Of a stretch of 64,000 nucleotides of DNA, positions 1 to 64,000 are shown piece by piece. Numbering within the stretch: the stretch's first letter is position 1; each line of letters starts with the position of its first letter. The stretch comes from a virus. The notes beneath the pieces are model-generated. The model saw only the letters and a program-made list of their open reading frames with translations, searched no databases and was not told the DNA's origin. The position numbers were made by a program, and so were the translations under genes. The stretch is from positions 64,001 to 128,000 of the IMG/VR virus record IMGVR_UViG_3300030419_004857. One strand, written 5' to 3'.

Positions 1-1
1 T

Positions 2-3000
2 AGCGATGGAACAATAGATTTTGCGCCCCAGTGCGATTCCACCTTCACCTGTGTAGATTATCTTGCCAACACAGTTGAAGTATGCCCTTGTAATACGCTT
101 GACAATGTTCCAGATGTGATTTCATCAACCGCCGTTGATCTGTTAACAGATGAAGCTACATGTAAAACTTACGGTTATTGTCAGATTGTTTCGGGGTATC
201 CAGACCCAAACACTATGATGACCAAGGACGACTGCATAACCCTAGCTAAGAAATATTCTCTATACGACGGAGGCGGAACTGCGCTTAATCCCGCCTTCCC
301 CGGATCTTGTACAGATGGATGTAATGGAAGCTCCGTTGCTGCATCAGATTATCAAGACTGTATAGCTAAAACCAATAGTGGTTGTCCACCCAATGGGTGG
401 GCAAATCCAAATTATCATTCCTGCGTGTCAGTTGTTGACAATGTTGCAAACTTTGATGCGTGTTGGTCAGGACACGATTGGAAGCCTGCCTCTACTGCCG
501 ATCCATATAAGGATAAGGTTGGTAACTGGCCTGCCTGTCCATTTACCGGAGAGTGGACCCTTTGCGACCAGCTTAACCATGACACATGTACAATTAGAGA
601 AATGTCTGGATCAAGAGATGGAACAGATCAATATCGTTTAGGATATGATCATACCTCTAAGATTAGGGAAGATCTTGCTAATGGTTACTATGTACAAATA
701 GATCAAACTGAAGTTTGTCCAGTTTGTTGTGATCATTACATGCCAAAATCTTTAACGGCTACTATTAGCAGTATGTCTTCTCAATCATTAAATGATAGGT
801 ATTGTCAGACTGATTGTAATGGAAATCTCCCGCCTGTAGTAGCAACAGGATATAAAGTTTTTCCCGGTGCTGATGAACCATATGTTTGTGAACCAGATCA
901 GAATGGAAATTATGGTTTGGGTTGCGAAGATGGATACACGGGAGGGACATACTGTTGTGATTGTGTGAGCACTCCTGAAGGAGCCATTGCAGGATGTTTT
1001 GATTGTGGTAAAACCTATAGGATAGATTCTGATTGGCAAAAACTTGACGAATTGCCCGGCGCTGATGAACAGTTTAAAACCTGTTGTAGTTGTGATTGTG
1101 AGCCGGGAGATGTTAAAAAACCATCGTGTGAAAAGGATTTTCCCACGTTAGATGACTTCTTTGCTTGCAATGGCTGTTGTGGAGAACATGACGGAAAGCA
1201 AACCGATTGTGAAAATAATGGATGTGCCTATAATGCCTTAGACGGAAGTTGTAACTTGAAAGATGGCTGTGGTGGAACATGTGGTAATTTGTCATGTGAA
1301 GCTGATGACGCTGGTGGTGGTGGAGAGTGTAGAGCTACATACGGATCTTGTTCTGATATTACAACAGAATCAGCTTGTGATGGTGCAAGCGGGTGTAGCT
1401 GGAGTGAAGTTACGCCGGGGTCGGGATATTATACATGCGGTGGAAACATAAATAATGACATTTGTAATACTTATGATGACCCCGACGACTGTAATGATGA
1501 TGACTACTGCAACTTTGTAAATTTCACTTCTAACACTGGCACATGTAAATGTACCCCCTGTACTGGTTTTCCCGGTAGTAGAGATTTGAAGTGTGAAGAT
1601 CCTTTTGTGTGTGGCGGTGGAAACGGTGGAAATAGAGGCGGATGTACAGACACAAATTCTGCCTATTGTTCGGGGGGAATGGGGTTAGATAATCCAGATG
1701 GACAGGGCTGTGGAGACCCCGGCATTCCGGGCGCTGTAGCTGATTGCGTAATGCCCAAAAGAGAATATCATGAGGGATGTCCCGGTTTAGGCACAATTTC
1801 TTTTGATATGGAGTATAATGGGTCGTCGTGGGTTTCTGACTGGGTTGCAATGAATGATGTGGGTAAAAAACAATGTAAGCTCACTAACTATCCTGATTTT
1901 TGTAATGATGTTTTTTGTATAAAAAATGGAAAGGTTGTTATTCCAGCCGGGGGGGCATCTTGTGAGAGCGTTGGTGGGGAACTTAAGCCGGGGTGTCCTA
2001 ATAAGCCAATCGTAGGTGCTGACTGTGGCGCTTGTAGAGAAAAACAGTTTGATGGATATAATTGTGGGCCAGACGCTGATGACTGGCCTACAGGACAAGA
2101 TAATCATTATATCAGAACTGAAATGTATTGTGGAGATCTTGAGGATCAAGAGGCTCTTGTTAGCCATGCTGGCCCGCCTTATGGTGGATTGGTTTCTGAT
2201 GAACAATATCAGGGCGGATCAATGCATTTAAATGCGTGGATAACGACTTGTAAATATCCGTCTTGCGGACCCGGCAATTCTCCTTGTCCCGAGTCTGGGT
2301 GTTTTGGTGACTGTTCTGCCGCGCAAGATGGCTCTGTTCAACTTGTTACAACTGCCCACATACCCGGTGTAAATTGTGGAGCAAGATCGCCATGTGTAGG
2401 GTGTTGTGCATTTATGGAGCCTTTCTGCACGGTTACAGCGGGTGGGGGTTGGCTTTTCGACACAGAAGATTGCCCCCCTCAGACAAAAGGTTGTGGAATT
2501 CCTTGCGATGGGTCTTGTGAAGATGAATTGTTAACTTTGGTCGAATGCAAGGCTAGCGGGTTTGTTAAAAGTCCAAAAGCCCCGATGATATTTAATGTTC
2601 GGTTTGTTGATCATGGAGGAGAAGACCCAACAACTGGAAAAGTTCCGGGCAAGTTAATTGGAATGACTAACGCTCCTGCCTGTAATTGGCCAGCAGGCAC
2701 AAGTGTTAGTTTGGGTGTTTCAGATAGATTAATAGCAGAAACCGGAGGAGGAAGTGACGCTACGCCAATGTATGGTACAACTACTGATATCCTAGCCCTT
2801 CCTCCAAATTACCCACAGGGCACAGTACTGACTCAGGAGATTCCTATAAGCGAATATGACAATAACCTTATAGAACTGAACGTTGAAGATGTTAGAGCCT
2901 TCATGTCATATTCAGGAGCGTTAGATAGACATCTGTGGAGAAATACTAATACCGAACCGTTCCCGTATGGTAGATCCCCTTGGCCAGTCCTCCACCAAGC

Positions 3001-4162
3001 CGATACAGGAAACCCACAGGCTCTGAATAACCTTGAAAGAATAGGCAAAAAGATGCTCAGTGGGAGTGCCGCATCTTATGATCCGCAGAATAAAATTGTC
3101 AATATTGAAAACGTTTATGACGGAAACGGAGTTTTCTCTCATATCCTAGTTACTACAGACAGAGATCATGATCTTATTACAGGCGAAAAGATTATATTAG
3201 ATAGGGCTGAATGCTATGCGGCATCTTGCAGTTGCCCCGCTTATGATCCTGTTTCTGATGTTGGGGGATGCAGAAGAGTCGGGACGGGAACGGTGATAAT
3301 TGACGAGGATACTGAAGAAGCTGCTACCTCAGTTAAAAATGTTGACCAAGTCGGATGTCAGGCTCTGGGTGGGACATGGACTCCGTCAACGAATAAACTA
3401 ATATCGTGTCCGAAGGAGTGCGAGGTAAATGGGTGGTTTGATGAGGCTCCATGTGATCCGAATAAGGATAACAAACCGTGTAATTCTCCCAATTGTAGAA
3501 AGCCCCCCGGAGAACAACAAAAGGTGTGTTACGGCTGCGCTGGCTCTGTTGATGAAACCGCCATTGTTGCTGGTGTAGAAGAAGATCCTATAACCGATGA
3601 TCTCAACGGTTCCTATGTTGTCAAATTCATCTCCAGCAGATCATTTTCTATCCATTATGAGAAATATTTAGATTTTGATCAATACGGTTCGCAAGCTATT
3701 GGCTATGATCCTACAACCAATAACACTACCGGATTGGCTGCAAATACACTCAATGATTCCGATACGTGGAATGATAATGTAAAAGGAACACCGTGGGGCC
3801 ATGAAATTATGGTTGGTCCAGCGGTTGGTCCATTTGTAGATAAAGTAATTGATTGGTCTGGCACAGAGACTGCTGGAGGTGCTAGGTGGACACGTCACGC
3901 AGGAACTTTTAATGTCGTATTGCAAAATTTCGAGTATGTTGATAAACCGGGCACTGCATGCAGACAGGGTAATAGTCAGAATCCGGTAAATCTAGAATGG
4001 GATCTATTTTTTGAAAATGGATGTTGTAATAATAGACAACCTCCAAGAAACTTCGGATGTGAAGATAAGTGCTATCAGGGTGGAGGGCCAATGATAATCG
4101 ATTGGGTGGATAAAGATCAAGATAGAGGAAAAGCTGCTATTCATATAGCTGTAACAGAATAA
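2..4162 (+). CDS. Giant Cys/Gly/Asp-rich putative virion surface or tail-associated protein (5'-partial)
   Basis: The frame is open from base 2 (SDGTIDFAPQCDSTFTCVDY...), so the track start at 116 is artificial. Very Cys-rich with tandem C-x-C-x-C-x-W/Y units. The C-terminal region has an FCCH-like motif (VTTDRDHDLITGEKI...LNGSYVV...SFSI). Confidence 0.6.
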   Translation, partial: SDGTIDFAPQCDSTFTCVDYLANTVEVCPCNTLDNVPDVISSTAVDLLTDEATCKTYGYCQIVSGYPDPNTMMTKDDCITLAKKYSLYDGGGTALNPAFPGSCTDGCNGSSVAASDYQDCIAKTNSGCPPNGWANPNYHSCVSVVDNVANFDACWSGHDWKPASTADPYKDKVGNWPACPFTGEWTLCDQLNHDTCTIREMSGSRDGTDQYRLGYDHTSKIREDLANGYYVQIDQTEVCPVCCDHYMPKSLTATISSMSSQSLNDRYCQTDCNGNLPPVVATGYKVFPGADEPYVCEPDQNGNYGLGCEDGYTGGTYCCDCVSTPEGAIAGCFDCGKTYRIDSDWQKLDELPGADEQFKTCCSCDCEPGDVKKPSCEKDFPTLDDFFACNGCCGEHDGKQTDCENNGCAYNALDGSCNLKDGCGGTCGNLSCEADDAGGGGECRATYGSCSDITTESACDGASGCSWSEVTPGSGYYTCGGNINNDICNTYDDPDDCNDDDYCNFVNFTSNTGTCKCTPCTGFPGSRDLKCEDPFVCGGGNGGNRGGCTDTNSAYCSGGMGLDNPDGQGCGDPGIPGAVADCVMPKREYHEGCPGLGTISFDMEYNGSSWVSDWVAMNDVGKKQCKLTNYPDFCNDVFCIKNGKVVIPAGGASCESVGGELKPGCPNKPIVGADCGACREKQFDGYNCGPDADDWPTGQDNHYIRTEMYCGDLEDQEALVSHAGPPYGGLVSDEQYQGGSMHLNAWITTCKYPSCGPGNSPCPESGCFGDCSAAQDGSVQLVTTAHIPGVNCGARSPCVGCCAFMEPFCTVTAGGGWLFDTEDCPPQTKGCGIPCDGSCEDELLTLVECKASGFVKSPKAPMIFNVRFVDHGGEDPTTGKVPGKLIGMTNAPACNWPAGTSVSLGVSDRLIAETGGGSDATPMYGTTTDILALPPNYPQGTVLTQEIPISEYDNNLIELNVEDVRAFMSYSGALDRHLWRNTNTEPFPYGRSPWPVLHQADTGNPQALNNLERIGKKMLSGSAASYDPQNKIVNIENVYDGNGVFSHILVTTDRDHDLITGEKIILDRAECYAASCSCPAYDPVSDVGGCRRVGTGTVIIDEDTEEAATSVKNVDQVGCQALGGTWTPSTNKLISCPKECEVNGWFDEAPCDPNKDNKPCNSPNCRKPPGEQQKVCYGCAGSVDETAIVAGVEEDPITDDLNGSYVVKFISSRSFSIHYEKYLDFDQYGSQAIGYDPTTNNTTGLAANTLNDSDTWNDNVKGTPWGHEIMVGPAVGPFVDKVIDWSGTETAGGARWTRHAGTFNVVLQNFEYVDKPGTACRQGNSQNPVNLEWDLFFENGCCNNRQPPRNFGCEDKCYQGGGPMIIDWVDKDQDRGKAAIHIAVTE

Positions 4163-4176
4163 AGAGAGGAATTAAT

Positions 4177-4677
4177 ATGTCTTGTAAAGGATGTGGTGGA
4201 AATCAGCCAACTATAATACCAAGAGGGCTTCCTCAAGGTCCAACTGGCGAAACTACTCAGTGTCAATGCAATTTTCCAGATGGTCAGAATACAATCTTTT
4301 GTGACAGGCATAAGTGTACAAAAACTAAACCCTTGTATCATTTATGTAAATATAGAGAAGACTATTATCAATTGTGGGAGAGCGGACACGGACCAATGCA
4401 AACGGTATCTAAATACCAAGTTGAAGAAGAGCGTCCAACTCCAAAACCAGAAAAACCAAAGAAAACCACTGGGTTTTTTAAAGATGAAAATGAAGATTCA
4501 AAAGCTCAAGGTCTTGGAGATACTATTGCCAAAATTACCGAAGCTACTGGCATTAAGACAGTCGTAGATGCGGTTAGCGAAGCTACAGGAAGAGACTGTG
4601 GTTGCAGACAAAGGCAAAATAAATTGAACGAGATGTTTCCCTATAAACAAAAGAAAACAAAAGGGTTTTTTCAGTAA
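4177..4677 (+). CDS. Cys-rich hypothetical phage protein
   Basis: RBS GAGGA; Cys clusters; C-terminal GLGDTIAKIT...GIK...CGC..RQ.KLN.MFPY motif. Confidence 0.7.
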   Translation: MSCKGCGGNQPTIIPRGLPQGPTGETTQCQCNFPDGQNTIFCDRHKCTKTKPLYHLCKYREDYYQLWESGHGPMQTVSKYQVEEERPTPKPEKPKKTTGFFKDENEDSKAQGLGDTIAKITEATGIKTVVDAVSEATGRDCGCRQRQNKLNEMFPYKQKKTKGFFQ

Positions 4678-4689
4678 TGGTGTATAATA
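4677..4689 (+). promoter_or_regulatory. Putative phage late promoter ATGGTGTATAATA
   Basis: Identical 13-mer at 50610-50622 (-); lies 30 nt upstream of an AAGGAG-led gene; no TTGACA -35. Confidence 0.55.
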
Positions 4690-4718
4690 CATTAGATTAT
4701 CTCTAAGGAGACACAAAT

Positions 4719-5429
4719 ATGGCAACAATTAGCTTTTATGCGGGCAGTACCGCAATTAATAACATATCAGGCTCTGGGCTAGGTTTCTTCGGTGGCTCCT
4801 TTGGTCAGTCTGTAGAGATTAATAAGTTTCAGGATACTACCTTTATTACTAACGGCGCTGGCACAACCCAAGCCGGTGCTGCCAACAACATTAAGTATTC
4901 TAGTGATATACTGGCCTTTGCCCCCGGTATTGTTCCAGCAACTGGTCTTAAGTATATTCCTAACGAGAAAGCTACTTGCAACGTAAGATTCACAAACGCA
5001 TCTGCTGTAAAAACGCAAAACGTTAGACTGAGAATCTTCGACAGGACCAACAAAGATCATCCCGCCAGCGGAGTGATCACTAGGGCTGCTGAATTACTTC
5101 ATCCTTCAACTTCATATAGCGTGGAAGGATCTGGAGACGCTACCTTTTGGGGAACTTCTACTCACACGGGGTCAGATGCTCAAGGAACATTCCAAGCCGG
5201 TTCCAATCCAAGTGTAAGACTTCCGGCGGGTGTTTACACGGTTGGCGGTAGTGGTATTATTGTACCTCTAGCCCAGTCTCCGGGGCCAAGTGGATATTAT
5301 GCTGGAGACGGCTCAGCAAATACTGCATCATACACCCAGCATGATTGGTATGTAGCTATTACAGCCTCTCCTGATAGTATCGGGAGCAAGACTCTATACG
5401 GTCTTTATGTAGAGCTTGAATATCTATAA
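4719..5429 (+). CDS. Gly/Ser/Ala/Thr-rich putative virion structural protein
   Basis: Strong RBS AAGGAG, beta-rich composition typical of virion proteins, followed by a terminator. Confidence 0.6.
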   Translation: MATISFYAGSTAINNISGSGLGFFGGSFGQSVEINKFQDTTFITNGAGTTQAGAANNIKYSSDILAFAPGIVPATGLKYIPNEKATCNVRFTNASAVKTQNVRLRIFDRTNKDHPASGVITRAAELLHPSTSYSVEGSGDATFWGTSTHTGSDAQGTFQAGSNPSVRLPAGVYTVGGSGIIVPLAQSPGPSGYYAGDGSANTASYTQHDWYVAITASPDSIGSKTLYGLYVELEYL

Positions 5430-5466
5430 ACGCAAAAATTTAATTGCAGTTGCCTTGGGTGGCAAT

Positions 5467-5500
5467 AAAAAACCCCGGCCTTTCACAGCCGGGGTTTTTC
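5467..5500. terminator. Bidirectional rho-independent terminator
   Basis: AAAAACCCCGGC-ctttcaca-GCCGGGGTTTTT between convergent genes. Confidence 0.9.
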
Positions 5501-5520
5501 ATTCCATCAGCTACCTATAT

Positions 5521-5856
5521 TTACTCTTCCTGTTGGGTTTCTTTATTCCATTTCACCCAGCCACGATCAGGTAGCCAATTGCCTTCCTTGTCCTTGCGTC
5601 TCGGGAAGAGCTTTCCTCCCGTCTTCATAGTGCCGAAGGCGAGCTTTGCGCCGCAATCCAAGCACCGAAGTTCGTAGTAGAGGTTGTCGTCGATGTTCCT
5701 AACTTGGAATCTCAGATTCTCACTACTACATTTTGCACACTCCGACTCATCAAAAATTTCCTGAAAAGTCGCTAGCTGCATAAACAGGTCGGTTTGAGTT
5801 TCGCTGTCAATCTCCACTGTCAGTCTACCGCTTCTGTTAGTGTATTGAACTTTCAT
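5521..5856 (-). CDS. Zn-ribbon hypothetical protein
   Basis: CAKC...CLDC; TAATG overlap with the upstream stop supports a start at 5856. Confidence 0.7.
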   Translation of the reverse strand: MKVQYTNRSGRLTVEIDSETQTDLFMQLATFQEIFDESECAKCSSENLRFQVRNIDDNLYYELRCLDCGAKLAFGTMKTGGKLFPRRKDKEGNWLPDRGWVKWNKETQQEE

Positions 5857-6758
5857 TAGTTTCTCCAATCTGATTGATAACCTAAAATATTTTCTGGAAT
5901 GGTATCTGTGTTATTTTGATATCCATTCAAAACCCCAATCATTTTTGTAGCACTCTCTCTTGTTACATCATTAATACTCCTGTAGACCTTTTCGCCAATA
6001 CTTATAAAACCCATAACATTTAAATCTAACTGTTTGCATTTGTTGTCAAGAAAATTGATCTGTTGCGAACTGATTCTGTCATCAGAATTATAGCTGCCAT
6101 CCGTTGTCTTCTCAACACTTCTTTGCACAATTTCCACAATATTCTTCTTTGCCAACTCTTCCGCCGCCAGAACTCGCAACTTCAGAGCCTTCCTGAGCGC
6201 TCTGCCTTCCGCTCTGGTACACGCAGTAGCAACAGGATGCGCGCAGAATAAATCGTCCGTATTTCCATGCCATACGTCAGCAGCTTCACTAAAGGTTTTA
6301 TATACGCCACTGTTCATCCAGTTGAACACCACCTTATATACAACCGTCGCTCTACCCGGACCATCAGAATCCGTAGGAGAATCCACCTGTGTAGGCCCAG
6401 TTTCTACGATGTCTCCAAGAAGAAATTCAGCCACTCTACGCAAACCGGCACAAACCGGATTACCATCGATAAGTTCATTTTTCTCAAAGTGTGACATTAC
6501 ATAATTGTGCCACTCAGGAGAAAAAATAGAGGGGGTGTCATCCTCTTGAACTACATCAGGACCGTCACCTCCAAGAACACCGTCTTCAAACATGTCATCT
6601 TCATGAAGACCAGTTTCTTTCAATACATTTTCTACCGATAACATTTCATCCTCCAAAATTTTTATCAAGTCTTGTTTTACTGCATTAGGGGGGATAGATA
6701 ATCCCATATCCTGTAGAAGTTTTTTCAATTCTTTGACGGTGCTGTCTTTAAAACTCAT
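5856..6758 (-). CDS. Putative single-strand annealing protein (Rad52/Sak-like) with N-terminal SAP/HeH-like domain
   Basis: TVKELKKLL..MGL......KQDLIKIL at the N-terminus; HPVATACTRAEGRALRKAL resembles the Rad52/Erf-type core. Confidence 0.5.
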   Translation of the reverse strand: MSFKDSTVKELKKLLQDMGLSIPPNAVKQDLIKILEDEMLSVENVLKETGLHEDDMFEDGVLGGDGPDVVQEDDTPSIFSPEWHNYVMSHFEKNELIDGNPVCAGLRRVAEFLLGDIVETGPTQVDSPTDSDGPGRATVVYKVVFNWMNSGVYKTFSEAADVWHGNTDDLFCAHPVATACTRAEGRALRKALKLRVLAAEELAKKNIVEIVQRSVEKTTDGSYNSDDRISSQQINFLDNKCKQLDLNVMGFISIGEKVYRSINDVTRESATKMIGVLNGYQNNTDTIPENILGYQSDWRN

Positions 6759-7543
6759 GATTCTATTTCTATTAACCTCTTTGTCGGTGGAGGAAATTCT
6801 TCTTCGATTTTCTTTAATTCAACAATGATAGAATTCAATACATCTCTCATGTTCTTAGCGGACAAATTTTTGATCAAGTTTTTGACTCGTATAATAGCAA
6901 AACCTCTGTTGATCAACAATCCGGCCTTTTGCGCATCTGCTCGAATGTGTCTTTGCAAATTTGCTTCTCCCCAGATTGGAAGAAAGTGCGCGGGGCCGTC
7001 TATTTCGATTGCCGTTCTTAACACAGGAAGGAAAAGATCCACCTCAAGTTTGTCATTCGCTAGCAGACCTCTCTTGTGAAATATAGTTTCGTAGCCAGCT
7101 TTTGTCAATCCCTCATAGACAAATTTTTCAATTTTGGACCCCTCTTTGCTGGCTTTTCGCACGGCTTCTGCCGCAGCCCGCCTCAAGTTATCCTTTTCCT
7201 GATCGCTCATTTGCTCCCATTGATATTTAGAGAGTTCGGAACGTCTGCCTCTTTCTTCATCGTCCATATTGTCCCAGAAGTTTGACATGCCATTGCTGAT
7301 TGCCACCTTTTCGGACTCTGTTCTCTGCTTTCCTTTAGTTGGATGTTCGTGTCTACCAGTACTAATCGCAACGGTCTGTGCCTGACTCTTAGTTCTTAAA
7401 TCCACTCCGAGAGACTTTAAGGCTCTTCTGATTTTGTTAGGATATGTGCTAAGCTCTTGAGCAATTTCATATGTGCTCTTCTGCTTAGTAATATACTGTT
7501 CGATTAGAAATTCTTTATGCTTCTGTGCAAATCTGCTGCTCAT
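6755..7543 (-). CDS. Vsr/DUF559 (EDxHD)-type endonuclease with N-terminal HTH; possible free-standing homing endonuclease
   Basis: STYEIAQELST..NKIRRAL HTH; NUMOD-like KGKQRTESEK..IS; SKIE...VDLF...IEIDGPAH...D..K..LL..RGF.IIRV. Confidence 0.65.
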   Translation of the reverse strand: MSSRFAQKHKEFLIEQYITKQKSTYEIAQELSTYPNKIRRALKSLGVDLRTKSQAQTVAISTGRHEHPTKGKQRTESEKVAISNGMSNFWDNMDDEERGRRSELSKYQWEQMSDQEKDNLRRAAAEAVRKASKEGSKIEKFVYEGLTKAGYETIFHKRGLLANDKLEVDLFLPVLRTAIEIDGPAHFLPIWGEANLQRHIRADAQKAGLLINRGFAIIRVKNLIKNLSAKNMRDVLNSIIVELKKIEEEFPPPTKRLIEIES

Positions 7544-8003
7544 CGGTAATCCTCACTATTTTCTTAAGGTTGAAATTGTTAACTATATGGTCTACTGTTC
7601 TGTTGGCGTAATTTTCGATAGCCAAAGCGTGCTCTTTGCTTCTTGCTATTAATTTTACATCTTTGTTGTTATAGGCTTGTATTAAGTAACTAAAATCTTT
7701 TCCATGTCTACGTGTCCATTCTAAATCCCACACATAAAAGTATTTAGCTTTAGCAAATGTGTTTATCATTGAAAGGGTTGTTGATACCGACGTAGATATT
7801 AAAATTCCATCAAATCCCCAAATCTCGTTTATGTTCATTGTGCCTACTTCAGGCTGAAGTATGGAGGTTGAGGAATTTTCAAAAAAGATCACAAAATCGC
7901 AATCGTCCGAACCTAGATACTCGTTTATATTTTTGATAACATAATACGACAATTGGCTGGCGCTTAAGTCATCAATAATAATTCCAATTTTATTTTCGTG
8001 CAT
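7515..8003 (-). CDS. Hypothetical protein, single GT-B-like domain
   Basis: KYFYVWDLEW and LIARS motifs; located in the glyco cluster. Confidence 0.5.
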   Translation of the reverse strand: MHENKIGIIIDDLSASQLSYYVIKNINEYLGSDDCDFVIFFENSSTSILQPEVGTMNINEIWGFDGILISTSVSTTLSMINTFAKAKYFYVWDLEWTRRHGKDFSYLIQAYNNKDVKLIARSKEHALAIENYANRTVDHIVNNFNLKKIVRITDEQQICTEA

Positions 8004-8943
8004 CTGCTTCCTCTTTGTTTTCTATGTACCAATCGACGGTTTTTTGAATACCGTCTTTGACGGAGAGCGGGTCTATTTGTATAATTTGCTTCATTTTTTC
8101 AACACTTAGAAGCTTTTTCATTTGCCCGTCTGGCTTTTCTGTATTCCACACAACTTCGCCATCATATTGAACCGCTTCAGAAATATATTCTACCAGTTCT
8201 TTTATTGTAATGTCGTGTCCTGTTCCTATATTTAGTAGGTCGCTTTGGTTTTCGTATTTTTGCAAAGCCTGAACTATGGCATCAGCGGCGTCGTCCACGT
8301 ACATAAATTCCCTTTTTGGACTACCCGTCCCCCAACATTCTACCTCCTGCTCTCCCTCCTGTTTGGCCTCTACAAATTTCCTGATCAAAGCACCAACAAC
8401 TTTAGTTCTAAACAAATTAAAAGTGTCGTGTGGTCCATATAAATTAGTGACACATACAGGTACAGAATTGAAGTTGTATTGATCTATGTACGCTTCAGAT
8501 GCTGCCTGTAAAATTCTTTTAGCCACTCCGTGTGCTCGTATAGTCTTATTCGGTTGACCGCTCCAAAAATCTTCTTCATGCAATACTTCCATCCCTGTGT
8601 CTGGATACGCACAGGATGTCATTATAGTCAAAAGCTTCTTTACGTTAGCATACTCACAAGCGTGATGAATATTTAGACCCATGATTGTGTTCGTATAGAG
8701 TATGTCCGCTGGATACGCCCTGTTAAACTCTATTCCACCATTGTAACCGGCGCAATGTATACAGTAATCTGGACGTACCTCCATAAGGTATTCCATCAGG
8801 GAATACAGGTCCAATAGATTAACATGTTCAGATCCTATGGCTACAGGGATAGCTCCCGCTGTTCTCAGGGACTTCCGAAGAGCGCGTCCCAAAAATCCAG
8901 TTCCTCCGGTAACCAGTACCTTTTTTTGATCCAGATTAATCAT
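7990..8943 (-). CDS. GDP-L-fucose synthase-like SDR (variant active site)
   Basis: TGGTGFLG, GGIEFN, SCAYP, NLYGP, WGTGSPKREFMYVDD, KPDGQ; the YxxxK motif reads HGVAK. Confidence 0.85.
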   Translation of the reverse strand: MINLDQKKVLVTGGTGFLGRALRKSLRTAGAIPVAIGSEHVNLLDLYSLMEYLMEVRPDYCIHCAGYNGGIEFNRAYPADILYTNTIMGLNIHHACEYANVKKLLTIMTSCAYPDTGMEVLHEEDFWSGQPNKTIRAHGVAKRILQAASEAYIDQYNFNSVPVCVTNLYGPHDTFNLFRTKVVGALIRKFVEAKQEGEQEVECWGTGSPKREFMYVDDAADAIVQALQKYENQSDLLNIGTGHDITIKELVEYISEAVQYDGEVVWNTEKPDGQMKKLLSVEKMKQIIQIDPLSVKDGIQKTVDWYIENKEEADARK

Positions 8944-9863
8944 GAATACTGATGCCTTATTTGTAGTAAAGGAGTGACTTTAATTAATTGTTCTATACCT
9001 TGCTCCATGCTTACACTACATTGAAAACCTTCATCGTTGATTTTACTATAATCTACTTCATAATCTCTTTGATCAGAGTCTTCTCCTATCTCTGCGTAGT
9101 GTACGATAGCTCCTGTTTTTTCTCCAATATATTCTGCCAATTCCGCCTTTGTCCAATTTAAATTGTTGTCCCCAACATTGTATACGTTATGTTTCATATT
9201 TTCATAGTTTTCAATGCCATGAATAAAAGCTCTTGACATATCCTTCACATGAATAAAAGTTCTCCTAAAATGAGCCTGAAAAATATTCAGACACTTTTGC
9301 GTCATTGCTTGATACACAAAGTCGTTAACTAAAAGATTAACCCTCATACATGGGCTAACCCCAAAGCCTGTAGCAAATCTATAGGAAATTGTGTTGGGTG
9401 CAGATCTTATTTCCATTTCCGCAGCTTTCTTTGTTTCTCCATACAAAGACACGGCTCTTAACGGAGATTCTTCTGTACAGACCCCATCCACTTTGCCATA
9501 TACGCTTCCAGTAGAAGCAAAAATTAATGGAGTAGACTCATCTCTATGCTCCAATAAATTCAAAGCCCCGTCGATATTCACAGACGTGGCCAAGGAGGGC
9601 TGTTTTGCACAAGCGGGAAAACCAACAAGAGATGCCAAGTGAATAACTCCATCCACTCCATCTAATGCCTTAACGACATTACCCACACTTATCACGTCTC
9701 CGTACATGAATTCAAAGTTAGGATTTTCTACTAACCCTATCAAAGCATCGCATTGCCCCTTATGAAAGTTGTCTAGACAGCGCACTTTGTAGCCAGAATT
9801 CAAAAGATCTCTACAGAGCACATTTCCAACGTATCCGCCGCCACCGGTAACTAGTATTTTCAT
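8940..9863 (-). CDS. NAD-dependent nucleotide-sugar epimerase/dehydratase
   Basis: TGGGGYVG, ASTGSVYG, YGETK, RTFIHVKD, DQRDY. Confidence 0.85.
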   Translation of the reverse strand: MKILVTGGGGYVGNVLCRDLLNSGYKVRCLDNFHKGQCDALIGLVENPNFEFMYGDVISVGNVVKALDGVDGVIHLASLVGFPACAKQPSLATSVNIDGALNLLEHRDESTPLIFASTGSVYGKVDGVCTEESPLRAVSLYGETKKAAEMEIRSAPNTISYRFATGFGVSPCMRVNLLVNDFVYQAMTQKCLNIFQAHFRRTFIHVKDMSRAFIHGIENYENMKHNVYNVGDNNLNWTKAELAEYIGEKTGAIVHYAEIGEDSDQRDYEVDYSKINDEGFQCSVSMEQGIEQLIKVTPLLQIRHQYS

Positions 9864-9873
9864 GATTCATTCC

Positions 9874-10941
9874 TCAAAGTTTTTCTAGTATTCCCAAAAG
9901 TCTCTGGGCTTCGTTTGTAGTAGTTAGTCTGGTTTTCGTGTATTCGTGTAACTGATCGCGTATATCTAAATAGTTTTTTTCATCAAATCTATCAAAGTCA
10001 ATGCGGCCTCTTTCTTCTCCGGGCAATATCATTTTAGATGTTCCTATAAACGAATTCATATGAGGAGCATACGGAATTTTAGTGCCGGGATAAACACCTG
10101 TTATACTCTTAGCTCGCATGCACAGTTCCTTTGGAAATCGTTCTAAAGTTGTTCTGGGGCACAATTCTATGTCTGTAAAGAAAGGAACGCATCCACAGGC
10201 TAGTATTTCATAATGACGCATACAATCCCAGCCTTCGTCTAAAGCGTCTTCTCTCGCCTTTTTGCAGGTAAATGCAAAATAGCTTTTTTGGTAATCTGCG
10301 TAGTATTCTTTTTCGTTTTCATAAATGTATGATTTCTCATGGGGGTCGTCGCAGTCAGCAAAGGCTGGTATAAGGGGTGCAAAATCAAACGACTTGTCCA
10401 TTGGTTCACAAATTTTTTCTTTGGGAATGGAAAATGAGATTGAAAATGCGTGTGGGATTAATTCTTCGGACAGTTCTCTTTTAAAGTAGGTTACTTTTTT
10501 AGATATACTTGTATTTATATGTTTTCTCTCTCGTCCGTCAAGAATTGCAATTTTATTTTTAGGATAAATTTCCAGTAGATCGTCTAGCATCTCGTGGATA
10601 TGTTCGGCGTTATTGTCTATTGCGTCGGATTGACTGTGGTGAAGTGGGCATATGATATAGTCGTAGTATTTATTTTTTACCTTGCTGAAAAGATCGCTTC
10701 TGTCAATGTCTAAATCAGGCAATAGCCCATATGTGGTAAATCCTTTGCCAGACAAATCTTTAAACATCTCAGGCTTTTCTTCAAAGTCTCTCTTATACAA
10801 ATGCCACAATCTGGGTGCGTCAACAACATCTTCTCCCAAAAATGATCTTAGGCCATGAAAAATGGTATCGCAAAGATAATCCCCAACCTCAGACGGGTGT
10901 AAGTCAGACGTATTCATAATTGGTAGATATAATATCTTCAT
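9874..10941 (-). CDS. Putative glycosyltransferase (GT-B-like)
   Basis: DYLCDTIFHG; GWDCMRHYEILACGCVPFF resembles a GT-B C-terminal motif. Confidence 0.55.
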   Translation of the reverse strand: MKILYLPIMNTSDLHPSEVGDYLCDTIFHGLRSFLGEDVVDAPRLWHLYKRDFEEKPEMFKDLSGKGFTTYGLLPDLDIDRSDLFSKVKNKYYDYIICPLHHSQSDAIDNNAEHIHEMLDDLLEIYPKNKIAILDGRERKHINTSISKKVTYFKRELSEELIPHAFSISFSIPKEKICEPMDKSFDFAPLIPAFADCDDPHEKSYIYENEKEYYADYQKSYFAFTCKKAREDALDEGWDCMRHYEILACGCVPFFTDIELCPRTTLERFPKELCMRAKSITGVYPGTKIPYAPHMNSFIGTSKMILPGEERGRIDFDRFDEKNYLDIRDQLHEYTKTRLTTTNEAQRLLGILEKL

Positions 10942-11894
10942 TAAATCATCTCGCTTACAGCCTTTTTAATTGCATCGATAGATTTAGGATACTTCATTTC
11001 AAACCCAGTCTCCTTAAGCTTACTGTTATCAACCGATACAAGTTTATTGTCACCCTTCCAGTTGGCCTTTTCCCCTAACCACTCAATAGGCTTATGAATA
11101 TTACACACGTCCATTACGGCGTGTGCTATCTCTTCTACACTAGCTGTGTCATCAGAGACAACATTATAGACTCCAGACATGTCTGAAGTTGCGGCAAACA
11201 CAAAAGCATTGACAACGTCTGAAATATGACAAAACGGCTTGATTGATCCGGGTTGATCGCCCAGTACTTGTAGCGATTTTTCGTCCTCGTTTAACTTTCT
11301 TATAAAGTCCTTAAGCACGCCATGAGTAACTCCGTCCCCAACGGTAGCGCATAAACGTAAAGAGACCCCGTTTACCCTGTCCATATTATGATAAATATTC
11401 AGTAGACTTTCACAGGCTACCTTGCTAGCTCCATATACAGATGTTGGAACTGTTTTGTCGTCTTCATAGTATTTTCCAGTTTCAAAAAATTCCTCAAACC
11501 AGTCTCCGTAAACCACCACGGAAGAAGCTAGAACAATTCTACACCCCTCTGGAGCGTAATGTATAACCTTTTGGGTTCCAACAATATTGTCCATCACTAC
11601 TTTGTGCGGGTTAATTTCATCCAGTTTGCTGGTGGGGTATCCAGCAAGGTGAAAAATAACATCAGGTTTGTGTTCGGAGCATACTTTGTCAAAGATGTAA
11701 TAATCTGGCGATTCAATGTTTGACTCACCCAGATCACAAGCGTAATATTTTATGGGTTCTCCGAGATAGTCTTTAAAATTAATAGCTGGCCGTCTTCCCA
11801 TACAAATCAAATCGAACTTGTCTCGTTCGTATGTTAGCCTCTCGGTTAATTTTCTTCCTATGAAACCGCTGGCTCCAGTAAGTAATACTTTCAT
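10941..11894 (-). CDS. NAD-dependent epimerase (GalE-like)
   Basis: TGASGFIG, ASSVVVYG, YGASK, THGVLKDFI, WKGD. Confidence 0.85.
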   Translation of the reverse strand: MKVLLTGASGFIGRKLTERLTYERDKFDLICMGRRPAINFKDYLGEPIKYYACDLGESNIESPDYYIFDKVCSEHKPDVIFHLAGYPTSKLDEINPHKVVMDNIVGTQKVIHYAPEGCRIVLASSVVVYGDWFEEFFETGKYYEDDKTVPTSVYGASKVACESLLNIYHNMDRVNGVSLRLCATVGDGVTHGVLKDFIRKLNEDEKSLQVLGDQPGSIKPFCHISDVVNAFVFAATSDMSGVYNVVSDDTASVEEIAHAVMDVCNIHKPIEWLGEKANWKGDNKLVSVDNSKLKETGFEMKYPKSIDAIKKAVSEMI

Positions 11895-12934
11895 TTTATC
11901 ATGCCTTTGTATAGTGTTAAGCAGTTGTCTTTTTCATTTTTCATTCCAAGTTCTTCAAATATTTTTGCGACTCTGTGAAAGTATGTATGTCTATCTAGGA
12001 CGCAATTATAACCCTTGGTAATATGTTTCTCTCTTTTTTCTGGATGCTTGATGTAGTGCTCTATCTTATTTTTAAAATCCATTGGGCTTTTTGCAAAAAC
12101 AATTTCGCCATTTGGAAAAATTTCTTCTGCCATAGACTTAACGTAGTCTGAAATACAAAATCCCTGACTCATTAATATTTTAAAAGGTCTTTCAATAACA
12201 TCGTACCCAAAATCTTGCGAGTGTGGTTCACTTACATTTGGACAAATCTTAGCGGATCTAAAAACGTGTTTCACCTCATCGTTGTTGATACTCCCTAAGT
12301 ATTGTACTACTGGCCAGTCAGAATTGCCAAATATTTTTATATTATATTTTCCAACAGGCTTGCACAATGGAATCAAATACTTATCAATGGATTTTGCTTT
12401 GTACTCCCAGTACCCTCCAACAAAAGATAGGTCACTCTTGTATTCCGGCTTTTCCTCGCCGTTAGCATAGTCGAATACATCCGCCGCATGAATCAGGGAG
12501 ACCGGTTTAACTCCTATATCTTTCCATTTATTGTGAGTAACTTTCATCCACTTGGCTGTGTAGTGATTGTGAACAAAATCAGGCTTGCCAGTCTCCTCCT
12601 TTAGTTTTTCAACCCATTTTATTTCATCTTCTCGGGCAGACAAAACTGGATACTTATCTTTATCTATGTCTTTCTGCATATCTCCCCAATCGGACGCCCG
12701 CATCACTACCTTTAGATGAGGTCTCTCTTTTATACACGTAAATAGCGCCCTGTCTAGGTTATAGGTTTGTCCTAGAAAGATATCTGGCTCCATTTCATCA
12801 AAAGCGTCAAACGCAGGAACTTCATGCACGTCCCATACCCCCACGTCATGACCCATTGCGTTAAAAACCCTAGCCCACCCCATTCTGATGTAGTAATGTG
12901 CGTGAGGTCCATCACTAGATATCATTATTTTCAT
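11891..12934 (-). CDS. CgeB-like glycosyltransferase
   Basis: DLSFVG, IFGN..W, SAKICPN, ERPFKIL..GFCISD, HTYFHRV. Confidence 0.8.
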   Translation of the reverse strand: MKIMISSDGPHAHYYIRMGWARVFNAMGHDVGVWDVHEVPAFDAFDEMEPDIFLGQTYNLDRALFTCIKERPHLKVVMRASDWGDMQKDIDKDKYPVLSAREDEIKWVEKLKEETGKPDFVHNHYTAKWMKVTHNKWKDIGVKPVSLIHAADVFDYANGEEKPEYKSDLSFVGGYWEYKAKSIDKYLIPLCKPVGKYNIKIFGNSDWPVVQYLGSINNDEVKHVFRSAKICPNVSEPHSQDFGYDVIERPFKILMSQGFCISDYVKSMAEEIFPNGEIVFAKSPMDFKNKIEHYIKHPEKREKHITKGYNCVLDRHTYFHRVAKIFEELGMKNEKDNCLTLYKGMIK

Positions 12935-13650
12935 GTTTTTATATCCCTCAAGGAGTCCACTTCTTGTATCTTCATTCCCTTCGGCTCTACTGTCTCAATT
13001 TCAAAACCTTCGTCTATAATGATATTAAACAATTCAAAGGGATACATTTTGTTTCTTTTTCTATTGGAGCATAGGGCTTTAAACAGTGATAAAACCTCGC
13101 CCTCCAGATAGATAATCTGACCCCACTTAATGTCTAAGCCGTAAGCGAAATTAGTAACCAAGTTATCAACCACGGTGACCCCCACCTCTTCATTCTTAAA
13201 ACTGTTTTTAGAATCTACCACCACGCACGAATTACCATCGGTCAGGTTGGTGATTGATTTTGTATTAAAAATAAGATCGCCGTAGATTATTAATACTCTT
13301 GTATTAGTTATACTGTTTAATGCGAGCCTTAAACTTTCTACAACATTAGTTTCAGAATAGAATTGATTTTCTATAATTCTAACGCCCTTGGGAATGGTTT
13401 TAATTACCCTGTCTGCCTCAAAACCAACCACTGTGGTGATCTCGGAATTTGGATAGACTTTTTTAACATTTTTAATTATGTTTTCAATTATTGTCTGAGT
13501 TGTAGAAATTGGAAGTAGGCATTTAGGACCGTAGGATTTCATCCTATGTCCGGTTCCAGCCGCAGGAATAATAACAGATAAATCATTATTCTCGATTGTT
13601 GTGGATGGTCGTTTTTTGACCGCTGTTGTATATCTGTTATATTTTTTCAT
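12931..13650 (-). CDS. Sugar/choline-phosphate nucleotidyltransferase (LicC/NTP_transf-like)
   Basis: IIPAAGTGHRMK..GPKCLL, YGDL, EVDS..D. Confidence 0.8.
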   Translation of the reverse strand: MKKYNRYTTAVKKRPSTTIENNDLSVIIPAAGTGHRMKSYGPKCLLPISTTQTIIENIIKNVKKVYPNSEITTVVGFEADRVIKTIPKGVRIIENQFYSETNVVESLRLALNSITNTRVLIIYGDLIFNTKSITNLTDGNSCVVVDSKNSFKNEEVGVTVVDNLVTNFAYGLDIKWGQIIYLEGEVLSLFKALCSNRKRNKMYPFELFNIIIDEGFEIETVEPKGMKIQEVDSLRDIKT

Positions 13651-14449
13651 TGGCTCTAGCAGTTAGCTTGTGTCTAATTTTTGCCCAATTTTCCTCCCAG
13701 ACATCCCTATTCACCACGAAGCTAGAGTTATCTCCCGTTACTCGAACAAGAGTTAAGGATTCTGGAATATGGACTATCATGTATTTTTCACTTATTCTAG
13801 TCCACAAGTCGTAATCTTCGCAAACCCTCATAGTCTTGTCATAGTATCCGGTGTTTTCTTTTACGTCTATCAAGGCTTGCTTATTAATTATCGATCCGCT
13901 ATGAACAATACACTCTTCTAGCAGCCTTCTTCTGCTAAAAGGCTCCTTAAATTCTCTTATCATCTTTCCTGTGTTTATTGTGTATGTGTCATAATCACCA
14001 TAAACGGCTCCAATACGATCCATATCTTCCATCATGATATTGACACATTTTGAAATTTTATTCGGCTTCATTTCATCATCTGAATCTAAGACCGCATATA
14101 TGTCCGTAGACTCCAATGTGTATTTTATTCCTTCGTTTCTAGCATCACTAGGTCCACCGTTTGGTTTTTTAACAGCGACCAAGCCTCTTTTTTTGACCTT
14201 GCCTCTATGATTGATGGTGTCGGTTAATACTTCAATGTTTTCGTGTGCTTTTCTAGAAACAGTTTGTCCAAAGATACCTTCAATTTTATCCCACGATCCA
14301 TCTGTAGAACCGTCGTCTATGATACATGCGCACAAAGGCCCATCGTAATCTTGCTTGATGGCACTATTGTAAGCTTTTATGATATAATCCTGATCGTTAT
14401 AGTTAGCGATCAGTACTGTTACTCTTGGTAAAGACATCTGATAATTCAT
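13637..14449 (-). CDS. Family 2 glycosyltransferase
   Basis: VLIANYN, IDDGSTD, NGGPSDARN.G, LDSDD, EDYDLW. Confidence 0.9.
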   Translation of the reverse strand: MNYQMSLPRVTVLIANYNDQDYIIKAYNSAIKQDYDGPLCACIIDDGSTDGSWDKIEGIFGQTVSRKAHENIEVLTDTINHRGKVKKRGLVAVKKPNGGPSDARNEGIKYTLESTDIYAVLDSDDEMKPNKISKCVNIMMEDMDRIGAVYGDYDTYTINTGKMIREFKEPFSRRRLLEECIVHSGSIINKQALIDVKENTGYYDKTMRVCEDYDLWTRISEKYMIVHIPESLTLVRVTGDNSSFVVNRDVWEENWAKIRHKLTARANEKI

Positions 14450-15251
14450 CCCATGTATACACTAGGCTGGCTTTTGACCCGTCTTCGTTTTGAATATTTT
14501 TAATTTTTAATTCTAGAGTGTCTTCTAAATTTCCGTGAAGATGCTTATGTAAAACGCTGTGAACAGTCATCATACTTACTTCATCTTTGCTTTTCACCAT
14601 GCCGATATTTAGTAACTGCGTGTTAATGGCATGACTTAAAATTTCGTCCATATTATGGATAATTGTGTCCCCAGCTTTGAGCACGCAATAAAATCCATTT
14701 TTTACATTCAAAAATCCAATATCTATGCGATCAAAACTAGTAGATGTTTCCGTTGTTACCTTCATGATTTTATAATCTGTACCTTCAGAAAAAATATCCT
14801 GCGCCTCTTGAAGCAATTCTAAGGGTGACAACTGAGCGTTTGGTAGATTATTGACTACAATGAAATAGCCCGGAGGGTATTTTAATCCGTCATGAATACT
14901 TTTTACCGTTTTGGATATGTCTGCAAAGATTTCGTCTTTATCTTTAGGTTCTTCAATTAGAATCATGAACCCAATTTTGGGAATGGTCTCTTTTTCGTAT
15001 ACTTTGACTAAGTCCTTTCCAGAGTGAAGCTCCGACCATGATTCCAGTCTATATCCAGTACACACTCCATCAATAACATAAAATTCTTTGTCATGGTCTT
15101 CTGCTTCTATAACTTCAATATCATTTTTTGTAAAGTGTTCTATGCGATTTAAATCGCATGATACTTGTGTTTTTCCAATGTAATGAGCAAAGGCACATTT
15201 TTTGCAACTTGTCGAAAGCGTATTTACTTGATTAAATGCGTCGTAGGTCAT
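14403..15251 (-). CDS. Hypothetical protein with N-terminal 4-Cys cluster
   Basis: CKKC...C...C; overlaps neighbours in the operon. Confidence 0.6.
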   Translation of the reverse strand: MTYDAFNQVNTLSTSCKKCAFAHYIGKTQVSCDLNRIEHFTKNDIEVIEAEDHDKEFYVIDGVCTGYRLESWSELHSGKDLVKVYEKETIPKIGFMILIEEPKDKDEIFADISKTVKSIHDGLKYPPGYFIVVNNLPNAQLSPLELLQEAQDIFSEGTDYKIMKVTTETSTSFDRIDIGFLNVKNGFYCVLKAGDTIIHNMDEILSHAINTQLLNIGMVKSKDEVSMMTVHSVLHKHLHGNLEDTLELKIKNIQNEDGSKASLVYTWDELSDVFTKSNSTDR

Positions 15252-15721
15252 GGTCTTTCGCCTTCTATTACTAGATTGAATCCATCAGTTCTCTTTTTTA
15301 AGATTTTTACACCACAAGATTCCAATTTTTTTTGCAAGTCTTCAATGGTGGCATGACTCATTAACACGTCCCAAGGCCCAGAAAACGTGCCATGAGTAAG
15401 CAGGTTAAATTCTACAATGTTAATTTCCTTATAGTAAAACATTTTACTGACCTGATGAGCGTCTATACCGCCGATTACGATTTTTCCACCATGTCTTAAT
15501 TTTTTCACCCAGTGTAACAAAGTCTGATCGGCCTCATTAGCCTCCAGATAACCAAGAACGTTTTCAGCTATCAATTCGGTGCATTCGGAATCCAGAACTA
15601 ATTCATCTAGATTTCGTATATCGGCCTTAACGCTACCCTCGACATTCCCGCCCGTAATGGGGTCTATATTGAGATAGCCCGGCTTAACCAGTTCCTTACC
15701 CACGCTGATATGTATTTTCAT
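15248..15721 (-). CDS. Short class I methyltransferase-like protein (degenerate motif I)
   Basis: GYLNID, ADI..L, ENVLGYL, W.KKLRHGGKI. Confidence 0.6.
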   Translation of the reverse strand: MKIHISVGKELVKPGYLNIDPITGGNVEGSVKADIRNLDELVLDSECTELIAENVLGYLEANEADQTLLHWVKKLRHGGKIVIGGIDAHQVSKMFYYKEINIVEFNLLTHGTFSGPWDVLMSHATIEDLQKKLESCGVKILKKRTDGFNLVIEGERP

Positions 15722-15722
15722 G

Positions 15723-16742
15723 TCATCCTCTAAAACAAATTTGAGAAGCTGTATTAAATATATTATCCCAGTTTCTTATAAATTGATTCTGTGAGAAACG
15801 CCCTTCAATAGTTTTCCTAGCTTCGGCTCCCAATTTTTGAGATAATTCTTCATCGTTTAACAAATCTATTAAATATTGTTCCAACTCTTTTTCATCATTG
15901 CTGATGAACCCATTGATTCCATTTTCTATTATTTCAGGTATCATACATGTGGAAGTAGAGACCACTGCACACCCACATGCCATAGCTTCAAGCAACGCTG
16001 TAGGTACAGGAGATATGGTAGACGTGTTTAAAAAGATTCTGCTCGTTTGGTAATTTTTGACAAGCTCCTCTGTATTTTTTGCTGGTTCAGATAGACCCGG
16101 AGTATCGCCCACAACAAATGTTGGCAATTTGTTAGCAACCCTCTGCCATATGTTAAAACCGCAGCACCAATCTCTGTTAATCCAATCGTTTACAACTGAC
16201 AAGATATGATCTTCTCTTTCAACTTCTGCATCTGGTTTAAACAATTCACAATCTACACCATGATGGATTACTGCTGTGTCGCCATTATTTTGCCACTTCC
16301 ATTTGTCGATACTAAACTCAGAGATGAAAACATTTATGTCTCCGCGCATATTCTGTAGTGATTGTAGAATTTCGGCTGACCAGTTGGGAACTGGCAGCGT
16401 ATGTTCAAGACTAACAAGTGGTAGGTGTAAATTTTTTGAAAATTGGTTTGCTATTTGATACTGCCCAAACTTATTTTGAGACAATACTAGATCTAAATCA
16501 AGATGCAAAGGTATCTGATCTTCTTTTAGGTCTTTATTGAGTAATTGATAGTTTTCGGGAATTTTGGCATAAGATTCGTTCCAGTCTTTTATACCGTCTG
16601 CTCTATAAGAGTAGAAATTGTGCCCCGTTCTGCATAAAAGACTTTCGTATCTTTCGTGTGTAGGAAAGGTTAAAATGTTGAGCGGTTCAGATATACGTCT
16701 GACAGAGGCTCTCATTATTGATGATACTGGACTAGTTGGCAT
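15723..16742 (-). CDS. Family 4 glycosyltransferase
   Basis: IHHGVD..LFKP, LLEAMACGCAVV, PEIIENGINGF. Confidence 0.9.
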   Translation of the reverse strand: MPTSPVSSIMRASVRRISEPLNILTFPTHERYESLLCRTGHNFYSYRADGIKDWNESYAKIPENYQLLNKDLKEDQIPLHLDLDLVLSQNKFGQYQIANQFSKNLHLPLVSLEHTLPVPNWSAEILQSLQNMRGDINVFISEFSIDKWKWQNNGDTAVIHHGVDCELFKPDAEVEREDHILSVVNDWINRDWCCGFNIWQRVANKLPTFVVGDTPGLSEPAKNTEELVKNYQTSRIFLNTSTISPVPTALLEAMACGCAVVSTSTCMIPEIIENGINGFISNDEKELEQYLIDLLNDEELSQKLGAEARKTIEGRFSQNQFIRNWDNIFNTASQICFRG

Positions 16743-17865
16743 TTAACGCCTCTTTTATCAGGGTTCCTATTGCCTCATGAGAGTGGTTATACGCAGACTT
16801 CAACCCCTGACTCTTCATCTCTTTATACGGTTCTTTGTTTTCATCACGAGACATGTTATATATTCTTCTCATCTCTTTCATAAGCTTCAATATATCTATC
16901 GACACCCATCTTTCATAACCAGTATATAATTCTACAAATGTGTCAATCATTCCACTTACCGGCTCTACCCTGCCATCGACTAAAACGCCGCCACCATTAT
17001 TTAAAAAGTCTGCCATTCCCCCGACGTTTGTACAAATGGGAGTTTTTCCAAATCCCATAGCATCAAAAGCTGGAATACACCACGCCTCTCCGTAACTAGG
17101 CATTACAAAACAATCGCATCCAGAATGAAGACGATACAGATCCTCTTGACTAAGAAAGTCGGTAATTATTAGATCTTCTTTGTAGTCGTCAAGTGATGGA
17201 TATAGCTTTAAATCAGATTTTACCTGATCACAAAGTGATTTAACTTCTCCAGCACATTCATCTGGAGAAAGACCATACTTGTTTGTTTTTATAACCATCG
17301 ATACTGGTTCGGTAGCATGAAACTCTAGATGAAACGCTTTGATCAAAGCCTCTAGATTTTTCCTTTTGTTTAGCTCTCCGATAAAATAAAAAATGAATGA
17401 GTCCTGTGAGTTTGGTAATTCAAACTTCTTATAGCCACGTTCAAATTTAGAAAAGTCTGTGGCGTGTGGGATAATTTTGATTGGTACATTAACCCCGCAA
17501 TTCTGCGAAGAAGAAGCCATCTCGTTATTAATAACCCAAGCCTCGTCCATAAGGTTTATCTTTTCCACCCAAGGCGGTTTTACAAACAAGTCTGTTTCCG
17601 TAGCGTATAAGGCGATATTTTTTTCGAATCTTCCATTGTAATCCATCATATGGGGCAGAACATGCTGGATACATACGTCACAACCTCTACTATCTCTACC
17701 CTCTAGTTCAGTTAAACGTGCAGGAATTTCTGGATTTCTGACATTTAATTTAACCGGTCTTGGAACAACGTTTATTCCAACCGAGTCCATAGCAAGGATA
17801 TAATCCGTAGCGGCATTGCCCCATCCGGTTCCATCTCTATAACATCCTATATATAATACTTTCAT
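16732..17865 (-). CDS. Family 4 glycosyltransferase
   Basis: RKNLEALIKAF, DCFVMPSYGEAWCIPAFDAMGFGK. Confidence 0.9.
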   Translation of the reverse strand: MKVLYIGCYRDGTGWGNAATDYILAMDSVGINVVPRPVKLNVRNPEIPARLTELEGRDSRGCDVCIQHVLPHMMDYNGRFEKNIALYATETDLFVKPPWVEKINLMDEAWVINNEMASSSQNCGVNVPIKIIPHATDFSKFERGYKKFELPNSQDSFIFYFIGELNKRKNLEALIKAFHLEFHATEPVSMVIKTNKYGLSPDECAGEVKSLCDQVKSDLKLYPSLDDYKEDLIITDFLSQEDLYRLHSGCDCFVMPSYGEAWCIPAFDAMGFGKTPICTNVGGMADFLNNGGGVLVDGRVEPVSGMIDTFVELYTGYERWVSIDILKLMKEMRRIYNMSRDENKEPYKEMKSQGLKSAYNHSHEAIGTLIKEALNAN

Positions 17866-19511
17866 CTGCCAACCCTGTTATATCTTTGTGTTTCCCATTT
17901 GTTTCTATGATTACAGAGTTGTGCAGCCATATTGTAAGCCTTCTCTTTGTCAAAAGATTCATATTGAGGCTTAACAAATTGATAAGAATCTTCATTTACA
18001 TAAGTATCTCCGGTTCCTTGTATGAACATCCCGTAATTTAAGTCTCGTATCATTCTAGCTTCCATATAACTGTTTAGTTTCTCTGGGTCGCCTAGAACAT
18101 TGATAATTAACCATTGTACGTATTCTCGGGGGCTTAGGTTTTCGGGAACCTGCGTTAAGGGCTGGTGGATTACAGGTGGGGACAGCCATGTTTCCTCTGA
18201 TGGGGGAACAATCACGCTATCAAAATAATCTTCCCACTTTTTAGCGGTGGCGTCCCATTGGTAATGTTTGTCAAAATTTGATTTGGTTTTATCTGATAAT
18301 TTCTTTCTATCTTGTTCTGATAGATTAAAAAACTCGTTCATTTTAGCGGCGGTATAATCATTGTCTGGCACAGCCCTGTTGCACCCAGTTTCCAATTCTT
18401 GGTACACAGCCTTCACTTTTAGAGGAATCCCCTCCAGTTTACGCACCACGCTGGACATAGCGGAATAATCAATGCTCATAACCGGAATAGCACAAGCCGC
18501 AGCTTCTACTTGGGGTAAACCAAACCCCTCACTGTTTGCGTATTGGATATATAAGTCGAATGTATTTGTTATCTTGGAGAGATCTTGGTAAGATACCCCT
18601 TTTTGCACGTTGGACAATCCTGCGGCATATGAATTACAACGAACGCATTTGGCTCTAGCGTCCGAAAAGAACATCGGAAAAACATGTTCGCAGTGCTGAC
18701 AAACATAAGTAAATATAACTTTGCTACTGAGTCCATACCTATTTATTAACTTTGGTATATCCCATCCCAAGTCTGGGTAACTGGTGTGGCAGTAAAGGTA
18801 AACGTCGGATCTACCAGAAACGTTTAAGAATTTTCTAAATGCCTCAAATAGATCTGGAAATAGTTTCCGTCTCTGGTTTCTCATTATTGTTCCCACAATT
18901 TGCATAGATGGATCAAAACCCATACTTATCTTGTGGTTAATTTTATTTTCCACCGGGGTATATGCGGCGTTGGCGGAAGGAGGGGCAGAACCCAGACATT
19001 TGATTACATTATTGCTTTCTCGTTTAAGTAGGTCTCGGCCCCAATCTGAATAGGCAAAAACTGCATCGGCATTAGAGAAGGTAGATAGCCACTGTTCGTT
19101 TTGTGGTTCAGCGTCTACTGTTGGCATAATTGCCCAATTGAAAAGTCTTCTAAATGGAGACCTTTCTTGGTAATCTATCATCCAAAAATCTCTGATATCA
19201 AAAACGATATCAGGAAGAAAATCTAGAAGGACATTTTCAAACTGCCATTCACCAAACTGATTTGTTGGAACAGAGTTGTATGTATCAACTTCCTGTTTGT
19301 TTGTTAAGTCTGGGAGATTACCATAAAAACCCCAAGGGATTTCTTTAGCTCTTGGGTCCGTATCGTCTCCATAACTAGCAAATTCAGCCAGATCATACTT
19401 TCCAGTATTAAAAAGCCTTCTCATTACTTCTCTACCGTAAGTTGCATATCCAGTATTAAGATATGTAGCTTCGCAACAAAGAAGAATCCTTTTTTTTCTA
19501 TTCATTGGCAT
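17862..19511 (-). CDS. Family 4 glycosyltransferase with Zn-ribbon insertion
   Basis: TGYATYG, RNQRRK..P.L, GWDIP.L, SEGFGLPQVEAAAC; inserted CQHC...CVRC. Confidence 0.85.
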   Translation of the reverse strand: MPMNRKKRILLCCEATYLNTGYATYGREVMRRLFNTGKYDLAEFASYGDDTDPRAKEIPWGFYGNLPDLTNKQEVDTYNSVPTNQFGEWQFENVLLDFLPDIVFDIRDFWMIDYQERSPFRRLFNWAIMPTVDAEPQNEQWLSTFSNADAVFAYSDWGRDLLKRESNNVIKCLGSAPPSANAAYTPVENKINHKISMGFDPSMQIVGTIMRNQRRKLFPDLFEAFRKFLNVSGRSDVYLYCHTSYPDLGWDIPKLINRYGLSSKVIFTYVCQHCEHVFPMFFSDARAKCVRCNSYAAGLSNVQKGVSYQDLSKITNTFDLYIQYANSEGFGLPQVEAAACAIPVMSIDYSAMSSVVRKLEGIPLKVKAVYQELETGCNRAVPDNDYTAAKMNEFFNLSEQDRKKLSDKTKSNFDKHYQWDATAKKWEDYFDSVIVPPSEETWLSPPVIHQPLTQVPENLSPREYVQWLIINVLGDPEKLNSYMEARMIRDLNYGMFIQGTGDTYVNEDSYQFVKPQYESFDKEKAYNMAAQLCNHRNKWETQRYNRVGR

Positions 19512-20010
19512 TTCGCAATGTTTGAATTATGCTTTGTAATTTTAAATCAACAACCCGTTTAGAACAGTGTAATTCTTCTGCGATTTCTTTGTTGGTGTGG
19601 TTTTGAAGTTTCAGTTGGAGAATAAATTTCTCGTTTGCTGTGAGATAGTCTGGGATAAATTCCATGATTTTATCTTTGTCAAAAAACTTTTGATCTCCAG
19701 CCGCAGAATCTAACAGATTGGTATCGTATATAATCTTTGGCTTTTTTCTTTTGGGGTCTTTTCTTTTGTAGTTTAGAAATGCATTTTTTATGCACAAAGT
19801 GGCAAAAGTGGAGAACTTAGATTTTGTTTCATCATATTTTCTTATGGCTTTCAATAGAGCTATTAGTCCAACCTGAATGAAATCTTCAAGGTTAGATTTA
19901 TTGTCGTCACCTAAAAAAGAAAGAGCCTGAGAAACGACTAGTCCATAATGTTCATGAACCAGTTCGTTCTCAAGCCCTTCTCCGTTTTTTATTATCACTT
20001 CATCATTCAT
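19498..20010 (-). CDS. Phage sigma-70-family factor (regions 2+4)
   Basis: EDFIQVGLIALLKAIRKYDETKSKFSTFATLCIKN; C-terminal HTH TNKEIAEEL. Confidence 0.85.
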   Translation of the reverse strand: MNDEVIIKNGEGLENELVHEHYGLVVSQALSFLGDDNKSNLEDFIQVGLIALLKAIRKYDETKSKFSTFATLCIKNAFLNYKRKDPKRKKPKIIYDTNLLDSAAGDQKFFDKDKIMEFIPDYLTANEKFILQLKLQNHTNKEIAEELHCSKRVVDLKLQSIIQTLRNANE

Positions 20011-20407
20011 CTGTTGTGTCTGACACGGCATCTAGAACAGTTTCTTTTGAATCTTCTGTCTTGGTGGTGTCACCATAATTATTATTGAATAACTTAAATT
20101 CCTTAACACGGAATCTAATTTGGAACTTCTTGTTGCCCTCTTTATCTACCCAAGAATTATTGCGCGCAGAAGCAACTAAATCAACAATGTCACCCTTCTT
20201 GCAGTATTTATTTAATGTGGTGGCTCCTGAATCCCATGCTTCAAAATCGAGATAGCTTACTGTCTTCTTTTTGTCACCATTCTTTTCTCGTCTGTATTCA
20301 CTCACTGCGAGAGTGAAAGTAAGAAGATCCGTGTTTTCTAGTTTAATAAGCTTAGGATCACCAGCAAGACGACCAATAAATCTACAGTAGTTAGAAATAG
20401 TATTCAT
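20003..20407 (-). CDS. ssb: Single-stranded DNA-binding protein
   Basis: N...IGRLAGDP, FTLAV, EAW...A....YCKKGD, W.DKEG; acidic tail. Confidence 0.9.
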   Translation of the reverse strand: MNTISNYCRFIGRLAGDPKLIKLENTDLLTFTLAVSEYRREKNGDKKKTVSYLDFEAWDSGATTLNKYCKKGDIVDLVASARNNSWVDKEGNKKFQIRFRVKEFKLFNNNYGDTTKTEDSKETVLDAVSDTTDE

Positions 20408-20424
20408 ATCAATCCTTCCAATAG

Positions 20425-20446
20425 AGTCCAGTTTTCTATATTATAG
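20425..20446 (-). promoter_or_regulatory. Putative promoter upstream of ssb (GCTATAATATAGAAAACTGGACT)
   Basis: TATAAT in a 60-nt intergenic gap, followed by an AAGGA RBS. Confidence 0.45.
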
Positions 20447-20467
20447 CTGTTTTATACAAAAATCGCA

Positions 20468-22039
20468 CTAAATTTGAAAAACATCCTCCACGACCATGCC
20501 GTCGTGATCAGATTTTCGTGATGTGGCACACGATAATATCACAGTGTTTTCACCATATAAAATCCCCTTATATTTTTGCAATTGTTCTGGGAAGATAGTA
20601 ACAGAATCTACGCTTCCCGTTTGGTCTTCGACACACAAAAACGCCATATCCTTACCCTTAGACTTACCCTTTTTAATCGTATACTTCCTGATGTCAGTTA
20701 GAGTAACGGCAAGTTTCATTTTTCCCTGTTTGCCGTCTAGAAACTCTTTGCAGGTAGTGTCTGCCATGCTAGTGTCGCATGATTCCACTTTGGAATAAGT
20801 TAGAGGTACTCCCAGATAGCCCTCCTCTGTTCTGGTTATCCATTCTGGATCGTCATCCAGAGGATACGATGGTGACTTTGTATGAAGAATTAGATCTTCA
20901 ACTATTGCGCACCTGTTTACATTGGAAGTCCCGCCACCGTTTTTCTTAGTCGGGGCTAGTGCGGTTAAAGCTTCCAAGAGACTTGAATAATTTGACTGTT
21001 TATCAGAAACCCAAGATCGTTCTAACTTTGTTAATTTTTTCCAAGTGTCAAATTCGTCTAACATTTTGGTTCGACTGTTATTGGTATTTGGAACTATGCC
21101 TAAAGAGATCATAGCAACAACAATCGAAGAATTAGCATTCATGGAGAGGTTGACTAGAAACTCGTACCAAGACCAATCTTCTACCTTTTTGTTTAGCAGC
21201 TTTTCGGCCTTTTCGGATTCTTCTTTTAGCTTTATAATTTGTTTTGAGCCTATAGATTTAATGTTTTTAAACCCAAAATGGATTTTATCACCAATAATAA
21301 CAGTGTCTTCGTTCATAGCTCCTAACGAAGGAGGCTGAATGAAAATGTCATTAACCTTCGCGTCAATTACCAGTTCCTTTACTTCCTGCTGTGGATCTTG
21401 TTTTCCGTCAGAGAAGTGCAAATACTGGGAATAGAACTCAAGTGGAAAATGTGCTTTAGCATAAGCAGACCAGTAAGCACAAATAGCATAAGAAACAGCA
21501 TGGGACTTATTAAAAGCATAACGACTTGATTTTTCAATCCAGCCGAATATCTCCTCCGCTGTTTCTTTAGGAACAATATCTTCATTTTCTGATCCTTCAA
21601 GAAACCTCTTTTTAACTTCAATCATCAAGTCAGCCTTTTTCTTGCCGATTGCCTTCCTTAGATCGTCGGCTTCTTGCAAATTGAACCCTGCAATTCTTTG
21701 GGCAATTTCCATGGACTGTTCTTGGTATACCAAAACCCCCTGCGTTTTTTCCAAAATTGGCTCTAACGCATCGTGCAGATAAGTTACCTGCTCTTTGCCA
21801 TGTTTGCGATCAACATAATGCTGCGTCATTGATTTGCCGTCAACAATTGCTTTGAGACACCCCGGACGTAGCAACGCAACCAAAGCGGCTAACTCTTCAA
21901 GATTTCTCGGTTTAAGCCTTTTTGCCCAAGATTTACCCAGACTACTCTCTAACTGAAAAACCCCCTTGGTTCTGCCCGCACAAATAAGATCCCAAGCCTG
22001 AGCATCTTCATATCCAATGTTGCTTACATCAAATTTCAT
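20468..22039 (-). CDS. dnaE: DNA polymerase III alpha, C-terminal half (fingers, HhH, OB)
   Basis: GVFQLES, ALLRPG, TQGVLVYQEQ, ADDLRKAIGKKK, YAFNKSHAVSYA, MAFL..EDQTG. Confidence 0.92.
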   Translation of the reverse strand: MKFDVSNIGYEDAQAWDLICAGRTKGVFQLESSLGKSWAKRLKPRNLEELAALVALLRPGCLKAIVDGKSMTQHYVDRKHGKEQVTYLHDALEPILEKTQGVLVYQEQSMEIAQRIAGFNLQEADDLRKAIGKKKADLMIEVKKRFLEGSENEDIVPKETAEEIFGWIEKSSRYAFNKSHAVSYAICAYWSAYAKAHFPLEFYSQYLHFSDGKQDPQQEVKELVIDAKVNDIFIQPPSLGAMNEDTVIIGDKIHFGFKNIKSIGSKQIIKLKEESEKAEKLLNKKVEDWSWYEFLVNLSMNANSSIVVAMISLGIVPNTNNSRTKMLDEFDTWKKLTKLERSWVSDKQSNYSSLLEALTALAPTKKNGGGTSNVNRCAIVEDLILHTKSPSYPLDDDPEWITRTEEGYLGVPLTYSKVESCDTSMADTTCKEFLDGKQGKMKLAVTLTDIRKYTIKKGKSKGKDMAFLCVEDQTGSVDSVTIFPEQLQKYKGILYGENTVILSCATSRKSDHDGMVVEDVFQI

Positions 22040-22048
22040 AAATTTTTC

Positions 22049-22732
22049 CTACAGATGAATTCTACCGTCTGCAAACGCTTGTTCAAATTTAATCTTTGGG
22101 GACATTTTTCGATAGAGCTTCATAAAAGCTATTAGTAGATTTGCCGTATCTTTTACATCTTGTAGGGCGTCGTGAGCATTATCCTTTGGAACGCCCAACA
22201 AATCTCTCATCGAATCCATGCTGATAGATTTAACATCGGAATTATTTTCGAACCAAAGCCACACAGTTTCCATCAAGTCAATCTTATGAATTCTATTGAA
22301 CAGAACCTGTTCCCCCCTCTTTTTATCAATAGGTCCATATTCAGAACACATTCTTTCAACTATGTGCATATCAAAGCCGTGAATATTATATCCGGCCATT
22401 ACTGGCGCGTAGTAAGGAGTTTTCTTAAAGTTGTATTTATTTACAAAATTAGTAAATTTGTTCCATACGGTTTTAGGTAAGGGGGCTTTTGCTAAAAGCT
22501 TTCTTTCCTTTTTGGTCACCGCCAACGCCTCATCTTCTATAGGGTCTAAACCTGCGGCCACCGCCTTCTCATCATCCAAGATGGGGCGAATTTCGCTATT
22601 AAAGTAGCCACCCGGCTGCACGGTCAATTTTCTTCCGTGAATCGCCACGGCGGCAACTTGTGTGGGTTGAGTTTTGTGAGGGTTTCTGCTCCCGGTTTCA
22701 AAATCGACAACAATAATATCCCGGTAATTCAT
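22049..22732 (-). CDS. DEDDh 3'-5' exonuclease (DnaQ/epsilon-like)
   Basis: VDFETG, GYN..GFD, HDALQDV. Confidence 0.88.
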   Translation of the reverse strand: MNYRDIIVVDFETGSRNPHKTQPTQVAAVAIHGRKLTVQPGGYFNSEIRPILDDEKAVAAGLDPIEDEALAVTKKERKLLAKAPLPKTVWNKFTNFVNKYNFKKTPYYAPVMAGYNIHGFDMHIVERMCSEYGPIDKKRGEQVLFNRIHKIDLMETVWLWFENNSDVKSISMDSMRDLLGVPKDNAHDALQDVKDTANLLIAFMKLYRKMSPKIKFEQAFADGRIHL

Positions 22733-22741
22733 GGCGTTCCT

Positions 22742-22957
22742 TTATTTTTTGAGTTTATATTTGATTTCTAGAAATTTACTGATGGCCCTGTCAATATTAT
22801 AATAAAATTTACTAAATTTGTATTTATGATTGTCAGAATGTACCTGATAAACATCCTCTCTTGGAACTATACGTTCTATACAACAAATGCATACATCGTC
22901 TACTTCTTCGTAATGTCCAAGCTCCAACTTGCGCCTTATTTTTTGTCTAACTGTCAT
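22742..22957 (-). CDS. Small hypothetical protein
   Basis: ATGA overlap with the dnaE-N stop; fills the gap. Confidence 0.6.
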   Translation of the reverse strand: MTVRQKIRRKLELGHYEEVDDVCICCIERIVPREDVYQVHSDNHKYKFSKFYYNIDRAISKFLEIKYKLKK

Positions 22958-24858
22958 TGGTTTGGTTCCAGTACACTTCTAATTCCCATGATTTTGTCCA
23001 ATAGAGAAACTCCTAAAATATCGAATTTAACATGACCCATTGCTTCTAAATCGTTCATTTCCATCCCCGCTATCTTTTCAGACCCCTTTTTATCTCGTAC
23101 CATGGGGCAGACTTTATCTAAACTATTAGATGAGATAACCACCCCAGCCGCATGCTTTCCTTGAGATTTAAATGTACCCTCAATTCTCATGGCCTGTTCA
23201 AACAGCTTTGAATAGTCCCCCTCCAAAGTTCCATCATCGTTTAGTCTACAATAATCTCTTAACGTGTCGGGCTGATTTGCTAAAGCCCATTCGATGACAG
23301 ACTGTCCCCCCATGTCAGCTAGCTGGTCTGAGATTTCATGTTCATGAGGTAGACTTTTAGTGATCACGTTCATCTCATCGTATGAACACGCCTGATTCAT
23401 TCTAAGCACTTCTTTTAGGGCGCTTCGACCCTGCAATCTTCCAAACGTAACCATTTGCCCGACCTTGTCTCTTCCATATTTTTCTCTGATATAGTCGATG
23501 GTTTCATCGCGCTTGGTGGCCGGTACATCTATATCAATATCGGGCAAAGAGATATGGTCTTCTGTGTTTCTTCCGGCGTTATAAAATCTTTCGAAAATTA
23601 AACCGTGTTCTATAGGATCAACCTGTGTAACGCCTATGAGATAAGAAACCAAACATCCTGCGGCAGACCCCCTCCCCGGACCCGGAAGCCAATCGTTTTC
23701 TTTTATATTTGCTACGATATCTCTAACGATTAAAAAATATCCAGATAGATTGGCATCACTGATTACCTCTAACTCTTTAGTGATTCTGTCCACATAAATA
23801 TTTTCATTCGGACCAAGTTTGCTGGTGTTGCTTAACTTTGCCTTCCAGCCCTCTCTGCACAACTGTCTGAGATAGGTTTCTTCTTCCACGTCTTCTGGAC
23901 ACTTGAACTTTGGAAGAGTCGGAGATCCTAAGATGTCATATTCTTCACACATGTCTGCTATTTGCATTGAATTCTTTAGTTCAGATTCTGTATGCAACTT
24001 AGACATTTCTTCATATGTCGGGATATGAAAATTGTTCGACTTTAAAAATCCAGAAAATCCCACATCTTCATTGTTGTCCAACTTTCTCTTAATGTCTCTA
24101 AGAGGAGTTTTCATAGCAGAGCATAACAACAATAGGTGGTCGCTAGCATCTTCTTTGGTGGGATAGTGTGAATCTGCCGTTGCGACAGACGGGATAGAAT
24201 ACTTTTTAGAGACGTATCTTAACCCCTGAGCGACCAACTTTGCTGCCGGGGAAACTTCTTCGTCTATACATTGAATTTCGATAAGAAAATTCTCTTTGCC
24301 AAAAATGTCTTTATACAAATTTGCCTGACTAAGAACTTTTGACTCCCAATCTGGATTAATGTACCTTTTAACTTCTTCTTCTGTTGAGGCTTTGTATGCA
24401 GATTTAGGGTCTTCGAAAATACAATTCGCTAACTCACTACCAAGATGACCGCTAAATGCAATTAAGTCTCCGTTCGCGTGCTCTTTTAAAATATCAAGAT
24501 CTAATCTAGGTTTAAAATAAAACAAATCCTCATCGTTACTTCGAGAAGTAATCTCGATTAGATTTTTCCAGCCATTAATGTTTTTTGCCAATACCACCAG
24601 ATGGCTTAGAGATCTATTTGAAACATCTTTAACTGTTGCTGGCTGATCGCTGATATATAGCTCGCATCCCAATATAGGCTTTATGTTCTTGTCCTTCATT
24701 GCTTTTGTAAAGGCTACTGCTCCAGCTATCGTTCCATGATCTGTAACAGCACAAGAATTATATCCTAGCTCAGAACATCTTGAAGCGACTTGTTCGGGCT
24801 TTGAGAGTCCATCCAACAGGCTGTAGTGAGTATGCAAATGTAGAGGTGTCCAATTCAT
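22954..24858 (-). CDS. dnaE: DNA polymerase III alpha, N-terminal half (PHP, palm, thumb)
   Basis: HLHTHYSLLDG, TDHG, DSHY, GPGRGSAAG, FERF, PDIDID, HAAGVVI, KFDILG. Confidence 0.93.
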   Translation of the reverse strand: MNWTPLHLHTHYSLLDGLSKPEQVASRCSELGYNSCAVTDHGTIAGAVAFTKAMKDKNIKPILGCELYISDQPATVKDVSNRSLSHLVVLAKNINGWKNLIEITSRSNDEDLFYFKPRLDLDILKEHANGDLIAFSGHLGSELANCIFEDPKSAYKASTEEEVKRYINPDWESKVLSQANLYKDIFGKENFLIEIQCIDEEVSPAAKLVAQGLRYVSKKYSIPSVATADSHYPTKEDASDHLLLLCSAMKTPLRDIKRKLDNNEDVGFSGFLKSNNFHIPTYEEMSKLHTESELKNSMQIADMCEEYDILGSPTLPKFKCPEDVEEETYLRQLCREGWKAKLSNTSKLGPNENIYVDRITKELEVISDANLSGYFLIVRDIVANIKENDWLPGPGRGSAAGCLVSYLIGVTQVDPIEHGLIFERFYNAGRNTEDHISLPDIDIDVPATKRDETIDYIREKYGRDKVGQMVTFGRLQGRSALKEVLRMNQACSYDEMNVITKSLPHEHEISDQLADMGGQSVIEWALANQPDTLRDYCRLNDDGTLEGDYSKLFEQAMRIEGTFKSQGKHAAGVVISSNSLDKVCPMVRDKKGSEKIAGMEMNDLEAMGHVKFDILGVSLLDKIMGIRSVLEPNQ

Positions 24859-24862
24859 TATT

Positions 24863-25567
24863 CTATATTCCGTCTATTCGATTTCTGTGTTTAGCAATCT
24901 CGTATTGCATAAGAATTCCACCGCGCATGCCATCACTATCCTCTACGAAACTATGTGTTGACCTCTGAATTGCTAGACTGGGCACACAGATATAGAAATT
25001 ATATTGTCTAGCCATCTTCGTTCCTAAAATCCAATCTATGGGACCGATTGGATCGTATGTTACGAGCTTCTCAATTATATTACGTTTGAGAATACATGCA
25101 TGAAAACCCGCATGTCTCTGTGATTGCTCGATCTTGAACTTTTCATACATCTCATAATGCGGCGGGTTTCCACCGTGATACGAACCCAGCCACAAACCGT
25201 CCCATTCTTTGTATTCTATTTGTTGAAGATTTTCTACAAAATCATTGGTGAAGTAAGCGTCGTCTTCTAGAAAGAGCGCATTACTCACCCCTTCTTCCAG
25301 AACAATGTTCATCATTTCTTTATGACATTTCCATGCGTTGTACGCATTGGGACGGTTTACCCATGAATTATGACCAGATGTTAACGGTTTCTCGTTATTA
25401 TCCACCTTGTCATAGACGTGTCCATCTAATGATTGCCCATCGCCAGCGATAAACTTGTGCATGGGTCTACCGAATATGCTCTTTACCTGTTCGTCCAATT
25501 CGGACCAGAGCTTCACCCTCTTATCTAAACACAAACAAATAATCTTATCTATATCTGATATGTTCAT
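24863..25567 (-). CDS. Family 25-like glycosyltransferase
   Basis: ICLCLDKR, AW..H, LFLEDDA, WD.LWLG, PIDW; ATGA overlap supports a start at 25567. Confidence 0.8.
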   Translation of the reverse strand: MNISDIDKIICLCLDKRVKLWSELDEQVKSIFGRPMHKFIAGDGQSLDGHVYDKVDNNEKPLTSGHNSWVNRPNAYNAWKCHKEMMNIVLEEGVSNALFLEDDAYFTNDFVENLQQIEYKEWDGLWLGSYHGGNPPHYEMYEKFKIEQSQRHAGFHACILKRNIIEKLVTYDPIGPIDWILGTKMARQYNFYICVPSLAIQRSTHSFVEDSDGMRGGILMQYEIAKHRNRIDGI

Positions 25568-26241
25568 CTTATGTAGATCCCATCTCCCCAAGAATGATGC
25601 GCCATGTAAGTGTCTACTCTGTCAAATCCGTATCCCGATAAAAATTCGTCAATCTCGCTCGCTTTAGCTCCTCCTACATAAAGCTCCTCAAAGGCCAACT
25701 CTGTGTAGATAACTTTACAAGAACCTGACTCTAGATATTTTTTCATGCCTTCCAGAGCCTTCATTTCTGCACCCTGCAAATCCATATTCAGGAATTCAAA
25801 GTCTTTTGGATTGAATTCATGCCTCTTGAAGAGGGTGTCCAGTGTAATTGTGTTAACTTTAACCTGAGAAACTTCATCAATATGAGGGTAATATTCTTTG
25901 TGTTTTCCCAAAGAAAGAAGTGATGAACAGCCGCAGTTACCCTGTTCAGGAAAATTATGATAATTTTGACGATCATCAGGATAAATAATTTTAAAATCGA
26001 CCGTGCTATCATCTACATCCGAAATAGCATAATCAAATACATTCTGAAAATTCTCGTCAAAATCATATAAATTTTTACGAATGATAGGTAGCAAGTCTGG
26101 ATTTGCCTCAACCCAAATTACACGATCTATTTCGCAAGCTCTGTACTCATACCTTTCTTCTGCCTTACAGGCTCCTAAATGAATAGCCCCTTTAATGTTT
26201 AGGTTGTAACGACTAATTATGCTTGCTAATGATTCTATCAT
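25564..26241 (-). CDS. FkbM-family methyltransferase
   Basis: HLGAC..EE, VEANP, SSLL, TLD, LNMDLQGAE..AL.G, LY.G, WGDG.Y. Confidence 0.88.
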   Translation of the reverse strand: MIESLASIISRYNLNIKGAIHLGACKAEERYEYRACEIDRVIWVEANPDLLPIIRKNLYDFDENFQNVFDYAISDVDDSTVDFKIIYPDDRQNYHNFPEQGNCGCSSLLSLGKHKEYYPHIDEVSQVKVNTITLDTLFKRHEFNPKDFEFLNMDLQGAEMKALEGMKKYLESGSCKVIYTELAFEELYVGGAKASEIDEFLSGYGFDRVDTYMAHHSWGDGIYIR

Positions 26242-26242
26242 T

Positions 26243-27247
26243 TTACTGTGCCGCCCTTCCACCACCAGCCCCGTATGATCCTATTTTGTCAACATTGCCA
26301 TATTCAAGAACCACTTTGTTTACCCCCTTTTTTCTCACTTCGTCTCTAATATGTTGACACATGCTTTTTTTAGCACCGGATTTGTACGGGGCGCTGAATT
26401 TGCATAATTTTTGACATTTCCAGTGGGTGTTTTCATTTGAAAGGAGTTTAGGATGACTCACATCACGGATATATTTGAACTTTCGTTTTAATATATTCTC
26501 TGCTTTTTTGTAATCAGTGTCATCAAAACACATCGAAAACAATCCGCCATCATTTATGTAAAATATACTTACTGAAAAATCGTAGTCTGGGTACAGATTT
26601 TTTAGGGCGTAGTAGTATAAAAGAAGCTGGGTGTCTTTTTGTAGACTCTCAAGGGTTTTCTCCTCCCCCGTGGCCCAGTTCAGCCTTCTGCCAGTTTTGT
26701 AGTCGATCAACTCGTAGTAATTCTCTTCGTGTTTCACGATTAAGTCAACAGTCCCTTTGATCGCCAAGTTTCCTTTTATGATTTTTCCGCCGATATCGTA
26801 AGAAAATTTGGCCCAAGGCTTATCAATTTCTATATCAAAAAACTTCTCGGTTGCAAACACGTTTTGATTTCTAGGATCTAGGAGTCCATTATTATAACTA
26901 ATGGCCTTTTCCACCCAGCCTGTACATTTCTTAAGTTCAGCCTTACTCAGATCCACATCTGGTTCTAAGTCGGTGTAATAATCAAACGCTTTTTCCGTAA
27001 CTTTTGGAATATTGTCACATTCCTTGAGCGAAAATCTTCCTAACTCGCCATCCCCAAAGCTCTTATTTCCTCTCTGCATGCAAAGCTTTTTATCAGCCAA
27101 TACCTGCAAAGCTTTATGGACGATGGTTCCCATAAGAGCTTTTTTATTTGTTTTATCCTTAAAAGCCAAATTATACTGTAGGAAGTATTTCTGCTCACAG
27201 AAATCCAAAGTACCCAAGCTACTACTTCTGTGATAACAAACTATCAT
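26243..27247 (-). CDS. Cas4/AddB-like PD-(D/E)XK exonuclease with probable Fe-S staple
   Basis: S.S....FCEQKY, GTIVH..L, E, GTVD, IDYKTG, QLLLY, C-terminal C..LC...C. Confidence 0.8.
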   Translation of the reverse strand: MIVCYHRSSSLGTLDFCEQKYFLQYNLAFKDKTNKKALMGTIVHKALQVLADKKLCMQRGNKSFGDGELGRFSLKECDNIPKVTEKAFDYYTDLEPDVDLSKAELKKCTGWVEKAISYNNGLLDPRNQNVFATEKFFDIEIDKPWAKFSYDIGGKIIKGNLAIKGTVDLIVKHEENYYELIDYKTGRRLNWATGEEKTLESLQKDTQLLLYYYALKNLYPDYDFSVSIFYINDGGLFSMCFDDTDYKKAENILKRKFKYIRDVSHPKLLSNENTHWKCQKLCKFSAPYKSGAKKSMCQHIRDEVRKKGVNKVVLEYGNVDKIGSYGAGGGRAAQ

Positions 27248-27734
27248 TTAATTCATTTAACTCACTTATTTTAAGGTTGAAACAGTCCGCTTTTACTACA
27301 AAATTATTTGATGGATCTACGTCCCCTTTATTAAGAAAGGTTGCTTTGGAGAAATATTCATCTCTACCCATGACTCCTAAGATCCAAGCAGTTTTCCATT
27401 CATTGGGTTTACTTTTGTGCCATTCTATACGCACAAAAATGTAAGCATCGCATCTTTGGTGGTCGCTAGTTTTGGCTATTGAACACTCATAGAACGGCTT
27501 TGGTGGAGATGTGCAGCGTTTTGTTTTCACGTCGATCTTAAGGTCGCCCTTTATTATATCATAGTCGTATTTATCTACAATTTGCCCATTAATTAAATTG
27601 TTAACAACTTCTTCCCCCAGAAACCCCGCGATGTTTCCACGACCTCTAGTGATAGAATTATTAATTACACCCATAGATTTTGAGCGTTCTTTAGCCTTCT
27701 TAAGCATCTCCTTGGTAATTTCAACTTCAAACAT
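27222..27734 (-). CDS. Restriction-endonuclease-like (PD-(D/E)XK) protein
   Basis: G.LGE, DYD....KIDVKT, DAYIF. Confidence 0.55.
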   Translation of the reverse strand: MFEVEITKEMLKKAKERSKSMGVINNSITRGRGNIAGFLGEEVVNNLINGQIVDKYDYDIIKGDLKIDVKTKRCTSPPKPFYECSIAKTSDHQRCDAYIFVRIEWHKSKPNEWKTAWILGVMGRDEYFSKATFLNKGDVDPSNNFVVKADCFNLKISELNELNDSLLSQK

Positions 27735-28089
27735 TTAATTCTCTCCCGTATTCATCTTCCAATCTTACAATATCTTCTTCGGAACATTTTCCAAACTGCA
27801 TCTCGTAAGCAACAATGTCATCGTTTCCATTATTTATCAGTTGATGAGATTCATTCGTCTTTATATGAAAATATGATCCGGGTCCAACCTTCCATACAGA
27901 GGCATTAAGTCTCATTGCACCCCTCCCAGACACCACATACCAAAATTCCTCTCGTTTGTGGTGAAGCTGGTATGATATTGACTGTCCGGGTTGCACAACA
28001 ATTTTTTTAAAAACAACTTGGTCGTTTCTAAAATAATCCTTATAATATCCCCAAGGCTTACCTACTTGGTCACTTTTGCTTTCAGCCAT
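27727..28089 (-). CDS. Type II mannose-6-phosphate isomerase cupin domain
   Basis: KPWGYY, V.PGQSISYQLHHKREEFW.VVSG, H.L.N, E.QFG...EEDIVRLEDEYGR. Confidence 0.88.
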   Translation of the reverse strand: MAESKSDQVGKPWGYYKDYFRNDQVVFKKIVVQPGQSISYQLHHKREEFWYVVSGRGAMRLNASVWKVGPGSYFHIKTNESHQLINNGNDDIVAYEMQFGKCSEEDIVRLEDEYGRELNV

Positions 28090-28826
28090 CCCCACTCCTT
28101 TAGCGTGTTTAACAAGAGTTTATTAGATTCATCTATACTCATTGAAGAATTATCTATCACACAGTCGAAACCATCATATTCGTTAAGAGCAATTTCGCTA
28201 GCATGTTCATCTTCAAAGGGGTTTCTAGTTAGTCTGATGACTTTTCCACCCGCCTTTTGTAAAGCTTCTACTTCGTTTGGAAATCTACAATCAGCAACAA
28301 TCGCTAACTCTGTACCACTTTTATGAATTCTATCAATACAAGCCGCCGTCCAAATATCTGGTTTAATGGTCCTACAAATATCTGTTCCAAATACTTGCAT
28401 AAATTCTCTGGCTGTTAAATAACCTTCCTTATTCTTAACGCCCGGAATATGCTCCCACTTTATGTTAACAGGGGTGTTTTTGTCATCGTCGGACCCGTGA
28501 CACTGTTCGTAATTTAGGCCAAAAAGACCGATGCATAGCGCTTTTAGTGGGTCTGCAAAACTAAAGGCTTTCACGAATGGCCAGATATTTTGACTAGCAT
28601 ACATGCTAAACTCGTAATCGGTTCTGAACACGTCAATAATTCCAACACCCTCCACCTCCTCCCCTTTCTCGTCCAAGGATGTGGTGTTTACAAGAATTTC
28701 CCCCCGGTCATTCATAAAAAATTTATCAATTATATCATGAAATTTCATTTGATATCCATGAAGAAAATTGGCGCATGTGGTTTTTCCACTTTGCTTAGAT
28801 CCTGATATTCCCAAAATGTGCTGCAT
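28062..28826 (-). CDS. Deoxynucleoside monophosphate kinase (T4 gp1-like)
   Basis: GISGSKQSGKTT, SFADPLK, REFMQVFGTD, DCRFPNE, HASE. Confidence 0.88.
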   Translation of the reverse strand: MQHILGISGSKQSGKTTCANFLHGYQMKFHDIIDKFFMNDRGEILVNTTSLDEKGEEVEGVGIIDVFRTDYEFSMYASQNIWPFVKAFSFADPLKALCIGLFGLNYEQCHGSDDDKNTPVNIKWEHIPGVKNKEGYLTAREFMQVFGTDICRTIKPDIWTAACIDRIHKSGTELAIVADCRFPNEVEALQKAGGKVIRLTRNPFEDEHASEIALNEYDGFDCVIDNSSMSIDESNKLLLNTLKEWGWLKAKVTK

Positions 28827-29875
28827 TATACTAATCCTTCTAATTGAGGTACAAGTTCTGAGTGAATTTGTTGTATTGTCATCTCTCCGACATCTTTGGT
28901 AGATATTTCCGGGTAAACTATGTGAAACAGCCTCTCACACTTTTTAGTAATAGATTCTTTGGCTTTCTGACCAGCGGAATCGTTATCGCTTAAAATCACT
29001 ACGTTTAAGGCTCCAGAGGTTTCCAAAATTCTTGCCTGTGCATCGCTTAAGCTGGAACCAAACATCCCTACGCTGTTAGTGAGTCCCGCCTCGTGCAGCC
29101 TCCAGACATCTCCCTGTCCTTCGACTAGGATCACACTTCGAGTTTCTCTGATTTTATCTTTAGCCAACCAATACCCATAGAGCCACATGCCGGAATTAAA
29201 ACTTTTGGAATTGATCCATTTTCTTCCATTACAATTTTCCTCCTGTGACCTACCAACACACCCCACCATAAATTGATAGTCATCATCATATACAGGAGCA
29301 ACAACGCGATGTTTCATCTGCTTGGTGGTATCTGTACACACACCCACATCAAATTTTTCCAAAGTTTCTGTTTTGTACCCTCTATTAACATAATAGATGG
29401 CGGGTCTCTGTAGCATCTCTTTAACTTTTTGTCTTGGGATTCCACTAGTAGGACGGGGTTTTTCCTCATAAACATCCCTATAGATTTTTTCAAAATGATC
29501 TTTTGATAGTTTGCTTCCTTCTGTTTTAAGCTCCTGAGACGACGTATTAACAAATTCAATAGCAAATTCTACAGCGTCTTGAAAAGAAACGTCGTCTTCT
29601 TTTTGGGCGCTCAGAATACCTCTGATTAGCCCAATCGGACTGTGAACATATTTTTTTTCACACGAATGAGTCCAGCATCTCCAGCATCCAAAAAAAGAAC
29701 CTCTTTTAGTAGTTATAGTAAACGCTTCTGGATTATCAGCCCCCTCATGTATAGGACAAGATGTAGTTAGACGATCATAGCTTTCTACATACCTTATTCC
29801 AAAATAATCCAAAAGATCTTTCATTTTACAAGCGAGCTTTTCTGATAAAATTGTCAATTCTTTTTGTGTAATCAA
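28826..29875 (-). CDS. dnaG: DNA primase (Zn finger + TOPRIM)
   Basis: CPIH...C..C, ILVEGQGDV, SDNDSAG, KDVGE. Confidence 0.88.
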   Translation of the reverse strand: MITQKELTILSEKLACKMKDLLDYFGIRYVESYDRLTTSCPIHEGADNPEAFTITTKRGSFFGCWRCWTHSCEKKYVHSPIGLIRGILSAQKEDDVSFQDAVEFAIEFVNTSSQELKTEGSKLSKDHFEKIYRDVYEEKPRPTSGIPRQKVKEMLQRPAIYYVNRGYKTETLEKFDVGVCTDTTKQMKHRVVAPVYDDDYQFMVGCVGRSQEENCNGRKWINSKSFNSGMWLYGYWLAKDKIRETRSVILVEGQGDVWRLHEAGLTNSVGMFGSSLSDAQARILETSGALNVVILSDNDSAGQKAKESITKKCERLFHIVYPEISTKDVGEMTIQQIHSELVPQLEGLV

Positions 29876-31329
29876 AATGGACTCTCCTCAACACTGCCGC
29901 TGTCTGTTAAAAATCCTTCTTTGTGCTGATTAACACCAGCAGCAACCTCTCTTCTTGTCTCTTTTTCTATGATCTCAGCAGTTGAACCATGCATAGCAAT
30001 ATTGATATAGTCGTATTCTTCGAGACCGGGTCCATGTCTAGATTCAATTGGAATTAATTTTCTGTTTCCACTTTCCCCTTGGTCTTCAGCTATTTCTTCA
30101 TCCGACTTCCGCTTGAAAATTGAAAAACTACTGCACAGCCAAATCAATCTGTCGGACCCACTAACTACATCCGTAGATTCTTTGGTAATGCCGTCTCTGT
30201 TAAGCTGCACAAAAGAAAGGCATGGGCAATCATACTTAACGCAAAAGTTGTGAAGCTCTGTAATTTGAAATCCCAGAACCTGAAACTCCTGCATATTGTT
30301 ATTAATTTTGTCAGAAGTCATCAACTTTAAATAATCATATATAATCATGCAGTCATTTACACGACCATTTTCATCATACCCAACATTTTTTATAATCCAC
30401 CTTCTCATTATGGATAAGGTTTCTTCAAACGGCTTTCCCGCAATAGCTATGTAGCTCAGTGGGGCGTCTTTTAGTTTCTCTACTGCCTGACGAACCCTTT
30501 CTCTGGTTCCAGAGTTTTTAGCAAATGTACCTGCGGCTATATCATTAATATTAACGCCGCTATTTTTTGCTATCAATCTGTTCATATGATCTTCCTTGGA
30601 CATTTCTGTATCAAGATACAATACAGGAATACCAAGCGTTCCGGCAATGTGCAATCCAACATTTCCAGCCAACATGCTCTTACCAACCTTTGGTCTAGCT
30701 GCGATAAGATCTACACACTTTCTTCTGAAGCCACCACCAATCGCTGCGTCATATTTAGCAAAACCACTACTTAGACCCAAAATGTCTGATGGGTTTTCCT
30801 CCAAATGACGAATGTAATCTTCTACCTCGTCACCTAAGACTAGAGGCTTTTCTTCTACAGAACCATTTAAAGATGACGAAAGTTCGAATATAGGGGCTTC
30901 AGCAACGTTGATGATTTCATCAACAGTTTCGTCTCCGGTTACATCTGATATATCGGTTATGATCTGTTTGGCTTGAACGCTTATCTGTCTAGCGATTTCT
31001 AATTTCTTCAGCTTTACAGCGTGATGTCTGACATTCTCTAAGCCAATGTCAACACTAGACATGGCCTTAATGTGACTGCCTGAAATTTGATTTTCAAACC
31101 ACGAATCAAGTCCAAGGTCGTTAGCAGCACTCAGTATAGAGGGTAAATCAACGGTATCGCTATTATCTAGAACCTTTTTCACACACGCATATAAGATCTG
31201 GTTTTCTTCTAAGGTAAACGTATCAACAGTTATTATGTCGTCAATGTCAATGAAAGCATCTGAGCCGTGCTGTAGAATACCGGATAGTACGGCTCGTTCC
31301 GATGCCGAGTTGTTTATCGTTTTTGCCAT
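29872..31329 (-). CDS. dnaB: Replicative DNA helicase
   Basis: ERAVLSG, AARPKVGKS, DTEMS, YDYLKLM, QLNR, SRHGP. Confidence 0.92.
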   Translation of the reverse strand: MAKTINNSASERAVLSGILQHGSDAFIDIDDIITVDTFTLEENQILYACVKKVLDNSDTVDLPSILSAANDLGLDSWFENQISGSHIKAMSSVDIGLENVRHHAVKLKKLEIARQISVQAKQIITDISDVTGDETVDEIINVAEAPIFELSSSLNGSVEEKPLVLGDEVEDYIRHLEENPSDILGLSSGFAKYDAAIGGGFRRKCVDLIAARPKVGKSMLAGNVGLHIAGTLGIPVLYLDTEMSKEDHMNRLIAKNSGVNINDIAAGTFAKNSGTRERVRQAVEKLKDAPLSYIAIAGKPFEETLSIMRRWIIKNVGYDENGRVNDCMIIYDYLKLMTSDKINNNMQEFQVLGFQITELHNFCVKYDCPCLSFVQLNRDGITKESTDVVSGSDRLIWLCSSFSIFKRKSDEEIAEDQGESGNRKLIPIESRHGPGLEEYDYINIAMHGSTAEIIEKETRREVAAGVNQHKEGFLTDSGSVEESPF

Positions 31330-31778
31330 TACTTTCTCGTTACGCAGTTATCACACCTGTAGAAATCGCCAACAACCAGCGTCTCGTTAACTATAGTTTC
31401 GCTTCCACATAGATGACACTTCACTTCAACCGTTTTTACAGGATTTCTTGTTCGGGGAGTGGGAGTATATTCGGGAGTCTCTATGTCCCTTGCTTCTTCC
31501 CTGTCGTCAACGAACTGATTCTCTTTAACAACGATAGATTCCATTCTTGCCAGTCTTTTTTTACCCTCTTGCGGATTGTCAGTTTTTGATGGCGCTATAA
31601 AAGAATCTCCCGTGTGGGATTCTGAACTGGCTACTTCATCTGCGACAACGGTTTCTTCCTCGACATCTTCCTCACTAGGTGGATCAACAACTTCACCAGT
31701 TAATTGCGCAAAACCTTTAGAAACCATCTCCATATTATTATTTGCAATCCCCTTCTTAATTACATCTAGTGGTGTCAT
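31329..31778 (-). CDS. Hypothetical protein with C-terminal Zn ribbon
   Basis: CHLC...CDNC; stop/start overlap with dnaB. Confidence 0.7.
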   Translation of the reverse strand: MTPLDVIKKGIANNNMEMVSKGFAQLTGEVVDPPSEEDVEEETVVADEVASSESHTGDSFIAPSKTDNPQEGKKRLARMESIVVKENQFVDDREEARDIETPEYTPTPRTRNPVKTVEVKCHLCGSETIVNETLVVGDFYRCDNCVTRK

Positions 31779-32275
31779 GAATATGTTTTCCTTTTACTTA
31801 ATTCCATTAATGAGTCTGCCATTTTTCTAATGTCTCTAGTTTTATCTGTAAGCCAAAGAACTCTGGCTTCAACGTGCAATTTAATCTCATTTACTTTTCT
31901 AGCGAAATCGTTTCCTGCTATGGCCTGTTGATACTTCTGTTCATATTTGGTATACTTTGTTCCATACTGATCTATTTCTTTAGCGAGAATTCTCCACAGG
32001 GCGTTATTACACCATTCTAGTTTTGCTAGATTTTTATTATATACCCTTTGTATGTGACTACAGTAAGCGTATAAAAGATAAGCTACTTCAGCGCATTGTT
32101 CAGCGGTCAGATTTGAAATCTGGTCTGCTTTTAGAGACAAAACAAGCTCTACTTCGGGATTGACCTTTTTGTCAACAATTCCCTCGGAAGAAATATATTT
32201 TTCTGTAGTTGCTAAGAATTTCTCTAAGGATTCATCAGCGTTCAAGAATTGCTCTTTTCCATTCATCTTCATCAT
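31775..32275 (-). CDS. Helical hypothetical protein (possible UvsY-like recombination mediator)
   Basis: Coiled-coil character and position two genes after recA; the function is inferred only. Confidence 0.5.
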   Translation of the reverse strand: MMKMNGKEQFLNADESLEKFLATTEKYISSEGIVDKKVNPEVELVLSLKADQISNLTAEQCAEVAYLLYAYCSHIQRVYNKNLAKLEWCNNALWRILAKEIDQYGTKYTKYEQKYQQAIAGNDFARKVNEIKLHVEARVLWLTDKTRDIRKMADSLMELSKRKTYS

Positions 32276-32657
32276 CCGAATATTTAAAAATAACGATGGA
32301 TAAACTATTTAATTCGCACCATCTGATTTTGTCTCTGTCTCTAGCTTTAGACTTAAAGAATCCGGCTTTGGTTTTATGGTAAAACGGATTAAACTCATAG
32401 TGTTGCATTCCATGGGCTTCAACGATTAAATCGTGTGAAGGTAGAAAAAAGTCTGCATACAGAGTGGATTTACGGGTCAACGTCTGACTTCCGGGCAGAG
32501 TGACCTCTTCCAGAATTATAGATCGTGGAAACAGTTCTCGCAACACCAATCTAGACGCCCCGTGTAGGTTGGATCTGGGGCGGGTGCTGTCTTTTTTTGG
32601 GATATAATTAGAAAGATCCCAGTTCCTTTTTCTGCCATCAAATCCAACGGCTTTCAA
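32235..32657 (-). CDS. Vsr/DUF559-like endonuclease
   Basis: EE, ADFFLP, VEAHG.QHY, RDRDK..WC. Confidence 0.7.
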   Translation of the reverse strand: MKAVGFDGRKRNWDLSNYIPKKDSTRPRSNLHGASRLVLRELFPRSIILEEVTLPGSQTLTRKSTLYADFFLPSHDLIVEAHGMQHYEFNPFYHKTKAGFFKSKARDRDKIRWCELNSLSIVIFKYSDDEDEWKRAILER

Positions 32658-33733
32658 AACATAGACCCTATTTGCTTTTGCAGTATTTCTAATGTAATGG
32701 GGTAGTCGTTTAAAAATCTAACCACTTTATCCTGACCTTGGAATTGTAGAAATGATTTAACGGCCTTCTCATTTTCCATATCTATTTCGTTTTCTTCAAA
32801 TAGATGTTTGATCTGATCTTTGTTTTCAATCAAGTAATTGCAGGTGAACCAAGCGCCCGCCTTGCCTATAAGATCCAGATCTACAGCCATGATGAACAAT
32901 TCCTGAGTCATATCAATTCCATGACCGTATCTCAACCAACCTTGAGCTTCTCCACCGGGAAAACCGCCAGCCGCAGAGGTGAGAATCTTCCAGTTAATCA
33001 TTTGGCCGATTTGCTTACCGCCAGATTCCCACGGCTTTATATACTTAATTTCCAGTATATTGTCTGTTTGATATTGAATACCTCTACCGCCGTCTGCAAC
33101 CTTAGTTTTGCCAAAGCCAGAAGTGTTGGCGATTAGATGCGTTATCATGATTACTACTGCTCGCTGTTTTGGTACGATCCCGCCCAACTTCTTGGTCCAA
33201 TTTTTTAGAAGCTTTGGGAGTGATGGTCTGAACTGAGCGTTCACATCGTCAATCAATTCTTTTTCTGGTATTAAGGAAGAGATTGAATCTATAATTAATA
33301 CGCAATTTGGCGTCTGTTTAATGTAGGATTCTGCAATATTGAGATAATACTCTGCACTCATTGGCTCTTCATGAGTTCCTACAACTTTTATCCCGTCTCG
33401 ATTTAGTCCATGAACGCCTTCAAGATTCATAGCCTTTAGCCTACCTTCTGCGTTAAGGTAGATAATAGGTCTGCTACCATACTCTTTCTTTTGGCAGGTG
33501 GCGGCAAATTGTAATGCGGTAGTGGTTTTTCCACTTTTAGGGTCGCCGGTTAGAGTCACCCAACTCCCCTCTTTAATTCCGCCCCCCAAAGCTAGATCCA
33601 GTGCGGGGCTAAGCGGAATAGTTTTGAAGTTCTTAATTTCTTCAAATACGTCAGACCCACTCCTAACCACCTCTCCGTATTTCTTAATGATCTCTTTGGT
33701 TGTAGGGTCTTCAAGAAAAGTTTGTTTAGCCAT
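32654..33733 (-). CDS. recA: RecA-family recombinase
   Basis: LDLALGGG, GDPKSGKTT, AE, IIDSIS.L.P, GGRG, I.K.GAWF. Confidence 0.9.
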   Translation of the reverse strand: MAKQTFLEDPTTKEIIKKYGEVVRSGSDVFEEIKNFKTIPLSPALDLALGGGIKEGSWVTLTGDPKSGKTTTALQFAATCQKKEYGSRPIIYLNAEGRLKAMNLEGVHGLNRDGIKVVGTHEEPMSAEYYLNIAESYIKQTPNCVLIIDSISSLIPEKELIDDVNAQFRPSLPKLLKNWTKKLGGIVPKQRAVVIMITHLIANTSGFGKTKVADGGRGIQYQTDNILEIKYIKPWESGGKQIGQMINWKILTSAAGGFPGGEAQGWLRYGHGIDMTQELFIMAVDLDLIGKAGAWFTCNYLIENKDQIKHLFEENEIDMENEKAVKSFLQFQGQDKVVRFLNDYPITLEILQKQIGSMF

Positions 33734-34142
33734 CTAGTCCTCTTATCTTTTGAGTTAGTCCTTTTTTTCCATAAGGCTTCATCGGCCTTTTATCGGTATT
33801 GTCTTCGTACTTGCCATCCTTCTTTGGTTGATTGTCTATCCTTTTTTGCTCTTGAACAATCAATCCCTCCAAAGACTTTACCCTAAGAGAGTAGATACTT
33901 CTCCCTCTATCGGATTTTAATGCTCCTATGATGGCTTTGTCAGTATATTTTTTTAGGAGTTGGTAAGCTTTGGTAACTTGGCTTTTAAACTTGGACTGCC
34001 ATTTTTTAGTGTTCCATAGCTTATATCCGGGTCTGCCTTCGTTAAATCTTTCAGCCTCACGAAGACAAACCATTTCAGCAATATACTGAGCAGCGTTACA
34101 AGGTTGACCAGTGGTAACGTGCTTGTAGTTTTTATCAGTCAC
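33726..34142 (-). CDS. Basic hypothetical protein
   Basis: Overlapping operonic ORF. Confidence 0.7.
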   Translation of the reverse strand: MTDKNYKHVTTGQPCNAAQYIAEMVCLREAERFNEGRPGYKLWNTKKWQSKFKSQVTKAYQLLKKYTDKAIIGALKSDRGRSIYSLRVKSLEGLIVQEQKRIDNQPKKDGKYEDNTDKRPMKPYGKKGLTQKIRGLDG

Positions 34143-34587
34143 TCAAAATACCTTTTTTAGCAATCAATGATTCTTCTGATTCAATGGGGTCTCTTAACTC
34201 AACAGTCTCTGGAACAAGTTCGGGAAGTCGCCACTTTCTTACTTGCAGAGTATCACCGTTTAGGGTTCCTATAATAAAAGAGTGTACGGTTTCGTCCCCG
34301 AACAAAAAGGCTCCCGCTCCCTTGCAAAAGAAATATCCGTCACAATTAGATTCTATAGATTTCACATTTCCTTTGTTCCTAATCTTCATATCCGTAATGT
34401 GTAAATCGTTTTCTTCACAATAAATTTTCAACCTTATCCATGCACTCTCTGGATAGACATTGGGTCTATAATCATCCTGATACACAGATTCTCCATTTGA
34501 CAAAGTAACCATCCATATAGGATTAGAATCTGCATAAACGCTAACGTACTCATTTAGCTCTTTTGATACAAGATCATTACTCATCAT
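34135..34587 (-). CDS. Hypothetical protein
   Basis: Overlapping operonic ORF. Confidence 0.7.
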   Translation of the reverse strand: MMSNDLVSKELNEYVSVYADSNPIWMVTLSNGESVYQDDYRPNVYPESAWIRLKIYCEENDLHITDMKIRNKGNVKSIESNCDGYFFCKGAGAFLFGDETVHSFIIGTLNGDTLQVRKWRLPELVPETVELRDPIESEESLIAKKGILSD

Positions 34588-34897
34588 TCTTAGGGGTCCA
34601 AATGTGTCCGGTTCTGTCTATTTCGCTTGTTGTTTTTGTTGCGTCGGATAGTTCGGAAGCTGCTGGAGTCATAACGGAGACACCCTTTTTCCCCGTTGCG
34701 GTATTTGTTCCCATTAAGTTTCCAACAGTATGACCGTCTATTTTTTTTGAACCTTCTTCTTTTGTAGATGTCTTTAAATAGTTCTTGATAACTTTTTCAG
34801 ACCTATTCAAATCTTCTGCAAACTCTTTTAAAGAAGCCTCGTTGTTATCCAGATAGAACTTCTCTGCCTTATTGAGGGGACCACTTTTTTTAGACAT
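34577..34897 (-). CDS. Hypothetical protein, possible HTH
   Basis: SLKEFAEDLNRSEKVIKNYL resembles an HTH. Confidence 0.65.
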   Translation of the reverse strand: MSKKSGPLNKAEKFYLDNNEASLKEFAEDLNRSEKVIKNYLKTSTKEEGSKKIDGHTVGNLMGTNTATGKKGVSVMTPAASELSDATKTTSEIDRTGHIWTPKNDE

Positions 34898-35186
34898 TTG
34901 TTATGTAACTCCTTTCGGCTCTCGTAAACGAGTTCTTGCTTTTTGTTTTTAAATAGTGAGAATAAAAATCGAAGGTTTCTTTTGTAACTAGCTTAAATGA
35001 AAAGAACGCAGACATGGATCGCTCTTTTCCACTATCAATACCTGTAGGGTCAAACATTCTATTGTTTAAAAACTTAATAAAGTATAGTGTTTTATTCGGA
35101 TATTCCTTAATTTTTGCACAGCATTTCTGATCCTGTTCGTTGATTAGTTCACCATTCTTATCCAGATGCGTTACAGCTTCCATCAT
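34890..35186 (-). CDS. Hypothetical protein
   Basis: Operonic ORF with GGGGA RBS. Confidence 0.7.
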   Translation of the reverse strand: MMEAVTHLDKNGELINEQDQKCCAKIKEYPNKTLYFIKFLNNRMFDPTGIDSGKERSMSAFFSFKLVTKETFDFYSHYLKTKSKNSFTRAERSYITNV

Positions 35187-35192
35187 TATCCC

Positions 35193-35438
35193 CTAAGAAA
35201 TATAAAGATGTGTTACTCCGCCTTCGTTGTAGTCCATATCTTTAATCGATCTTTCGACACATGGACGTATGCGATATTCGCCTTCTAACACGGTTACCCA
35301 GCTTTCGCCACCGCAATCATCGACAGAGCAATGAGCTATGATTTTTTCAATTTTATCCGACTCATGAGATTTTGCCATCTCAACCAATTCTGCTCCGCAA
35401 TCGGCGCATTTTATAAATTTTATTAAACCGTCGTCCAT
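35193..35438 (-). CDS. Zn-ribbon hypothetical protein
   Basis: CADC...C....C; TAATG coupling. Confidence 0.65.
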   Translation of the reverse strand: MDDGLIKFIKCADCGAELVEMAKSHESDKIEKIIAHCSVDDCGGESWVTVLEGEYRIRPCVERSIKDMDYNEGGVTHLYIS

Positions 35439-35770
35439 TATTGCTTTCCGGTCCTGACGTATCGGTGTTTTTGACCATCACTCATATTATTGATGTCGGA
35501 AGAGGTTGCGCCCCCAGATTTATGATACCAAACTTCCTCCTTTTTGTCAACCTTTTTATCCTGACCGCCTCTCTTTTTTGCGTTCTGCTCTCCCAATTGT
35601 CCCAGAGTAGTCGCCTCTCCGTGAACAAAACCGCTAGTTCTCTCTATGACTCTTTGCAATTTGTGCTTCTTACATTCCGGGCATTTTTTTCGAGTTTTAT
35701 ACTCTCTCATCGGAATAACTTCGGAAAACCTGTGATCACAAGCATTGCATTTATATGCGTATTCTGGCAT
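35438..35770 (-). CDS. FmdB-family Zn-ribbon protein
   Basis: MPEYAYKCNACDHRF...CPEC...LQRVI. Confidence 0.85.
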   Translation of the reverse strand: MPEYAYKCNACDHRFSEVIPMREYKTRKKCPECKKHKLQRVIERTSGFVHGEATTLGQLGEQNAKKRGGQDKKVDKKEEVWYHKSGGATSSDINNMSDGQKHRYVRTGKQ

Positions 35771-35771
35771 T

Positions 35772-36113
35772 TTACCGTCCTAAATAATACAATAAACAAA
35801 ACTGTAATATTGACAATGTAATTGTAACAATCCAAGCATAACGTTTTTTCCAGTGGTATAAGAATATCAAAGCGCCTAAAGACGTGACTGTTCCCGCCAT
35901 CTTGATGCCCATAAAAAGAGCCACATCGCCTTGATCTAATTCTATAAGATATCTACCAATGGGATTTTCTTCGATTTGAGCTATGATATGTTGATTCTTA
36001 ATACACCAATACAAATCTACCGAAGAAATCAAACCTATAGACAGCCACAAAAGAGCAAAATAATACTTATGGTATTCCTTTGGTATTATGGGAGCTATAT
36101 GAAATTTACTCAT
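35772..36113 (-). CDS. Small 3-TM membrane protein (DUF5658-like)
   Basis: Hydrophobic helices; D...T/C...EENPIG...K motif. Confidence 0.6.
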   Translation of the reverse strand: MSKFHIAPIIPKEYHKYYFALLWLSIGLISSVDLYWCIKNQHIIAQIEENPIGRYLIELDQGDVALFMGIKMAGTVTSLGALIFLYHWKKRYAWIVTITLSILQFCLLYYLGR

Positions 36114-36756
36114 CTTCCAGTCGATCCAAAACTTTAGCTATAATTTTATTCCTGATTATATCGCATCTTTCTAATTCTACAAGCCCTACGCCTTTGAGAT
36201 TGTCCAATCTGTCTAAACACTCTTCCAGCCCCCCTTTAAGGTTTTGTGGAAGATCAGACTGTTCTATGTCGCCATTTATTACGCATTTAGATTGAGACCC
36301 CATCCTCGTAATCAACATCTTTATTTGTTCATACGTAGCGTTTTGTGCCTCATCTAGTATTATAAACGAATTATGGAAATTTCTCCCACGCATATACTCA
36401 AGTGGGCAAATTTCTACATGCTTTTCCTTGATAAGTCTTTCTGTAACCTGTGTTGACAAGTACATATTCATTTCTTCAAAAATAGGAACGAGATATGGAT
36501 GTATCTTGTCTTGAAAAGTTCCCGGTAGAAATCCCAACCCCTTACCCGATTCTACTACTGGTCTGGTAACTATTATTCTGTCTATTTTACCCTCCAGTAT
36601 CTGCCCACAGGCCACTCCCACAGCTATGGTAGTTTTACCAGTTCCCGCTGGACCTATACATATTGTTATATCAGAATCAATCATTTCTCTGATATATTTT
36701 GCTTGATTTTCTGTTTTTGGTTTAAGTTTTCTACCAGCGCGTTTTTTTCTTTGCAT
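36106..36756 (-). CDS. phoH: PhoH-family ATPase
   Basis: GPAGTGKT, TRPVVE, GFLPG, YMRGRNF, DEAQN, GDIEQSD. Confidence 0.95.
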   Translation of the reverse strand: MQRKKRAGRKLKPKTENQAKYIREMIDSDITICIGPAGTGKTTIAVGVACGQILEGKIDRIIVTRPVVESGKGLGFLPGTFQDKIHPYLVPIFEEMNMYLSTQVTERLIKEKHVEICPLEYMRGRNFHNSFIILDEAQNATYEQIKMLITRMGSQSKCVINGDIEQSDLPQNLKGGLEECLDRLDNLKGVGLVELERCDIIRNKIIAKVLDRLEDE

Positions 36757-36759
36757 ATG

Positions 36760-37206
36760 TTATTTACCTGATGAACCAAAACCGCCACTGCCTCTATCGG
36801 TTTCATTCAGGTCTACAACTTCCCGCAAATAAAAATTATCTACTTTTTGAATTAAAATTTGGGCTATCCTGTCCCCTGAATTAATCGTATAGGGACGGTC
36901 GTTACTGTTATATAAACAAACCTTAATTTCTCCTCTGTATCCAGAGTCCACAACTCCAGCAAATCTATGGATGCCTTTTACACCCATAGAAGATCTATCC
37001 CAAATAAGACCAGCATGGTTTCTTGGTAAAGCCATGGCTATTCCAGTTGGGATCAATTTAGATTCTTTAGGATTTAAAATTATCTCCTTTTCGGTACAAA
37101 CATACAAGTCAAAACCGGCGTCTGTTAAATTCGCTTTAGTGGGAATGGTTGCGTTTTGTTTTAGTCTTTGAACTTCAATCCCCCCCACCTCTGCTGAAAT
37201 TGCCAT
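36760..37206 (-). CDS. dut: dUTPase (trimeric)
   Basis: AGFDL, RSS, GVVDSGYRGE, GDRIAQ, RGSGGFGSSG. Confidence 0.96.
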   Translation of the reverse strand: MAISAEVGGIEVQRLKQNATIPTKANLTDAGFDLYVCTEKEIILNPKESKLIPTGIAMALPRNHAGLIWDRSSMGVKGIHRFAGVVDSGYRGEIKVCLYNSNDRPYTINSGDRIAQILIQKVDNFYLREVVDLNETDRGSGGFGSSGK

Positions 37207-37234
37207 CCGTTATCGCTCCTTGCTTAAGTTTAGA

Positions 37235-39415
37235 TTATATTTCACACTTTCCTCCAGCACATGCTATCTCATGTTCTGGCACTACATTATCTTCTTCCTC
37301 TATGCATTCGGTATAATCTACAGAAGAATAGGAGCGTTTAACGTCAACCCATTCTTTCCAATTGTAGACATCCTTCATGCAGTAAGTGAGACTTTTAATA
37401 TCACCATCCATATACTTATCAGCAAATCTTTGACATCTATCGGCCCAATCCTTCTTGCCGTTACCTTTAACCTTTTGACCAAGACCCAGCAAGGCATCGC
37501 AAGCAGCCCACAGATTGTCTTCCCATAAGTTCAACGCAACTTCAATTAACCCACTAACAAATACGGCTCCGTCTCCATAATGAGACACCATTTCGCTAGG
37601 TAAGTAAATAGTGGTGAAAGGAGCTTGGGGATAGTCTTTATCCCCGCTCACTGGAAGAAGTGAAACTCCACAGAAGTATCTACGATTCTTGTAGATGAAT
37701 TTTTCTACTTCGTCCCACTCTTCTGGTTTAACATTAATAGTGTTTGATACATTATGCTGTAAATACGATTGAACACAAAGAGAGTCGGTTTTTCCTACCA
37801 TAACCCAATTTTGCTGGGTGCTCTTAACATAATTTAGAAGACCGATGGCGCTGATCTTGTTCTTTAATTTGGACCCGTCTGGAACCTCTATACAGAAGGA
37901 TATCACATCATCAGAGTCATTAGCGGACCAGACTGATTCCTCACAGGCTCTAGGATTTGTCTTTCTGAAATGCTGGTAGATGTTTTCCATTTTATTAGCT
38001 TGCACACGTCTAATGTACCGCTTGGCGTGGTGTGGATGAATGCCGGAACTAGTACCAAGAATGCATGAAGCCGTACCTTCTGGCTTGATACATGTTGCCC
38101 TAGCGGCTTGATTGATACCAATAATTTTAGCTATTTCTTTGTTCGCTTTCTTGACCTCTCTCGCTCCTTCTTTTTGTATATCTGGGTCAAGACAAATTTT
38201 ATGTTGTTCCATTATGCCGGTCATTGAAACCCCAAGCAGAGCTTCACGCTTAAGGATCTTCTCTGTGATTTCTCCTAGATATGGCATGGATGTAAAGCCA
38301 GCTTGTAAAGTTCCTATTATGGATGCGGCTCTACAAGACTCTAGAAACTCTTTCTTAGTCTTGATCTTGGCGCAATTGATTGTGCTAAGATTACAAGCTT
38401 GCCAGCCCGTTTCTCCGGTTTCGTCGTCGATTGGATAAAGTCCAATTTCAACACAAGGATTGACAACAAATTCTGTAGAGTCTGCCCATACAAAACCCGG
38501 CTCTCCAAACTCCTTCACTGACTGCATCAAAGAAGAAAATTGTTCAGGAGTCGTTGAATCCCGTAGTAAAAGAGCAGAATTATTAGACCTGCCACGTTGA
38601 GGATTATCGTGAAACCAATTACCAGTCTTTGCCATTGCCATATCTTCATCGTCTGGCGAAAAAACACAAATCGTAGCACTTCTGCGTACACCGCCAGAAA
38701 TAACAGCGTCAGCAGCATGCATAACAACATCGTAGACATGAATTGGCTCCAATTTCTTTACACTGAATAACGCCTCTTTTATAGCCTTGTCTAAAACCTT
38801 TTTGATATTAGTAAGGGCTTTTTTAAGAGGCTCTGGACCGGGAGCTTTTCCTGAACTGGAGCTAAGATAAGATCCGGCAGGTCTGATTTCAGAAAAATCA
38901 AAGTTTACATTCTTCCCTTCGTATTCAGGAAACAGGCCACTATCCACAAAATAGCTGCTGACTAAAACTCCAACTGCGTCAGACCATCCCTCAATAGTAT
39001 CTGGTATTGTGTATTTTTTTGTGCCTTCTTTTTTAAGAATGATATCCGGTAATTTTTTTACGTGGTGTTTTTGAACCGAAAAGCCCACCCCGCAGCCACA
39101 CAATAAAAGATACATGCATTCCTGAAAAAATCGTGGTCTATCGGAAAACGATGCAATGCAATTATATACTCTAGCGTTATGCTTAACTATTGGAGAGCCT
39201 CCAAACTGTAAGGCTCTTTGTGATCCTAGAACTCTCTTTTTATACATCATATCATATGCCCATTCGATTTCCCCATTTGCTTCTGGGTACTGAGCATACA
39301 TCATGTTTTTAACTCTGTCTACTGACTCTTTCCAAGTCTCTCTTCTTTTTTTCTCTGGAATCCACCTTGCGTATTTACCGACAAAGGTGTAATTTTGCAA
39401 TTCCGTTAGCGACAT
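37235..39415 (-). CDS. nrdJ: Class II (B12-dependent, monomeric RTPR-type) ribonucleotide reductase
   Basis: KYARW...RETW.E, YNC, GGVRRSA, NPCVEI, CNL, KPEGTAS, C-terminal CAGGKCEI; no beta-subunit gene nearby. Confidence 0.88.
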   Translation of the reverse strand: MSLTELQNYTFVGKYARWIPEKKRRETWKESVDRVKNMMYAQYPEANGEIEWAYDMMYKKRVLGSQRALQFGGSPIVKHNARVYNCIASFSDRPRFFQECMYLLLCGCGVGFSVQKHHVKKLPDIILKKEGTKKYTIPDTIEGWSDAVGVLVSSYFVDSGLFPEYEGKNVNFDFSEIRPAGSYLSSSSGKAPGPEPLKKALTNIKKVLDKAIKEALFSVKKLEPIHVYDVVMHAADAVISGGVRRSATICVFSPDDEDMAMAKTGNWFHDNPQRGRSNNSALLLRDSTTPEQFSSLMQSVKEFGEPGFVWADSTEFVVNPCVEIGLYPIDDETGETGWQACNLSTINCAKIKTKKEFLESCRAASIIGTLQAGFTSMPYLGEITEKILKREALLGVSMTGIMEQHKICLDPDIQKEGAREVKKANKEIAKIIGINQAARATCIKPEGTASCILGTSSGIHPHHAKRYIRRVQANKMENIYQHFRKTNPRACEESVWSANDSDDVISFCIEVPDGSKLKNKISAIGLLNYVKSTQQNWVMVGKTDSLCVQSYLQHNVSNTINVKPEEWDEVEKFIYKNRRYFCGVSLLPVSGDKDYPQAPFTTIYLPSEMVSHYGDGAVFVSGLIEVALNLWEDNLWAACDALLGLGQKVKGNGKKDWADRCQRFADKYMDGDIKSLTYCMKDVYNWKEWVDVKRSYSSVDYTECIEEEDNVVPEHEIACAGGKCEI

Positions 39416-39813
39416 TATCTTTCCCTACCGTACTTTTTCTTAGTTGCGTGACCGTCCATTACCATTCTTTCAGATATGTCTTCTCCGTCGACAAAAACAT
39501 ATCCTAAAACTCTATTGAAGGTAAACACATCTTTTATTTCTCCGTCTTCGTCTGCTGGAATGAAAAGAACAACATCCTTGTTAAACTTTTTTCTTCCGTA
39601 GTATAAAACTCTTTTCCCCAACAGATCTTCTATGTGGTGCTTGGCCGCTAAACCCTTCTCTTTTTCTTCTAGGTCTCCAGTTCGAGTTTCCGCACACCAG
39701 CAGTCCTTTAATCTCACTCTAATTGTTTTTTCTATTTTTAGATCTATCGTATCACCATCTACAACATTTACTACTTTTGCGTCTGTAACGATGCCTTTGG
39801 GTGGTTCTTGCAT
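39415..39813 (-). CDS. Thermonuclease (SNase-like)
   Basis: VVDGDTI, RVRL....AET, FNRVLGYV, MV.DGHA. Confidence 0.85.
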   Translation of the reverse strand: MQEPPKGIVTDAKVVNVVDGDTIDLKIEKTIRVRLKDCWCAETRTGDLEEKEKGLAAKHHIEDLLGKRVLYYGRKKFNKDVVLFIPADEDGEIKDVFTFNRVLGYVFVDGEDISERMVMDGHATKKKYGRER

Positions 39814-40439
39814 GATTGTAACCGTATATGAATTGTTGAGTCTGATTCTTCATTTTCATATCCTGTGATTAACGAGCCATCCCATTTGGTCCTGACATAA
39901 TCTAGCAACTCATCTCTGTTGTAATAGTGTAGATTCGGATCTCTGTATTGAGTTTCTGTGGTATCATCTAGGAAATTAAACGCGACATGTTTATTCGCTA
40001 GCTCACACAGATTTTCGATCCCTCTCCTTATGTGAGAGTTGTTATCGTCCACTTTTATGGTAAAAGTTCCGCTAGCAAAAACATAGTCCCACGAGGTTGG
40101 AAGTCCTGACACTCCGAATTCAGCCAGTCGAGACAGACTTCCGTTTAAGAAAGTTCCATCTGGATTTTTTCTGCAAGCTTCTCTGATCATCATAGTGTTA
40201 ATATCTATTCCAGTGTAAGAAACATCGGAATACTTTTGCAAGTAGCCCAAAAAATCTCCAACACCACATCCCACGTCAAGTACAGAACAACCATCTAGGT
40301 CATGGTCTAGAACCAATTGGCTCCATCTGTTTTCTTGAGTGTCTTTACTGGCCCAGCCTACAAATCTGCTATCTGATGAATCTGTAAGTATCAGATGTTT
40401 TCCGTAGTACTTTAATATCCTTTGGTAGTCTTCTATCAT
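39771..40439 (-). CDS. Class I SAM-dependent methyltransferase
   Basis: GW.S...Q..R, VLDVGCGVGD, YTGIDI, DYVFASGTF, AFNFL. Confidence 0.85.
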   Translation of the reverse strand: MIEDYQRILKYYGKHLILTDSSDSRFVGWASKDTQENRWSQLVLDHDLDGCSVLDVGCGVGDFLGYLQKYSDVSYTGIDINTMMIREACRKNPDGTFLNGSLSRLAEFGVSGLPTSWDYVFASGTFTIKVDDNNSHIRRGIENLCELANKHVAFNFLDDTTETQYRDPNLHYYNRDELLDYVRTKWDGSLITGYENEESDSTIHIRLQSCKNHPKASLQTQK

Positions 40440-40445
40440 GGTACG

Positions 40446-40475
40446 CAAAAAGGTTCGCAGATTTCTGCGAACCTT
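40446..40475 (-). terminator. Rho-independent terminator
   Basis: Perfect inverted repeat AAGGTTCGCAGA/TCTGCGAACCTT followed by a U-tract on the - strand. Confidence 0.8.
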
Positions 40476-40483
40476 GTTAATCT

Positions 40484-40510
40484 TTACACTATAGTTTGTT
40501 TGATAAGCAT
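40484..40510 (-). other. 8-codon mini-ORF MLIKQTIV with strong RBS
   Basis: GAAGGA-ATAACATC-ATG CTT ATC AAA CAA ACT ATA GTG TAA, between a GTGTATAAT motif and a terminator. Confidence 0.4.
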
Positions 40511-40535
40511 GATGTTATTCCTTCGTTTGTATATG

Positions 40536-40545
40536 ATTATACACG
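40536..40545 (-). promoter_or_regulatory. Putative promoter CGTGTATAAT
   Basis: Matches the core of the motif at 4677 and 50610; intergenic. Confidence 0.5.
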
Positions 40546-40592
40546 AAAGCGGATCAATTCACTTTTAATTTTCTAGTTCTTGACCATATCAT

Positions 40593-41045
40593 TTAGGAAG
40601 GCAGATGTGGGTCAAGATAGGTAATTACAAGACCATTTTCGAGCAGATGGTTGTACACAATTTTGTCTTCTTCTGTTTCCCCGTGAGCTTTGGAACCTTT
40701 TGGGACGTACCACTCACGAACCCCCGTTTGCCACAAAAGTTTTGCACAAGTGGAGCAAGGCAGGTGTGTAATGTAAGCTTTGTAGCAGTCAATCTGTTTA
40801 ACGACTAAATTGCTTACCGCGTTGGCTTCTGCATGTACTATGAACGGATACTTGTCAGGTCTGGTGGTGGGGAGATCGTCTTCTTTTACCGAAGAACAAA
40901 ACCCATTATACCCAACCCCAACGATTATATTGGGGTTGCCAACTATCACACATCCAACTTTGGTTTCTGAATCATGACTGCGTATAGACGCATAATGCGC
41001 CATACCCATAAAGTACTCATCCCACGTTGGTCGATTCGTAACCAC
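40593..41045 (-). CDS. dCMP deaminase
   Basis: RPTWDEYFM..A, RS.D..TKVG, GYNG, HAEANA, PCSTC. Confidence 0.92.
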   Translation of the reverse strand: MVTNRPTWDEYFMGMAHYASIRSHDSETKVGCVIVGNPNIIVGVGYNGFCSSVKEDDLPTTRPDKYPFIVHAEANAVSNLVVKQIDCYKAYITHLPCSTCAKLLWQTGVREWYVPKGSKAHGETEEDKIVYNHLLENGLVITYLDPHLPS

Positions 41046-41124
41046 GTTTTTGATTCCTTGTTCTTCTTTCCCTTTTTAGCTTCTTCTTGTCTCTTTTACT
41101 TTTACGTCTTACTGTTTTACCCAT
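41017..41124 (-). CDS. 35-aa highly basic peptide (absent from the ORF track)
   Basis: MGKTVRRKSKRDKKKLKRERRTRNQKRGYESTNVG; ATG lies 1 nt after the upstream stop and the ORF fills the gap. Confidence 0.6.
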   Translation of the reverse strand: MGKTVRRKSKRDKKKLKRERRTRNQKRGYESTNVG

Positions 41125-41125
41125 T

Positions 41126-41485
41126 TTAAAAAGCTCTAATAAAATTGTTCGCTGTAACTGTTTTCATTTGATTGAAGGAAAGTGGTTCAGATAAAATACA
41201 TAGATCGTAGTCTCCGGTAGTTTCTTTAACCTGCTTTGGGGTTAAGGTCTCGTATTTTCCACGAAACCCCATACACCGCACGGCGTATTTCATGATCTCT
41301 TCTTGATTGTTAGAAATTTCTAGGATTCTGTCAAGATGAGAAACCAGAACCCCCTCTTTGTCGAAAAATTTTTTCAGATATACACATTTGTATAATACAT
41401 TTTTCTCGTGTCTTTTATCCACATAACCAACAAAACTAATTATGCGAGACAGCGGCTTTTTCCAATCTCCTAGATCCTTGCTCAC
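41126..41485 (-). CDS. Hypothetical protein
   Basis: Operonic ORF. Confidence 0.65.
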   Translation of the reverse strand: MSKDLGDWKKPLSRIISFVGYVDKRHEKNVLYKCVYLKKFFDKEGVLVSHLDRILEISNNQEEIMKYAVRCMGFRGKYETLTPKQVKETTGDYDLCILSEPLSFNQMKTVTANNFIRAF

Positions 41486-41487
41486 GT

Positions 41488-42411
41488 CTAATCCTCCAAA
41501 ATTTCTAAACCATGGACACAGTGTCTAATATCGTCGCTTAACTGAATTTCTTTTTCGAATTCGTTTGTCTTTATATTATACACCAAAATTCTGGCTGGAG
41601 AAGAACCCACGAGGACCGTGTCTCCAGAGCGGGCCAGACCCCTATTCCAGTTATTAGTGGCAATGTCGTCAAGATGATAAACAGCTTTTTTCATTCTCGG
41701 AAGCTTTATAAATTGAAAGATATTTCCATCTTTATCTTTAGAAATTCCCAAACAACTCCAGCTAGTGAGATTCGCCAACACCATATCATCATATTTATAA
41801 AAGTTGTGAATAAAACTCTTGCTTCTGTTCGGCATCATTGGCATAGCTCCGACCGCGTTCATAGTTTCAAAATCATACAAACAGCTAATCAAACCAGAAA
41901 AAACCAATCTTCCGCTATGTGAACAGATGGAGTTTATGTGATAATTATCATCTACTGGAGCACCACCGGGTTCTATCTCTCTTAATCCGGTCAAAACTTT
42001 ATGATCTTGCATGCTCTCACCCAAGACCTCCCAAAATCCCTTGAGATTAAAATCTAAATCCAAACATGCAATAGCATCATACGAAGTTGAAGTCGCCCAT
42101 ATTTGATCTCTAAAAACACAGATTTCATGTATAGATCTTAAAACCGACTCGTCTTTATGACTGCGTTTTATTTCAAACGTTTGTCTATCTAGCTCCAAAA
42201 ATCCGGTAGAGTTTGAGACAATTATCCTGTCGTCTAAGACGGCTATGCCTCTAAGACCCCGTTCGCCCCCTCTTTCATTTTCGTTGGTAAAATCTTCGTC
42301 GTATTCCATATAGTGAAGAATTTCTTCAGTATCAGTGTCTATGACATAGAATCCACCATGTATATCGCCGGGCTTTGCGGCTCTCACCACTGTGGTGCAT
42401 ACAATTTTCAT
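41488..42411 (-). CDS. Beta-propeller protein (DUF4915/TIGR03032-like)
   Basis: GLRGIA, HEI, DNYHINSI, HN, WNRGLA, LVGSS. Confidence 0.6.
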   Translation of the reverse strand: MKIVCTTVVRAAKPGDIHGGFYVIDTDTEEILHYMEYDEDFTNENERGGERGLRGIAVLDDRIIVSNSTGFLELDRQTFEIKRSHKDESVLRSIHEICVFRDQIWATSTSYDAIACLDLDFNLKGFWEVLGESMQDHKVLTGLREIEPGGAPVDDNYHINSICSHSGRLVFSGLISCLYDFETMNAVGAMPMMPNRSKSFIHNFYKYDDMVLANLTSWSCLGISKDKDGNIFQFIKLPRMKKAVYHLDDIATNNWNRGLARSGDTVLVGSSPARILVYNIKTNEFEKEIQLSDDIRHCVHGLEILED

Positions 42412-42854
42412 AATACCTTTTTCATCCCGTTATCTATTTTTATAAATCCAAACTGGTTATAAAAGGGTATATTCTTGTCAGAGCAATTCAAAATGACTTT
42501 GTAACACTTTTGCTGTTTTGCAGTCTTGATAAGACTCTTGATAAGCAAGCTTCCTATTCCAGCCCCTCTATGAGATCTTAAAACAACCACATCTTCAATG
42601 TGACCCGCAAACTTGCCGCTAATTTTTTGTTCAGTTAAAAGAGAAGCAGTTCCTACAATGTGTGAGCCAGAACTAGCTACGACTATATGATAGCTATCAT
42701 TATCAATAAAGTCATTCCATAGTTTGTCAAAGTTTTTATCTATTTTGTCTTCGTACCATTCTGTCAAATCCACATTTAACGAAGGAGATAATTCATTAAG
42801 TAATTTGAAGTAATGGATGTCAAGATCGGGTCTTTGTAAATTTCTAATCTTCAT
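42408..42854 (-). CDS. GNAT, glucosamine-6-phosphate N-acetyltransferase (GNA1-like)
   Basis: LLTEQK, GHIEDVVV..HRGAGIG, CYKVILNCS..NIPFY..FGF. Confidence 0.8.
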   Translation of the reverse strand: MKIRNLQRPDLDIHYFKLLNELSPSLNVDLTEWYEDKIDKNFDKLWNDFIDNDSYHIVVASSGSHIVGTASLLTEQKISGKFAGHIEDVVVLRSHRGAGIGSLLIKSLIKTAKQQKCYKVILNCSDKNIPFYNQFGFIKIDNGMKKVL

Positions 42855-43740
42855 GGAATGTTACCATGAATTCTTGAAACGGTTTAGAAATGTGTTTGAA
42901 ATCAAACTGTTTATAATCAATTGTTTTACCCTTCAAATATCTTTCGTTAATGTCCTCGTCAGTTATTCCCGGTTCAATTTCATCCTCTTTGACTCCCTTG
43001 TCATGTATACGATTTATACTGTTATGTATGACCATGCTGTATTCTGGACAGGACATTAAGTAAGGAACCTTTTTTGATAAATTCCCTTCATATAACATTT
43101 TTTGTAGAGTCACTTCGAAATCTGCTTTGCCATAAATTGGAGTCGATGACTCTAGGACATCTTTCAAAACAGAGCTTCTGTATATATGTCCATTTGTAGA
43201 AAAAGGAATTGCAAAGTTTGTGTATGGCTCAATTAACGTAGCATCCCACGCCAAAAATTTGTCCAGAACAAACTCGCCCTCAGATGGAATGTCAGCAAAA
43301 TAGTCTTCGTTCTCGTATGGGTTCTGTATTACGGTATTATTTCCCAATCTCAAGGAGAGGGTACACGGGTTGTATTTGGAAAATAATTCGAAAACGATCC
43401 GGTAAGATAGATCATTGGAAAACAAAACATTTTGGTCGTTAAAGATACATGTTAACAATCTAGCGTTTTTTAGGTAGAAGAGCAGATCGTCACTAAGATT
43501 TGTAGACTCTCTTTCGGCCCATCTTACGGGGTATTTATGACTGTATCTATGTTTTTGATAAAATCTTTGTTGGGCTACCATGTAACCCTTTTGTAGCTCT
43601 GGACTGGAGTATTTATAAAGAACAGTAATGTCAAAAAGGTTTCTTCCATTTTGATACAGACTGTCTAGTAGTAGGTTTAGTTGGGCTGGCTTGTCTTCTG
43701 AGACGATAACTGTGCTAATCATATCAGACGATTTCACCAT
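42844..43740 (-). CDS. GT-A-like protein, degenerate paralogue of 52857 and 53747
   Basis: SEDKPAQLNLLLDSL, LSLRLG.N, PFSTNGHIY, INERYL.G. Confidence 0.65.
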   Translation of the reverse strand: MVKSSDMISTVIVSEDKPAQLNLLLDSLYQNGRNLFDITVLYKYSSPELQKGYMVAQQRFYQKHRYSHKYPVRWAERESTNLSDDLLFYLKNARLLTCIFNDQNVLFSNDLSYRIVFELFSKYNPCTLSLRLGNNTVIQNPYENEDYFADIPSEGEFVLDKFLAWDATLIEPYTNFAIPFSTNGHIYRSSVLKDVLESSTPIYGKADFEVTLQKMLYEGNLSKKVPYLMSCPEYSMVIHNSINRIHDKGVKEDEIEPGITDEDINERYLKGKTIDYKQFDFKHISKPFQEFMVTFHED

Positions 43741-44716
43741 TAGGTAGTTCGCTCTTGCGTGTTTTCATGACAGAGCTTCGTGTTTGTTCAACCCAATCTA
43801 TCGTCTGCTTTAAACCATCTTCTATAGAAGTTTTAGCCTCGAATCCAAGTTTCTGTTTGCATTGAGAAACGTCTAGATATTTTCTTGGTTGTCCTTCGGG
43901 TGGCTGGTCATGCCACACCAGTTTTCCTTCATAGTTCATTATCTCGCATACTTTTGTAATCAAATCTCTGATATTAACTTCAACCCCGTTTCCTACATTA
44001 ATTATGTCTGATCCATGAAATCCTTCCATAGCAAAAATTATACTTTCAACAGCATCGTCAACATATAAAAATTCTCTACTCGTTTGATCATGATTCCATA
44101 CGGGAAATTCTTTTGTACCTTCTTGAATATTATACTTAACTCTAGTGATAATATCTGGAATTATACGATTCCATCTGGGATCAATTTTATCTTCGGGACC
44201 ATATATTGTTGGAAATATCAGTGACGTAGCACTGAACCCGAACTGTTTACCGTAAGCTGCTACAAGCTCCATTAGGGAGCGCTTCGCCACACCATAGGAC
44301 CATAGAAACGGATCTGGAGGACCGTTCCATAAATCCGTTTCCTTAAAAGGAATGGGACATGTGTCTGGATAACTAATTATGGGGGCAGACATAATAAATT
44401 TAAGGCAATTGTAATGTCTTGCCTCTTCTATTACTTTAAGTCCCATATTCAAATTTTCATATATGAATCCGCCGGGATAACGAGCGGAGGCTTCAAAACC
44501 ACCAGTCCTTGCGGCTAGGTGAATTACTATCTCTGGCTGTATACGCTGAAACAACCATCCGACAGTAGACTCCTCCCCCAAATCAGTGCCGCTTCTAGTA
44601 CCACCCACAGCGAAGACATGTTCATATCCCCTGTGTTTTAGAACATTGTAGAGACGGGTTCCCAAAAAGCCCTTGCCGCCCGTTATAAGAATCCTGTGGT
44701 GCTTTTGAATTTCCAT
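43724..44716 (-). CDS. GDP-L-fucose synthase-like SDR (diverged)
   Basis: TGGKGFLG, HLAARTGG, YGVAK, REFLYVDD, PEGQPRK.LDVS. Confidence 0.85.
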   Translation of the reverse strand: MEIQKHHRILITGGKGFLGTRLYNVLKHRGYEHVFAVGGTRSGTDLGEESTVGWLFQRIQPEIVIHLAARTGGFEASARYPGGFIYENLNMGLKVIEEARHYNCLKFIMSAPIISYPDTCPIPFKETDLWNGPPDPFLWSYGVAKRSLMELVAAYGKQFGFSATSLIFPTIYGPEDKIDPRWNRIIPDIITRVKYNIQEGTKEFPVWNHDQTSREFLYVDDAVESIIFAMEGFHGSDIINVGNGVEVNIRDLITKVCEIMNYEGKLVWHDQPPEGQPRKYLDVSQCKQKLGFEAKTSIEDGLKQTIDWVEQTRSSVMKTRKSELPNGEIV

Positions 44717-45042
44717 TATAGCTCTTCTAAGAAAGTTACCAATTCTTCTGGTGGCATATTGTTAGCCTTCTTTTTGACGTTATGTTCTTCATCCATGATA
44801 ACCACCGTGGGATATCTCTCTATTTGGAATTCTGATATCAAGTGCTGGTTTTCTGGATTGTCTAGAAAAAGAAAATGCGGTTTTCCACCGTAATAAGCTT
44901 TGGACGCCTTGACAACTTTGCCATCTGTCCAAACCTGATCCTTCATTTGTTTACAGTGTGGACACCAGTTAGTAACAAAAACTACTATTTGATGTTTTTT
45001 CTTTTTACAGCCTGACCCAAACAGTTTGTCAAACATATCCAA
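44716..45042 (-). CDS. Thioredoxin-fold protein (WCPHC)
   Basis: WCPHCKQM and cis-Pro motif RYPT. Confidence 0.88.
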   Translation of the reverse strand: MDMFDKLFGSGCKKKKHQIVVFVTNWCPHCKQMKDQVWTDGKVVKASKAYYGGKPHFLFLDNPENQHLISEFQIERYPTVVIMDEEHNVKKKANNMPPEELVTFLEEL

Positions 45043-45043
45043 C

Positions 45044-45958
45044 CTATTTCAAAAGAGTTGGGAACCTAATACTATCTTTGGTTGTTATAGATTTTCCATC
45101 GGTTTTAGACGGAGTGCCACCTTCAGTTGGTAGCGATACAATGTCCTTTAGGGAAGGAACATCTGTGGTCGTATCTATAGCCCACAAGATAGACTCTTTT
45201 TTTGCCCACGTTCTCATACGTCGAACTGGGACAATAAAGTTAAAGGTTTCTCCAGCACCTCTTACAAGCATTCCTACATATTGGCCAGCCTTATCTCCAG
45301 ACCTCTCACTTAGAAAGACACCGCCACCGCTTGAACCGGGAAATGCCGTCACGGTGGTCTGATCGAAGACAACGCCGTCTCCTGAGCCTAAATCAAGAAC
45401 TCTACCGACTTGAGAACAAATACCTCGCGTCATCGAATTACTTCCGACTTGGCCTAGTAATGAGCCTACATGATATAATTCAGTACCCACAGTGGTTGGA
45501 GTATTTTCTGCATAGAAGGTGGTGGTTTTAGTGATAAAGCCCTTCTTTCTCACCATAAGCAAGGCAAGATCTTCACCGTTTTCTGAATCACTGTATTTGA
45601 TAACCTTGGCGTCCATTTTCAGTTCGCCAACACGCCTCCCATCTTCTATAAGCTCCTTAACAATCTGAGCGTCCTTGAATTCAACCACAGTTGTGGTCCG
45701 ACCATCCTTTATCACCTTTCTAACGGATCTTAGATTGTCTACAACGTGTCCAGCAGTCCAGACGAAATTAATTTTTTCTACTCTGCCGGGTGAGACTAGA
45801 ACATCTCTAGTAATCAGAACACCGGAGCCTTCCCCAAGGCCAGACTTTACTGTTACAGATACGTCCTGTAAGTGTTGGTAAAGCTGCTTGTCCGCTGAGA
45901 ATGCGGAGGAGCCGAGGACAAAGAGTAATACAATAGTACCTAAGATCGCTTTTTTCAT
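45044..45958 (-). CDS. Secreted trypsin-like serine protease
   Basis: Signal peptide MKKAILGTIVLLFVLGSSAFSA; triad motifs TAGHV, DLALL, PGSSGGG; RBS AAGGAAGG. Confidence 0.85.
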   Translation of the reverse strand: MKKAILGTIVLLFVLGSSAFSADKQLYQHLQDVSVTVKSGLGEGSGVLITRDVLVSPGRVEKINFVWTAGHVVDNLRSVRKVIKDGRTTTVVEFKDAQIVKELIEDGRRVGELKMDAKVIKYSDSENGEDLALLMVRKKGFITKTTTFYAENTPTTVGTELYHVGSLLGQVGSNSMTRGICSQVGRVLDLGSGDGVVFDQTTVTAFPGSSGGGVFLSERSGDKAGQYVGMLVRGAGETFNFIVPVRRMRTWAKKESILWAIDTTTDVPSLKDIVSLPTEGGTPSKTDGKSITTKDSIRFPTLLK

Positions 45959-45984
45959 GGTTTCCTTCCTTAGTGTCATTGGGG

Positions 45985-46017
45985 AAAAAATAAGGGGTTT
46001 TTGTCCAGAACCCCTTA
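45985..46017 (-). terminator. Rho-independent terminator
   Basis: TAAGGGGTT/AACCCCTTA stem plus U-tract on the - strand. Confidence 0.75.
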
Positions 46018-46033
46018 ACTGGCGTTTATTTTA

Positions 46034-46822
46034 CTAAACGGTTTCACCACCCTGCATTCTACGCTCTAGCTCACGCTGGGGCGAGTTTCCATCATTTTCC
46101 GCAACGCCGGGGGCAACCTGAACGTTGGGAGTAGAGATAGCACGCAGTTCATCTTCTGTAAATTCACTACCAAGGGCCGGATGCTTGATCCATTCGATGG
46201 TTGGAATATGACTAACATCATAGTTGGCAAAATGCTCTGCTGTCAGATAGTACGGGTTTTCATCATCGAAAACTGCATGAGCTTCGACAACAGGAACCCT
46301 GAATAATTCAACAGCCATAAGACGATAAGCCTCACGGAAAAGCTTCTTCATTTCTACAGCGGTAGAATCACTCCAGTCATTAGCCCAAGTGTTCTCGGAA
46401 AGCTGAGCAATGTCACTCATGCCCTGAAGGCATAGCTCAATCCATCTTCGGCAATAGTCATTCTTAACATCAAAATAACGAACTGGATAAATCTTGAAGG
46501 CTCTACGCTCGTGTGTAATATGGTGAGCTTCGAGTCTTTCCATGTTATCCGGCTTAGTGTTTGTGTCAATTAGATTGCACAGACGAACAAACATATTGTG
46601 ATGATGCTTGACGGCAGATAGTGTCGGCGGGCCGGGAACGAAGCAGTCAGTACGTACACTGAAAGCCTGAAGATGTTCTCCAACCTTTTCAAACAGCCTA
46701 GCCATTGCCATGTTATAGGTTTCTTTGTTGTCTCCAACATTAGGAATGCCCCACTTGACCCCCTCAAACATGTAGGGAAGTATGGCGTCGTGAGTCGGAA
46801 TTACCAAATTTTCGTTAGACAT
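46034..46822 (-). CDS. Hypothetical protein (262 aa)
   Basis: Clear ORF between the two proteases, followed by a terminator. Confidence 0.8.
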   Translation of the reverse strand: MSNENLVIPTHDAILPYMFEGVKWGIPNVGDNKETYNMAMARLFEKVGEHLQAFSVRTDCFVPGPPTLSAVKHHHNMFVRLCNLIDTNTKPDNMERLEAHHITHERRAFKIYPVRYFDVKNDYCRRWIELCLQGMSDIAQLSENTWANDWSDSTAVEMKKLFREAYRLMAVELFRVPVVEAHAVFDDENPYYLTAEHFANYDVSHIPTIEWIKHPALGSEFTEDELRAISTPNVQVAPGVAENDGNSPQRELERRMQGGETV

Positions 46823-46841
46823 AGTAGATCACCCACTTTCT

Positions 46842-48830
46842 TTATTCGATATTAAATTTTTCTTTAAGTCTCTGACGTAATAGCGTATCAATTTGATTCA
46901 TTGTCATAGTTTGGTCATTTTGATATTCGTTGACCAACTCTCCAAATATAGTCATGATTTGTTCAGCAGTAGCTTGTTTTCTGGTGCTGAACGGAACATT
47001 CAAAAATTGTGGTGGCAATCCATGCGCCGCAACAACTTGTTGGTAATGAGGTTCAACAACCGGAAGTCCTCCATAGGGAGCAAATCCGGGGTGAAGACCT
47101 CCTTGTTGTAAATCCTTGTCGATATCATTGGTTGTTTTGCCCTGCGGCAATGATTCTAGGGGCATTACATACTCGTTGTCGTGCGAATGTTTATGGTTAT
47201 GAATATGTTCATGCTCATGTATATGTTTTTCGACCTCTGAACACCCAGAGGCGTCTCCATCTATATTATACCCCTCTTCTCGATCATTGTCAATTTCTTT
47301 TTCGTCTTCTTCTTCTTTTCTTCGTCTTCGTCTCCTATTTAGTAGGAATGGAACGCCATATTTAAGAGCAAGCATTCCTAAGCTTGCTCCACCGAGGGTA
47401 AAACTGACATTCTCAACCGTATTGCCATTTCCTCCAGTCACATCATCCATGTAATGTCCAGAGCCTTCTTTAAGATTTGATATCTCTCCATCTTTTTCTA
47501 CAATAAATCCTAACAACTGGTCTATTCTAGATTTTAAAGTATCTTTTTGGCCTTCAACAGTTCCCAAAAGATCTCTCAACCCGTTTACCTCATTTTGAGA
47601 GTCCAATAGACTGCTGTTAGTTCCACTAAGCTCAGCCTTTAAGCTTTCAGACAAAGCCTCTAGATTTGTAAGCTTCTCTTTTAGCTCGGTAATCTTATCA
47701 AGGTACTCCTGACGCTCTTTGTCAAAATCAGGTGGGGGATCAACAGGATCGCCGGGATCAGGTCTTCCCGGCCAACCGTTAAATCCACCACCGTTGTCAG
47801 GAGGTTGAGGGTTTGGGTTTGGGTTTGGGTTCGGTGGTGGACAACGGTTAAATGGACACCACGGGAACAGACCATTACCTTCGTATAGCTCTCCAACTCT
47901 TATTCCACCGTAGTATCTTGCAGTATCTGCAATACCACCATCCTGAAACTTGAGTTCGGGGCAAAACATAAATTCACCCTTCTTGGTTCTCCTGAGACCA
48001 CCATCTTTTGGTATGACAACATGGTCACTAATCTTGTGCCCACAGTGCGGACAAACCTGATTCAATCTTTCTTTTGCGGATTTTTTAGTCTCGTCTTTCT
48101 CATAAACAACATTATATGAAGCCTCTATAGGATGTCCCTGACCGTCACCTTCTATGATAGCATAAATCTGTTTTAGAGATAGGCCAGCACCATAATCTGT
48201 AGGACCATCGTCAGTCCAAGCACCGTCGCCAACTCTCCAAGCAAGAAGGATACCTATTCTGGTTTGTAGTTCTCCTTCGCTATCTTTAACATTAATAAGT
48301 ACGCCGCTGCCAGATTGCCCACCGATAGGAGCGGCATTGAAACTAACAGTGGCTCCATGATTTCTAATAACCCTGCCCTTCCAAGAGCAAGCCCATTGTG
48401 CAGAGGGGCATCCGCCAGCTATAACAAGATCGTTGGCCTTTATCGGTGTTCCCTTTGGAGCTAGAGGAATAACTCTGGGAGGATAATGACCAAAATACTT
48501 TTTCTTAACTGATATAATAGACAGATCTAAAGCTGTTCCATCTTCATAAGCAGTATACTCTGTCTTAAAAGGAATCATTGCGGATTTATAGCCGTCTTGA
48601 AAGAACTCTACATGGCCTCTTCTGGCTCGACCTACAACGTGTCCGTTTGTTAGGATATAGTACTTGTCTTCATCTTCTTGGAAGACCGTGCCTGAACCTC
48701 TACCCTCACTGGTATTAACCCTACATACTCCTTCCAAAGCCTCGTCCATCGTAAGCGGTTTGGCAAAACCTAAAGCTGGGAAGAGCGTCATTATTGCCAA
48801 AACTACAACAGCTTGTATTAGTTTTTTCAT
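46842..48830 (-). CDS. Membrane-anchored trypsin-like protease with Pro/Asn linker, coiled coil and His-rich tail
   Basis: Signal peptide; TNGHV, DLSII, GGQSGSG; PNPNPNP; heptad region; hydrophobic segment followed by RRRRRRK. Confidence 0.82.
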   Translation of the reverse strand: MKKLIQAVVVLAIMTLFPALGFAKPLTMDEALEGVCRVNTSEGRGSGTVFQEDEDKYYILTNGHVVGRARRGHVEFFQDGYKSAMIPFKTEYTAYEDGTALDLSIISVKKKYFGHYPPRVIPLAPKGTPIKANDLVIAGGCPSAQWACSWKGRVIRNHGATVSFNAAPIGGQSGSGVLINVKDSEGELQTRIGILLAWRVGDGAWTDDGPTDYGAGLSLKQIYAIIEGDGQGHPIEASYNVVYEKDETKKSAKERLNQVCPHCGHKISDHVVIPKDGGLRRTKKGEFMFCPELKFQDGGIADTARYYGGIRVGELYEGNGLFPWCPFNRCPPPNPNPNPNPQPPDNGGGFNGWPGRPDPGDPVDPPPDFDKERQEYLDKITELKEKLTNLEALSESLKAELSGTNSSLLDSQNEVNGLRDLLGTVEGQKDTLKSRIDQLLGFIVEKDGEISNLKEGSGHYMDDVTGGNGNTVENVSFTLGGASLGMLALKYGVPFLLNRRRRRRKEEEDEKEIDNDREEGYNIDGDASGCSEVEKHIHEHEHIHNHKHSHDNEYVMPLESLPQGKTTNDIDKDLQQGGLHPGFAPYGGLPVVEPHYQQVVAAHGLPPQFLNVPFSTRKQATAEQIMTIFGELVNEYQNDQTMTMNQIDTLLRQRLKEKFNIE
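47809..47829 (+). repeat. (GGGTTT)3GGG microrepeat encoding the PNPNPNP linker
   Basis: Directly visible. Confidence 0.9.
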
Positions 48831-48835
48831 GACCT

Positions 48836-49489
48836 TTACCAGTCCTTACTGATGGTGAATTGATACTTGAAAAGTGCTGACCTAGCTAAATCAGCGGGCG
48901 TAACAGCCGTGTCTGCTAAGTACGGCACTGGATCTACATACGCTTTGCGGTAAGCATAAGCGACAGCAGTGCTGCACACGAAGACATTTGTTGGTTCTTC
49001 ATCCTTGATATTCTGTTTTGCTAACCTACAGAACGGTAAATAGTGCTTAGCTAATTTCATGAAGTTTTTCCAGCCATAGGGTAGGCCGGTAAGATCTAGC
49101 ATAACATCCGAAACCGAATGAGCGACAGATTCACTAAAGATATCTATTTGCTCTTTTTCCTCATATGCAACCTTTATAGATCTTTGCTCTTCATTACTAG
49201 GCCAGCCGCTAAATTTATTGTGGTGCAATATATGAGCCGGTCTGAATACATCAATATTATCCGGGTGTGTTTCAACTTGACTCTTTAGAGAAACAGATCT
49301 AGCGCCTTTAAATTCTCTAAATTCTACACACTCCAAATTTCTTCCATCCCAATGGGCCATAGCCGCATGACTATGAACACCGCTCCCATATCTTTTTATC
49401 AACCAAGAAATTAGTCCCTCACCACGAAAGAGAAGCACGTCTGCCTCTTTGATGTACGTCTTGGCTTCGTGATAAGGAACTAAAATCAT
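48836..49489 (-). CDS. Permuted papain-like NlpC/P60 (YiiX/YaeF, C92) enzyme
   Basis: ADVLLFRG...ISWLI...SHAA, GLPY, FVCSTAVAYAY, VTPADL. Confidence 0.85.
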   Translation of the reverse strand: MILVPYHEAKTYIKEADVLLFRGEGLISWLIKRYGSGVHSHAAMAHWDGRNLECVEFREFKGARSVSLKSQVETHPDNIDVFRPAHILHHNKFSGWPSNEEQRSIKVAYEEKEQIDIFSESVAHSVSDVMLDLTGLPYGWKNFMKLAKHYLPFCRLAKQNIKDEEPTNVFVCSTAVAYAYRKAYVDPVPYLADTAVTPADLARSALFKYQFTISKDW

Positions 49490-49491
49490 TA

Positions 49492-49812
49492 CTATTTTTC
49501 TTCCAGCTTTTTGTCTATTCTATCTAATATGTCAGCAATTCTCCTTTGATCATTGACTATTTGCGTCATGATTTGCTGCATATCTTTTTGAACTTCTGCC
49601 CAGCTTCTGGGCACATAAACTAGCGGAGTCCCGTCTGAGTCTTGTCTGGATATAACTTTATAAGTATGTTGCATCCAGTCTCGCTCTTCATCCATAAGAA
49701 CAGATTTTGGCGGAACAGATTTTAAAATTAGAATTTCAATGACCTTCCCTAAACCCATAACTATGGCAACTATAGCTGCCAACGCCGGAATCGAAAGAAT
49801 GTCTACATCCAT
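49492..49812 (-). CDS. Single-TM holin-like protein
   Basis: N-terminal TM and C-terminal coiled coil; GGAG RBS supports a start at 49812. Confidence 0.5.
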   Translation of the reverse strand: MDVDILSIPALAAIVAIVMGLGKVIEILILKSVPPKSVLMDEERDWMQHTYKVISRQDSDGTPLVYVPRSWAEVQKDMQQIMTQIVNDQRRIADILDRIDKKLEEK

Positions 49813-49827
49813 CAATTTATTCTCCAG

Positions 49828-49865
49828 AAAAGGGTCAGGGGGCCACGCTTGTGACCCCCATGACC
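49828..49865 (-). terminator. Rho-independent terminator
   Basis: GC-rich stem GGTCATGGGGGTCAC-aagc-GTGGCCCCCTGACC plus TTTT. Confidence 0.7.
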
Positions 49866-49881
49866 ACAAAAAAATTATGGA

Positions 49882-50541
49882 TTAGCCACCAGTGACAGCA
49901 CTGTAATCCATGAGGTTTTCAACTCCCGTGCCGTCGCCACTTACAGAAGCGCCGTCAAAGTTTACGAAGTTGATAAGTACTGCAAACTCGCCCGGAATAG
50001 CTCTGCTTGCTGCGGCAGCACTATCAGCAGATGCGCCTCCACCAACCGGATTGATATAGGTAGACTTCGTACCCTTGCCGGTTCTAGTGCCGCTAAGAGC
50101 GCCCGTACCGAATATATCAAGGATCGTGTCGGCCCAAGTACCATATTGGTAATTGCTTTCAGTACTATGAATGTTTCCAGCGGGACGACTTGTGCCATCG
50201 GAGCCGAGGACATTCAGAATATCTGCGGTAGCCGCCTTGCCACCAATAAGTGTTTGCACTCCGCGAGCCAAAAAGCCACTGTTGGCTTTTGTTCTTGAGA
50301 CTGCATGACCGCTTGGGTTGTAAGCAAGGTCTTGACTTGAAACAGTTTTGTCTACCCAAGTCGAATCAAATACTAGTGAACCATAAGAATCAGCACCATC
50401 TACTAAGGAGATGATATCTTTGTTTGTCCACCTAGAACTAGAGATGGTTCCGCCATGTGCAATTACGCCACTGTCGGAATCTCCGCTAACTCCAGTTACA
50501 ACGCCGCCTGTAGCCGTCTGTGTATGTGTGCTCGTAGCCAT
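49882..50541 (-). CDS. Gly/Ser/Ala/Thr-rich putative virion protein
   Basis: Composition; own promoter motif, RBS and terminator. Confidence 0.6.
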   Translation of the reverse strand: MATSTHTQTATGGVVTGVSGDSDSGVIAHGGTISSSRWTNKDIISLVDGADSYGSLVFDSTWVDKTVSSQDLAYNPSGHAVSRTKANSGFLARGVQTLIGGKAATADILNVLGSDGTSRPAGNIHSTESNYQYGTWADTILDIFGTGALSGTRTGKGTKSTYINPVGGGASADSAAAASRAIPGEFAVLINFVNFDGASVSGDGTGVENLMDYSAVTGG

Positions 50542-50609
50542 GATATTGCCTTTCTATAAGCAATGATCGATTCCTTTATTTCCTATTTATTGATAGTCCA
50601 GTCCTTGTA

Positions 50610-50622
50610 TATTATACACCAT
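50610..50622 (-). promoter_or_regulatory. Putative phage late promoter ATGGTGTATAATA
   Basis: Identical to 4677-4689. Confidence 0.55.
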
Positions 50623-50629
50623 AAAGAAA

Positions 50630-51115
50630 TTATTCTGACACATACTCTTTTAGCTTTTCGAGAGCGGATATGATGTATCTTCTTGCAGTTTCCCTACTGT
50701 AGTTGTTTTTTTTGCCTATTTCTTCCATTGTGAGGTTGTCAAAAAACCTTTGTTTGATTACAGTTCTTAATCTAGGGTGTAACTTTTGTAAAAGATCCTT
50801 GATTTCTGCTATTTCTACATCATTGCAAACGCCGTAATTCTCTTGGTATTCGACAGATTTCTTATGTTTGTTGATGGAATAAAGCTGTTTTTTGCACTCC
50901 CAGTCTGCACGCTTATAAAGAAAAGAGGTGAACTTGCCACCCTTCTCGGGGTCAAAAGCTTTTAAAGCTTCCCAGAGCGCTATTAATTTGCATCTTTCTA
51001 GTTCGTCTGCTGGAATAGATTTGACATATCTAGAACATGCCTTGTTAAGAATATTGATATTGTTTCTGTCCTTAGAAGCTTCATCAAATTCTTTGTTTCC
51101 TATGGGGGTGAGCAT
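50630..51115 (-). CDS. Second phage sigma-70-family factor
   Basis: IALWEALKAFDPEKGGKFTSFLY; VIKQRFFDNLTMEEIG....SRETARR. Confidence 0.85.
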   Translation of the reverse strand: MLTPIGNKEFDEASKDRNNINILNKACSRYVKSIPADELERCKLIALWEALKAFDPEKGGKFTSFLYKRADWECKKQLYSINKHKKSVEYQENYGVCNDVEIAEIKDLLQKLHPRLRTVIKQRFFDNLTMEEIGKKNNYSRETARRYIISALEKLKEYVSE

Positions 51116-51137
51116 ATTTATCCTTCCTAAGACCTCC

Positions 51138-51767
51138 TTATAAGTCAAACCCTCTTTGTATTATAGATCCGCCAAACTTCTCTTTATCCGCTTCATACCC
51201 AAAAAGAGTTTCTAGGTAGTCTCCGTCATTTGCATCGTTTGTGCTGGCGTAATCTATTTCTCCTTCTGGACTTACATATATAGCCCAATACTTATCAGAA
51301 GAAATTATATTCTTAATAAGAGCGACGGCGTCCTCTACATCCTGAGTCATGTCATCGTCTTTAGCGGGTTTTTTCTTTTTGGTCTTTGAGAGATCACATA
51401 TAGATTTCTCTAGCTTGTGTCTCACATTTTTAAAATCAAAAAGCTTGCCCACACCAACGAAAAATCTGTATCTGCTCAAGACCATCAAAAGTTCTATACC
51501 TCTGATTTTCTCGATTTTTTCTTGCACACTTTTGGTAATATCAAAATTTGTATGCCCAGTCCAGCAATCAAGCTGTTTAATGGGATTTGCTTTATCGTGA
51601 AGCTGAAAAATGCCAATCGGAGTGCTAACCAGTTTTGGAATTTTTTTCATCAAAGCCATGGCATCCGACGCTAACTCTTCATCCTCGTCGTCTATCTCTA
51701 ACATTTCTGCTATTTCTTGCTCTATTAGATCGGCGTCCCATTTTTCCCACGCTATAACCTTTTTCAT
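51138..51767 (-). CDS. Hypothetical protein
   Basis: Long ORF; WTGHTNFDIT and SRYRFFVGVGKLF look like conserved motifs. Confidence 0.75.
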   Translation of the reverse strand: MKKVIAWEKWDADLIEQEIAEMLEIDDEDEELASDAMALMKKIPKLVSTPIGIFQLHDKANPIKQLDCWTGHTNFDITKSVQEKIEKIRGIELLMVLSRYRFFVGVGKLFDFKNVRHKLEKSICDLSKTKKKKPAKDDDMTQDVEDAVALIKNIISSDKYWAIYVSPEGEIDYASTNDANDGDYLETLFGYEADKEKFGGSIIQRGFDL

Positions 51768-51800
51768 TATTAAGCCCTCTTGGGGGTAATCGAAGACGCA

Positions 51801-52214
51801 TTATTCACTCGCTTCTTGTATGTTTCTAGCCACGTCTGTTGGTCTTACCACTAAATCATCACTATCTTCTTTTGTCTGATCAAGGGAAAATAAAGACAAC
51901 GCCTCCTTGGCTCGCTCTTCTTCCCAATGTGCCAAATGCCTCAATATATCTATGTATAATTCTGAGCGGTCTTTATTGGAACATTCTTGCTGTAAAAATT
52001 TTAAAGTATCTTCTTGAAGAGATCCAATAGATACACTATGTAACAATTCGGCAAATCGCAAGTGGTCTCCGTCTCCAGAAGACCACTCGCAATCTACCCA
52101 AATCGTATTATCTTTATCAACAACGTAAGTTAAAGACGCAATGATACCCTCCATGGTATCCTCATCCTTTTTTTTGCGCCAAAAGGCTCTTGTAAACAAA
52201 TTTAAAAATTTCAT
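51801..52214 (-). CDS. Hypothetical protein
   Basis: Operonic ORF. Confidence 0.7.
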   Translation of the reverse strand: MKFLNLFTRAFWRKKKDEDTMEGIIASLTYVVDKDNTIWVDCEWSSGDGDHLRFAELLHSVSIGSLQEDTLKFLQQECSNKDRSELYIDILRHLAHWEEERAKEALSLFSLDQTKEDSDDLVVRPTDVARNIQEASE

Positions 52215-52402
52215 CCAATATCCTTAATACAGTTTAGGCAACTATCTGCATGCTCATAATCTTGAAGTGCATTAATTGCTTCTTCTACGATATTAGAATG
52301 ATCTCCAATACCTATGAAATTTAGAGTATACAGTTGATACCTAACAAGAGCTTCCTCTCTCTTAGCTTCAAAATGTTTAATAACAGCCTTCTTAGCATCC
52401 AT
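52211..52402 (-). CDS. Small hypothetical phage protein
   Basis: GAGG RBS; GIGDH motif. Confidence 0.7.
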   Translation of the reverse strand: MDAKKAVIKHFEAKREEALVRYQLYTLNFIGIGDHSNIVEEAINALQDYEHADSCLNCIKDIG

Positions 52403-52430
52403 GTTTTTTCCTCACGTGGTTGTAAAAAAA

Positions 52431-52607
52431 TTAAGCAGCCCTTAGACTATCGCCAACAATCCAAGCACCACCCAGAAGCACTACGTGGTTAACTTGCTCC
52501 GCTGATAGGCCAAGACCCAGACCGTCAAAAATGACGAAAGCAACGCCACCAATGGCGAGCCAAAATCTACGAGATCCAAAAAGTGATTGTATCTTGTTCA
52601 GCATCAT
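52431..52607 (-). CDS. Small 2-TM holin-like protein
   Basis: SRRFWLAI...two TMs...WIVGDSLR; GGAGG RBS; dual Met start. Confidence 0.6.
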   Translation of the reverse strand: MMLNKIQSLFGSRRFWLAIGGVAFVIFDGLGLGLSAEQVNHVVLLGGAWIVGDSLRAA

Positions 52608-52672
52608 CAGTCCTCCATCTAAAGTAAAGAAACAACAAAATAACACCAACTGGTGTTTGTTCACTCGTTCAC

Positions 52673-52879
52673 TCAGCCCTTACATCCGCACACGCCGCCA
52701 GACAAACATACACAGTTATCACCACATGCACAGTCATCACAAACGCAAGCAGTCTTGTCCCCAGCGTGTGGGCAAACATGACTGTGTCCCAAAAGTGGAC
52801 ACCAGTGTAATGAATAACCAATTCCCACGCCGATTAAAAGGCATAGCCAATGATTCTTAATTAGATCTAGCATATTCAT
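52673..52879 (-). CDS. Membrane-anchored metallothionein-like peptide
   Basis: Hydrophobic N-terminus; 11 Cys including four CxC; 5 His. Confidence 0.55.
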   Translation of the reverse strand: MNMLDLIKNHWLCLLIGVGIGYSLHWCPLLGHSHVCPHAGDKTACVCDDCACGDNCVCLSGGVCGCKG

Positions 52880-53747
52880 GCTCCTTCTGTAAAAATTTAA
52901 AACTTAATGGTATCTCATTGTGACACCACGACACGTTTTGGAACATAGGTTCCAAAGCATTTAAATCAATAACCTCTCCATCAAGATAACGTTTGTTCAA
53001 ATCACTCTCAGTATGTGGGTTAATTTGTCCTGAAATCATTGGTGGATCTTGAACACAGTTGCAAGGAATGCTAAAAAGAACATTCTGTCTGTATGCCACC
53101 ATATGATCTCCGAGACTGTTGGTTTCGTCAAAAACTTTTCCACCTCTCCTTGTTCTTCCAGCTAATATTCCCTCCCACTGTCTTAAATAATCAAACTCAT
53201 ACTTCGTAGTTAATTCCGCTAATTCGCCGCCCCTATAAATATGACCGTCTAACGAAATAGGATATCCGTAATTCAATTTTGAATCCCATTCTAGCCAATT
53301 CCATTTAACAAAATGAGGACTAACGACGGGGTTCTGTAAGTAGTATTTATATTTTGGTTGTAGGTAATCTTGTACTGCGGTGTTCAACCCCATGCGAAAA
53401 GAAAAACAAAACACGTCATCTTCAAATTGTTGTTCAATCAATCCTGCCCCACTAGGAAGCTTCTTATAAAAAATACAGTCGTCTACAATCCCGCAGATAT
53501 AGCCAGCACTATAATCAATAATAGTTCCAATAAAGTCTTTTGTAAAGTCTTTTTCTCTTTGCCACTCGATATTTTCCAAAATTTTTTCTTCTTGTAGTTT
53601 TATATATCCAGCTTCATATTCGTCATTGGATGCAGTATATAGGATATGAATTTTTGTAAAGACATCGTTCGTATTTTGTTTGATACTTTCTAATAACAAT
53701 CTAAGCTGACAAGCTCTGTCTTTTGACGGCACTAAAGCGTTTATCAT
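52857..53747 (-). CDS. GT-A-like glycosyltransferase, paralogue A
   Basis: SKDRACQL.LLLESI, VDD, FRMGLN, YPISLDGHIY. Confidence 0.65.
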   Translation of the reverse strand: MINALVPSKDRACQLRLLLESIKQNTNDVFTKIHILYTASNDEYEAGYIKLQEEKILENIEWQREKDFTKDFIGTIIDYSAGYICGIVDDCIFYKKLPSGAGLIEQQFEDDVFCFSFRMGLNTAVQDYLQPKYKYYLQNPVVSPHFVKWNWLEWDSKLNYGYPISLDGHIYRGGELAELTTKYEFDYLRQWEGILAGRTRRGGKVFDETNSLGDHMVAYRQNVLFSIPCNCVQDPPMISGQINPHTESDLNKRYLDGEVIDLNALEPMFQNVSWCHNEIPLSFKFLQKEHEYARSN

Positions 53748-54595
53748 TAATTTTCCGATTCAAAGTGATATTGAATTTCTTGATGACATCCTTTCACATT
53801 GGAAAAATCCATAGCGTCCAGATCTATGAATTGCCCAGATAAAAATAATCTGTTCAGTTCTCTTAATTCAACTCCATAAACCTCTCCAGCTTTATTCTTT
53901 GATGATCCAACAATGTTTATAGGGTCGTTTACAACAACGCTTTCATTAAGACAGGCCATAAAAGGGGGTGAAGTTTGTCGATTAAAACTATCGGATTTCT
54001 CAAAATTGTTGGGAGTATCAAAGTCGTATGTCATCATTTTCAAGATTCGTTTTGTTTTGTATATGTGACCATCAACAGAAAAGGGATAGCCAAAATTGGT
54101 ATTGTTGGGAATTTTAGTCCAATCCCAGACTACATACTCGCCATTATTTACTATTATTTTTTCCTTGGGAAGAGGGCATATTGTTTGATTGTACTGACTT
54201 TGTACTGTTGTATTTGACCCAAGTCTTAATGAAAGACATAATAACAGATCCTTTTTATCATTAAAATGCTCGAACAGTGTGTCAACAGAATTTATAGAAA
54301 TATCTATTCTTCTATAAACAATGTCATCGTCAGTAAAAAAGCAAACATATTTGTCTGACTGGTTGATTGCTTCTAATGTTATCTTTTTGAAATCTGAAGG
54401 AGGTGTTTGTTGTTTAATCCATCGTATATTTTTGTGCTGACTTTGTAGTAGATCATATCCCTCTTGAAATTCATTATCGGATGCGCTATAAATTATTGTT
54501 ATATCAAAAAGATGAGAACAATTTTTTCTTATACTATCTAAAAGCAAGTTGAGTTGACTGGCTCTGTCTTTGGAAAAGATAATAGCAGATATCAT
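53747..54595 (-). CDS. GT-A-like glycosyltransferase, paralogue B
   Basis: FSKDRASQLNLLLDSI, FTDDD, LRLGSN, YPFSVDGHIY. Confidence 0.65.
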   Translation of the reverse strand: MISAIIFSKDRASQLNLLLDSIRKNCSHLFDITIIYSASDNEFQEGYDLLQSQHKNIRWIKQQTPPSDFKKITLEAINQSDKYVCFFTDDDIVYRRIDISINSVDTLFEHFNDKKDLLLCLSLRLGSNTTVQSQYNQTICPLPKEKIIVNNGEYVVWDWTKIPNNTNFGYPFSVDGHIYKTKRILKMMTYDFDTPNNFEKSDSFNRQTSPPFMACLNESVVVNDPINIVGSSKNKAGEVYGVELRELNRLFLSGQFIDLDAMDFSNVKGCHQEIQYHFESEN

Positions 54596-54597
54596 TA

Positions 54598-54927
54598 TTA
54601 CTCCTTTGGAACACAGTTTCCATCTTTCTCTACGTATCCTTCGTTACAATTGGGTGGATAGCCAGCCTTATCATCGGCATAAGATTCTGATACTTTATTT
54701 AAAATATGATCTGGCATTTTTGATGCTTCAATAAGATCTTGCGCTCGCTGCGTTAGAAAGTAATGATGTTTTTTATATTCGGCGCTTGACATAGTACCAT
54801 CTCTCCATTGACTATGGCAAAACGCCACCCTTTGTTGTTGATTTGGAAACTTGTTTTTGGATTCTCTACTAGCCATACATCTTGATATAAATTTAGACTG
54901 TCTCTCGCCTTCACGGGGATGTGGCAT
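54598..54927 (-). CDS. Hypothetical phage protein
   Basis: P.P..GE.Q.KFISRCM...FP.QQQRVA.C..QW; GYPPNC.EGY.EKDG.CVP; AGGAG RBS. Confidence 0.7.
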   Translation of the reverse strand: MPHPREGERQSKFISRCMASRESKNKFPNQQQRVAFCHSQWRDGTMSSAEYKKHHYFLTQRAQDLIEASKMPDHILNKVSESYADDKAGYPPNCNEGYVEKDGNCVPKE

Positions 54928-55999
54928 TGATAATCTCCTTGGCTGTATTCTCCCAAGAATACTTTTTAGCGGTCTCTATGCCGCCGGAATTTGTATGTAG
55001 ATTTCCAGATTGTTTGAGGTCATGAATCATGCGCAGATGTTCTACTAAAGAGTTAAATTGTGCGTCTTCAATTTTGGCCCAGTTGCCTTGTCCAAAAAAC
55101 CACTTGCCGTCCTGTGCTGGTTCAACACCGTCTGTGTCTATCAGAAGACAATTATTGTTATTGCAAAATTCAGTATGCGCGGAATAATTGGTGGCTATCA
55201 CCTGTTTTCCGCAACTCATCATCTCCAGTAACTCTAAATTCCAACCTTCTGCTCTAGCAGGAAACACTCCACAATCTGTTTGTATCATAATATTATACAC
55301 ATCATTTTGCGTTTGCTGCCTCGGAATCATTCTAATCTTATTACCCAATCCAGACTCCTTGTACATCATCTCCCAATTGGCGTTTTCTTCCCTAGAATAG
55401 AAAGGGTTTTCGCACATCATCCATAGTTCAACATCGTCTTCTTCTCCAAAGGCTTCATTAAAAGCTTTAACAAGTATATCATGCCCTTTTCTTACTTCCC
55501 ACTTGCCACAATTGAAGAAGACCGTCTCTTTTCTGGGGGAAGGTGCTTCTCTGAAAATATCTCTGTCTACTCCTAAAGGTATAATATGAGTATTAAGGGC
55601 TATGTTGTCATTTTTATATTGATTATACAAATTGGTAACTACAACATCTTTTGCCCACTGACTGCAAACAAAGATCTTATCTAGGTAGTCTAGGTGGTGC
55701 ATCTCTTGGGCGGTGAACGTGTCCAGTTCAAAAATGGGAAATCCTATGTGTTGTCCCCTGCCGATGAATTCAGCCATTGCATGTTGATGCCATATGCGTA
55801 TACATGGGGCATGAAAATCAGGAACCCCGGCGTTGTTCACACAGGATTGTAATACGTTAGAGTATTCGGGAGGGGCTTCTACGTGTCCTATGGTAAATAG
55901 ACTTACATCATGCTCCAATTCTGACAAAGCCTTAACAATATTAAGACCCGCTATACCGTAGCCCAACTGGTTAATGGGCGATATGACGTTTAGATTCAT
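54911..55999 (-). CDS. Family 4 glycosyltransferase
   Basis: GYGIAG, GKWEVRKG.D.L..AF, FPARAEGWNL..LEMMSCG...IATNYSA. Confidence 0.9.
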   Translation of the reverse strand: MNLNVISPINQLGYGIAGLNIVKALSELEHDVSLFTIGHVEAPPEYSNVLQSCVNNAGVPDFHAPCIRIWHQHAMAEFIGRGQHIGFPIFELDTFTAQEMHHLDYLDKIFVCSQWAKDVVVTNLYNQYKNDNIALNTHIIPLGVDRDIFREAPSPRKETVFFNCGKWEVRKGHDILVKAFNEAFGEEDDVELWMMCENPFYSREENANWEMMYKESGLGNKIRMIPRQQTQNDVYNIMIQTDCGVFPARAEGWNLELLEMMSCGKQVIATNYSAHTEFCNNNNCLLIDTDGVEPAQDGKWFFGQGNWAKIEDAQFNSLVEHLRMIHDLKQSGNLHTNSGGIETAKKYSWENTAKEIINATSP

Positions 56000-56924
56000 C
56001 TATTTGTTCCTTCCAGTACGATAATTTTGCCCGACTTAGATCATATTCCATATTTTGAAACTTTTCATGCTGATCTTGTAAAAAGTTATAGTTGATTTGA
56101 TTCCAGTTGTCAATAATTAATATTGGCAAATCTCTTAAATATTGTGTGGTTGGAGAATTCAAAACTATGGGAATGCAGCCTACATAAATAGCCTCCAACG
56201 TTCGATAACAATCCACTCCGTTTCCCGCAGGACATACAACAAAAGCATGTTGGGCTAATTCATCTAAAAACTCAGAAAATTCCTTTGGCTCTTCTACGAT
56301 TGTCATCCAGTGGGTTTTATTGGATTTAAAAGCTTGTAGCAGACCGTGTCTCTCTACGGTATAATTTTGCCAATTGATATACAACCAGTTTTGTTTTTCG
56401 TTTCCAGCATATTTTTTGGTTTTAGATATTTCTTCGCTGGCATCTTTTCCCACACCAAGCGGAATGCCTTGAATTCTTTTGTCATAGGTCATGGAGTTGA
56501 CTAAAAACCACTTCTTTACGTTTGGGGGAATCTCATTAAAAGTAGCTCTGGTATGCGCATAACATCTAACCGAGTACATATCCTCTATATCGCATTGATC
56601 TCGGTCACAGGGGGCGGGAATTTCTAAAGAATTATATTCCAAGCGGGGAATAATTGATTGAGCATACGTAGAAAGCCATTTTAACATATCCATGCAAACC
56701 GGATATTCTTTTTGGAGAGCCACTCCATAATCACTGAATCCACTTATGACAACATACTCATTGTTGGTGTGGCTACATTTATCAAAAAATTCTGTAATAT
56801 GTTCTATATTACAATATACAACTCCAGATTCTGGAATGGAGTCATCTTTGTGATCAATCTCATAATTACAATCTCCAAGATCCATCCACGACTTCACCGT
56901 TATAATATCATCTTTTGAAATCAT
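55971..56924 (-). CDS. Exostosin/GT47-like glycosyltransferase
   Basis: IPLG, LYINW...T..R, FVVCPAGNGVDCYRTLEAIYVGCIPIV. Confidence 0.75.
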   Translation of the reverse strand: MISKDDIITVKSWMDLGDCNYEIDHKDDSIPESGVVYCNIEHITEFFDKCSHTNNEYVVISGFSDYGVALQKEYPVCMDMLKWLSTYAQSIIPRLEYNSLEIPAPCDRDQCDIEDMYSVRCYAHTRATFNEIPPNVKKWFLVNSMTYDKRIQGIPLGVGKDASEEISKTKKYAGNEKQNWLYINWQNYTVERHGLLQAFKSNKTHWMTIVEEPKEFSEFLDELAQHAFVVCPAGNGVDCYRTLEAIYVGCIPIVLNSPTTQYLRDLPILIIDNWNQINYNFLQDQHEKFQNMEYDLSRAKLSYWKEQIDESKRHIAH

Positions 56925-56958
56925 TTATCAGACTCGCTGACTCATTGAGCTATGAACA

Positions 56959-57882
56959 CTAAAAATATAGTTTTTGGGTTTTCTCTAAGTAGCTTACAGT
57001 CTTCTCTAAGCCGGATTTTAATTCCGTTTTTGCTTCAAAACCCAAAAGCTCTTTTGCTTTAGAGACATCTAAACATCGTCTCGGTTGTCCATCCGGCTTT
57101 GTTGTATCATACTCGATTTTACCATCAAAATTCATTATATCTGCTATCATCTCTACGAGGTCGCAGATTTTTATTTCTTTTCCTGTTCCAATATTAATCG
57201 GATCTGGTGGAACATCTTTTTCTACTGCGAACCGGACTGCCTCCGCACAATCTTCAACGTACAAAAATTCTCTGGACGCTTGTCCGGTTCCCCACAGTGT
57301 AATACTCTTTTCGTTATTACGGATAGCATGTTTTACTTTTAGTATTAATGCAGGAATTACATGTCCGCTGGTGAGATTAAAATGATCATATGGACCATAC
57401 ATATTTACTGGCAATAAATTGACACCGTTGAATCCATACTGTTCATGATATGTTTCTATTAACTTCATTAGAGCCTTTTTGGCTATACCATATGGAGCAT
57501 TGGTTTCTTCTGGATAGCCATTCCATAATTCCGATTCTTGAAATGGAACCGGAGTAAACTTGGGGTAGGAACATACTGTACCTAGAAGAACAAACTTCTT
57601 AATCCCGTGTGTGTGGGAGCTATGGATTAGATTCGTTCCCATGATTAGGTTTTCATACATAAACTTACCGGGGTTTTCTTTGTTTGCTCCTATGCCTCCA
57701 ACAGAACCGGCTGTGTGTACCACCACGTCTGGCTCTGCATCTTCTAATAGTTGATCGCACAGTTGTTGATTTCTCAGATCGTAAAATCCAGAACCAACCC
57801 CGTAGGCTTCATAAGATTCTTTAAGGATAGGTTCTAAATTCCTACCTAAAAATCCAGTTACACCTGTTATTAATATTTTCAT
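56959..57882 (-). CDS. fcl: GDP-L-fucose synthase (canonical)
   Basis: VGGIGAN, GTVCSYP, YGIAK, NMYGP.D.F...SGHVIPALI, WGTG..SREFLYV.D, KPDGQPRRCLD. Confidence 0.92.
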   Translation of the reverse strand: MKILITGVTGFLGRNLEPILKESYEAYGVGSGFYDLRNQQLCDQLLEDAEPDVVVHTAGSVGGIGANKENPGKFMYENLIMGTNLIHSSHTHGIKKFVLLGTVCSYPKFTPVPFQESELWNGYPEETNAPYGIAKKALMKLIETYHEQYGFNGVNLLPVNMYGPYDHFNLTSGHVIPALILKVKHAIRNNEKSITLWGTGQASREFLYVEDCAEAVRFAVEKDVPPDPINIGTGKEIKICDLVEMIADIMNFDGKIEYDTTKPDGQPRRCLDVSKAKELLGFEAKTELKSGLEKTVSYLEKTQKLYF

Positions 57883-57963
57883 ACTGACTCAGAGGCTAAC
57901 GCAAAGAAGCGGGTAAATTGGGCAGAGACAAAAAAATAAAAAGGGCTAAATAAAAAGAAGAAA

Positions 57964-58179
57964 CTACTTACCACTTTCAGAAAAACGTTTTTCAACAAAA
58001 TTCCAGTCAACATTGTTATATACTTCTTTGACACAGGAAACAAAAAAAGGATGAGATTTTTTAGCTTCTAGACATAACATACGAAAATGAGGTTGTATAG
58101 ATTTGACCGGACCATTCAACCCCTGTTTATCCACATAATCGCAAACTATACTGGTAGCCCTATTGGGAAAACTAGACAC
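57964..58179 (-). CDS. Small hypothetical protein
   Basis: Fills the gap and overlaps the iscA stop; start uncertain. Confidence 0.4.
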   Translation of the reverse strand: MSSFPNRATSIVCDYVDKQGLNGPVKSIQPHFRMLCLEAKKSHPFFVSCVKEVYNNVDWNFVEKRFSESGK

Positions 58180-58507
58180 TGAAACTTTTTCCACAGCCGC
58201 ATCCTCCTGTTGCATTTGGATTTTCAAAAACAAAACCGCGCTTCATTAAATCTTCATACCAATCAATCGTAACGCCTTGAATAAAAGGCTCACTCCTTTT
58301 ATCCACTACTATTCCTATACCCGCTTGTGAATACATGCTATCATTGTTAACTGAATATTCTGATTCTTCTATAAAGCCCATGTTATATTCAAATCCAGAA
58401 CATCCTCCACCAACGACACTAACCCGAAGCAACCTATTGGTTGCCTCGGGCGTGTCGTTCATGAGTTTTTTTAATTCTTTAACTGCTGCTTCAGTTAAAG
58501 TTATCAT
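58172..58507 (-). CDS. iscA: A-type Fe-S cluster carrier (IscA/HesB/ErpA family)
   Basis: ITLTEAA, GGGCSGFEY, G.TID, GF.F.NPNA..GCGCGKSF. Confidence 0.93.
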   Translation of the reverse strand: MITLTEAAVKELKKLMNDTPEATNRLLRVSVVGGGCSGFEYNMGFIEESEYSVNNDSMYSQAGIGIVVDKRSEPFIQGVTIDWYEDLMKRGFVFENPNATGGCGCGKSFSV

Positions 58508-59742
58508 AGAATGACCTTTGCATCACTCTCTACGAAGTATCTTGGACGACCAGCAAAGTCAATCTTCTGAGTTTGAGGATCAATTCCAAGATGAGCAAAC
58601 AAAGTAGCAGTAACATCCTTTGGGCCAAATGGGTCGCTCTTTGGAGTTTCCACCTTGGAAGTGGATTCTCCAATTACCCTGCCCATATCGAAGTCCCCAC
58701 CGCTGAACATAAGAGGACTAAGCTGGGGCCAGTGATCCCTACCACCATTTTTGTTAACACGGTAGGTTCGACCAAACTCTCCTGTCACAACTAGCAACAC
58801 ATCCTTGCTCATACCCCTGTCCTCTAGGTCATCAATAAAGGTGGACAAAGCGTGGTCAAGTGGCGGCATTCTTCCATCAAGAGACTTAGCGATATTGCTA
58901 TGCATGTCCCAGCCTCCATAATGGAGCGTAACAAACCTAGTTCCATTTTCAACTAGGCGTCGGGCTAGAAGCATTTGTTCTCCCAATCCCTTGCCGTATC
59001 TATTACGGTTTGCTTCTGGTTCTTTTTTGAGATCAAAAGCCTCGCTAGCCTTGCCTAGAATTAGGCCATAAGACTGCTTACGCAAATCCGGCCAGATTTC
59101 AAGGTCGTTCTCAATCTTCAACCTATCCAGCCCACCGATAAGATCTCGCCTTTGAAGGAAGCGGTTGTTCTCCACTCTGGACTGAAGGTTTTTCACGCCT
59201 TCTCCACTTGCTTCGTATGGCTTATACTGACCACCAAGCCAAGCGGGTCCGTCAAAAGTGATACCATTGATCTTTACATAGCTTGGCATACCATTAATAG
59301 GATGGTTTGTTCCGTACATAGAAGATACAATAGAACCATATGAAGGTTCGGTCTGCATTGACTGTGGGGTATTATCAGTTGAGTTATGACCAGTCATTAC
59401 CCAATGAGTGCCAGTTCTGTGACTAGAATTTCTGTGAGCAAATGATCTAACAATAGCAATCTTATCTGACCTAGTAGCCAGCTTGAGGAAGTTGCCACCA
59501 AGCAAGAAATCTCCCTTGGTCATAATTGCCCCATTGGTAGACCGCACTCCAACTGGAGCAGAGGGCTTGGGGTCAAAAGTTTCAATATGAGTTGCGCCCC
59601 CACCTAGCCACAACCAAACTACTGACTTTTCACCAGTAGGAAGATTGGCCGCATTAGCATCTGTTAGACCTACAGAAGAAAGAGCGGCGCTAATTCCTCC
59701 AACTTTCATAAAATCGCGTCTATTGAATTGAACATTAAACAT
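58504..59742 (-). CDS. DUF1501-family protein with Tat signal
   Basis: NRRDFMKVG, LWLGGG.THIETFDPKP, LLARRLVE.G.RFV, WDMH, GEFGRT, GRDHWP. Confidence 0.9.
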   Translation of the reverse strand: MFNVQFNRRDFMKVGGISAALSSVGLTDANAANLPTGEKSVVWLWLGGGATHIETFDPKPSAPVGVRSTNGAIMTKGDFLLGGNFLKLATRSDKIAIVRSFAHRNSSHRTGTHWVMTGHNSTDNTPQSMQTEPSYGSIVSSMYGTNHPINGMPSYVKINGITFDGPAWLGGQYKPYEASGEGVKNLQSRVENNRFLQRRDLIGGLDRLKIENDLEIWPDLRKQSYGLILGKASEAFDLKKEPEANRNRYGKGLGEQMLLARRLVENGTRFVTLHYGGWDMHSNIAKSLDGRMPPLDHALSTFIDDLEDRGMSKDVLLVVTGEFGRTYRVNKNGGRDHWPQLSPLMFSGGDFDMGRVIGESTSKVETPKSDPFGPKDVTATLFAHLGIDPQTQKIDFAGRPRYFVESDAKVIL

Positions 59743-59992
59743 TGGGCTTCTCCTTGGTATACCAATTTAGACGGCTTGTATTGTAACGCTTAGGATCTGC
59801 AAGACCGTTATCTAGTCTATTCTTATCCGTTATATAGTAACCATGCTCATCCTGTATCACAACTTTATTTTCGTCATTAAGTTCTTCGGTCTTTTCTTCA
59901 TCGACCATTGACTCATGACTGCCATACCTTGTAGGATATGTGTAAGGTTCTGGCTTTTTGATAATCCTTTTCTGTCTAAGCTGTCGTACCAT
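59735..59992 (-). CDS. Hypothetical protein
   Basis: Operonic ORF. Confidence 0.7.
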   Translation of the reverse strand: MVRQLRQKRIIKKPEPYTYPTRYGSHESMVDEEKTEELNDENKVVIQDEHGYYITDKNRLDNGLADPKRYNTSRLNWYTKEKPNV

Positions 59993-60542
59993 TTTTTACT
60001 CCATATACTTTTTCAAAATCAAAGAATCTCCATCTATCTAAATGATCCACAGTTTCGGAAGAATCTATTTCTCTAAGGTAGGCTAGAAGGTCTGCCCAAG
60101 TAGAAAAGATTAACTCGTGGGGTATAACCCCAAACAACCAATTAGGTAAACTGTTCTTTCCCTGCTCACATTTGATAAGCACTGGCTTCTTTTGGAAGAC
60201 TGCCATAAATGCTTCATGGTAAGAACCACACATATGAACATCTACATCTAAATCCATAACCAGAAAATGTGCAATATCCACCATTCTCAAATCAACTGCA
60301 CAAATTGGTTTCATAATTTCAGAAACCTTGGCGTAGTTGCCCACTTCTTTATAATAGTTGATGGCATTTCTTGTGGTTTCATCTTCTGGGGCGAAGTCAC
60401 TAGGTTTGTTGCAAGGGTTGTATACCCCAACACCCAAGTCGTAAAGATGGGGAGTAATCCATTCCCTCCAAGCAACCCCGCCATCCTCGACGCGATCCAT
60501 AGCGCCGCATAAGTAACAAGTCATACCTTTTAATCTGTTCAT
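59976..60542 (-). CDS. Nucleoside 2-deoxyribosyltransferase-like protein
   Basis: YLCGAM, WRE, YNP, DLRMVD, GSYHE, KKPV; GAGG RBS supports a start at 60542. Confidence 0.75.
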   Translation of the reverse strand: MNRLKGMTCYLCGAMDRVEDGGVAWREWITPHLYDLGVGVYNPCNKPSDFAPEDETTRNAINYYKEVGNYAKVSEIMKPICAVDLRMVDIAHFLVMDLDVDVHMCGSYHEAFMAVFQKKPVLIKCEQGKNSLPNWLFGVIPHELIFSTWADLLAYLREIDSSETVDHLDRWRFFDFEKVYGVKNGTTA

Positions 60543-60562
60543 TTTATATCGCCTCGTAAAAT

Positions 60563-60612
60563 AAAAAGCACCCCTCTTTGGCTTGATCGAGGGTGAGACC
60601 AAAGAGGGGTAC
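60563..60612 (-). terminator. Rho-independent terminator
   Basis: GTACCCCTCTTTGG/CCAAAGAGGGGTGC stem plus TTTTT. Confidence 0.8.
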
Positions 60613-60619
60613 TGAACAT

Positions 60620-61123
60620 TTAACCTTTCTTATAAAGATCTTTTAATAGGCTTTCTACATTATAATATTTCTTAGATTTGACGGCTTCATTGACCATCCT
60701 AGTAGCTTCCGCTTTAGAGTGACCCATTGATCTCAAAGTTTCAACAGCATCTTCAATCACAGTTTTTGGAGTGGAAATCTTGTCCTTAACTTCTTCCTTT
60801 TTAAGAACGTGTTTGACAACCCACTCTCTAGCTCTGTGATCTCCTCCTTTAGCATCGTCAATAGCCATCCTACAAATCTCGTCCCAATCATCCTCACTAA
60901 ATGGCTTCCTACTTTTCTTCCTAACTGTTGCAACTGTTTTTACTACAGGAGTAGCAGGAACAGCAGCAGGAGTAGGAGTGGCGTAGCTTACAGCATCCTC
61001 ATCATCATCTACGAACACCTTTAGAAAGCCAACACGAAAATTATAAGCGATGATTAGCACAAATATAATACCATAAATAGCCTGTTCACCATTAAAGTTT
61101 GGAGTATAGGCGAGCATGGTCAT
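60620..61123 (-). CDS. Membrane-anchored protein with RuvA domain III/UBA-like C-terminus
   Basis: N-terminal TM; EDAVETLRSMGHSKAEATRMV...VESLLK. Confidence 0.6.
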   Translation of the reverse strand: MTMLAYTPNFNGEQAIYGIIFVLIIAYNFRVGFLKVFVDDDEDAVSYATPTPAAVPATPVVKTVATVRKKSRKPFSEDDWDEICRMAIDDAKGGDHRAREWVVKHVLKKEEVKDKISTPKTVIEDAVETLRSMGHSKAEATRMVNEAVKSKKYYNVESLLKDLYKKG

Positions 61124-61132
61124 AGGACTACC

Positions 61133-62005
61133 TTAGTTAAGACCGGGATTATAACCTTCGTCGTTCCAGTCTTGCTCATCATATTCCTCAACATCCTCAT
61201 TACGATGCATAAGGGTGGTCATGAAGTTAGCGAAGTCGTCCTGACTCCATTCTTGGCTATTCTGGTGATGGACAGGTTGCTCAAGTTTTCCCTCGTAATC
61301 AGCAACCACTTCGTATGCACAAGTACGAACCTTCTGGCACTCACAATCGAGAGGCACAGAAACAACATCCTTGGGGTTCACCTTGACGATAACCACTTTA
61401 TCATCGGTCTCTGGATCACCATTAATACGACTATAGCCTTCCACATACTCGATTGCACCACAGTGAAGACCTTCGCTGCAACCAACGTCACAGTTGTCGT
61501 TCACCTTACGGCGCTTCATGCCTACTTGCTGACCAACACTATTATCAATAGTGCCAGACCACTTATCCTTGTAGTCATGGGTTACAGCCTTGTATGCCAG
61601 AAAACATCCATCATCAGTAATAGGCAGATTCTTATGCTCAAGGAAGGAGTACAATTCCTCCACAGCACGATTGCTGGGATTCTCAAGTACGTTGGCCAAG
61701 AAATTAAGCATAGGCTTGAAAGGGAAGCCATCCCTCATCATTTGCATAACACGATCAGTTAGCGCGTTATGAATCTCCTCTCCGTCATACTGAAGGATGC
61801 CATCCTTAATATCAACTTTTCCCTCAGTATAATTGAGGATAGACTTAGGGATGTCGAGCAACGGGATCAAAGTAGCTTCATCGTTGTTACCAAGGCATTC
61901 CTTAATTGCCATGTAATTAGGATGGTCATGTCCAACTGTGTGACTTTCGTTGTTCACAACGATTGTCATAGTTCCGTTACCGCTTACAATGTAATTCATT
62001 TTCAA
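61133..62005 (-). CDS. rIIB: rIIB-like protein
   Basis: NPS...V.ELY.FL, PIT.DG.FLAYK, CSEGLH, VKVNPKDVVSVP.D....KVRTC.YEVV. Confidence 0.88.
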   Translation of the reverse strand: MKMNYIVSGNGTMTIVVNNESHTVGHDHPNYMAIKECLGNNDEATLIPLLDIPKSILNYTEGKVDIKDGILQYDGEEIHNALTDRVMQMMRDGFPFKPMLNFLANVLENPSNRAVEELYSFLEHKNLPITDDGCFLAYKAVTHDYKDKWSGTIDNSVGQQVGMKRRKVNDNCDVGCSEGLHCGAIEYVEGYSRINGDPETDDKVVIVKVNPKDVVSVPLDCECQKVRTCAYEVVADYEGKLEQPVHHQNSQEWSQDDFANFMTTLMHRNEDVEEYDEQDWNDEGYNPGLN

Positions 62006-62017
62006 TACCTTTTTAAG

Positions 62018-62239
62018 TTACGCAGACTGACAAACCTTAAGACCGACAACCTTGCTCACACTAAATGACTTAGTATCTACATCATTTTCGATGGTAAAAA
62101 ACGGGCCTTGGGGACCAACCCCAAAGTCAACCAACTCACCATGACGAGGCTTATCATTATAGGTGAACTCAATGTCACTGTTAATGGCCTTACCCAAAAC
62201 ATCCTTCAATTCACTAAAACTCTTTCCACTAATTCTCAT
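62018..62239 (-). CDS. Small hypothetical protein between rIIA and rIIB
   Basis: Overlaps the rIIA end; AAGGA RBS. Confidence 0.6.
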   Translation of the reverse strand: MRISGKSFSELKDVLGKAINSDIEFTYNDKPRHGELVDFGVGPQGPFFTIENDVDTKSFSVSKVVGLKVCQSA

Positions 62240-63998
62240 CTTTACTTTCCTTCTCAATAAGGTCTACATATCGTGCCAAATCTTTGATAGCTTCACTCGG
62301 CTTATCGAAATGATTTGAACCAAAGCTACGGCACACAGCTTTGACAAGGGGATACTTCTCCCACAATGCCTTCTCCGCTTTGTTAAAATCCTCCTTACTA
62401 ATACCGTTATTGATTTTCTCTACTTTTATTTCCGCACAGTTCACCAATGTCTTAACTGCTTTATATTCTTCACTCTCCTCTACCTTTTCGGATTCATAGA
62501 GCTTCATGAAGTTCTTGAGGTCGTTATCTGTCTCAGTTAGCTTGCTGAGTGTCAAGGCATCTTCATAATCAATATTATGATTCTGATAACGGAACAGGTC
62601 GGAACGACCCTCTCTCATTCCAATTATAGTGCGATAGCCTTTGTTGTCAAGATAATCTTCGGCAATTTCTTCAGCTTTGTCAAAGATATTGACCCAAACA
62701 CCAGCCGCTTCCAGATCACGAAACTTCTTACTGTTCTTAACTGCTGTCTTAACACCATAGATTTTATCAATACTAATACCGAGTTTGGCACACTTATCAA
62801 TAATAGTCTGGAGAACCTCACATCTGTTGCTATAATCACCCCACTGTTTCTTAGGGTTCTTAAACTTGTACCTATTGATCTCTACAAAGTAGCCACCTTC
62901 CTTAAGATCTTTAGTCACATCATCCCAGTTGTCATTAGGCTTTCCCCACATTGAAGTGTTACCATTCCAAACAGCAATCTTAGTTCTAGCTTCAGTGTCG
63001 GAGTAAGAACTAGAGTTATCCGGCCTAGGCAAATCAGATGCCAGATAAATATCACTATCCTTACATCCCAGAGTATCCTTGAGTTCTTGGATAGCAGTAT
63101 CATCACCCTTAACAAGATAGACCCTAAAGCCTGTGTCAGAACCTCCCCATCTGTTGTGGGTAGTATTGTCCTTAACAAGTTGCTTGGTCCTACCGATAGC
63201 ACCACGCTTAAGGTCATCTACATAGATAACATAATTACCCTTGGGAGCAATACCAGTTTTGCCATCTCTTTGGACTGCTTCTTTCCATCCGTCCCTGTAG
63301 AACATCACTACACTAAGACCATCAATATGCCCTGTGCTAATGTGATAACCCCACTGGGTACTCTCAGGGAATAGCTTATGACCCTTCCATACAGCATTTT
63401 CTTTGTCGATGCTTTGACCGATTCTACCTAGCTGACGATCTGAGTCACAAATCTCAACGAATTGCTTCCTAGCATCCCAGAGGGTTTCAGCATCCTCAAT
63501 TGACTTCTCGACAATACCAGCGGCCTGTTCGAGAACTTGCTCGCACTTTCTAATGATAGCCTTCTGAGTGTAGTCATTATAGCTAAGAGATTCACGAGAA
63601 GGCGTGATATTAATTTCACCAATGTCAAAGAACAAATCTGTCTTCGACATCAATACTGACTTAATCTCATTAGGAAAATCACCCATAGCGTCTTGGTCGA
63701 TTTCGTAGCAGACTTGACCCATGATAGCACTGGCATAATAATTAGTTCCACTACCATCGTGAACAGACCAGCCGTCACCTTCAAGGAGATACTTGACTGG
63801 TTCGAGTTCAATCTTCTGACCAGAGACTTTAGGCTTAACTTTGAAGTAGGTGTAAATCTCAGTAGCTTCTTCAGCAAACCTGTCGAAGTCATTATCATAA
63901 GTATGAGACTGCACAGGGAAGCTAACCCTCAAGCCGTTAGGTTCACTGGTATCCTTTTCATTAAGCATGGCAAACACAGGTTCTTCACGCTCATTCTT
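62229..63998 (-). CDS. rIIA: rIIA-like protein (5'-partial)
   Basis: Frame open to the window end; T.EPNGL.VS.PV, MGQVCY, FDIGEI.ITPSRESLSY; adjacent to rIIB. Confidence 0.82.
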   Translation of the reverse strand, partial: KNEREEPVFAMLNEKDTSEPNGLRVSFPVQSHTYDNDFDRFAEEATEIYTYFKVKPKVSGQKIELEPVKYLLEGDGWSVHDGSGTNYYASAIMGQVCYEIDQDAMGDFPNEIKSVLMSKTDLFFDIGEINITPSRESLSYNDYTQKAIIRKCEQVLEQAAGIVEKSIEDAETLWDARKQFVEICDSDRQLGRIGQSIDKENAVWKGHKLFPESTQWGYHISTGHIDGLSVVMFYRDGWKEAVQRDGKTGIAPKGNYVIYVDDLKRGAIGRTKQLVKDNTTHNRWGGSDTGFRVYLVKGDDTAIQELKDTLGCKDSDIYLASDLPRPDNSSSYSDTEARTKIAVWNGNTSMWGKPNDNWDDVTKDLKEGGYFVEINRYKFKNPKKQWGDYSNRCEVLQTIIDKCAKLGISIDKIYGVKTAVKNSKKFRDLEAAGVWVNIFDKAEEIAEDYLDNKGYRTIIGMREGRSDLFRYQNHNIDYEDALTLSKLTETDNDLKNFMKLYESEKVEESEEYKAVKTLVNCAEIKVEKINNGISKEDFNKAEKALWEKYPLVKAVCRSFGSNHFDKPSEAIKDLARYVDLIEKESKDEN

Positions 63999-64000
63999 AT

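Follow-up and report, generated by a model that had tools for sequence, protein, structure and literature searches.

The alpha subunit of DNA polymerase III (Pol III) is the textbook single-chain bacterial replicase, and to our knowledge the only well-known natural splits of it are those rejoined by inteins. In the fractured dnaE genes found in metagenomes, adjacent halves carry a split intein and have another gene between them (Dassa et al. 2009, PMC2677866). Aeromonas phages 25 and 44RR encode an intein-free split family-B polymerase, gp43A/gp43B (Petrov, Ratnayaka and Karam 2010, as reviewed in PMC2988022), and the review describes the two chains of phage 25 as co-purifying and polymerising. 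Phage Aeh1 likewise has a split NrdA that retains activity (PMC3045599). In the accounts given of both systems, the junctions are linked with mobile endonuclease genes and the products assemble non-covalently (PMC2988022, PMC3045599). Finally, group 2.2 jumbo phages encode a minimal Pol III alpha as two stand-alone proteins that are predicted to reconstitute (Iyer et al. 2021, PMC7824862). In that case, a nucleotidyltransferase core and a template-binding part are encoded at distant loci, alongside a family-B replicase, and the remaining Pol III alpha domains are missing.

We analyzed a 64,000-nucleotide stretch (the window) from an uncultured 161-kb marine phage in which a C-family polymerase, of the bacterial Pol III alpha type, is encoded by two genes. 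The locus is transcribed from the minus strand. First comes dnaE-N (22954..24858; 634 aa), which encodes the PHP, palm and thumb domains. It is followed by a 71-aa ORF of no known family (22742..22957), whose ATG overlaps the dnaE-N stop codon (ATGA), and by a DEDDh 3'-5' exonuclease gene (22049..22732; 227 aa; RNase_T/DEDDh match, 1e-11). dnaE-C (20468..22039; 523 aa) encodes the fingers, a putative HhH/beta-binding region and a putative OB-like domain; ssb (20003..20407) is next in the co-oriented run, with a sigma factor gene (19498-20031) after it. An earlier note on this DNA, made from its letters, had listed the genes in this order, and its coordinates and lengths match the ORFs exactly. 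Upstream of dnaE-N, on the same strand, an FkbM-type methyltransferase gene (25564..26265) provides a synteny marker. Spacers of 9 nt with an AGGA Shine-Dalgarno site precede both the exonuclease and dnaE-C. The first site (22738..22741, minus strand) lies 5 nt ahead of the exonuclease ATG, and the second (22047..22050, minus strand) overlaps the exonuclease stop codon, 7 nt ahead of the dnaE-C ATG. The region contains no more promoter or terminator matches than expected. Because the four genes are co-oriented and tightly spaced, with one stop/start overlap and two short spacers bearing ribosome-binding sites, we expect their chains to be made together.

Aligned with intact enzymes, the two halves lie end to end. 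dnaE-N covers residues 7-631 of Taq DnaE and dnaE-C covers 643-912; the corresponding ranges are 4-567 and 581-1060 on the NCBIfam model PRK05673, and residues 6-626 and 633-1135 on an unsplit phage relative. The complete, non-overlapping coverage of E. coli and Taq DnaE that the earlier note anticipated is borne out, with zero overlap and nothing lost, and the same is true of the unsplit phage enzyme. The break falls in the first loop past the last helix of the palm, at approximately E. coli residues 564-583. This is the palm/fingers boundary, as had been proposed, with the aspartate triad and GSAAG on dnaE-N and the finger motifs on dnaE-C. dnaE-N stops 21 residues beyond the third catalytic aspartate (KFDILG), just past the last catalytic motif, and dnaE-C begins just ahead of the fingers motif GVFQLES, which occupies its residues 26-32. 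Only approximately 8 residues of the dnaE-N tail and 2 of the dnaE-C head extend beyond homology at the junction. Split NrdA of Aeh1 has added interaction tails; none is obvious on the halves in the window. In some relatives, the C half has a Cys-rich head.

Each half carries part of what a C-family polymerase needs. A Pfam profile search places PHP (PF02811; 3.6e-39) at residues 6-196 and DNA_pol3_alpha (PF07733; 6.5e-70) at residues 329-616 of dnaE-N, and DNA_pol3_finger (PF17657; 7e-48) at residues 2-152 of dnaE-C. D440, D442 and D613 of dnaE-N align with the Taq and E. coli catalytic triad, and GRGSAAG is found at 395. The triad is invariant among the dnaE-N halves of the 80 relatives scored, and more than 120 clusters contain N halves of approximately 635 aa without a fingers domain. 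The dNTP-binding motifs of the fingers (VFQLES, RPG, YQEQ, LRKAIGKK and FNKSH) are all on dnaE-C and are invariant across C halves. Beyond the fingers, the HHH_6 match on dnaE-C scores 16.9 bits, which is under the cut-off, and a weak OB match appears in a relative only; alignment with the NCBIfam DnaE model reaches position 1060 of 1146. Since the aspartates of the N half and the finger motifs of the C half are both invariant in divergent relatives, they are expected still to meet in one active site. We conclude that the replicase most likely works as a non-covalent two-chain assembly with one rebuilt active site, a reading from sequence to which we give a probability of roughly 0.8. In this assembly, dnaE-N would bring PHP, the palm with its three catalytic aspartates and the thumb, while the fingers, which bind the incoming dNTP, would come from dnaE-C together with the HhH/beta-binding region and the OB domain. 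Never covalently joined, the two chains would associate where the palm and fingers of the DnaE fold meet over a large surface.

Compared with single-chain DnaE (Taq, 2HPI/4IQJ; E. coli, 2HNH/5FKU), the phage enzyme has apparently the same domain set and domain order, and the same catalytic and dNTP-binding motifs, but its chain is broken after the palm, with two genes in the break, and is not one continuous polypeptide. It shares a two-gene dnaE with the cyanobacterial and fractured forms, yet lacks their intein. The phage break also lies approximately 175 residues upstream of the cyanobacterial site (CFNKSH), and PRK07373 accordingly aligns from residue 175 of dnaE-C. Where the fractured genes have a free-standing homing endonuclease gene in the gap, the window has the DEDDh exonuclease and the 71-aa ORF.

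Relatives of this locus number at least 465. Of 95 related IMG/VR loci, 91 keep the N-(small)-exo-C order, whose synteny the earlier note had proposed to check; the remaining four have exo-C and no dnaE-N detected inside the locus. Recurrence of the order in so many independent metagenomic loci, down to 41% identity, rules out chance as well as misassembly, which the earlier note had raised as a danger. The exonuclease is the only invariant occupant of the gap (95/95). The small ORF is absent from one large clade (0/28 loci), and in 20 loci of that clade the exonuclease gene directly adjoins dnaE-N. Other loci carry extra cargo in the gap, including UDG, methyltransferases, sugar genes and HNH/EndoVII genes, reaching more than 4 kb at most; Endonuclease_7/HNH_3 ORFs occupy the exo|C junction of only a subset of relatives. 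Sister phages have an unsplit dnaE in the same gene order, with the pair of small ORF and exonuclease gene just upstream. Unsplit metagenomic phage orthologues (P0281-P0328) are 43-53% identical and share the gene neighborhood, and in unsplit relatives the FkbM-type methyltransferase gene separates the exonuclease gene from the intact dnaE. On DnaE trees, the split and unsplit forms are interleaved, indicating that the state changed at least twice.

The exonuclease has the DEDDh residues D10, E12, D121, H187 and D192, which are invariant in 90/90 relatives. Its fold matches RNase T, ExoI and DnaQ domains with a Foldseek probability of 1.00; RNase T, ExoI and the DinG exonuclease domain come nearest in fold, epsilon being no closer than RNase T or ExoI. 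By sequence, the PDB entry that it matches best is a PolC-type exonuclease fragment (7e-9). Its NCBIfam matches include no epsilon (DnaQ) model, and the generic 3'-5' exonuclease models are matched far under their curated cut-offs (31 bits vs 189). The description of this protein as epsilon-like therefore stands for its motifs and its DnaQ-like fold, but it is divergent and lies outside the epsilon equivalog. It is the sole RNase_T-type gene in the phage genome, in which we found no other proofreader. A conserved C-terminal peptide, KFEqAFADG, lies in a low-confidence, unstructured tail that is predicted to be disordered.

The PHP domain offers a second view of proofreading at this locus. Of the 80 dnaE-N halves scored, 44 have substitutions at most or all of the nine PHP metal-ligand positions, leaving the DEDDh enzyme as the sole candidate proofreader in those phages. 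In the window, all nine ligands are present, so PHP itself could proofread there and the DEDDh enzyme could have another role. From these sequence patterns, the exonuclease between the halves is most likely a proofreading partner, and its conserved, disordered C-terminal peptide may serve for docking.

Coupling of this kind has precedents, and theta or HOT is encoded as a small partner for epsilon. As in Pol III epsilon/theta and PolC, a DEDDh exonuclease is here genetically coupled to a C-family polymerase, with an ORF of small-partner size adjoining. However, the C-terminal peptide is unrelated to that of epsilon, and whereas theta is all-helical, the 71-aa protein is predicted to be alpha-beta4-alpha (AF2 model, pLDDT 93.8). 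Unlike in PolC, the exonuclease is a separate chain and not an inserted domain. The 71-aa protein has no Pfam family match; a profile search gathers 206 clusters, nearly all of stand-alone proteins of 66-100 aa, and its homologues adjoin the exonuclease gene in unsplit relatives as well. Missing from a whole clade, it cannot be an obligatory subunit. Paired with the exonuclease gene yet dispensable in that clade, it is at most an accessory.

The exonuclease gene could instead have been carried along as a passenger when a rearrangement broke dnaE, its product acting in repair, recombination or degradation of host DNA and not as a polymerase subunit. The location of the small-ORF and exonuclease pair outside dnaE in unsplit sisters fits this explanation, as do the readiness of both junctions to take unrelated cargo and nearest folds that are not specifically epsilon. 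On the other hand, a passenger would hardly be expected in the gap of all 95 loci, or beside dnaE in unsplit genomes too, with an invariant DEDDh site. The dead PHP site of many relatives, the want of another proofreader in the window's own genome and the resemblance of the conserved peptide in its unstructured tail to a docking motif also argue against it. We regard the passenger explanation as unlikely, though it deserves serious weight.

At the other extreme, the polymerase core may have three pieces, synthesized in the order of the genes (N, exo, C), with the exonuclease as an integral member that is docked by its peptide and replaces PHP proofreading. This proposal would also make the break reversible, with at least one lineage, the unsplit clade nested among split forms, representing a re-fusion that expelled the small ORF and exonuclease to a site just upstream. 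We put it forward tentatively, as a rather improbable extension of the two-chain assembly.

The rest of the genome, rated 100% complete, bears on whether the halves form a replicase at all. We found no PolA, PolB or second DnaE in it, leaving the split DnaE as the only DNA polymerase detected. The phage encodes its own DnaB, primase, SSB and RNR; neither a clamp nor a clamp loader of its own was detected. That last result implies some dependence on host replication factors, and it would suit a scheme in which host Pol III copies the phage DNA while the halves act apart, the N half serving, for instance, as a crippled polymerase or a PHP nuclease/pyrophosphatase and the C half binding DNA or a clamp. 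Such a scheme is very unlikely: it leaves the joint invariance of the aspartates and dNTP-binding motifs unexplained, along with the phage's own supply of replication proteins and the unsplit orthologues that fill the same genomic slot, and many relatives do without the PHP ligands, contrary to a PHP-centered role for N. As the sole polymerase, with an apparently full domain set, adjacent halves and no PolB, the phage enzyme differs from the jumbo-phage split. It is more like gp43A/43B in having adjacent genes and no splicing element. It differs from that pair in belonging to family C rather than B, in its palm/fingers break and in having a putative functional partner gene, the exonuclease, in the gap.

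Both halves are intein-free, as the earlier note had claimed: the Pfam intein and Hint families give no match on either (E<=0.01), although the Pfam intein model does mark inteins in unsplit relatives and is therefore capable of seeing them in this family. With so few non-homologous residues at the junction, a split intein has no room, and dnaE-C begins MKFDV, which offers no Cys, Ser or Thr nucleophile. Nor is there room for an intron, since the 914-nt gap is occupied by two conserved protein genes and an Rfam search of the region gave no match at E<=1. Unrelated genes widen the gap to as much as several kb in relatives, so neither splicing nor ribosome hopping can be the general mechanism. 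The split inteins of cyanobacterial and metagenomic fractured dnaE (PMC2677866) and the inteins in unsplit relatives of the same clade notwithstanding, we therefore dismiss rejoining into a single mature chain by unrecognized protein splicing, RNA splicing or translational bypass as scarcely credible, the intein of one unsplit relative (L106) itself lying approximately 60 residues downstream of the break and not at it.

We found no published description of this split-dnaE/exonuclease architecture in the literature. The unsplit sisters, the interleaved states, the clade without the small ORF and the loss of PHP ligands against an invariant DEDDh site are new here. If the two-chain assembly is correct, separate polypeptides can make up a C-family active site, and they do so in a large, abundant group of aquatic phages. 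For biochemistry and engineering, the locus would offer a compact system with separable polymerase and proofreader. Split and unsplit orthologues also form natural matched pairs with shared gene surroundings, which would allow study of how an essential gene fractures and perhaps re-fuses. Bacteria have undergone a switch in proofreading from PHP to epsilon; the loss of PHP metal sites together with strict retention of DEDDh would replay this switch inside one phage family.

The earlier note had read this region as four genes in the order N half, 71-aa ORF, DEDDh exonuclease and C half, followed by ssb and sigma. ORF calls and Pfam searches confirmed that order, with all four genes on the minus strand. 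Transcription begins with dnaE-N (22954-24858; 634 aa), which contains PHP (residues 6-196) and Pol III alpha catalytic (329-616) domains. It continues through the small ORF (22742-22957; 71 aa), the exonuclease (22049-22732; 227 aa), with an RNase_T/DEDDh exonuclease domain, and dnaE-C (20468-22039; 523 aa), with a Pol III fingers domain at residues 2-152. Genes for SSB and a sigma factor come next.

We compared the two halves with whole DnaE proteins. Residues 3-626 of the N half align with Taq DnaE 7-631, and residues 3-278 of the C half with Taq 643-912; on E. coli alpha, the N half extends to residue 563 and the C half starts from 584. Profile matches agree: N and C cover positions 4-567 and 581-1060 of the NCBIfam DnaE model, and 42-609 and 624-1054 of the full-length phage DnaE profile PHROG 405. 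On an unsplit 1141-aa phage orthologue, they correspond to residues 6-626 and 633-1135. The halves are complementary and complete, without overlap, as the earlier note had expected of the E. coli and Taq alignments. Their end points on these references place the cut in the first loop past the last palm helix, with about eight residues on the N side and two on the C side lying beyond homology. The N half carries the catalytic aspartates (PDIDID, KFDILG) and GRGSAAG, while the C half carries VFQLES, RPG, YQEQ, LRKAIGKK and FNKSH; both sets are invariant among relatives. Because the catalytic and finger motifs reside on different chains, an active site would exist only when both chains come together.

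One alternative is that the halves are rejoined by splicing. At E≤0.01, Pfam families for inteins, Hint domains and homing endonucleases gave no match on either half, and the same intein model does recognise inteins in this clade's unsplit relatives. The C half begins MKFDV, and the termini are too short for even a mini split intein. An Rfam scan of 19.5-25.5 kb returned no match at E≤1. The gap itself is coding: the ATG of the small ORF overlaps the dnaE-N stop (ATGA), and AGGA sites lie 5 nt upstream of the exonuclease start and 7 nt upstream of the dnaE-C start. Promoter- and terminator-like sites in the region show no excess over the shuffled expectation. The intein scan, the Rfam scan and the coding gap thus bear out the claim that intein and intron are lacking.

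The contents of the gap vary greatly among relatives, to a degree that a splicing or hopping mechanism would not tolerate. In 20 loci, from a clade without the small ORF, nothing separates dnaE-N from the exonuclease gene; in most of these the exonuclease start overlaps the dnaE-N stop, and its own stop often overlaps the start of dnaE-C. Across all loci, the whole gap from N to C measures 651-724 nt in 16, space for the exonuclease alone. Elsewhere, the space between dnaE-N and the exonuclease is taken by the small ORF, a uracil-DNA glycosylase, FkbM or TylF methyltransferases, or UDP-glucose dehydrogenase. One locus (L101) has the glycosylase with unknown ORFs; another (L086, 1802-4003) has three ORFs (320, 142 and 273 aa) whose products may be sugar-nucleotide enzymes. 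In L030 and L036 (1-4250), more than 4 kb precedes the exonuclease and contains four unannotated genes of 266-402 aa. With cargo on this scale, dnaE-N can be more than 4 kb away from the exonuclease and dnaE-C. The junction between the exonuclease and dnaE-C contains free-standing ORFs of 118-158 aa in some loci (L042, L043, L045, L048, L050, L053, L055-L057, L059, L060, L063, L088, L089). The two that were scanned are of the Endonuclease_7 (L042) and HNH_3 (L089) types, which suggests that this junction is a target of homing-type endonucleases. The sole constant occupant of the gap is the exonuclease.

Some C halves (16 of 94 relatives: L006-L008, L010-L012, L014, L015, L030-L032, L035, L036, L040, L078 and L098) start with a 20-30-aa head of the form x-C-G-C-x-F ... 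C-x-x-T-W. This head is absent from the window's C half, and an alignment of 20 unsplit relatives did not show it in their junction stretch. It may be a Cys knuckle or a tail that serves assembly, comparable to those on the split NrdA of phage Aeh1.

The window comes from a virus record of 161,265 bp with a completeness rating of 100%. Searches of it for PolA, PolB, a second DnaE, a clamp and a clamp loader were all negative, and a single RNase_T-type gene was detected. The split gene is surrounded by RNR, PhoH, a RecA-like protein, DnaB, primase, dNMP kinase and a PD-(D/E)XK nuclease. Judged by this gene content, the split DnaE is most probably the replicase of the phage. Directly upstream of dnaE-N (24863-28095, minus strand), replication genes are mixed with sugar-related ones: a weak GT25-like ORF (24863-25591), an FkbM methyltransferase (25564-26265), the PD-(D/E)XK nuclease (26243-27247), which is flanked by sugar-related genes, and a mannose-6-phosphate-isomerase-type cupin (27727-28095).

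Two IMG/VR scans yielded 95 loci, and relatives number at least 465. The same order recurs on a single strand, with or without the small ORF, in 91 of the 95 loci, which answers the synteny check in related phage contigs that the earlier note had proposed; in the other 4, the exonuclease and C half are seen and the N half falls outside the fetched flank. In the protein database, N halves of ~635 aa that have the PHP and catalytic domains but lack fingers make up more than 120 clusters; many trace to marine data, Tara Oceans among them, with contigs as long as 164 kb. On this evidence, the split arrangement is real, old and common. Megablast of the region against deposited phages gave zero matches, although the searched set may leave out the records closest to the window. 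A tblastn search of deposited phages with the exonuclease returned only 7 records, all from Bacteroidota phages, and in the 2 whose flanks we inspected DnaE does not adjoin the exonuclease. The layout was not found in any cultured or deposited phage record examined.

The D-E-D-H-D residues are kept in 90/90 related exonucleases. The predicted fold is that of a DnaQ-like DEDDh nuclease, closest to RNase T, ExoI and DinG/DnaQ exonuclease domains, and the protein falls outside curated epsilon in NCBIfam. Its C-terminal tail of ~14 residues, although predicted to lack structure, contains a conserved peptide, KFEKAFA(D/N)G, that looks like the signature of a docking motif. We rejected a reading of KFEKAF as a beta-clamp-binding motif, since position 4, the key hydrophobic one in such motifs, is occupied by Lys or Gln. 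A complex prediction for dnaE-N and the exonuclease, made from our own alignments, gave no answer (score 0.00) and weighs neither for nor against binding. All nine metal ligands of the PHP domain are intact in 36 of 80 N halves, including the window's. The other 44 (e.g., L042, L044, L068 and L086), at 495-552 aa, are about 90-110 aa shorter and have most or all nine replaced. The polymerase Asp triad is unchanged in 80/80. Where the PHP site is dead, the sole candidate proofreader is the DEDDh enzyme; the window has two candidates, PHP and the DEDDh enzyme.

The 71-aa protein has no match in Pfam, PHROGs or NCBIfam. Its family comprises 206 clusters, with an AF2 pLDDT of 93.8 and a predicted alpha-beta4-alpha fold, and on these grounds it is a real protein. 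The ORF occurs in 22/28 PHP-intact loci, in 14/14 of one PHP-dead clade and in 0/28 of another. Being missing from all 28 loci of one clade, it is not an obligatory polymerase subunit. Foldseek against the PDB returned nothing at E≤0.001. VIA-align gave no more than middling Z-scores: 6.6 for YkuJ (2ffg), 5.5 for an AP2 DNA-binding domain (6sy0) and about 4 for integrase arm-binding domains. Scores of this size do not distinguish kinship from a shared alpha/beta arrangement, and we therefore give the fold no name.

A search limited to longer proteins recovered unsplit relatives, single-chain DnaEs of 1124-1154 aa with 43-53% identity to the N half, encoded on phage-sized contigs. Two of them (L104, L106) share the window's gene order, with DnaB, primase, dNMP kinase and PD-(D/E)XK nuclease, and later ssb, sigma and glycosyltransferases; their dnaE is undivided (L106:6001-10185). 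Just upstream of it lie a 78-79-aa small-ORF homologue and an exonuclease, 52-60% identical to the window's, with an FkbM methyltransferase between this pair and dnaE. The pair therefore exists independently of the break, and the two layouts differ in where it lies with respect to the first 1.9 kb of dnaE. The DnaE of L106 is interrupted at RPG|C by an intein, which sits about 60 residues past the break point and not on it.

We built maximum-likelihood trees of the N and C regions separately, rooted on bacterial DnaE. Both place a 14-member unsplit clade inside split lineages (SH-aLRT ≥ 98) and a second unsplit clade near the base. With groups defined by architecture, though named after the first tree was seen, an AU test rejected the grouping of all split forms in one clade (delta lnL 109, p = 1.9e-9). 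This interleaving requires at least two changes of state. The trees are compatible with one split and one re-fusion, with several independent splits at the same site, or with recombination. In the short exonuclease tree, unsplit-context exonucleases fall outside a 95%-supported split-context clade; given this conflict with the DnaE trees, we assign no direction to the change, whether re-fusion or repeated splitting.

Cyanobacterial DnaE and "fractured" dnaE genes depend on split inteins and break at sites other than the window's (PMC2677866). Jumbo phages have a minimal split Pol III that differs in its stripped core, its halves at distant loci and the presence of PolB alongside (PMC7824862). 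Together with split gp43, these were what the literature offered, and we found nothing there on this arrangement. The nearest systems known to work are gp43A/43B of Aeromonas phage 25, which are intein-free, co-purify and polymerise (PMC2988022), and split NrdA of Aeh1 (PMC3045599). The earlier note's observation of an intein-free split DnaE with an exonuclease gene between its halves is confirmed. Sequence evidence likewise supports its reading of a probable non-covalent two-chain C-family replicase. We place the system among intein-free split phage polymerases, as a family C case whose break contains a proofreader-type gene.
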